From NCBI GenBank assembly GCA_963790025.1, contig CAWBMP010000001.1, positions 1-26,336 on the forward strand: a stretch of DNA of 26,336 bases, given 5' to 3'. Position numbers and translations under genes: made by a program. The stretch comes from Nitrospirota bacterium. Lineage in GTDB: Bacteria > Nitrospirota > Thermodesulfovibrionia > Thermodesulfovibrionales > Dissulfurispiraceae. Shown one piece after another: positions 1 through 26,336 of this stretch (the stretch's first letter is position 1; each line of letters opens with the position of its first letter). The notes under the pieces are model-generated. The model had not been told where the DNA came from. It was given only the letters and a program-made list of their open reading frames with translations, and ran no database searches.

Positions 1-73
1 ATTCCGTCATTACCGGAAGGTTGGAGGAGACAGGTCTGTGATTAAAATTAAAATACCGGATTATTATCGATGA
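1..73 (+). CDS. Possible 3' end of an upstream gene (partial, product unknown)
   Basis: Frame 2 is open from the window edge (FRHYRKVGGDRSVIKIKIPDYYR*). Its TGA at 71-73 overlaps the next ATG at 70-72, the ATGA coupling seen elsewhere in this locus. It is too short to identify, and the other frames cannot be excluded. Confidence 0.35.
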   Translation, partial: FRHYRKVGGDRSVIKIKIPDYYR

Positions 74-1053
74 AAGAAATTTTTGAGATCAGAACGAAAC
101 GTTTTCTGGTCACAGGTGGCACAGGATTTATCGGCAGCGGCCTTGTCAAAGGGCTCCTCGATGCAGGTGCACAGGTGCGGTCACTGGATAACGATTCACG
201 CGGAGGCCGCAGCAAGCTTGGCGCTTACGCTGACCGGGTGGAAATTATTTCGGGAGATATCCGTGATGCGGCGATTGTCCGGAAAGCGGTTTCAGGCGTA
301 GATTGCGTATTTCATCTGGCCTACATCAACGGCACGGAGTTCTTTTATGAAAAGCCGGACATCATTCTTGAAGTGGCCGTCAAGGGCATGATAAATGTTC
401 TGGATGCGTGTACGGCTGAGGGGGTTAAAAATCTTGTCCTTGCCTCCAGTTCGGAAGTATACCAGGTGCCGGCCGTTGTCCCGACGGATGAAACTGCGCC
501 TCTCGTCGTACCGGATGTCCTGAACCCCCGCTACTCATATGGCGGAGGCAAGATCATCAGCGAACTCTTGCTCGTTAATTACGGAAGGAAATACTTCGAC
601 AGGGCCATCATCTTCCGTCCGCATAATGTCTACGGGCCTGATATGGGATGGGAGCACGTCATTCCCCAGTTCGCAATGCGTATGAAAAAATTGTGTGCGG
701 AGACCCAGGGGACCATTGATTTCCCGATTCAGGGCAGTGGAGAGGAAACAAGGGCTTTCATCTATATCGATGATTTCATAGAGGCCCTTATGACAGTTGT
801 TGAAAAGGGAGAACATCTGAATATCTATCATATCGGGACGCCTCAGGAGGTCACCATCCGCAGGCTCGCGGAAATGACAGCCCGCTGTTTCAGTCGTGAA
901 ATCCGGATTGTCCCGGGCCGGCTGCTGCAGGGCAGCACACCGCGTCGCTGTCCGGACGTATCTAAGATAAGCGCCCTTGGGTTCGTTCCCAAAACCGATC
1001 TCGCCTCAGGGCTGTCGAAAACCGTGAGTTGGTATATTCAAAACACAAAATAA
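70..1053 (+). CDS. NAD-dependent NDP-sugar epimerase/dehydratase (extended SDR; UDP-glucuronate decarboxylase-like motifs)
   Basis: 327 aa. TGGTGFIG Rossmann motif, HLA, ASSSEVY, YGGGK (YxxxK), RPHNVYGP, RAFIYIDD and RRCPD motifs. Confidence 0.9.
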   Translation: MKEIFEIRTKRFLVTGGTGFIGSGLVKGLLDAGAQVRSLDNDSRGGRSKLGAYADRVEIISGDIRDAAIVRKAVSGVDCVFHLAYINGTEFFYEKPDIILEVAVKGMINVLDACTAEGVKNLVLASSSEVYQVPAVVPTDETAPLVVPDVLNPRYSYGGGKIISELLLVNYGRKYFDRAIIFRPHNVYGPDMGWEHVIPQFAMRMKKLCAETQGTIDFPIQGSGEETRAFIYIDDFIEALMTVVEKGEHLNIYHIGTPQEVTIRRLAEMTARCFSREIRIVPGRLLQGSTPRRCPDVSKISALGFVPKTDLASGLSKTVSWYIQNTK

Positions 1054-1167
1054 ACCACAGAGCACACGAGAGAAATATCATTAAAAAACAAGAACACAAA
1101 AGCGTTCTGGAGTGCACAGAGGAAGGCACAACGTTCAATTTATCTTTTCTCTGTGATCTCTGTGGTT
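1053..1167. repeat. Intergenic imperfect inverted-repeat element (REP/MITE-like, CACAGAG-based arms)
   Basis: Left arm AACCACAGAGCACACGAGAGAAA (1053-1075). The right arm at 1145-1167 reverse-complements to AACCACAGAGATCACAGAGAAAA. Pairing is 10 bp perfect, 2 mismatches, 3 bp, a 1-nt bulge, then 7 bp. An extra CACAGAG lies at 1115-1121. Confidence 0.8.
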
Positions 1168-1189
1168 AAGAAAGTAGGAGCAGGATCAG

Positions 1190-2575
1190 TTGAATTATAA
1201 CACCGTCCAGTTTATATTGTTATTTTTTCCTATAACGCTTATTTTGTTTTATTTATTTCCCAAACAGTTTCGCCTGCCTATACTATTGATTGCTTCTTTG
1301 TTCTTTTATTGGACTTCCGGAACCGTTGCTTTGGAATGTATGGTAATTGCCGTATTGTGGGGATACCTGACCGCTTTTTTGACGATGAAGTATCCAACCT
1401 TTTCTACTAAAATTGTCACTGTATCCTTGCCATTATTTATGTTATTCATGTTTAAATATCTCAATTTTACGTTAACAACGTTTGGCGCCGGTGAGAACAT
1501 AAGAAGCAGTTTTAATTTTTTTTTGAGTGTCACTATTCCGGCCGGTGTGAGTTTTTATACCTTTCATATTCTCAGCTATTCTCTTGATGTTGCAAGCGGT
1601 AAAATAAAAATCGAAAAAAACCCGCTTAAAATGGCCCTGTATGTAACTTTTTTCCCTCAACTCATAGCTGGTCCAATCCCGCGATACTGGCAAATAGAAT
1701 CACAACTGGAGAAGTTGAAAAATATAGATGCTTTAAAGCCGGATATAGTAAGCGGGATAAAGTATGTCTCCTATGGTATGTTTGTCAAAGTTTTCATTGC
1801 AGACAGATTATTTATTTGGCAGGATACCATATTTTATTCCTGTTTCAATTCAAGTTTACGTGTTGGTGAATTGAGCTCATTGGATGTGCTGTTCAACATA
1901 CTCGCATATTCATACAGGATTTATTTTGATTTTTGGGCATATTCGATAATCGCTATTGGTCTTGGGAAGTTTTTTTGCATAGAACTTCCGAGAAATTTTA
2001 ATGAACCCTATATTTCATTAAATCCGAAAGAATTCTGGCGTCGATGGCATATGACATTATCTTTCTGGCTAAAAGACTATGTTTATTTGCCCCTGGGCGG
2101 AAATAAGAAATACGTCCGCAACATAATGATCATCTTCCTTGCCTGTGGATTATGGCATGGCGCCGGATGGAGATTCGTAATCTGGGGAGCATATCATGCC
2201 TTTTTCGTTATTCTCTATCACTTTTTCAGAAGGCAATGGGACTCATTGGCTGCCGCAGTTCAAACAGCTATTACATTCACGATAATTTCATTTGGCTGGC
2301 CCCTGTTTTTCCATAACCCCTTCGGTCATGGCCAATACCAGGAAATGCTCGGGATTTTATTCAGTTTCAGGGGAGGTTTGGGCCAGTTCAGGCTTTGGCA
2401 TTGGGCTGCCCTGCTGATATTGGGAGCATTTGTCTTTTTCGTTAGAGAAGAAAAATGGCTATATAATGAAAAACCGGTTCCTCTTATCGACAGTCCGGTG
2501 TTTCAGGGGTGTGCCATGATACTGGCTATTACTTTTTTTGAATACTCGCAGACGTTTATTTATTTCAGGTTTTAA
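1190..2575 (+). CDS. MBOAT family O-acyltransferase (AlgI/PatA/DltB-like)
   Basis: 461 aa, polytopic. PAGVSFYTF, FFPQLIAGPI, YFDF, NFNEPY, FWRRWHMTLSFWLKDYVYLPLGG, GLWHGA (catalytic His codon at 2156-2158) and C-terminal FIYFRF. TTG start preceded by AGGAG. Confidence 0.95.
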   Translation: MNYNTVQFILLFFPITLILFYLFPKQFRLPILLIASLFFYWTSGTVALECMVIAVLWGYLTAFLTMKYPTFSTKIVTVSLPLFMLFMFKYLNFTLTTFGAGENIRSSFNFFLSVTIPAGVSFYTFHILSYSLDVASGKIKIEKNPLKMALYVTFFPQLIAGPIPRYWQIESQLEKLKNIDALKPDIVSGIKYVSYGMFVKVFIADRLFIWQDTIFYSCFNSSLRVGELSSLDVLFNILAYSYRIYFDFWAYSIIAIGLGKFFCIELPRNFNEPYISLNPKEFWRRWHMTLSFWLKDYVYLPLGGNKKYVRNIMIIFLACGLWHGAGWRFVIWGAYHAFFVILYHFFRRQWDSLAAAVQTAITFTIISFGWPLFFHNPFGHGQYQEMLGILFSFRGGLGQFRLWHWAALLILGAFVFFVREEKWLYNEKPVPLIDSPVFQGCAMILAITFFEYSQTFIYFRF

Positions 2576-2635
2576 TAATATCCATGTTTTTTGTTTTGTG
2601 CCGGCCAGGCTTTTATAAGTAGAGGTTTTTTTCAG

Positions 2636-3820
2636 GTGAACAATAAGGTTAAGCATTCTCTGTATTTTTTGATTGTTCTGGTCTCTTACCTAGTTTTAGG
2701 GGCCTTTGTCAGGGCTAATAACGTTCCCAGGTATGATGCCATAAATTTCTATGACCTGAAAAAGGGCTGTGTGTTTAATTTTTATGGTTTTACGCCGCAA
2801 GACAGCGCAAATATTAAAATTGCATTTATAGAGAACTTCACTCCCGCTGCTGTGGGCGCTTTTGGATGCCATGTCATAGATGATTTTTCCGTATCCGCCT
2901 TTCCAAAAGGAACCCCTGATAAATATTTTTATAATTACGACTTTCCGCATATATCCCTTCTCGAAACAAGGGACTTGCTGGCTTATCTGGCGAGTAAAAA
3001 TAAACTTCCCGGACAATTGGTTATTGTATCAATACTTGGTCCTTTGCACGCTGATGGCATCCTAATCCTCGACAGATCGGAGGATTTTCCTTTGGATATC
3101 GTTAATTTTTTTAATCTATACAGGGAACGTCAGAATTCATTTCTCTTGCCGGCATTAAATAGCATATTGAAATCATTAGATCAGTTTGAAATGTATATGA
3201 AAGCAACATATAACTATAAAACACTGCTTCTAGGTTTGTTAAAAAAAGATGACTTTAAGCAGCGGATATTATCACCGGATGATTGCAGGCAGCTTAAAAT
3301 TGATAAAGGGAGCACAAATTCTATGCTTACTAAGATTCTTCCTAAAATGGGTTTATTCACTATGATGGCACAAAACAATTTAAAAAATTATTGTTCCAAT
3401 CTGGATTTGTCACTTTTAGCCGATGGTTCCCGAATTCCACAAGAATTATTCTTACCTGATTCAGAGAGGAGAAGATTACATGACCAGCTTCATATGGATG
3501 AAAACAAAGACGATGACAAAGCTTCGAAATTGCAATATGGAGATGAAAAAGTCATTGCAAAGATTATGATAGACATAAATAGAATAGTTACAGAAAAAGG
3601 GAGAAAAGTCGTTTTTGTAATAACCCCTTTATATAGAGAAGATAAAAAGTTTCTTCCGGATGAGATTTTATCAAATGCACTCAAAATGGTCCCGGACCTG
3701 AACATAATCGATCATAGGCATATAGAAAAAGATAAAAGGTATTTTATTGATGAAGTGCACCCATCAAACGAATATTTCTCATATCTCGTAAGAGTCCTCC
3801 AATCTAAGAAACTTATTTGA
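2636..3820 (+). CDS. Membrane-anchored SGNH/DltD-like protein, probable extracytoplasmic acyltransferase partner of the MBOAT (paralog 1)
   Basis: Start moved from 2591 to GTG 2636, based on AGAGG at 2621-2625 and alignment with the paralog's N-terminus. N-terminal hydrophobic anchor, AFGCH at the block I position, FYNY, KVVFVITP, and C-terminal IDEVHPS (DxxH). Lies directly downstream of the MBOAT. Confidence 0.65.
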   Translation: MNNKVKHSLYFLIVLVSYLVLGAFVRANNVPRYDAINFYDLKKGCVFNFYGFTPQDSANIKIAFIENFTPAAVGAFGCHVIDDFSVSAFPKGTPDKYFYNYDFPHISLLETRDLLAYLASKNKLPGQLVIVSILGPLHADGILILDRSEDFPLDIVNFFNLYRERQNSFLLPALNSILKSLDQFEMYMKATYNYKTLLLGLLKKDDFKQRILSPDDCRQLKIDKGSTNSMLTKILPKMGLFTMMAQNNLKNYCSNLDLSLLADGSRIPQELFLPDSERRRLHDQLHMDENKDDDKASKLQYGDEKVIAKIMIDINRIVTEKGRKVVFVITPLYREDKKFLPDEILSNALKMVPDLNIIDHRHIEKDKRYFIDEVHPSNEYFSYLVRVLQSKKLI

Positions 3821-5034
3821 CCGGTAATCGGGTGAACAATAACATCAGGCATTCTATTTATTTTTTGGTTGTTCTGATCTCCTACCTGGTTTTGGGAGCT
3901 CTGGTCAGGGCACATGACGTTCCCAGGTATGATGCAATAAACTTCTACGGCCTGAAGAAAGACAACGTATTCAGTTTTTATGGCCTTACGGAACAAGACA
4001 GGGCAAATATCAAAACTGCATTCATAGAGAAGTTCCCCCCTGCCGCTGTGGGCGCCTTCGGATGTCATATCATAGACGGTTTTTCAGTTGCTGCTTTTCC
4101 AAAAGGGACCCCCGGCAAATATTTCTACAATTACAACTTTCCACACATGTCTCTTCTCGAAACCAGGGACTACCTGGCTTATCTGGCAAGTATAGATAAA
4201 CTTCCCGGTCAACTGGTAATTGTGTCGATACTCGATCCTTTATTTGTCAGCACTGCGCACATTTCGGGGTTAATGATTCTCGACAAGTCGGACAATCTTC
4301 CATCAGATATTGTTAATTTTTTTGATTCTTACAATGTGCGAAATTCCTTTCTCCCGCCGTTATTAAATAAGGTATTGAAAGTATTGGATCAGTTTGAAAT
4401 GTATATAAAAGCAACATATAACTACAAAACACTGCTTCTGGGACTGTTAAAGAAGGATGATTTTAATCGAAGGGTATTCTCACTGGATGATTGCAGGCAG
4501 CTTGCTACTGTTAAAGAGAGCACGAATTCCATTCTTCCCAGGGTCCTTCCTAAAATAGGCTTATTCACCGTTTTGGAACAAAACAATTCAAAAAATTATT
4601 GTTCCCATCTGGATTTGACGCTTTTAGCCGATGGTTCCAGGACCGCTCAGGAAATTTCCGTATCCGATACCGGGAGAAAAAGGGATTACGAATTTGTGGT
4701 GGATAGACGCATAGATAATGATAGTCGTTCAGAATTGCAGTATGGAGATGAAAAAGTCATCGCAGGGATTATGAGAGATATAAACAGGATAGTTACGGAA
4801 AAAGGCAGGAAAGTTGTTTTTGTGATAACTCCATTATATAAAGAAGGTCATAACCTTCCAGGTGAGATTTTGTCAAACGCCCTCAAAATGGTCCCTGACT
4901 TGAACGTAATCGATCACAGGTATATTAAGAAAAATGAGAATTATTTTATCGATCATGAGCATCCCTCAAACGAATATTTCTCCTATCTCGTAAAAATCCT
5001 GCAATCCAGGAAACTTATAGAACTGTCCAATTAA
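3817..5034 (+). CDS. Membrane-anchored SGNH/DltD-like protein (paralog 2, tandem duplicate)
   Basis: TTG overlaps the upstream TGA (alternative GTG at 3832). Aligns end to end with paralog 1, with shared blocks VPRYDAINFY, PAAVGAFGCH, KATYNYKTLLLGLLKKDDF, LQYGDEKVIA and HPSNEYFSYLV. DxxH motif is IDHEHPS. Confidence 0.65.
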   Translation: MTGNRVNNNIRHSIYFLVVLISYLVLGALVRAHDVPRYDAINFYGLKKDNVFSFYGLTEQDRANIKTAFIEKFPPAAVGAFGCHIIDGFSVAAFPKGTPGKYFYNYNFPHMSLLETRDYLAYLASIDKLPGQLVIVSILDPLFVSTAHISGLMILDKSDNLPSDIVNFFDSYNVRNSFLPPLLNKVLKVLDQFEMYIKATYNYKTLLLGLLKKDDFNRRVFSLDDCRQLATVKESTNSILPRVLPKIGLFTVLEQNNSKNYCSHLDLTLLADGSRTAQEISVSDTGRKRDYEFVVDRRIDNDSRSELQYGDEKVIAGIMRDINRIVTEKGRKVVFVITPLYKEGHNLPGEILSNALKMVPDLNVIDHRYIKKNENYFIDHEHPSNEYFSYLVKILQSRKLIELSN

Positions 5035-5062
5035 AAAAGCATTTTGACGAAAGGAGTCGTTT

Positions 5063-6337
5063 ATGACCAAAAGGAGTAATGTATCGATACCATCTCCCGG
5101 CGCGGGTTCCAGCACCGTTGTTGAAAACTGTCAGATATGCGGTAATCCTGATCTGGATTCAATTTTCTTTCTCGGTTATCTTCCCCCTGTCAATCGCATG
5201 AACCCGATCGGAGAGAAGCCGCATGAACAGCCCGGCTACCCGGCTGAGCTGTTGTTTTGTCCGAGGTGCCGGCTTGTCCAACTCGGATTGGTTGTCGACC
5301 CCGGGGTCCTGTTTCCACCGGAGTATCCTTATACCAGCAGCACTACGAAGATCCTGCGGGAGAACTTCGCTGAGCTATACCGGGAATGCACGTCCATCCT
5401 TGATCTGAAGAAGGACGACCTGGTTGTCGACATCGGTTCAAATGACGGCAACCTGCTTTCCAACTTCAAGGACCATCATCGTGTGCTGGGCATCACCCCG
5501 GAGGAAATCGGGCGTATAGCCATTGGCCGCGGCATTCCCACGATTATCGACTATTTTACCGAGCAATCTGTTTCACAGGTCATCAGGGAGCACGGCAATG
5601 CGAGGCTGGTCACAGCCACCAATGTCTTCGCACACATCGGAAACGTCAACGCCGTTGTGGAGCAGATAATGCGGCTGCTCAAGCCGGGAGGCGTTTTTAT
5701 TTCGGAATCGCATTATCTCCTGCCGCTGATAGAGACCTTGCAGTACGATACCATCTATCATGAGCATCTCCGCTATTATTCCCTGCACAGCCTGCAATAT
5801 TTACTGGAAAGCCACGGTTTGCAGATATTCCATGCAAAACGTATCCCGACCCATGGCGGTTCCATTAGGGTTTATGCCGCAAGAAAAGGAGACTGTCCTG
5901 TTAAGCCGACTGTGGCTGATCTTCTCAAGGCTGAGGCTGCCGTGGTCCTGGACAGGAAGGACCTCATGGAATTCAAAAAAAAGGTTGTTATCTCCAAGCT
6001 GAGACTGCATAAGATGCTTCTTGCAATCAAGGAGAAAGGGGAGCGTGTCTATGGAATCAGCGCACCCTCACGGGCGAGCACGCTTATCAACTATGTCGGC
6101 CTGGACGACGGGATCATCGACTTTGTTCTCGAAATACAGGGTTCCCATAAGATCGGCAAGTATGTCCCCGGTACGCTTATTCCCGTAATCGAGGAATCCC
6201 GTCTGTTCGAAGACCAGCCGGAATACGCCTTTCTCTTTTCCTGGCATATTGCCGACGAACTGGTGCCGAAACTGAAACAGAAGGGCTTTAAAGGCAAATT
6301 TATCGTACCATTGCCGGAACCACGAATTATAGGGTAA
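5063..6337 (+). CDS. SAM-dependent NDP-sugar C-methyltransferase (TylCIII/EryBIII/TcaB9/NovU-like)
   Basis: 424 aa. Zn-type CQIC...CPRC, YPYTSS, DIGSNDG SAM motif, TNVFAH, YDTIYHEH, PTHGGS, and C-terminal KIGKYVPGTLIP...FIVPLP. SD AAGGAG upstream. Confidence 0.9.
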   Translation: MTKRSNVSIPSPGAGSSTVVENCQICGNPDLDSIFFLGYLPPVNRMNPIGEKPHEQPGYPAELLFCPRCRLVQLGLVVDPGVLFPPEYPYTSSTTKILRENFAELYRECTSILDLKKDDLVVDIGSNDGNLLSNFKDHHRVLGITPEEIGRIAIGRGIPTIIDYFTEQSVSQVIREHGNARLVTATNVFAHIGNVNAVVEQIMRLLKPGGVFISESHYLLPLIETLQYDTIYHEHLRYYSLHSLQYLLESHGLQIFHAKRIPTHGGSIRVYAARKGDCPVKPTVADLLKAEAAVVLDRKDLMEFKKKVVISKLRLHKMLLAIKEKGERVYGISAPSRASTLINYVGLDDGIIDFVLEIQGSHKIGKYVPGTLIPVIEESRLFEDQPEYAFLFSWHIADELVPKLKQKGFKGKFIVPLPEPRIIG

Positions 6338-6339
6338 AT

Positions 6340-8559
6340 ATGATTTTACAGCAAAATCGTTTCTGTCAGATTTTCGGGAAGGTTGTCCTTGGTATTCTGC
6401 TGGTCTTTATGGTGGGCCTGCCGATAGTGCATACGTGGAAAATGTTAGTTTTCCTGGGCGGCATCCTGGCCTTGATCTACAGTGATATCATACTTGAAAA
6501 GAGGCGCGTTATTTGGGGAATAGGGATTGTTGCCTCGATGCTCACTATCAAAGCATTTTTGCCGGCGGCAGGAATCGAGGAGGGACATAATATCTTTCTT
6601 GTTTTTGAACCCGATACAGCATTGAAAGCAGAGGCTGTGAAAGATAACAAAGATATTTATGGCAACCTGATCCCGTCAAAGGAACATGATGAAATGCTCC
6701 TTCTTGCGCAGGGTAAAGGCACTCTTCAGCAGTCTATTCCCGTTCAGATATACAATGACTGGCGGCGAGAATTCAATAGGCTGTATCCCTCAAAGGAACC
6801 TCCTTACCCGAAAGAAATCTGGCAGCATGCGATATCTGCCGGAAATATGCCGGACAGGGCATATGCCTGGTCGGCGGATGCCTTTTGGCGTCCTGCGAAG
6901 TATTCACGGAAAGTCGACCATATAGATTTCAACAGTCTGGCCGAATTCCGGGGCGGATTCGCGAATGACAGGAAATATGATTGGTGGAAAGGCGACTTAT
7001 CGAGGAGGGCGATGCCTTTTTTTGTCATGTATGAATTTTCGGAGCGGAGTACGGGTTGCGAATTATTCTGGAAAGGCCCCCTGTTCTGGGAAAAAACTGA
7101 CGGGTCTTTTGAAAAGATTAACCACCCTGCGCTGACAGGCAAGACAATCACTCGGGCGGATGCGGGCAAAAGGGTCTATATCCTTTTTATGCCCCAGTTT
7201 ACGCCTGTCTTCCCAGTGTATCTTAAACTCAACACGACCCTGGCTGCGAGCCGGACCATTGGCAGCATTCTGACAGCCGTAGGCATTTTGGCGATTTTTA
7301 TGTTGCCGGCACGCTTCCGCTGGCGACCTTTTCTTAATGCAGCAGCCCTTGTTGCGATCGCCATGGTACTCATCTATGCCAGTATTGCATTCAGCGGTGG
7401 TAAACCTCTCGGGGCAAATTATGCATGCCAGGGGGGAGGCGATGACGGGATCTATCATGAATCTTTAGGCCACTACATTGCCGAGGCTTTCAGGCAAGGA
7501 CATGTCGCCGAAGCCCTGGCAGGATATGAGCCGGTTTACGGTGGGACCCCGGGGATGCGTTATTTCCGGGCATTGGAAAAGATAATCTTTGGGGATACGA
7601 ACTTGGGTCTGACCGCGTTCATTGCCTGTATGCCCTTATGGGTGTTTCTTCTTATTCGGCGTTTGTGCGGCGCGAAATGGGCATATAGCGGCGTCTTTGT
7701 ATTTCTCTTTTCTCCAATGAGTTTCTCGTTTGCCCAGTATATCGTCTGCGGCCTTCTCGGCTACGGCGAACCCGTGGGCAGCGGGCTTTTCATTCTCGGG
7801 GCCTTCCTGTTACTGAAATCTCAACCCCGACAAAGCGGCGACGATGGCAGTCCCGAAGATTTCAGTGCCTGGACCGCTTTCCTGGGCGGGGCTTTCCTGG
7901 CCGGCTCATTTTTTATCAGGCCCAATTATGCCATTGCAGCTGTTTTATTGGGCGGTTTTTATATGTATGCCGGTTTGCGTGATGGTCGTTTCCGACTGAT
8001 ATTTCCCGTTATGGTCGGGTTGGGCCTGGCTTCCTTTATGACTTGGCACAACTGGTATTTCGGACATGAGTTTTTCTTGATCAACGGATCAGTCGGAGAT
8101 GCGTTGCCTATCTCACCAATGACGTATATTCAGGCCTTCCGCGAATGGACTGCCGGGCTTATACATAGGACCGGATATGGACAAGCGCCGCATTTGAAGC
8201 AGGCAATGCAGCAGATCGAGAACTGGCTTTGGACGCCGCCTATCCAGCAGTTTCCCTTGCACAAAGGCGTCTCGCTGTTGCTGTTATTAAGACTATTCAC
8301 ACTTCTTGCGACCTTTTACGCCCTGTTTATTTCGCCGAAAAGATTCCCGTGCTTTGCGTTGCTGGCATGGGTCGCATTGGCTGCCCACATTCCCATGCTT
8401 TTGGTCTTCGATACAAAATTTCGTTATGCCCTTCTTGGATGGGATTTGTCCATGATCGTCACCATTATGCTGGCGGCCTATATAATGCGTCATCGTTCCC
8501 TTCCCCCGCTGTGGTACGGCAGAACAAACGCTGCACTTACGGAGCCTCAGGGCAGATGA
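6340..8559 (+). CDS. Large polytopic membrane protein, putative GT-C-type glycosyltransferase (paralog A)
   Basis: 739 aa. About 3 N-terminal TM segments, a ~230-aa soluble loop, then many TM segments. GGGDDG (7432-7449) follows a TM helix; also PGMRY, IFGDTNLG, GYGE, RPN, HNWYFG and FRYA. The ORF is solid but the function is inferred. Confidence 0.55.
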   Translation: MILQQNRFCQIFGKVVLGILLVFMVGLPIVHTWKMLVFLGGILALIYSDIILEKRRVIWGIGIVASMLTIKAFLPAAGIEEGHNIFLVFEPDTALKAEAVKDNKDIYGNLIPSKEHDEMLLLAQGKGTLQQSIPVQIYNDWRREFNRLYPSKEPPYPKEIWQHAISAGNMPDRAYAWSADAFWRPAKYSRKVDHIDFNSLAEFRGGFANDRKYDWWKGDLSRRAMPFFVMYEFSERSTGCELFWKGPLFWEKTDGSFEKINHPALTGKTITRADAGKRVYILFMPQFTPVFPVYLKLNTTLAASRTIGSILTAVGILAIFMLPARFRWRPFLNAAALVAIAMVLIYASIAFSGGKPLGANYACQGGGDDGIYHESLGHYIAEAFRQGHVAEALAGYEPVYGGTPGMRYFRALEKIIFGDTNLGLTAFIACMPLWVFLLIRRLCGAKWAYSGVFVFLFSPMSFSFAQYIVCGLLGYGEPVGSGLFILGAFLLLKSQPRQSGDDGSPEDFSAWTAFLGGAFLAGSFFIRPNYAIAAVLLGGFYMYAGLRDGRFRLIFPVMVGLGLASFMTWHNWYFGHEFFLINGSVGDALPISPMTYIQAFREWTAGLIHRTGYGQAPHLKQAMQQIENWLWTPPIQQFPLHKGVSLLLLLRLFTLLATFYALFISPKRFPCFALLAWVALAAHIPMLLVFDTKFRYALLGWDLSMIVTIMLAAYIMRHRSLPPLWYGRTNAALTEPQGR

Positions 8560-9688
8560 AATCAGCGGCAGAAAGGCCCTTTCGTATCGGACTTGTCGGC
8601 TTGGGCTATGCACGGTACGTGCTTTTGCCGCTATTTCAAAAACGTGCTGATTGCGAAGTAGTTGCACTCTGCGGCACGGACAATGAGAAAACTGAAAGGG
8701 TGGCTGCGGAGCATAGGGTCCCGCACGCCTATTCTGATTGGCGTGAAATGCTTGGTGAGCAAAGGCCGGACTTGCTTGCTATAGCAGTCCCCCCTGTTGT
8801 GCAGGGCGAAATTTTGCTGGAGACCGCGGGCCGCGGAATTCCCTGTTTCTGCGAAAAGCCATTGGCCTCTGATTGGCGGACAGCTTCACAAATTGTGAAG
8901 TCTGCCGGAGCCAATGCCGACATATGTGCGATTGATTTCATATTTCCAGAGTTGCCCTTATGGAAGCGGGCGCGGGACGTAATCCGCGAGGGAAAGCTTG
9001 GACAACTGCGTCATGCCTGCATCAACTGGCATGTGCAAACAGGCGCCTGCCGCGTGGGCCAGCACCCATGGAAACTGGATCGCAGGAAAGGCGGCGGTGT
9101 TTTGAACAGTTTTGTCAGCCACGTGCTTTATTATGTTGAATGGATGCTGGGCAAGGTTGTTTCCGTTGCATGTTTGCTTGATGAGCTTTCTGCCGGCCAG
9201 GATATTCGCGCAACTGTAAAGATGAAGCTTGCGTGCGGTGCGATGGTTGTATTGCAGGTCAGCCAGGATTCCCCTGCCGGGAGCGAACATCGGGTGGAGG
9301 TATATGGCGAGAATGGAGCCCTGCATCTGTACAACCCGTCGTCCGATTATGTAAAAGGGTTTACAGGCTTCTGGGCTGACGGATCCGGCCGCAAGGAATG
9401 TCTTGGCCATGAGAAGGAATTGCCGGACGGACCGGATGGCCGAATGATTGCCAGCGGAATGATTATTGATCGCTGGCTGGATTGTATCAGGCAAGGCCGC
9501 GGCATGATACCCAACATCAGAGATGGCCTGCGGGTTCAATATCTGCTTGATTGTTTGGAGAAATCTCATCAAGGCAGTCGTCTTTTTCACTGCGCCGGCA
9601 AGGAAGTGTCCCGGTCATGATTGCCCCTTTGATGCAAAATCGTTTCTGCCGGATTTTCGGGAAGGTTGTCCTTGGTATTCTGCTGGTC
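6351..9688 (+). repeat. 55-bp direct repeat at the 5' ends of the two membrane-protein paralogs (6351-6405 and 9634-9688)
   Basis: GCAAAATCGTTTCTG(TCA/CCG)GATTTTCGGGAAGGTTGTCCTTGGTATTCTGCTGGTC, 53/55 identical, offset 3283 bp. Confidence 0.9.
8556..9620 (+). CDS. Gfo/Idh/MocA family oxidoreductase (probable NDP-sugar ketoreductase/dehydrogenase)
   Basis: Start moved to ATG 8556 (ATGA overlap with the upstream stop), giving MKSAAERPFRIGLVGLGY. Also CEKP, GGGVLNSFVSH and VEVYGENG. Confidence 0.9.
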   Translation: MKSAAERPFRIGLVGLGYARYVLLPLFQKRADCEVVALCGTDNEKTERVAAEHRVPHAYSDWREMLGEQRPDLLAIAVPPVVQGEILLETAGRGIPCFCEKPLASDWRTASQIVKSAGANADICAIDFIFPELPLWKRARDVIREGKLGQLRHACINWHVQTGACRVGQHPWKLDRRKGGGVLNSFVSHVLYYVEWMLGKVVSVACLLDELSAGQDIRATVKMKLACGAMVVLQVSQDSPAGSEHRVEVYGENGALHLYNPSSDYVKGFTGFWADGSGRKECLGHEKELPDGPDGRMIASGMIIDRWLDCIRQGRGMIPNIRDGLRVQYLLDCLEKSHQGSRLFHCAGKEVSRS

Positions 9689-11860
9689 CTCATGTTGGGG
9701 TTGCCTATATTGCAGACCTGGAAGATGATCGCTTTTCTGGCCAGCATCCTGGCCTTGATTTACAGCGATATCATTTTTGAGAAAAAGCGCATTATTTGGG
9801 GTGTGGCGCTCGTCGTTTGCATTCTGACTGTCAAATCCTTCCTGCCGGTGGCGGGAATAGAGGAGGGTCACAATATTTTCCTCGTTTTTGAACCCGGCAT
9901 GACCATTAAGTTTAGCGGACGGGACACCTATGGCAATATAATTGACGCCTATCGCAATTTGGTCCCTTCAAAGGAACATGATGCGGTGCTTCGTCTTGCG
10001 CAGGGCAAGGGCGCTCTGCAGCAGTCCCTTCCGGCTGCAGTCTACAATGACTGGCGGCGTGAATTCAATAGTCGCTATCCCCCTATGGGACCTCCTTACG
10101 GAGGGGGCACCTGGCTCCAAAGGGTGTCCCAAGGGAACTTCCCGGACAGGGTATACGCCTATTCGTCTGATGCCTTGTGGCGCCCTGCCAAATACTCCAG
10201 AAAGGTGGATGACATAGCATTCAGCAGCCTTGCCGAATTCCGGGGTGGCTTTGCCAACGATTTAAAATACAATTTTTACGGCAATGATCCCATTACCTTT
10301 GCCCGCAATTTCGAGGTCCAGTTGCCGTTTTTCGTTATGTACGAATTTTCTGAGCAATCTGTTGGATGCACTTTGCTGTGGCAAGGCACTGTTTTCTGGC
10401 AAAAGAATGACGGATCTTATGAAAAGATCAGTCATACGAACTATTCGGGGAGAACCATTACGGCAAGTGATGCGGGAAAAAGAATATACGCGTTGAATCT
10501 TCCCGCAGTTTTTCCCGGGGGGTTCAAACAGTTGAGCGAATCACGGAACGTGCCGCGAACGCCGCAGCCATATGAATTAGCGATGAATCTGAAACTAAGC
10601 CCAAAACTTGCTGTCGGCCGTGCGGCGAGGGACGTTCTGAGCATAATGGGTATTGTCGCATTGATCGTTATTATGATGCACATTAAATGGAAATCCTATG
10701 TTGTCGCCATCAATATCACGGCACTTAGCCTAATCATCATTGGCGTATTTATTCATTATAGCAATGGGAAATTTCTTGGATATGAATATCCCCCCCAAGG
10801 TGGCGGAGACGACGGCATAGTTAATGAATCCTGGGGAAGGGATATTGCTCGTGCGACGATGAATGGCGATATCAGCAAAGCGTTTGAAGGGAATGAACCG
10901 ATTTACTGGTTTACCCCCGGGATGCGTTATGCCCGCTCCATAGAAAAAAATATTTTTGGTGACACCAATCTCGGATATACCGCGTTTGTCGCCCTTCTTC
11001 CATATTTCCTTTACCTGTTAATCAAACATGTTGCCGGATATAAGTGGGGGCTGGCAAGTGCTCTTTTCTTTGTCTTCCTGCCATTAGGCAGTTTCTCCTT
11101 TCTGCAATATATCCAGAATGCCAAGTTAGGATATGCCGAGGCAATGGGTTTCGGCTTGTTTATCTTTGGGTTATACCTGTTCATGCGTTCCAACCCGCGA
11201 TGGGGAGGAGAGAGGGACCGGTTTTTCGCTTTTATTGGAGGAATGTTTCTTGCTGCTTCCATGTTTCTCAGACCGAATTTTGTTATTGCCGTCGCAGTGC
11301 TCGGCCTTTTTTTCCTTTACGGCAGTTGGCGCATCCGTGATTTTACTCTCATGGGCTGCGCCTCGGCAGGGCTTGCACTCGCATTTTTGATGCCCATTCA
11401 TAATTTGTATTTCGGCCACCAGTTTTACCTCATTTCCAAAGCAGGAACGACTGTTTCAGTCACCCTGTCACCCATGACGTATCTTCAGGCCGGACAAGAA
11501 CTACTCGCCGGCAATTGGAAGGCCCAACATATCAATGAGGTTATTAAGCAGTTGTCGGGTTGGCTTTGGACGCTGCCACGGTTGACATATCCATCTCTTA
11601 AATTTGCCGCGGAGTTGTTTATGATCGGGAATTTAGTCACTCTGGCCATAACGGTCTTTATTGCTTTCCGACCATCCTTAAGGCGAGAGGTTATTTTTGT
11701 TTTGGCCTGGACGGCTTTGGCCGCTCACTTGCCGATGCTTTTCATTTATGATTCAGCACAATTCCGTTATGCCATGCTTGCCTGGGATCTGAGCGCGATT
11801 TTGACAATCGTGATAATTGCGAAAGGTTTATTAAATGTGCGGATTCGCCGGATTCATTGA
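9617..11860 (+). CDS. Large polytopic membrane protein, putative GT-C-type glycosyltransferase (paralog B)
   Basis: Start moved to ATG 9617 (ATGA overlap). Aligns throughout with 6340..8559: IEEGHNIFLVFEP, WRPAKYSRKVD, GGGDDG (10799-10816), TPGMRY, IFGDTNLG, RPN, HNLYFG and FRYA. Confidence 0.55.
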   Translation: MIAPLMQNRFCRIFGKVVLGILLVLMLGLPILQTWKMIAFLASILALIYSDIIFEKKRIIWGVALVVCILTVKSFLPVAGIEEGHNIFLVFEPGMTIKFSGRDTYGNIIDAYRNLVPSKEHDAVLRLAQGKGALQQSLPAAVYNDWRREFNSRYPPMGPPYGGGTWLQRVSQGNFPDRVYAYSSDALWRPAKYSRKVDDIAFSSLAEFRGGFANDLKYNFYGNDPITFARNFEVQLPFFVMYEFSEQSVGCTLLWQGTVFWQKNDGSYEKISHTNYSGRTITASDAGKRIYALNLPAVFPGGFKQLSESRNVPRTPQPYELAMNLKLSPKLAVGRAARDVLSIMGIVALIVIMMHIKWKSYVVAINITALSLIIIGVFIHYSNGKFLGYEYPPQGGGDDGIVNESWGRDIARATMNGDISKAFEGNEPIYWFTPGMRYARSIEKNIFGDTNLGYTAFVALLPYFLYLLIKHVAGYKWGLASALFFVFLPLGSFSFLQYIQNAKLGYAEAMGFGLFIFGLYLFMRSNPRWGGERDRFFAFIGGMFLAASMFLRPNFVIAVAVLGLFFLYGSWRIRDFTLMGCASAGLALAFLMPIHNLYFGHQFYLISKAGTTVSVTLSPMTYLQAGQELLAGNWKAQHINEVIKQLSGWLWTLPRLTYPSLKFAAELFMIGNLVTLAITVFIAFRPSLRREVIFVLAWTALAAHLPMLFIYDSAQFRYAMLAWDLSAILTIVIIAKGLLNVRIRRIH

Positions 11861-13799
11861 CATTAAACGATCTCACACCGAAGAAGCGCTGAAGCGTGCG
11901 GTTGACCGTATGGCTGAAACAATACGGCATCGCGGTCCTGACGATAGCGGCAATTGGGTCGATCCCGAATACGGTATTGCATTGGGATTCAGGAGGCTGG
12001 CCATTATGGACCTTACTCCGATGGGGCATCAGCCCATGACTTCCCATAATGGGCGCTATGTCATCGTGTTCAATGGAGAGGTATACAACCACAAGGACAT
12101 CAGGGACGAGTTGCTCAAAGAGAATAATACAATTATATGGAAAGGCCACTCTGATACGGAGATCATGCTGGAAGCCATTAAGGCATGGGGTGTGGAAAAT
12201 GCTTTAAAACGCTTTACCGGAATGTTCGCTGTTGCTCTCTGGGACAGGGACAGCCTGGAACTGACCCTGGCCCGCGATCGGATGGGGGAAAAGCCCTTAT
12301 ATTACGGATGGGCAGGCAACACTTTCTTGTTCGGTTCTGAACTTAAGGCCCTCAGGGCCTGCCCGGCAACCGCATCATGGGAGATCGACCGTGATGTGCT
12401 TTGCCAATACGTTCGCTATAATTACGTCCCGGCCCCTTTTTCAATATACAAGGGCATCCGGAAGCTTTCTCCAGGAAGTTTTATTACCATCCCTCTTGCG
12501 ACCGCGGCAGGCAGTTTCCCTGAAGTCAGGAAGTATTGGGATGTCCTGGAAATTGCTGAGCAGGGCTTAGGGCATCCATTTACGGGGCCGGATGAACAGG
12601 CTGCCGACCAACTGGATGCCGTGTTGCGGAAGGCTGTCAGGGAACAGATGGAAGCGGATGTGCCCCTCGGGGCATTTCTTTCAGGCGGTGTGGATTCCTC
12701 ATTGATTGTCGCTTTGATGCAGGCTCAGAGCAGCCGCCCCGTAAGAACATTCACGATCGGTTTCCATCAGGACGATTTCAATGAGGCAGTTCATGCAAAA
12801 GCGGTTGCGCGGCATCTGGGGACCGAACATACAGAACTGTATGTCACTGCGGAAATGGCCTTGTCGGTTATCCCCAGGCTTCCCCGCATCTACGATGAAC
12901 CTTTCTCCGATTCATCGCAGATTCCCACCTTTCTTGTATCGGAAATGACACGTCGTCACGTTACCGTAAGCTTGTCCGGCGACGGCGGCGATGAGGTCTT
13001 CGGCGGTTACACCAGATATTTCTGGGGTCCCGATATCTGGAGGAGGGTGGGCTGGATGCCGGTCGGGGCAAGGAAGGCCATGGCAAAGGCCCTGACCATC
13101 ATGTCCCCCGATACATGGGACAGTGTATTTCAGTCCCTGGATATTCTCATACCCAAAAAACTGAAACAAAGGATGCCTGGCGACAAGCTACGCAAACTTG
13201 CGGAGATCATGTCTGTAAGAAACCGGCAGGAGCTTTATAAACGATTTGTATCTACGTGGCAGAACCCATCATCCATCGTTATCGACGGCAGGGAGGAGGA
13301 TCTCGTTCTTTCTCACAGCGAGCGATCTTCCGTATTGTCTTCCTTCCTGGACCGTATGATGTTCCTTGATGCAATCACCTATCTCCCCGACGATATCCTG
13401 GTCAAGGTAGACCGGGCCAGCATGGGTATAAGCCTTGAGTCGCGCGCTCCTTATCTTAATCACCATGTCGTGGAGTTCGCCTGGCGGCTCCCCCGACAGA
13501 TGAAGGTCCGCAACGGACAGGGGAAATGGCTTCTCAGGCAGGTGCTTGACCGCTATGTCCCCAAACATCTTATCGAAAGACCCAAGATGGGGTTTGGGGT
13601 ACCTATCGGCACATTCATGAGAGGCGCCTTGCGGCCCTGGGCAGAGGCGCTCCTTGATGAAGGGCGTCTGAGGAGGGAAGGTTTCTTTAACCCGGAGACT
13701 ATACGCCTGAAGTGGCAGGAGCATCTTTCGGGAAAAAGAAACTGGCAGTATGATCTCTGGACGATCCTCATGTTCCAGCAATGGCTGGAAGCACAATGA
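11835..13799 (+). CDS. asnB: Asparagine synthase (glutamine-hydrolysing) family amidotransferase, probably a glycan uronamide-forming WbpS-like enzyme
   Basis: 654 aa. N-terminal MCG (Ntn Cys), HRGPD, HQPM, FNGEVYNH, SDTE, RDRMGEKPLYY, LSGGVDSS, LSGDGGDEVFGGY, KVDRASM and RPKMGF. Confidence 0.95.
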   Translation: MCGFAGFIDIKRSHTEEALKRAVDRMAETIRHRGPDDSGNWVDPEYGIALGFRRLAIMDLTPMGHQPMTSHNGRYVIVFNGEVYNHKDIRDELLKENNTIIWKGHSDTEIMLEAIKAWGVENALKRFTGMFAVALWDRDSLELTLARDRMGEKPLYYGWAGNTFLFGSELKALRACPATASWEIDRDVLCQYVRYNYVPAPFSIYKGIRKLSPGSFITIPLATAAGSFPEVRKYWDVLEIAEQGLGHPFTGPDEQAADQLDAVLRKAVREQMEADVPLGAFLSGGVDSSLIVALMQAQSSRPVRTFTIGFHQDDFNEAVHAKAVARHLGTEHTELYVTAEMALSVIPRLPRIYDEPFSDSSQIPTFLVSEMTRRHVTVSLSGDGGDEVFGGYTRYFWGPDIWRRVGWMPVGARKAMAKALTIMSPDTWDSVFQSLDILIPKKLKQRMPGDKLRKLAEIMSVRNRQELYKRFVSTWQNPSSIVIDGREEDLVLSHSERSSVLSSFLDRMMFLDAITYLPDDILVKVDRASMGISLESRAPYLNHHVVEFAWRLPRQMKVRNGQGKWLLRQVLDRYVPKHLIERPKMGFGVPIGTFMRGALRPWAEALLDEGRLRREGFFNPETIRLKWQEHLSGKRNWQYDLWTILMFQQWLEAQ

Positions 13800-14929
13800 G
13801 ACCGAAAATCTTGTTCCTGATCACTGAAGACTGGTATTTCTGGTCTCATCGACTGCCTCTTGCCCGCGCTGCCCGGGATAGCGGATTCGAAGTGATTATT
13901 GCGACACACACACAGGACCACGGGGAATTGATACGTACGGAAGGGTTTAAGCTGATTCCGATCCAGTTGCGGCGAAAAAGCAGGAACCCGTTTCGGGAAC
14001 TCCTGTCCATCATTGAATTGTTAGACATCTACAGGAAGGAACGACCTGACATAGTCCATCATGTTGCCATGAAACCTGTCCTCTACGGTTCCATCTGCTC
14101 CCGACTGACAAAAATCCATTTAACGGTAAATGCCCTGGCGGGTATGGGGTACGTCTTTATATCTTCAGAATTGCCGGCTGTTGTCTTGCGGGCCCTGATC
14201 AAACCACTCCTGCGCGTCGCTCTGAACACCCCGGGAAGCAGGCTGATTCTCCAGAATCCTGATGATTACAGATTGTTTGTCGAAAAAGGACTTATCAACA
14301 AGGAACAGATCATCATCATCCGGGGCTCAGGGGTCGATACGGAGCGTTTTGCCTGCATCCCTGAGCAGGCCGGCATTCCCGTTGTCATGCTTGTCTCGCG
14401 AATGCTATGGGACAAAGGCATTGGTGAGTTTGTCGATGCGGCAAAACTTATACGGGCACGGGGCATCCAGGCCCGGTTTGTCCTGGTCGGCAAGACAGAC
14501 CCTGATAATCCGGCGTCCATCCCGGTCCCTGTTCTGGATGGCTGGCAAAAGAGTGGTATTGTCGAGTGGTGGGGCCACCGTGAGCATATGCCGGAGATAT
14601 ATACACAGGCTCATGTTATTACCCTTCCATCCTATCGCGAGGGGTTACCCAAGGTTCTTCTGGAGGCTGCCTCGTGCGGGCGGCCTATTGTTGCCACTGA
14701 TGTGCCGGGATGCCGGGAAATCGTCAGAGGCGGCGATAACGGTTTCCTTGTCCCACCATATGACGCGGAAGCCCTTGCCTCTTCATTGGAACACCTGATA
14801 GTTGATCACGAGTTACGCATGAGAATGGGAGGCAGGGGCCGTGAGATTGTCCTTAACGAGTTTTCAGAAAAAAAGGTCGTCTCCGAAACAATGGCAGTTT
14901 ACGAGCAGGGCCTTCTCCGCAGTGGTTGA
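13796..14929 (+). CDS. Glycosyltransferase family 4 (GT-B, CapM/WbpU-like)
   Basis: Start ATG 13796 (ATGA overlap). FWSHRLPLA, KPVLYG, GSGVD, SRMLWDKGIGEF and LPSYREGLPKVLLEAASCGRP (EX7E motif). Confidence 0.93.
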   Translation: MRPKILFLITEDWYFWSHRLPLARAARDSGFEVIIATHTQDHGELIRTEGFKLIPIQLRRKSRNPFRELLSIIELLDIYRKERPDIVHHVAMKPVLYGSICSRLTKIHLTVNALAGMGYVFISSELPAVVLRALIKPLLRVALNTPGSRLILQNPDDYRLFVEKGLINKEQIIIIRGSGVDTERFACIPEQAGIPVVMLVSRMLWDKGIGEFVDAAKLIRARGIQARFVLVGKTDPDNPASIPVPVLDGWQKSGIVEWWGHREHMPEIYTQAHVITLPSYREGLPKVLLEAASCGRPIVATDVPGCREIVRGGDNGFLVPPYDAEALASSLEHLIVDHELRMRMGGRGREIVLNEFSEKKVVSETMAVYEQGLLRSG

Positions 14930-15916
14930 TTGGTTCATATGGATGCGCATACTTCAAATAGGCGAATCTTGGTGACGGGCGCAAGCGGTTTTGTCGGCAG
15001 GGCTTTATGTAAAGCCCTTGTTGCTTTCGGTTATCACGTGCGCGGGGCAGTGCGCGATTACGGGGCAGATGTGCCGGTGTCCGAAAAAGTGGCTGTAGCT
15101 GAAATAAGTGCAGAGACCGACTGGTCCGGAGCGCTCTCCGGAATAGACACGGTAGTACACCTTGCCGCACGCGTTCATGTAATGAAAGAAACATCCGACA
15201 ATCCGCTCGATGCTTTCCGGAAGGTGAACGCTGCCGGGACAGAGCGTCTTGCACGCATGGCGGCACAAGCCGGGGTATGCCGGTTTGTATATGTCAGTTC
15301 TGTAAAAGTTAACGGCGAAATCACTTTTGAAAGGCCGTTTCGGGAGTCGGCTGAACCTAATCCCATGGACCCATATGCTGTTTCCAAATGGGAGGCTGAA
15401 CAGGTCTTGAAAAAGGTTTCCGAAGAAGAGAGACTTAATGTTATTATTCTCAGACCCCCTCTTATATATGGCCCCGGGGTCAAGGGAAACATTTTGAAGC
15501 TGATGCGGTACATAAATAGAGGCTGGCCGTTGCCGTTTGGCAGTATTCACAACAGGAGGAGCCTGATCGGTCTGGCGAACCTGACCGACGCGCTTATTCT
15601 GGCAGCCCAAAGAGGCGAAACGTCTGTCCAAACTTTTCTTATTAGCGACGGTCAGGACATCTCGACACCGGATTTGATCCGGAAAATAGCGGCTGCAATG
15701 CGGCGGAAGCCAAGATTGCTGCATGTTCCTGAACCGGTTTTTGGCCTTGCGTCAAAAATGGTTCCTTCTCTAAGGCCGGTATTTGAGCGTTTGACGGGAT
15801 CTTTGGTTGTTGACAGCTCTAAGTTTCGAACAGTTATGTGCTGGCGGCCGCCGGAGACTATTGATATGGGCATTAAGGCGATGGTTTCGGATTTCCTGGA
15901 AAATAACGTTGTCTAA
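14930..15916 (+). CDS. NAD-dependent epimerase/reductase, WbpV/WbpK-like (UDP-4-keto-6-deoxy-HexNAc 4-reductase)
   Basis: TGASGFVG, HLAARVH, SSVKVNGE, YAVSK, RPPLIYGPGVKGN and NRRSL. Alternative start ATG 14939. Close to a WbpM-like dehydratase. Confidence 0.85.
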   Translation: MVHMDAHTSNRRILVTGASGFVGRALCKALVAFGYHVRGAVRDYGADVPVSEKVAVAEISAETDWSGALSGIDTVVHLAARVHVMKETSDNPLDAFRKVNAAGTERLARMAAQAGVCRFVYVSSVKVNGEITFERPFRESAEPNPMDPYAVSKWEAEQVLKKVSEEERLNVIILRPPLIYGPGVKGNILKLMRYINRGWPLPFGSIHNRRSLIGLANLTDALILAAQRGETSVQTFLISDGQDISTPDLIRKIAAAMRRKPRLLHVPEPVFGLASKMVPSLRPVFERLTGSLVVDSSKFRTVMCWRPPETIDMGIKAMVSDFLENNVV

Positions 15917-16472
15917 AAGGATTTTTGATATTATTCTTGCCTCGGTCCTTTTGATCATTTTACTGATACCTGTTGCGATTATTGCATTGGCGGTGAAACT
16001 GACTTCAAAGGGCCCGGTCCTTTACTGGTCTGATAGAACAGGGGTGCATAATAGAATTTTTAAAATGCCGAAGTTTCGCACTATGAATATAAATACGCCT
16101 CCTGTGGCTACTCATCTTCTTGAGAACCCGTGGCAGTACGTAACGCCGATAGGTAAGCTGCTGAGGAAGACAAGCCTGGATGAATTGCCGCAATTGTTCA
16201 GTATTCTCAGGGGCGATATGAGTTTTGTGGGGCCGAGGCCGGCCTTGTTCAATCAGCATGATTTGATTGCGCTCAGGACTGATAAAGGTATCCATAAAAT
16301 ACCTCCCGGACTTACAGGGTGGGCACAGATAAACGGCAGAGACGAGCTGCCGATACCAGTGAAGGTCGAGCATGACTATTATTATCTCATGCACAGGTCT
16401 TTTCTGTTTGACCTCAAGATTTTATGGATGACCTTTTTTAAAGTCGCCCTCAGCGAGGGGGTGCAGCATTGA
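15909..16472 (+). CDS. Monotopic phosphoglycosyl transferase (Bac_transf, PglC-like) initiating glycan assembly on undecaprenyl-P
   Basis: Start moved to TTG 15909 (MSKRIFD). One hydrophobic segment with a Pro, KFRTM, LRKTSLDELPQL, GDMSFVGPRP and PGLTGWAQINGR. Confidence 0.92.
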   Translation: MSKRIFDIILASVLLIILLIPVAIIALAVKLTSKGPVLYWSDRTGVHNRIFKMPKFRTMNINTPPVATHLLENPWQYVTPIGKLLRKTSLDELPQLFSILRGDMSFVGPRPALFNQHDLIALRTDKGIHKIPPGLTGWAQINGRDELPIPVKVEHDYYYLMHRSFLFDLKILWMTFFKVALSEGVQH

Positions 16473-18391
16473 CAAAAATGAGTGATACATTACAAAGACT
16501 TCTGGCGCCCAACAATTTCAAGAGATTCTTCTTCTTCATGCTGGGTGATATTTTGATCATTATGGTTTCTCTATATATTTCCTTTTTGCTTCGTTTTGAT
16601 TTTGTCCTGAGCAGTGGATATAAGCACCTGATTTTAAATGTGCTGCCTTTGTTTCTTATTATGAAATTGCTTTCATTTTCCATATTCAGGATGTACAAGA
16701 TTACATGGAGATATGTCAGCATTGATGATCTCTTTAATATTGTCTGTGCAGTTGTAGTCTCCAGTTCTGTGCTTATGGCAATGATCCTGTTTCCGGCGCC
16801 TCATGTTTTGCATTTAGCAGCCCCGATCTTTACGATTACTTTTCCAAGGGGCATTTTTCTTACCGATGGGATCATATCGGTCCTTCTCCTCTCGACATTG
16901 AGGATTTCCAAAAGGTTTTTTTATGAGGTAATAGGCAAGAAAAGGTTTTCGAGTGATGGAAAGAGGACTGTTATAGTCGGGGCCGGAAATACAGGGGAAT
17001 TAATATTGAGGGACATGGTCAAACAGAGGTTTTCAGATTTCTGCCCGGTCGCATTGCTCGATGACGATATGGCTAAAGTCGGGGCCTACATGCATGGAGT
17101 CAAGGTATTCGGTACAACCAATGAACTGAAGAAGGCTGTGGCAAGATATAATGCAGAGGCCGTTATTATAGCCATTCCTTCTTTGAACCATAAGAGTCTC
17201 AGGAATATCTACAATGCGGCAAAAGAGTCCAAAGTGGCTGCAATCAAGATTGTGCCCCGGATTTACGATTTCCATAAGCCTGATATAAACCTGAGAAGTC
17301 TTGAAGAGATAAGCGTTGAAGATCTTATTGGTCGCCAGGCTGTTTCGATAGATTATCAGGAGATTGAGCAATTTTTGGATGATAAAACAGTTCTTGTCAC
17401 CGGGGCCGGCGGCTCAATAGGCTCCGAGATCGTCAGACAGGTATGCGCGTTTTACCCCCGGAAGATTATTCTTTTCGACATTGACGAAACGGCGCTGCAT
17501 ACAATGCAGCTTGGAATGAAGAGGCATTTCCCGAATTTAACAGAAAGAGCGTATTTTATTGCAGGAGACATAAAGGATGAAAGCAGGGTCAGGGAAGTTA
17601 TGGCTGCATTTTATCCTGAGATCGTTTTTCATGCTGCCGCATATAAGCATGTGCCCATGATGGAGAATAATCCGAAAGAGGCGGTGAAGGTAAACATGTT
17701 CGGTACTTATACCGTCGCCAGGGCCGCGATTAACGCAGGTGTAAAGAAGTTCATCATGATTTCCACTGACAAGGCGGTACTGCCGACGAGCATAATGGGT
17801 GCGACGAAAAGGATGGCTGAAAATATCTGCAAGGCTTTCAATACTCAGGGGAAGACCGCGTTTGTATCGGTCAGATTCGGGAATGTGCTTGGCAGCCGGG
17901 GAAGTGTCCTGCCTTTGTTTCTCGAACAGCTTCGCTATGGAGGCCCGCTTACTGTAACACACAAAGAGATGCAAAGGTATTTTATGACAATACCTGAAGC
18001 TGTTTCTCTTGTGCTGCAGGCTTCTGTAACTGGGAAGGGCGGCGAGGTGCTTGTGCTGGATATGGGCGAGCCGGTCAAAATTCTGGAGCTTGCAGAAGAG
18101 CTGATCAGAATTCACGGGCTGGAGCCGTATAAGGACATCGACATAAAATTCATTGGTCTCAGGCCTGGGGAAAAGCTTTTTGAAGAAATACTCACCGCTG
18201 AGGAAGGCACATCGGCGAGCAAACATGAGAAAATATTCATATCAAAAAATACAAGTACCGAAAGCGTCGAAGGCGTAGAACGGATATTGGATGTGTTCAA
18301 GGTTTTTCTTGATGGGAGCCAATTTGACAATGGCCACGCAGTCAAAGAAATGCTGAGGAAATACGTTCCTCACTATCATGAAAAAAACTGA
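16469..18391 (+). CDS. Membrane-bound UDP-GlcNAc 4,6-dehydratase (WbpM/PglF/CapD family)
   Basis: 640 aa. About 4 N-terminal TM segments, GAG motif, VEDLIGR, TGAGGSIGSE, HAAAYKHVP, STDKA, MGATK (the MxxxK variant typical of this subfamily), RFGNVLGSRGSV and GLRPGEKLFEE. Confidence 0.95.
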   Translation: MTKMSDTLQRLLAPNNFKRFFFFMLGDILIIMVSLYISFLLRFDFVLSSGYKHLILNVLPLFLIMKLLSFSIFRMYKITWRYVSIDDLFNIVCAVVVSSSVLMAMILFPAPHVLHLAAPIFTITFPRGIFLTDGIISVLLLSTLRISKRFFYEVIGKKRFSSDGKRTVIVGAGNTGELILRDMVKQRFSDFCPVALLDDDMAKVGAYMHGVKVFGTTNELKKAVARYNAEAVIIAIPSLNHKSLRNIYNAAKESKVAAIKIVPRIYDFHKPDINLRSLEEISVEDLIGRQAVSIDYQEIEQFLDDKTVLVTGAGGSIGSEIVRQVCAFYPRKIILFDIDETALHTMQLGMKRHFPNLTERAYFIAGDIKDESRVREVMAAFYPEIVFHAAAYKHVPMMENNPKEAVKVNMFGTYTVARAAINAGVKKFIMISTDKAVLPTSIMGATKRMAENICKAFNTQGKTAFVSVRFGNVLGSRGSVLPLFLEQLRYGGPLTVTHKEMQRYFMTIPEAVSLVLQASVTGKGGEVLVLDMGEPVKILELAEELIRIHGLEPYKDIDIKFIGLRPGEKLFEEILTAEEGTSASKHEKIFISKNTSTESVEGVERILDVFKVFLDGSQFDNGHAVKEMLRKYVPHYHEKN

Positions 18392-20042
18392 GTCTTTTGC
18401 AATAACTAAAGACACTGTTTCATCCCGCGAATTCCTTCTGGTCCTGGGGACATTGTTTTTTGTTGTCAGCCCTCTACTTGTCATAGTGTTTTATGCTGCC
18501 GCTGCCATGGCAACTTTTTTGCAATTCCGGGAAATAAGACTCGATAAGGAGAAAGTTGCAATTGGTCTTATCATATTAATCATATCGCTGTGGATGTTTC
18601 ACAAGAAGGTGCTGCCTGAGCAATACTCACCCGGCTTCGTAGCATTTACCCGTTATGTGCCGCTCTTCATATTTTTTTACGTAATGAGTCTAGTTCCGTT
18701 TTCTGACTCCGAATGCGAGCATTTCTCGTATGCATTGCTTATGACTGTCCCTCAACAATTTCTGATAGGAGTCCTGGAGAAATATTACCATTGGCACGGA
18801 TCGGTACAGCTTGTTATGAATAATGTCCCGATAGTTGACATATTTGTCGGCTCTTATGAGCCAAACCTGCCGCTCTCCGCGACGCTTTACAATCCTAATA
18901 TTTTCGCAATTTACCTCGTCATCGCTTTTACTGTTTCATTAGGTTTGCTTTTGAGGGAAATCAGGGACATTAAAACTTATGACAAGGCCGTTTCATGGCG
19001 GTGGGGCCGCATTATTTTTTCAGGCGCGTGTCTGTTTTTTTCCGCGGTCGTGCTGCTGTTCTTCCGTTCGCGGCATGCAATGGTGGCGGTCATACTCATG
19101 GATTCATTAGGTTTGCTTTTGAGGGAAATCAGGGACATTAAAACTTATGATAAGGCCGTTTCATGGCGGTGGGGCCGCATTATTTTTTCAGGCGCGTGTC
19201 TGTTTTTTTCCGCGGTCGTGCTGCTGTTCTTCCGTTCGCGGCATGCAATGGTGGCGGTCATACTCATGGATTCATTAGGTTTGCTTTTGAGGGAAATCAG
19301 GGACATTAAAACTTATGATAAGGCCGTTTCATGGCGGTGGGGCCGCATTATTTTTTCAGGCGCGTGCCTGTTTTTTTCCCTGCTCCTGATACTATTCGCC
19401 GGTTCCCGGAATGCAATGGTGGCGGTCATACTGACAGCCTTATTCTGTTCTGTTCCGTATAAAAGAACGATGGCGCTGTTAAAGGCGGTTGCCTGCTGCA
19501 TAATTGTATTATTGCTTATAACGTCGTTCAATTGGGGTGAGCCTGCTATATTTGTCAAGAATGATATTTCCCCGTCAGTGATCAGGTTCTGGGATTCGGG
19601 CCATCGATATTTTCTCAGGGGCAGGGCGGAGACATATTCCTGCGCTATGCAGCTTGTGAGGGAACGGCCTCTAACGGGATGGGGTCTGGGCATGGTGAGG
19701 GAAGAGTGCGCACAGAGGCTTTATGGGGCATATGGCACGCATGCTCACGATATTTTTCTGCAGCTGGCTGCTGAAATAGGTGTGCCGTTTACAATGATGA
19801 TCATATGCCTGTTTTTATATGTATTAATTGTTTCCCTGCACCGTTTCGCACGAAAAGCAGTTTACTGGAAATTGCAGGATTTTGATTCGATACTCCTGAC
19901 ATCTGTAAGCGCGGTGCTCCTGATGCAGATATTCGACATTGCTCTACTAATGACCTATAGGTTGAACTTTTTATTTTGGTTGTGCTTTGCAATCGCTTAC
20001 TCAAGGGCCATTCCACAGAAGCAAACTGACTCTGGGTGTTGA
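18378..20042 (+). CDS. O-antigen ligase (WaaL/Wzy_C) family protein with an internal triplication
   Basis: 554 aa, polytopic. NPN, GSRNA, R...RPLTGWGLG and HAHDIFLQLAAEIG. Removing the two extra repeat units leaves 442 aa. Confidence 0.85.
   Translation: MKKTESFAITKDTVSSREFLLVLGTLFFVVSPLLVIVFYAAAAMATFLQFREIRLDKEKVAIGLIILIISLWMFHKKVLPEQYSPGFVAFTRYVPLFIFFYVMSLVPFSDSECEHFSYALLMTVPQQFLIGVLEKYYHWHGSVQLVMNNVPIVDIFVGSYEPNLPLSATLYNPNIFAIYLVIAFTVSLGLLLREIRDIKTYDKAVSWRWGRIIFSGACLFFSAVVLLFFRSRHAMVAVILMDSLGLLLREIRDIKTYDKAVSWRWGRIIFSGACLFFSAVVLLFFRSRHAMVAVILMDSLGLLLREIRDIKTYDKAVSWRWGRIIFSGACLFFSLLLILFAGSRNAMVAVILTALFCSVPYKRTMALLKAVACCIIVLLLITSFNWGEPAIFVKNDISPSVIRFWDSGHRYFLRGRAETYSCAMQLVRERPLTGWGLGMVREECAQRLYGAYGTHAHDIFLQLAAEIGVPFTMMIICLFLYVLIVSLHRFARKAVYWKLQDFDSILLTSVSAVLLMQIFDIALLMTYRLNFLFWLCFAIAYSRAIPQKQTDSGC
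18935..19433 (+). repeat. In-frame tandem repeat, 168-bp (56-aa) unit, about 3 copies
   Basis: Units start at 18935, 19103 and 19271 (TTCATTAGGTTTGCTTTTGAGG...). Units 1 and 2 differ at one base (18983 C, 19151 T). Unit 3 matches unit 2 up to ~19379 except 19367 C, diverges, then rejoins at ATGCAATGGTGGCGGTCATACT. Confidence 0.97.
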
Positions 20043-20056
20043 GGCATTTATAAATT

Positions 20057-22999
20057 ATGCAGTTTACGGGCAAATTACTGAAAAACGAATGTCTCCGCGC
20101 GGGTTTGGTCCTGATTGTTGTTCTAAATGCAGCCTTCTTCCCGGTTATCTGGGGTAATAAGTCATTGATGCTCGGCATCGGAAACACTGCGAGTATCATG
20201 CCAAACGGGGCTTACGGAGATGTTCGGGGGCTAAAAGGAGAACGCACAAGGGACCCGGGCGCTCCCGCCTGGCAGTCCGAACCCTGGTTCAAGATCATGA
20301 ATTATGAGCTTGCGAAGGAAAGAAACCTCCCCTTCTGGAACCCTTACAGCGCCTATGGAACTCCTTTGGCTGCTAACATGCAGTCGCAGCCTTTCTATCC
20401 GCCTTCATTGCTGCTCGCTTTGCATACCACGGAGTATACCTATGATCTTTATCTGATACTTCGCCTGTTTGTTGCAGGGATGTTCTGTTATATCTTCCTG
20501 AGGTTTTTTGTAGATGATGTTTCCTCCTTTGCGGGTTCGATAATATTCATGTTCTCAGGATATTATATAACTTATCTGAATATGCCTCATATCAGCGTGG
20601 ATGTTATGCTGCCCGCGGTCTTCTGCTCTTTTGAGATGCTTTTAAGAAAGGGGGGCCCAAAGAGCATTATTGCGATTACTGCCGCGGTTTTCTTTTCTGT
20701 TATGGGCGGAATGCCTGAATCCACCTTCCTGGTACTGAATTTCGGGTATATGTATTTTATTTTCAGGCTTCTCACCGACGACTCTCTAACGCGGGAAAAA
20801 TGGGGCCTGGTGAAGGTTTTTGTCATCGCCAATGTGCTCGGTTTTTCATTGTCGGCCTTTCTTCTGCTCCCCTTCCTGGAGTTCCTGAAAAATTCGTTTA
20901 ATAGTCACCAGTTCGAGCATACCGGAATGATTTACGGTATACTTCATCATGGGATGGATGAATTCAGGAACACTCTTTTCTTTCTCGTACCTCATGCTTT
21001 CGGATCCACACAGACTGAGTATTACTGGGGAATCACTCCATTTATTTTTGCCTTAACTGCAATTGTGGTATATTTCAGGCCGCCGTGGAAACAGGAAACA
21101 ACTGTGATCGGGACGCTTGTGGTGTTTTTTGCCGTTTCCGTTGTTTCGATGTTCATGAAGCATTTCGGCGTAGCTCCGGTCAACTGGATCGGATATCTTC
21201 CCCTTTCGAAGTTTATAATGTATCCAAAATACCAGGAGGGTATGCTCTCATTTGCGGTTGCAGTACTTGCGGCGATAGGCTTCTCGACATTAAACATGAA
21301 TATTAAGAATCGATATTTAAGGATTGCTTTTTGTTTAACGGTCTCTATTGTCGGGGCACTTTCCTTAAAGTTCAAGCCTGAGTTCCACACGATTAAGAAC
21401 GTGACTTTTCTGGTCACCGCATTCCTGGTCCTGCTAGCCAACGGATATATACTGTTCTACCTGTACGGGAAATATTCCGAAAAAAAATGGATTATTATTT
21501 CCTCGCTTTCAGTACTGCTCATAGAGATAGCGCTGAACTTTATCCCGTCCTTTTACACCCTATGCCGGCTTCCCGACCGTACCATAAATCCGTATCAGGG
21601 GGCCCCTTACATCAGTTTTATAAAAAAAAGTAATCGGGATTATTCCAGGGTTTTTGGCGTAGAGGGTGTGCTTTATCCCAACTGGGCCGGGGTTTTCGGA
21701 CTTTACGATGTTCGATCACTTGACGCAATGTACTATTCTGCCTATAGATCGTTTATCAGGAGTTTTTTTCTTGGCGAAAATGACAAGTCATCGATAAACG
21801 GTGATCTTTCCAAAATAAACAGTGATCTTTCAGACAGGTTTACAGGCACCGGCGATAAGAGATATGATTTTATTACTGTTAATGGAAAGCGGTTTCTGCA
21901 GCTTTCCTCGGTAAAATATCTGTTGAGCATTTATCCTACTTTTACGGGCATGACGAGTGATATATTTGCCCAACTTAAACAGGCCAATTTTATTGAGAAG
22001 TATCAGAGGGAAGGCCATATTGGGGACGGCCCGCAATGTTTTGCAATAGCAGGAGTCAGGAAAAACGTCCTTTTCCAACACCCTCCTTCCTTCAGACTTC
22101 CATACAGGACCGTAATCAATAAGGATACTGCGCTCCTGAAATTTGCGATCGGCATACATCCCGATGTGTACAAAGGGAAGGTGATTGGGGATGGCGTCGG
22201 GTTCACTATAGAGATCAAAACTTCCGATGCAGGTATTCAAAAAATATTTTACAAGTACATAGACCCCAAACATAACGTGTCTGAAAGAAAGTGGCATGCA
22301 TATGAGCTTGACCTCAGCAAATACGCAGGGAAAGATGTGACTTTACTTTTTTCCACCGACCCCGGACCGAAGGGTGACAACAGGGCTGATTGGGCAGGTT
22401 GGGGAGACATAGGATTTGCGGGCGGGAAAGTGCCATCCAGCAAAATCTATGACAATAATGCGCCATTCAGGATGATCTATGACAAAGAGGTGTTTATTTA
22501 TGAATTCCCCGACGTTCTACCGAGGGCGTCTGTTTTTTATAGCGCGGAAATGATCGATAATAAAGATACTGTTTTGGCGCGGCTGAAGGACCGGTCTTTT
22601 AATATATTTGAAAAAGCGATTATCGATTGCTCACAATGCAAAGAAAGCGAAATATCTCTTGTGCGGACTATCAGTCAGGCGCCTCCTCAAAAAGTGGAGC
22701 CTGCCAGGATCCTTTCCTATCAATCGCAGGAAGTAGTGGTGAGCGCTGATATGAAAGAGCCCGGGATTCTAATGCTTAATGACAGCAACTATCCGGGATG
22801 GCAGGTAGACGTCGACGGAAGGGAAACCAAAATATTAAAAGCCGATTATTTGTTCAGGGGAGTGGCCCTTGAGGCCGGTCCGCATATAATAAAGTTTAAA
22901 TACCGGCCAAAGTCTTTTATGTACGGGCTTTTCATATCGGCTGCCTCCTTTGCAGGGGTCTGTGTTCTTTTTTTTAAAGTTCGCGGAAACAAAGATTGA
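20057..22999 (+). CDS. YfhO-family (GT-C) membrane glycosyltransferase with a large extracytoplasmic region
   Basis: 980 aa. PFWNPYSAYGTPLAANMQSQPFYP after the first TM segment, many TM segments, and a YfhO-type C-terminus (LNDSNYPGWQVDVDG...ADYLFRGV...GPHIIKFKYRP) followed by a final TM. Confidence 0.85.
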   Translation: MQFTGKLLKNECLRAGLVLIVVLNAAFFPVIWGNKSLMLGIGNTASIMPNGAYGDVRGLKGERTRDPGAPAWQSEPWFKIMNYELAKERNLPFWNPYSAYGTPLAANMQSQPFYPPSLLLALHTTEYTYDLYLILRLFVAGMFCYIFLRFFVDDVSSFAGSIIFMFSGYYITYLNMPHISVDVMLPAVFCSFEMLLRKGGPKSIIAITAAVFFSVMGGMPESTFLVLNFGYMYFIFRLLTDDSLTREKWGLVKVFVIANVLGFSLSAFLLLPFLEFLKNSFNSHQFEHTGMIYGILHHGMDEFRNTLFFLVPHAFGSTQTEYYWGITPFIFALTAIVVYFRPPWKQETTVIGTLVVFFAVSVVSMFMKHFGVAPVNWIGYLPLSKFIMYPKYQEGMLSFAVAVLAAIGFSTLNMNIKNRYLRIAFCLTVSIVGALSLKFKPEFHTIKNVTFLVTAFLVLLANGYILFYLYGKYSEKKWIIISSLSVLLIEIALNFIPSFYTLCRLPDRTINPYQGAPYISFIKKSNRDYSRVFGVEGVLYPNWAGVFGLYDVRSLDAMYYSAYRSFIRSFFLGENDKSSINGDLSKINSDLSDRFTGTGDKRYDFITVNGKRFLQLSSVKYLLSIYPTFTGMTSDIFAQLKQANFIEKYQREGHIGDGPQCFAIAGVRKNVLFQHPPSFRLPYRTVINKDTALLKFAIGIHPDVYKGKVIGDGVGFTIEIKTSDAGIQKIFYKYIDPKHNVSERKWHAYELDLSKYAGKDVTLLFSTDPGPKGDNRADWAGWGDIGFAGGKVPSSKIYDNNAPFRMIYDKEVFIYEFPDVLPRASVFYSAEMIDNKDTVLARLKDRSFNIFEKAIIDCSQCKESEISLVRTISQAPPQKVEPARILSYQSQEVVVSADMKEPGILMLNDSNYPGWQVDVDGRETKILKADYLFRGVALEAGPHIIKFKYRPKSFMYGLFISAASFAGVCVLFFKVRGNKD

Positions 23000-24402
23000 T
23001 CCTGCTAATTAAAAATGAAACAAATTTCAAACCCGCTTGTTATCTTTGCGACAGCAACCGGATCCATTATTCGTTTGTAAGGAACGGGAAAGCTGTATAT
23101 CAATGCGAGGACTGCGGCTTTGTTTTCCTTAATCCGCAGCCGGCTGATGAAAGGTTGCAGCGGCGTCATGATGAAAGCCGTTTTTATGATGTGCCATTAT
23201 TTCTTAAGAGTCTGCTTGATTATTCGGGCCAGGAAAAAGGAAGACTTCTCGAAATCGGCTCCAGCAATGGATCTTTGATCACGGCGGCGATGGAGGCGGG
23301 GTTTGAAGTACAGTCCATCGATATTTCCGGATATGGAAACCTGCCTTCCGGCCAGTTCGACGTCTGTGCCTTGTTTGATGTTATCGGGCATGTTCGGGAC
23401 CCCATAGAACTGTTGCTCAAGGTACATTCTGCACTCAAACCGGATGGCCGTCTCTTGATTGCCACTCCTTCATGCGATATCGGGCCCAAAAGCTCAGTGA
23501 CCGGCAACGGAGGTGGTGTTCCGGTCGATTACCTTCACTATTTCGATTCCCAGACAATACAGAATGCCCTGGCAAAGACATGGTTCCGCGATGTCGGCAT
23601 TTCCCGCAACAAGCAGTTTATGGTTGTCATGTCCCGGAAGTCGCCTGCGAAAAGCAAGCCTGCTCTTTCTGTTATTTTACCGGTTTACAACGAAAAGGAA
23701 ACCTTTCCGGAACTCATGGAAACGCTGCTTGCAAAGGAACTGCCGGGGCTGGACAGAGAAGTCATCGTTGTGGAAAGCAATTCGACTGATGGAACCCGGG
23801 AAGAGGTACTGCGCTACAAAGACACCCCGGGAGTCAGGCTCGTATTCGAGGACAGGCCTCAAGGGAAGGGGCATGCGGTCCGAACAGGGTTGCAATACGC
23901 TGCCGGGGATTTCATAATGATCCAGGACGGGGACCTTGAATATGATCTTAACGATTACGATGAACTGCTGGAACCCCTTATGAAATACCAAAAGGCGTTT
24001 GTTCTCGGGTCTCGGCATTCAAAAGGCTGGAAAATGCGCCATTTTACCGATCAACCCCAGATGTCGCTGATCATGAATTTTGGGCAGATTTTTTTCACTT
24101 CCCTTTTGAATCTTTTTTGCGGTTCAAAGCTGAAAGATCCGTTTACCATGTATAAAATCTTCCGGCGCGATTGTCTTTATGGGTTGACATTCAAGGCGAA
24201 CAGATTTGATTTTGACTGGGAAATTGTAATAAAATTATTGAGAAAAGGATACCGGCCGCTGGAAATTCCTGTAAATTATAATTCCCGTTCGTTCAAGCAA
24301 GGGAAAAAAGTTTCTTTAATTAAGGACCCGCTGTTATGGATCTGGGCATTGTTCAGATTCAGGTTTGGAACGTTGTACGAAGACAGGAAAGGAGAAAAAT
24401 GA
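22996..24402 (+). CDS. Fusion of a class I SAM methyltransferase-like domain and a GT2 (DPM1/GtrB-like polyprenyl-phosphate glycosyltransferase)
   Basis: N-terminal half: CYLC...CEDC, LLEIGSSNG, FDVIGHVRDP, LKPDG, HYF. C-terminal half from ~23660: SVILPVYNE, STDGT, GKGHAV, QDGDLEY (DxD), VLGSR, FDFDWEI, EIPVNY and GKK. TTGA overlap with the upstream gene. Confidence 0.85.
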   Translation: MILLIKNETNFKPACYLCDSNRIHYSFVRNGKAVYQCEDCGFVFLNPQPADERLQRRHDESRFYDVPLFLKSLLDYSGQEKGRLLEIGSSNGSLITAAMEAGFEVQSIDISGYGNLPSGQFDVCALFDVIGHVRDPIELLLKVHSALKPDGRLLIATPSCDIGPKSSVTGNGGGVPVDYLHYFDSQTIQNALAKTWFRDVGISRNKQFMVVMSRKSPAKSKPALSVILPVYNEKETFPELMETLLAKELPGLDREVIVVESNSTDGTREEVLRYKDTPGVRLVFEDRPQGKGHAVRTGLQYAAGDFIMIQDGDLEYDLNDYDELLEPLMKYQKAFVLGSRHSKGWKMRHFTDQPQMSLIMNFGQIFFTSLLNLFCGSKLKDPFTMYKIFRRDCLYGLTFKANRFDFDWEIVIKLLRKGYRPLEIPVNYNSRSFKQGKKVSLIKDPLLWIWALFRFRFGTLYEDRKGEK

Positions 24403-24411
24403 GGATATGAT

Positions 24412-25368
24412 ATGCGCTATTTTATAACGGGATGCGCCGGTTTTATCGGAAGTTCCCTGACAGACCGGCTTCTGCAGGATGGGCATTATGTGGTTGGATA
24501 TGACAATTTTTCAACAGGGTTCGAAGAGTTCATCGAACTGGCTGGAAGTTCGAAGAGGTTTATCCTTGTGAGGGACGACCTTCTCAATACGGAAACCCTG
24601 AACGCGGCTATGCAGGGTTGCGATTTTGTTTTTCACTTTGCAGCCAATGCGGACGTCCGTTTTGGGACGGAACACCCACGTAAAGATCTTGAGCAGAATA
24701 CTATTGCAACATTTAATGTCCTTGAGGCGATGAGGGCAAATGGAATTAAAAAGATAGCCTTCTCCTCAACGGGTTCTGTTTACGGAGAGCCGGATGTTTT
24801 CCCTACGCCGGAAAACGCTCCGTTCCCTGTCCAGACATCGCTTTACGGCGCCTCCAAGCTTGCAGGAGAAAGTTTGATTTCGGCCTACTGTGAAGGCTTC
24901 GGCTTCCAGGCGTGGATTTTTAGATTCGTTTCCATTCTGGGAGAGCGGTACACTCACGGGCATGTCTTCGATTTTTACAATAAGCTGCTGGCAAATCCTA
25001 ACGAATTGTTCGTCCTGGGAAACGGACACCAGCGGAAGTCATACCTTTATGTTCAGGATTGTATCGATGCGATGCTCCTCGCTGCCGATAAGGCCCATGA
25101 GAAAGTGAACATTCTAAATCTTGGAACAGATGAATACTGTGAAGTCAATAATTCCATCGCCTGGATTACTGAAAATCTGGGGATTAAGCCTGCACTGAAA
25201 TATGCAGGCGGAGAGCGGGGATGGATTGGCGACAGCCCGTTTATTTTTCTGGACTGCTCGAGGATCAGGAACCTCGGGTGGCGGCCCAGGCTGACAATAC
25301 AGGACGCTGTTATCAGGACAGTGGAATTTCTGAGGAACAACTCCTGGGTGTTTGAAAGGAGATCATAG
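24412..25368 (+). CDS. NAD-dependent epimerase/dehydratase (GalE-like extended SDR)
   Basis: TGCAGFIG, HFAANADV, SSTGSVYG, YGASK, GHVFDF and RKSYLYV. GAGG upstream. Confidence 0.92.
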   Translation: MRYFITGCAGFIGSSLTDRLLQDGHYVVGYDNFSTGFEEFIELAGSSKRFILVRDDLLNTETLNAAMQGCDFVFHFAANADVRFGTEHPRKDLEQNTIATFNVLEAMRANGIKKIAFSSTGSVYGEPDVFPTPENAPFPVQTSLYGASKLAGESLISAYCEGFGFQAWIFRFVSILGERYTHGHVFDFYNKLLANPNELFVLGNGHQRKSYLYVQDCIDAMLLAADKAHEKVNILNLGTDEYCEVNNSIAWITENLGIKPALKYAGGERGWIGDSPFIFLDCSRIRNLGWRPRLTIQDAVIRTVEFLRNNSWVFERRS

Positions 25369-25369
25369 A

Positions 25370-26203
25370 ATGGAAGCTTCGGTGCTGATTTTCGGCGGGA
25401 GCCGCGGCATAGGCAGGATTATCGCCGGACATTTTGCCGAAAAAAAATACCTTGTGAGCGCGGCCTCAAGGAGCATAAGCGGGCTTGAATATTTGCGTCG
25501 TGCGCTCCCGGAAAGAGGAGTGTCCGTCAATACGATTGTTGCGGATGTATGCGTCGAAGGGCAGGTGCGCGATGCGTTTGAATGGCACAAGAGTTTCTGC
25601 GGCAGGTCTCCAGATGTGGTAATAAATGCCGCTGCAATACAGGGTCCTATCGGCCCCCTGTGGACCATCCCGCCGGCGCAGTGGGAAGCTGCATTGAGAA
25701 CGGATTTGTTCGGGGCCTTTTTAGTGACTAAGGAAGCTATAAATGCTATGATACCGGGCGGCTCCGGAGTGATCATCCATTTTTCAGGCGGTGGTTCGGC
25801 TTACGCCCGTCCCAATTTCTCTGCCTATGGAGTGGCGAAGACAGGCGTGCTGCGTCTGGTCGAAACAGTTTCTGAAGAGCTGGTATCGGCCGGCTATGCC
25901 GGCATTTGTATCAACGCTGTTGCGCCCGGAGCGGTAAGGACCGGAATGACGCAGGAAATAATCGAGAGCGCTGGGAAAGCCGGGGAAAGAGAAAGACTGG
26001 ATGCCGAAAAGATCATGCAGACAGGGGGGACCCCTCCTGATGAAATTATTACGCTGATAGAGTTTCTCTGCACAACAGGGAAGGAAAAGAGGATATCTGG
26101 CAGGCTTATACACGTTCGTGAAAATTACAGGGAATTTGCAGCGAAATTTGAAAAGGATTTTCCCGGGGAAGCGGGGAAGTTGAGAAGGGTTCCGCTTATA
26201 TGA
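25370..26203 (+). CDS. Classical short-chain dehydrogenase/reductase
   Basis: Start moved to ATG 25370 (AAGGAG at 25356-25361). GGSRGIG, INAAAIQGPIGP, SGGG, YGVAK (YxxxK) and NAVAPG. Confidence 0.9.
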   Translation: MEASVLIFGGSRGIGRIIAGHFAEKKYLVSAASRSISGLEYLRRALPERGVSVNTIVADVCVEGQVRDAFEWHKSFCGRSPDVVINAAAIQGPIGPLWTIPPAQWEAALRTDLFGAFLVTKEAINAMIPGGSGVIIHFSGGGSAYARPNFSAYGVAKTGVLRLVETVSEELVSAGYAGICINAVAPGAVRTGMTQEIIESAGKAGERERLDAEKIMQTGGTPPDEIITLIEFLCTTGKEKRISGRLIHVRENYREFAAKFEKDFPGEAGKLRRVPLI

Positions 26204-26336
26204 AAATTGCGATTGTGGGCTGCGGGTTGATAGGGGAGAAAAGGGCGAGGGCCCTCGGTAGGCACCAGTTGATAATAACTGCAGACAATAATATCCAAAG
26301 GGCGCAGTGTGTCAGCGGCTTCGGAGATAACGCGGT
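26200..26336 (+). CDS. Gfo/Idh/MocA-like oxidoreductase, N-terminal fragment (runs off the window)
   Basis: ATGA overlap at 26200-26203. Translates as MKIAIVGCGLIGEKRARALGRHQLIITAD..., a Rossmann GxGxxG. Not in the ORF track. Confidence 0.75.
   Translation, partial: MKIAIVGCGLIGEKRARALGRHQLIITADNNIQRAQCVSGFGDNA

Follow-up and report, generated by a model that had tools for sequence, protein, structure and literature searches.

Positions 1190-5034 of the analysed window (the whole stretch of 26,336 nucleotides from a Nitrospirota contig) probably form a horizontally acquired, low-GC three-gene module for glycan acylation, lying in a diderm surface-polysaccharide cluster of the O-antigen/EPS type and carrying a partner with His-based chemistry. 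In it, one MBOAT would be joined by two tandem paralogues of an unannotated partner family, predicted to be membrane-anchored, periplasm-facing, DltD/DUF1574-like and of SGNH fold. Its features are the following:

1190..2575, + strand: MBOAT, a DltB/AlgI/PatA-like membrane-bound O-acyltransferase of 461 aa (Pfam PF03062, E 1.5e-22)
2555..2572, + strand: C-terminal hexapeptide F-I-Y-F-R-F of the MBOAT, the FxYxxF acyl-shuttle motif with Tyr458 (read from the sequence)
2636..3820, + strand: partner 1 (P0003), 394 aa, N-terminal anchor and DltD/DUF1574-like SGNH-fold domain with cap insertion (by family membership)
2864..2872, + strand: block I of partner 1, G77-C78-H79, GGA TGC CAT (profile alignments)
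3749..3760, + strand: block V of partner 1, D-E-V-H, a DxxH motif (sequence and profile alignment)
3832..5034, + strand: partner 2 (P0001), 400 aa, same architecture as partner 1 (AF2 model and Foldseek)
4060..4068, + strand: block I of partner 2, G77-C78-H79, GGA TGT CAT (profile alignments)
4951..4962, + strand: block V of partner 2, D374-H-E-H377 (sequence and profile alignment)

The MBOAT, its linked partners and their origin

The gene upstream of the partners, described as an MBOAT in a preliminary description of this DNA, is confirmed as such by its PF03062 match and shows both characteristics of PatA/AlgI-type MBOATs, namely an MBOAT domain with conserved His and an FxYxxF tail, a motif whose role in carrying acyl-Tyr is taken from PMC12148441. 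H287 and H323 are invariant across 7 aligned orthologues, as is the C-terminal T-F-I-Y-F-x-F (7/7 aligned MBOATs), while the NCBIfam DltB model gives 146.7 bits, under its 375-bit cut-off. Adjacency of MBOAT and partner holds in all of 11 distant partner-family loci, where the next gene upstream, in the same orientation, encodes an MBOAT of 43-51% identity, and for both MBOATs of the source genome; these are the only two MBOAT matches found there, each adjoining a member of the partner family, and the third partner copy of this genome also has an MBOAT gene directly upstream.

Both partner genes likely start at GTG (2636, giving 394 aa, and 3832, giving 400 aa), the same forms being present in the protein collection. 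Scans of the partners against Pfam and NCBIfam returned no match, and all database names seen for the family are "hypothetical protein". The N-terminal anchor previously attributed to both was recovered as a hydrophobic segment at residues 9-27 (mean Kyte-Doolittle 2.2-2.3), which falls in a helix predicted at residues 4-27 in the AF2 model. GAFGCH is encoded in frame in each partner (2855-2872 and 4051-4068), as are the two DxxH motifs listed above, and the Cys codons do differ as had been reported (TGC at 2867-2869, TGT at 4063-4065). The use of this codon difference as an argument against a one-off mutation is weak, because the partners are paralogues with 283/400 residues identical (71%) and a dS of 0.79, so that at most positions the residue is expected to be kept while its codon has changed synonymously. 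The dN/dS of this pair is 0.21, and values of 0.14-0.21 place the paralogues under purifying selection.

The GC content is 38.3% in the MBOAT gene (compared to 51-52% in adjoining genes) and 35.8% in the partner 1 gene, with a range of 36-40% for the module against about 51%. No member of the partner family was found in 300 other genomes sampled from the phylum (E<=1e-10) or in 9 congeners (E<=1e-5). As judged from this low GC and from its absence in the sampled phylum genomes and congeners, the module was probably acquired horizontally. The glycan genes of the window encode epimerases, a sugar C-methyltransferase, GT4, GT2, Bac_transf, Polysacc_synt_2, Wzy_C and YfhO, and the loci of relatives carry carbamoyltransferase, WbqC, DegT, GT and Wzy_C; LpxC is encoded in the source genome. 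In a scan of 36 neighbouring ORFs, chosen from 78 at 9 relatives' loci, there was no match to carrier-protein or adenylating-ligase families, and the loci scanned held no other consistently linked candidate transferase.

Fold of the partners and position of His79

The AF2 model of partner 2 (pLDDT 87.9, pTM 0.90) aligns with solved proteins of the SGNH fold, a three-layer alpha/beta/alpha fold with a parallel sheet. The best 10 Foldseek matches are all DltD chains (E 8.7e-5 to 2.1e-3), each of the 50 matches that VIA-align lists (Z 8.3-12.9) has the SGNH fold, and SGNH proteins reach Z 13.1 in a second structural comparison. The longest VIA-align alignments are those with DltD, which is colinear with the model over 253-262 residues at Z 11.8-12.1. 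The SGNH/DltD-like fold, assigned by eye in the preliminary description, is thus borne out by the pLDDT, the Foldseek ranking and the SGNH-only matches listed, and the model, the structural matches and the conserved linkage together support both proteins as SGNH-fold, DltD-like, membrane-anchored MBOAT partners.

Profile alignments, of moderate probability, were consulted for the register of the blocks. With the cap insertion removed, the family was aligned by hhalign to 19 GDSL_2 domains at a Prob of 83.8% (E 7.9e-6), a value that required the excision of roughly 150 residues; G-[N/C]-H falls on G-D-S, and D374xxH377 on DxxH. At full length the Prob was just 3.5% with the block I pairing unchanged. 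Against a DUF1574-like MBOAT partner (Prob 79%, E 1.6e-5), G-C-H pairs with G-S-S. In the structural comparison, using the block motifs of PMC10792757 Table 2, the Ser falls at residue 79 in 10 of 12 short-offset ranges, the two others (1ivn and 6lfb) placing it at residue 78 if gapless. On these alignments and on the model, His79 is assigned the position of the nucleophilic Ser, and Cys78 that of the residue before the nucleophile (D of G-D-S, first S of G-S-S), a structural Asx- or ST-motif residue in SGNH proteins according to PMC10792757. Consequently, AFGCH had been correctly located at block I but read one residue out of register: the structures agree with the fold and the DxxH is indeed block V, whereas Cys78 aligns with the residue before the catalytic Ser that it had been proposed to replace. 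His79 is inferred to face the block V His377, their proximity following from homology to the Ser-His pair. Elsewhere, Asn100 pairs with the Asn just ahead of the Gly of block II, a Gly that the family does not keep, and the block III region reads T-P-N-N in the core family and L-D-P-L or L-G-P-L in the window's proteins, the registers given for this loop by hhalign and by analogy with DltD differing by one residue.

Conservation was counted over 108 full-length homologues of the partners. The block I G-x-S with its nucleophilic Ser is absent, His79 occupying the Ser position in 104/108 sequences, with His377 in 103 and both His in 99; Gly77 is retained in 104/108 and Asn100 is invariant (108/108). 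Upstream of His377, Asp is found at -3 in 45/108 and at -1 in 60/108 homologues, and an Asp or Glu at one or the other position in 98/108. His79, His377, Asn100, Asp267-Gly268, Asp361 and Arg363 are near-invariant in a family whose mean column identity is 18%, and partner 2 retains all 14 columns with at least 90% conservation. Apart from C221 and C257, a covarying pair present together in 96 of the 108 and probably forming a disulfide, no column reaches at least 88% Ser/Thr/Cys. Position 78, on the contrary, varies freely, an outcome that the preliminary description had itself named as refuting its Cys reading: it holds 13 residue types (among them Asn 72, Ser 8, His 6 and Asp 5), with Cys confined to the three paralogues of the source genome, where it replaces the structural Asn/Asp of the Asx motif. 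The window's clade also lacks the Gln80 of the core family, in addition to its Asn78, and its T-T-P-N-N-D-N-G stretch, one Asn of which would, by analogy with the S-P-Q of DltD, be the oxyanion residue of block III. With several core-family residues lost, the proteins of this clade may function poorly or in another way than those of the core, and the change from Asn to Cys78 together with the loss of the block III Asn may reflect a further change of chemistry or acceptor.

Proposed transfer route and its alternatives

Following published work on PatA, the MBOAT would use a cytoplasmic acyl donor, probably an acyl-CoA, and, as in the published PatA and DltX work, the acyl group would be loaded onto Tyr458 of the FIYFRF tail. 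The tail would then offer acyl-Tyr to the partner, which would place the acyl group on a sugar of the glycan, either nascent or already exported. With a near-invariant His79 at the nucleophile position, the sequences indicate that the canonical Ser-His-Asp route cannot be open to the partner. Since His79 would lie opposite His377 with its Asp at -3 or -1, and since there is no conserved Ser, Thr or Cys beyond the Cys pair, His-based chemistry is favoured, either as base catalysis that moves the group directly from acyl-Tyr to a hydroxyl of the acceptor or through a transient acyl-imidazole on His79. That the partners represent a rare unannotated DltD/DUF1574-like family of MBOAT partners in which Ser has given way to His, so that glycans are acylated outside the cytoplasm without acyl-serine through acyl-imidazole or His-catalysed transfer, is put forward tentatively, at somewhat less than an even chance.

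The best-surviving alternative, although an unlikely one, is that the partners are non-catalytic SGNH pseudoenzymes serving as adaptors for the MBOAT tail or the glycan, the transfer itself being done by the tail or another protein. The nucleophile position without Ser, the lost block II Gly and the block III Asn missing from the window's clade would all agree with this, and a precedent exists in the OSK domain, a non-catalytic SGNH fold with G-D-D in block I (PMC10792757 Table 2). However, in a family of such low mean column identity the near-invariance of the residues named above, His79 and His377 included, suggests a working and not a decayed site, purifying selection at the dN/dS values given argues likewise, and the scanned loci offer no other consistently linked transferase candidate.

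Alternatively, the centre of His79, His377 and Asp could bind a metal or support hydrolysis, which would make the partner a glycan esterase or editing enzyme rather than a transferase. Its two adjacent His with acids at -3/-1 may be seen as resembling metal-binding sets, and most of the SGNH relatives among the fold matches listed are esterases; the strict adjacency to a shuttle-tail MBOAT in 11/11 loci suits instead a partner that transfers the acyl group, as PatB and DltD do, and the metal-binding or hydrolytic reading is considered improbable.

A Cys-His-Asp triad with Cys78 as nucleophile and the acyl group carried as a thioester was rejected as highly improbable since the position is variable, Cys occurs there in one genome only, both profile alignments pair it with the residue preceding the nucleophile and Gly77 fits the G of G-x-S only with His79 at the Ser position, even though Cys78 is shared by all three paralogues, may be a free periplasmic thiol near the active-site loop (it is the only Cys of partner 2 besides C221 and C257), would coincide with Ser in 2 of the 12 structural ranges if these are gapless and sits in a long-branched clade whose active-site surroundings are remodelled, so that a new function is conceivable.

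Relation to known acylation systems

The partners share the architecture of DltD, with an anchor, an SGNH core with a cap insertion, a length of about 390 aa and pairing with an MBOAT; likewise, in lipoteichoic acid D-alanylation, DltB (with DltX, DltC and DltA) works with an anchored extracytoplasmic SGNH protein of about 390 aa that has a large cap insertion. The Dlt system also has the FxYxxF acyl-Tyr shuttle motif (PMC12148441), located on the DltX microprotein whereas it is fused to the MBOAT here, and a block III Pro is common to both (S-P-Q in DltD, PMC10792757 Table 2; T-P-N in the partner-family core). The triad of DltD, Ser74/Asp373/His376 with G-S-S-E-L in the L. plantarum protein (PMC10792757 Table 2, PMC13653941), is not matched, the partners having G-C-H for G-S-S, and the family as a whole G-[N/C]-H (PMC10792757 Table 2 for DltD). 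The host context differs as well, being here a diderm and a glycan cluster, and no Pfam PP-binding or AMP-binding match of a Dlt operon was found in the window products scanned or in the relatives' 36 ORFs. The DltD family PF04914 gave no match for the window's proteins at E<=1, none for 107 family members at E<=0.01 and nothing in a profile scan of the source genome.

By protein-language-model features, the nearest named neighbour is, jointly with DltD, DUF1574 (PF07611), an uncharacterised SGNH-clan family whose model matched neither the window's proteins nor any of 107 family members at E<=0.01. The relation rests only on the profile-profile alignment (Prob 79%) to one DUF1574-like protein of the same phylum, which scores 28.9 bits against a cut-off of 29.1 and follows an MBOAT ending in FIYFQF. 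This protein has in common with the partner family the block II N and an L-P motif, and in global alignment also D-G-S and the block V motifs, but its block I is G-S-S in place of G-N-H or G-C-H.

An FxYxxF-tailed MBOAT with one or more periplasmic SGNH-type partners acting on a polymer, as found here, is also the arrangement of PatA/PatB (peptidoglycan O-acetylation), AlgI/AlgJ/AlgX and WssH/WssI, the PatA/PatB-type route running from acyl-CoA through acyl-Tyr and the partner to the polymer (PMC12148441). PatB structures align with the partner 2 model at Z 10.6-10.9, and the presence of two partners recalls AlgJ with AlgX. PatB, AlgJ and AlgX use a Ser nucleophile, in a permuted order (D-H...S) in AlgJ/AlgX (PMC10792757 Table 2), unlike the partner family, which keeps the canonical order of blocks I to V with His for Ser. 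The window's proteins showed no Pfam match to ALGX (PF16822, permuted D-x-H ... G-T-S) or to DUF459, the latter matching 1 of 107 family members (E 4.8e-4).

Taken together, a recent unified MBOAT-SGNH mechanism passes the acyl group from acyl-CoA to the acyl-Tyr of the shuttle tail, then to an acyl-Ser of the SGNH protein and to the polymer (PMC12148441); in the present module the shuttle-tail MBOAT is intact and strictly linked to its partner, yet His sits where the acyl-Ser of the partner should form. The unusual feature is the family-wide replacement of Ser by His, and the eye-catching Cys is not the one to pursue. If the family is active, the acyl-Ser last step of the unified scheme would not be universal, and these proteins would offer a natural test case for serine-free transfer on an SGNH scaffold. 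For the source organism, a gene pair so far annotated just as "hypothetical protein" gains a predicted role, and its surface glycan is predicted to bear an acyl decoration for which the genome carries the genes twice.

Composition of the module and its genomic setting

The module consists of an MBOAT gene followed by two partner genes in tandem, the features of which are listed below.

Features of the MBOAT-partner module
1190-2575, + strand: MBOAT gene (Pfam PF03062, E 1.5e-22)
2591-3820, + strand: partner 1 ORF as called; its form in the public protein collection, P0003, begins at GTG 2636 and has 394 aa
2855-2872, + strand: GAFGCH motif of partner 1, Cys codon TGC 2867-2869
3749-3760, + strand: DEVH motif of partner 1
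3817-5034, + strand: partner 2 ORF as called; its form in the public protein collection, P0001, begins at GTG 3832 and has 400 aa
4051-4068, + strand: GAFGCH motif of partner 2, Cys codon TGT 4063-4065
4951-4962, + strand: DHEH motif of partner 2

Upon re-reading of the sequence, the codons and motifs of the preliminary description were all found exactly in place, and the N-terminal anchor that it ascribed to both partners corresponds to a hydrophobic helix opening each of them, as seen in the sequence and in the AF2 model. The products of partners 1 and 2 are 71% identical (283/400), with a dS of 0.79 and a dN/dS of 0.21 for the pair. Since it is usual for paralogues at this divergence to keep a residue while differing in its codon, the TGC/TGT difference, which had been taken to argue against a one-off mutation, carries little weight.

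According to gene content and Pfam matches, the entire 26-kb window is a single + strand polysaccharide cluster encoding epimerases/dehydratases, a sugar C-methyltransferase, a GFO/IDH/MocA oxidoreductase, an AsnB-type amidotransferase, GT4 and GT2 glycosyltransferases, a Bac_transf initiating transferase, Polysacc_synt_2, Wzy_C and YfhO. LpxC is encoded in the same genome and the cell is, therefore, a diderm. A 739-aa multi-pass membrane protein without Pfam match (6340-8559, + strand) has as its sole match the NCBIfam LA_3751/LA_3752 putative glycosyltransferase family, a weak one far below the cut-off (E 6.6e-6), and may serve the cluster as a GT-C-like or polymerase-like component. As called, the ORF of the GFO/IDH/MocA oxidoreductase (8229-9620, + strand) shares about 330 nt with the gene before it, and its Pfam match runs only from residue 118 onward, so that the true start probably lies near 8560-8580. 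At E<=1e-3, Pfam gave no match for a 769-aa ORF in mid-cluster (9551-11860, + strand).

The same genome contains a paralogous glycan cluster (L004, G000:C2:546000-563000), in which the order epimerase, MBOAT, one partner, C-methyltransferase and GFO/IDH/MocA recurs; its MBOAT is 84% identical, and its partner, P0002, the third copy in the genome, 74% identical. The genome gives no MBOAT match apart from this one and that of the window. In L004, the C-methyltransferase matches only the first 69 of the 160 Methyltransf_14 model positions, and this gene may be truncated or divergent. The GC content of the three-gene module is 36-40% (MBOAT 38.3%, partners 35.8% and 39.9%) against about 51% in its neighbours, and the partner family is absent among 300 other sampled genomes of the phylum (E<=1e-10) and in 9 other species of the genus, 74 to 100% complete (E<=1e-5). 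Both the GC contrast and this distribution point to horizontal acquisition of the module followed by duplication.

The partner family, its linkage to MBOAT and its fold

The partners are recognised by neither Pfam nor NCBIfam. A word-based homologue search with P0001 returned 4 proteins, three paralogues and one fragment, all belonging to the window's clade, and no further members of this clade were found in the collections searched. When 1.84 billion representatives were searched exhaustively with HMMER, 152 proteins were found at E<=1e-3; 108 proteins of 320-440 aa were kept for the alignment set and 45 fragments or outliers dropped, the working alignment (A3) holding 107 sequences after omission of P0068, whose block I looks garbled. 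None of the 107 members scanned matches Pfam DltD, DUF1574 or ALGX at E<=0.01, and a single one matches DUF459/PatB (4.8e-4). Another profile search recovered 78 proteins at E<=1e-10, all source names shown being 'hypothetical protein'. Searches of solved structures by sequence, with profiles of 3 and 107 sequences, produced no significant match, the best being block V of a GDSL lipase (E 0.47).

Relatives' loci were retrieved with a 10-sequence core alignment as query, yielding 11 loci from named assemblies (Alphaproteobacteria MAGs, Magnetospirillum sulfuroxidans and a Deltaproteobacteria MAG). In 11/11 of them, the gene ending directly upstream of the partner on the same strand encodes an MBOAT with 43-51% identity to that of the window; the MBOAT adjacency that had been proposed as a check is thus kept at this distance. 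Among 36 ORFs scanned out of the 78 called in 9 of these loci, the neighbours are glycan-modification genes (a carbamoyltransferase in 6/9 loci, plus WbqC, DegT, a GT and Wzy_C), and no match to a carrier-protein or adenylating-ligase family was found. The carbamoyltransferase is of the NodU/CmcH type (PF02543/PF16861) and adjoins the MBOAT-partner pair in L005, L006, L008, L009, L010 and L014, and WbqC follows the pair in 2 loci. Judging from these gene neighbourhoods, carbamoyltransferase or WbqC and the MBOAT-partner pair may form a recurrent glycan-decoration cassette.

An AF2 prediction of partner 2 made with the three close paralogues only was unusable (pLDDT 37) and was replaced by a run with the 107-sequence alignment (pLDDT 87.9, pTM 0.90). 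With this model, Foldseek against the PDB placed DltD first (6o93, 7dxm, 6pfx and 3bma, E 8.7e-5 to 2.1e-3), followed by GDSL lipases, PAF acetylhydrolase and PatB. The best 50 rows of VIA-align against 48,161 representative chains are all SGNH-fold (Z 12.9 to 8.3), headed by 7pzg (Z 12.9, rmsd 3.5 Å, 176 residues), and among them DltD gives the longest colinear alignments (6pfx_B and 7dxm_A, Z 11.8, 253-262 residues, model residues 33-400); the DltD entry 6o93 reached Z 12.1 in a second run. The SGNH/DltD assignment, made by eye in the preliminary description, is therefore borne out by the predicted structure.

Register of block I and residue conservation

Block I reads G-x-S in all catalytic SGNH families of Table 2 in PMC10792757, with G-S-S-E-L in DltD, and the residue preceding the nucleophile is described there as a structural Asx- or ST-motif residue. 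Three lines of evidence, from profile alignments and structural ranges, indicate that in G77-C78-H79 (P0001 numbering) the Ser position would be filled by His79 and not by Cys78. First, the family profile was compared by hhalign with an alignment of 19 Lipase_GDSL_2 domains from relatives' genomes; with the cap insertion (151-299) removed, the comparison gave a Prob of 83.8% (84-89% across cut runs) and E 7.9e-6 over 153 columns, pairing G77 with G, N/C78 with D, H79 with S, N100 with the block II Asn and D374-x-x-H377 with DxxH. Without the cut, the Prob is only 3.5% because of the insertion of about 150 residues, yet block I was paired identically.

Second, a locus of the same phylum (L037, G015:C49:1-3454) encodes an MBOAT ending in FIYFQF and then a 387-aa DUF1574/DltD-like protein with G-S-S and D-G-M-H, which scores 28.9 bits against the DUF1574 model (cut-off 29.1) and has weak DltD and GDSL matches too. 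This locus is, on sequence grounds, a canonical Ser-containing counterpart within the phylum. The family aligns with its partner protein at Prob 79% and E 1.6e-5, G-C-H standing opposite G-S-S, and in a global alignment the D-G-S motif and block V are paired as well.

Third, structural rows were used where the alignment starts <=10 residues before block I, assuming no gap, and for entries absent from Table 2 of PMC10792757 residue numbers were taken from the entry given there for the same protein. The Ser falls at model residue 79 in 10 rows (1yzf, 1vjg, 1deo, 3dc7, 3bzw, 5tic_B, 1j00, 6lfc_D, 5tif and 5tie) and at residue 78 in 2 (1ivn and 6lfb). DSSP of the AF2 model assigns a strand to 73-76, two coil residues and a helix from 79, an arrangement presumably typical of the nucleophile site in the SGNH fold.

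The preliminary description had regarded the Cys as kept and had named free variation among homologues as evidence against a catalytic role. Such variation is what was found: among the 108 sequences, residue 78 is Asn in 72, Ser in 8, His in 6, Asp in 5, Cys, Gly and Met in 3 each, Thr and Leu in 2 each, and Pro, Val, Ala and Tyr in 1 each. Cys is limited to the three paralogues of the window's genome, which a FastTree phylogeny of the family places together on a single long branch.

Conserved columns of the partner family (sequences out of 108)
G77 104; H79 104; N100 108; L124 104; P125 108
P136 103; C221 100; C257 97; D267 102; G268 108
P334 107; D361 106; R363 105; H377 103

P0001 retains 14/14 of these columns and 54/64 of those with at least 60% consensus; the window's proteins lack the consensus Gln80, Glu337 and Arg340. 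His79 and His377 are both present in 99/108 sequences. In block V, Asp is found at -3 in 45 sequences, the window's proteins included, and at -1 in 60, with an acid at either or both in 98. In a small subclade (P0123, P0141 and P0145) the motif reads F/Y-G-M-V-H and its His is displaced by one residue towards the C-terminus relative to the other members, which would reflect either an alignment or loop shift or else a site variant.

Besides C221 and C257, no other column is conserved as Ser/Thr/Cys at 88% or above in the 108 sequences. These two cysteines co-occur in 96/108 and are both missing in 7, a pattern that a disulfide pair would produce, and are thus unlikely to be catalytic residues. 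Ser269 of the D-G-S motif is ruled out as an alternative nucleophile, being Ala in 16/108.

Proposed acyl transfer and relation to known systems

Seven aligned MBOAT orthologues all keep H287 and H323 and end in T-F-I-Y-F-x-F, which is the FxYxxF 'acyl shuttle' motif. In PMC12148441, PatA is described as auto-acetylating the invariant Tyr of this motif and an acetyl-Tyr hexapeptide as a donor for PatB, the motif being also located at the C-terminus of other polymer-acylation MBOATs and, in the Dlt system, on DltX.

The composition and linkage of the module, the fold, the motif register and the conservation pattern are established by the present analysis, and the module probably works in a manner similar to PatA/PatB, AlgI/AlgJ/AlgX or DltB/DltD. 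By analogy with published PatAB and Dlt work, acyl-CoA would serve as the acyl source at the cytoplasmic face, Tyr458 in the MBOAT tail would become acylated, and the acylated tail would deliver the acyl group to the partner's pocket. There, the partner would operate by His chemistry, because no conserved hydroxyl or thiol is present at or near the nucleophile position and two His are near-invariant. This could involve either a transient acyl-imidazole or general-base activation of the acceptor hydroxyl, which would then attack the acyl-Tyr ester directly. The two tandem partners may serve different positions or sugars, or else act one after the other, the arrangement proposed for AlgJ and AlgX.

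That the partner, with its two near-invariant His, is instead a non-catalytic adaptor seems unlikely, and that these residues belong to a metal or hydrolase site is quite improbable. The Cys-His-Asp thioester relay is not supported as written and can hardly be credited, as Cys78 is not conserved and sits one residue before the nucleophile position.

Returning to the partner as a putative His-dependent member of the SGNH fold, DltD is its closest relative in the structural model and DUF1574 the closest by profile, but it fits neither family, as it matches neither family model and has no catalytic Ser. After the third strand, DltD has I-S-P-Q-W (as given in PMC10792757) whereas the family core has T-T-P-N-N-D-N-G, an unusual Pro being common to both; at this stretch, the window's proteins have L-D-P-L-F-V-S... 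or L-G-P-L instead.

A full-text literature search for SGNH proteins without the catalytic Ser or with a replacement for it, and for MBOAT and SGNH together with histidine or pseudoenzyme, found no such family, which is not proof that none has been published and weakly suggests that an SGNH-type MBOAT partner lacking the Ser may be previously undescribed. The feature worth following is the family-wide replacement of Ser by His, and not the Cys.
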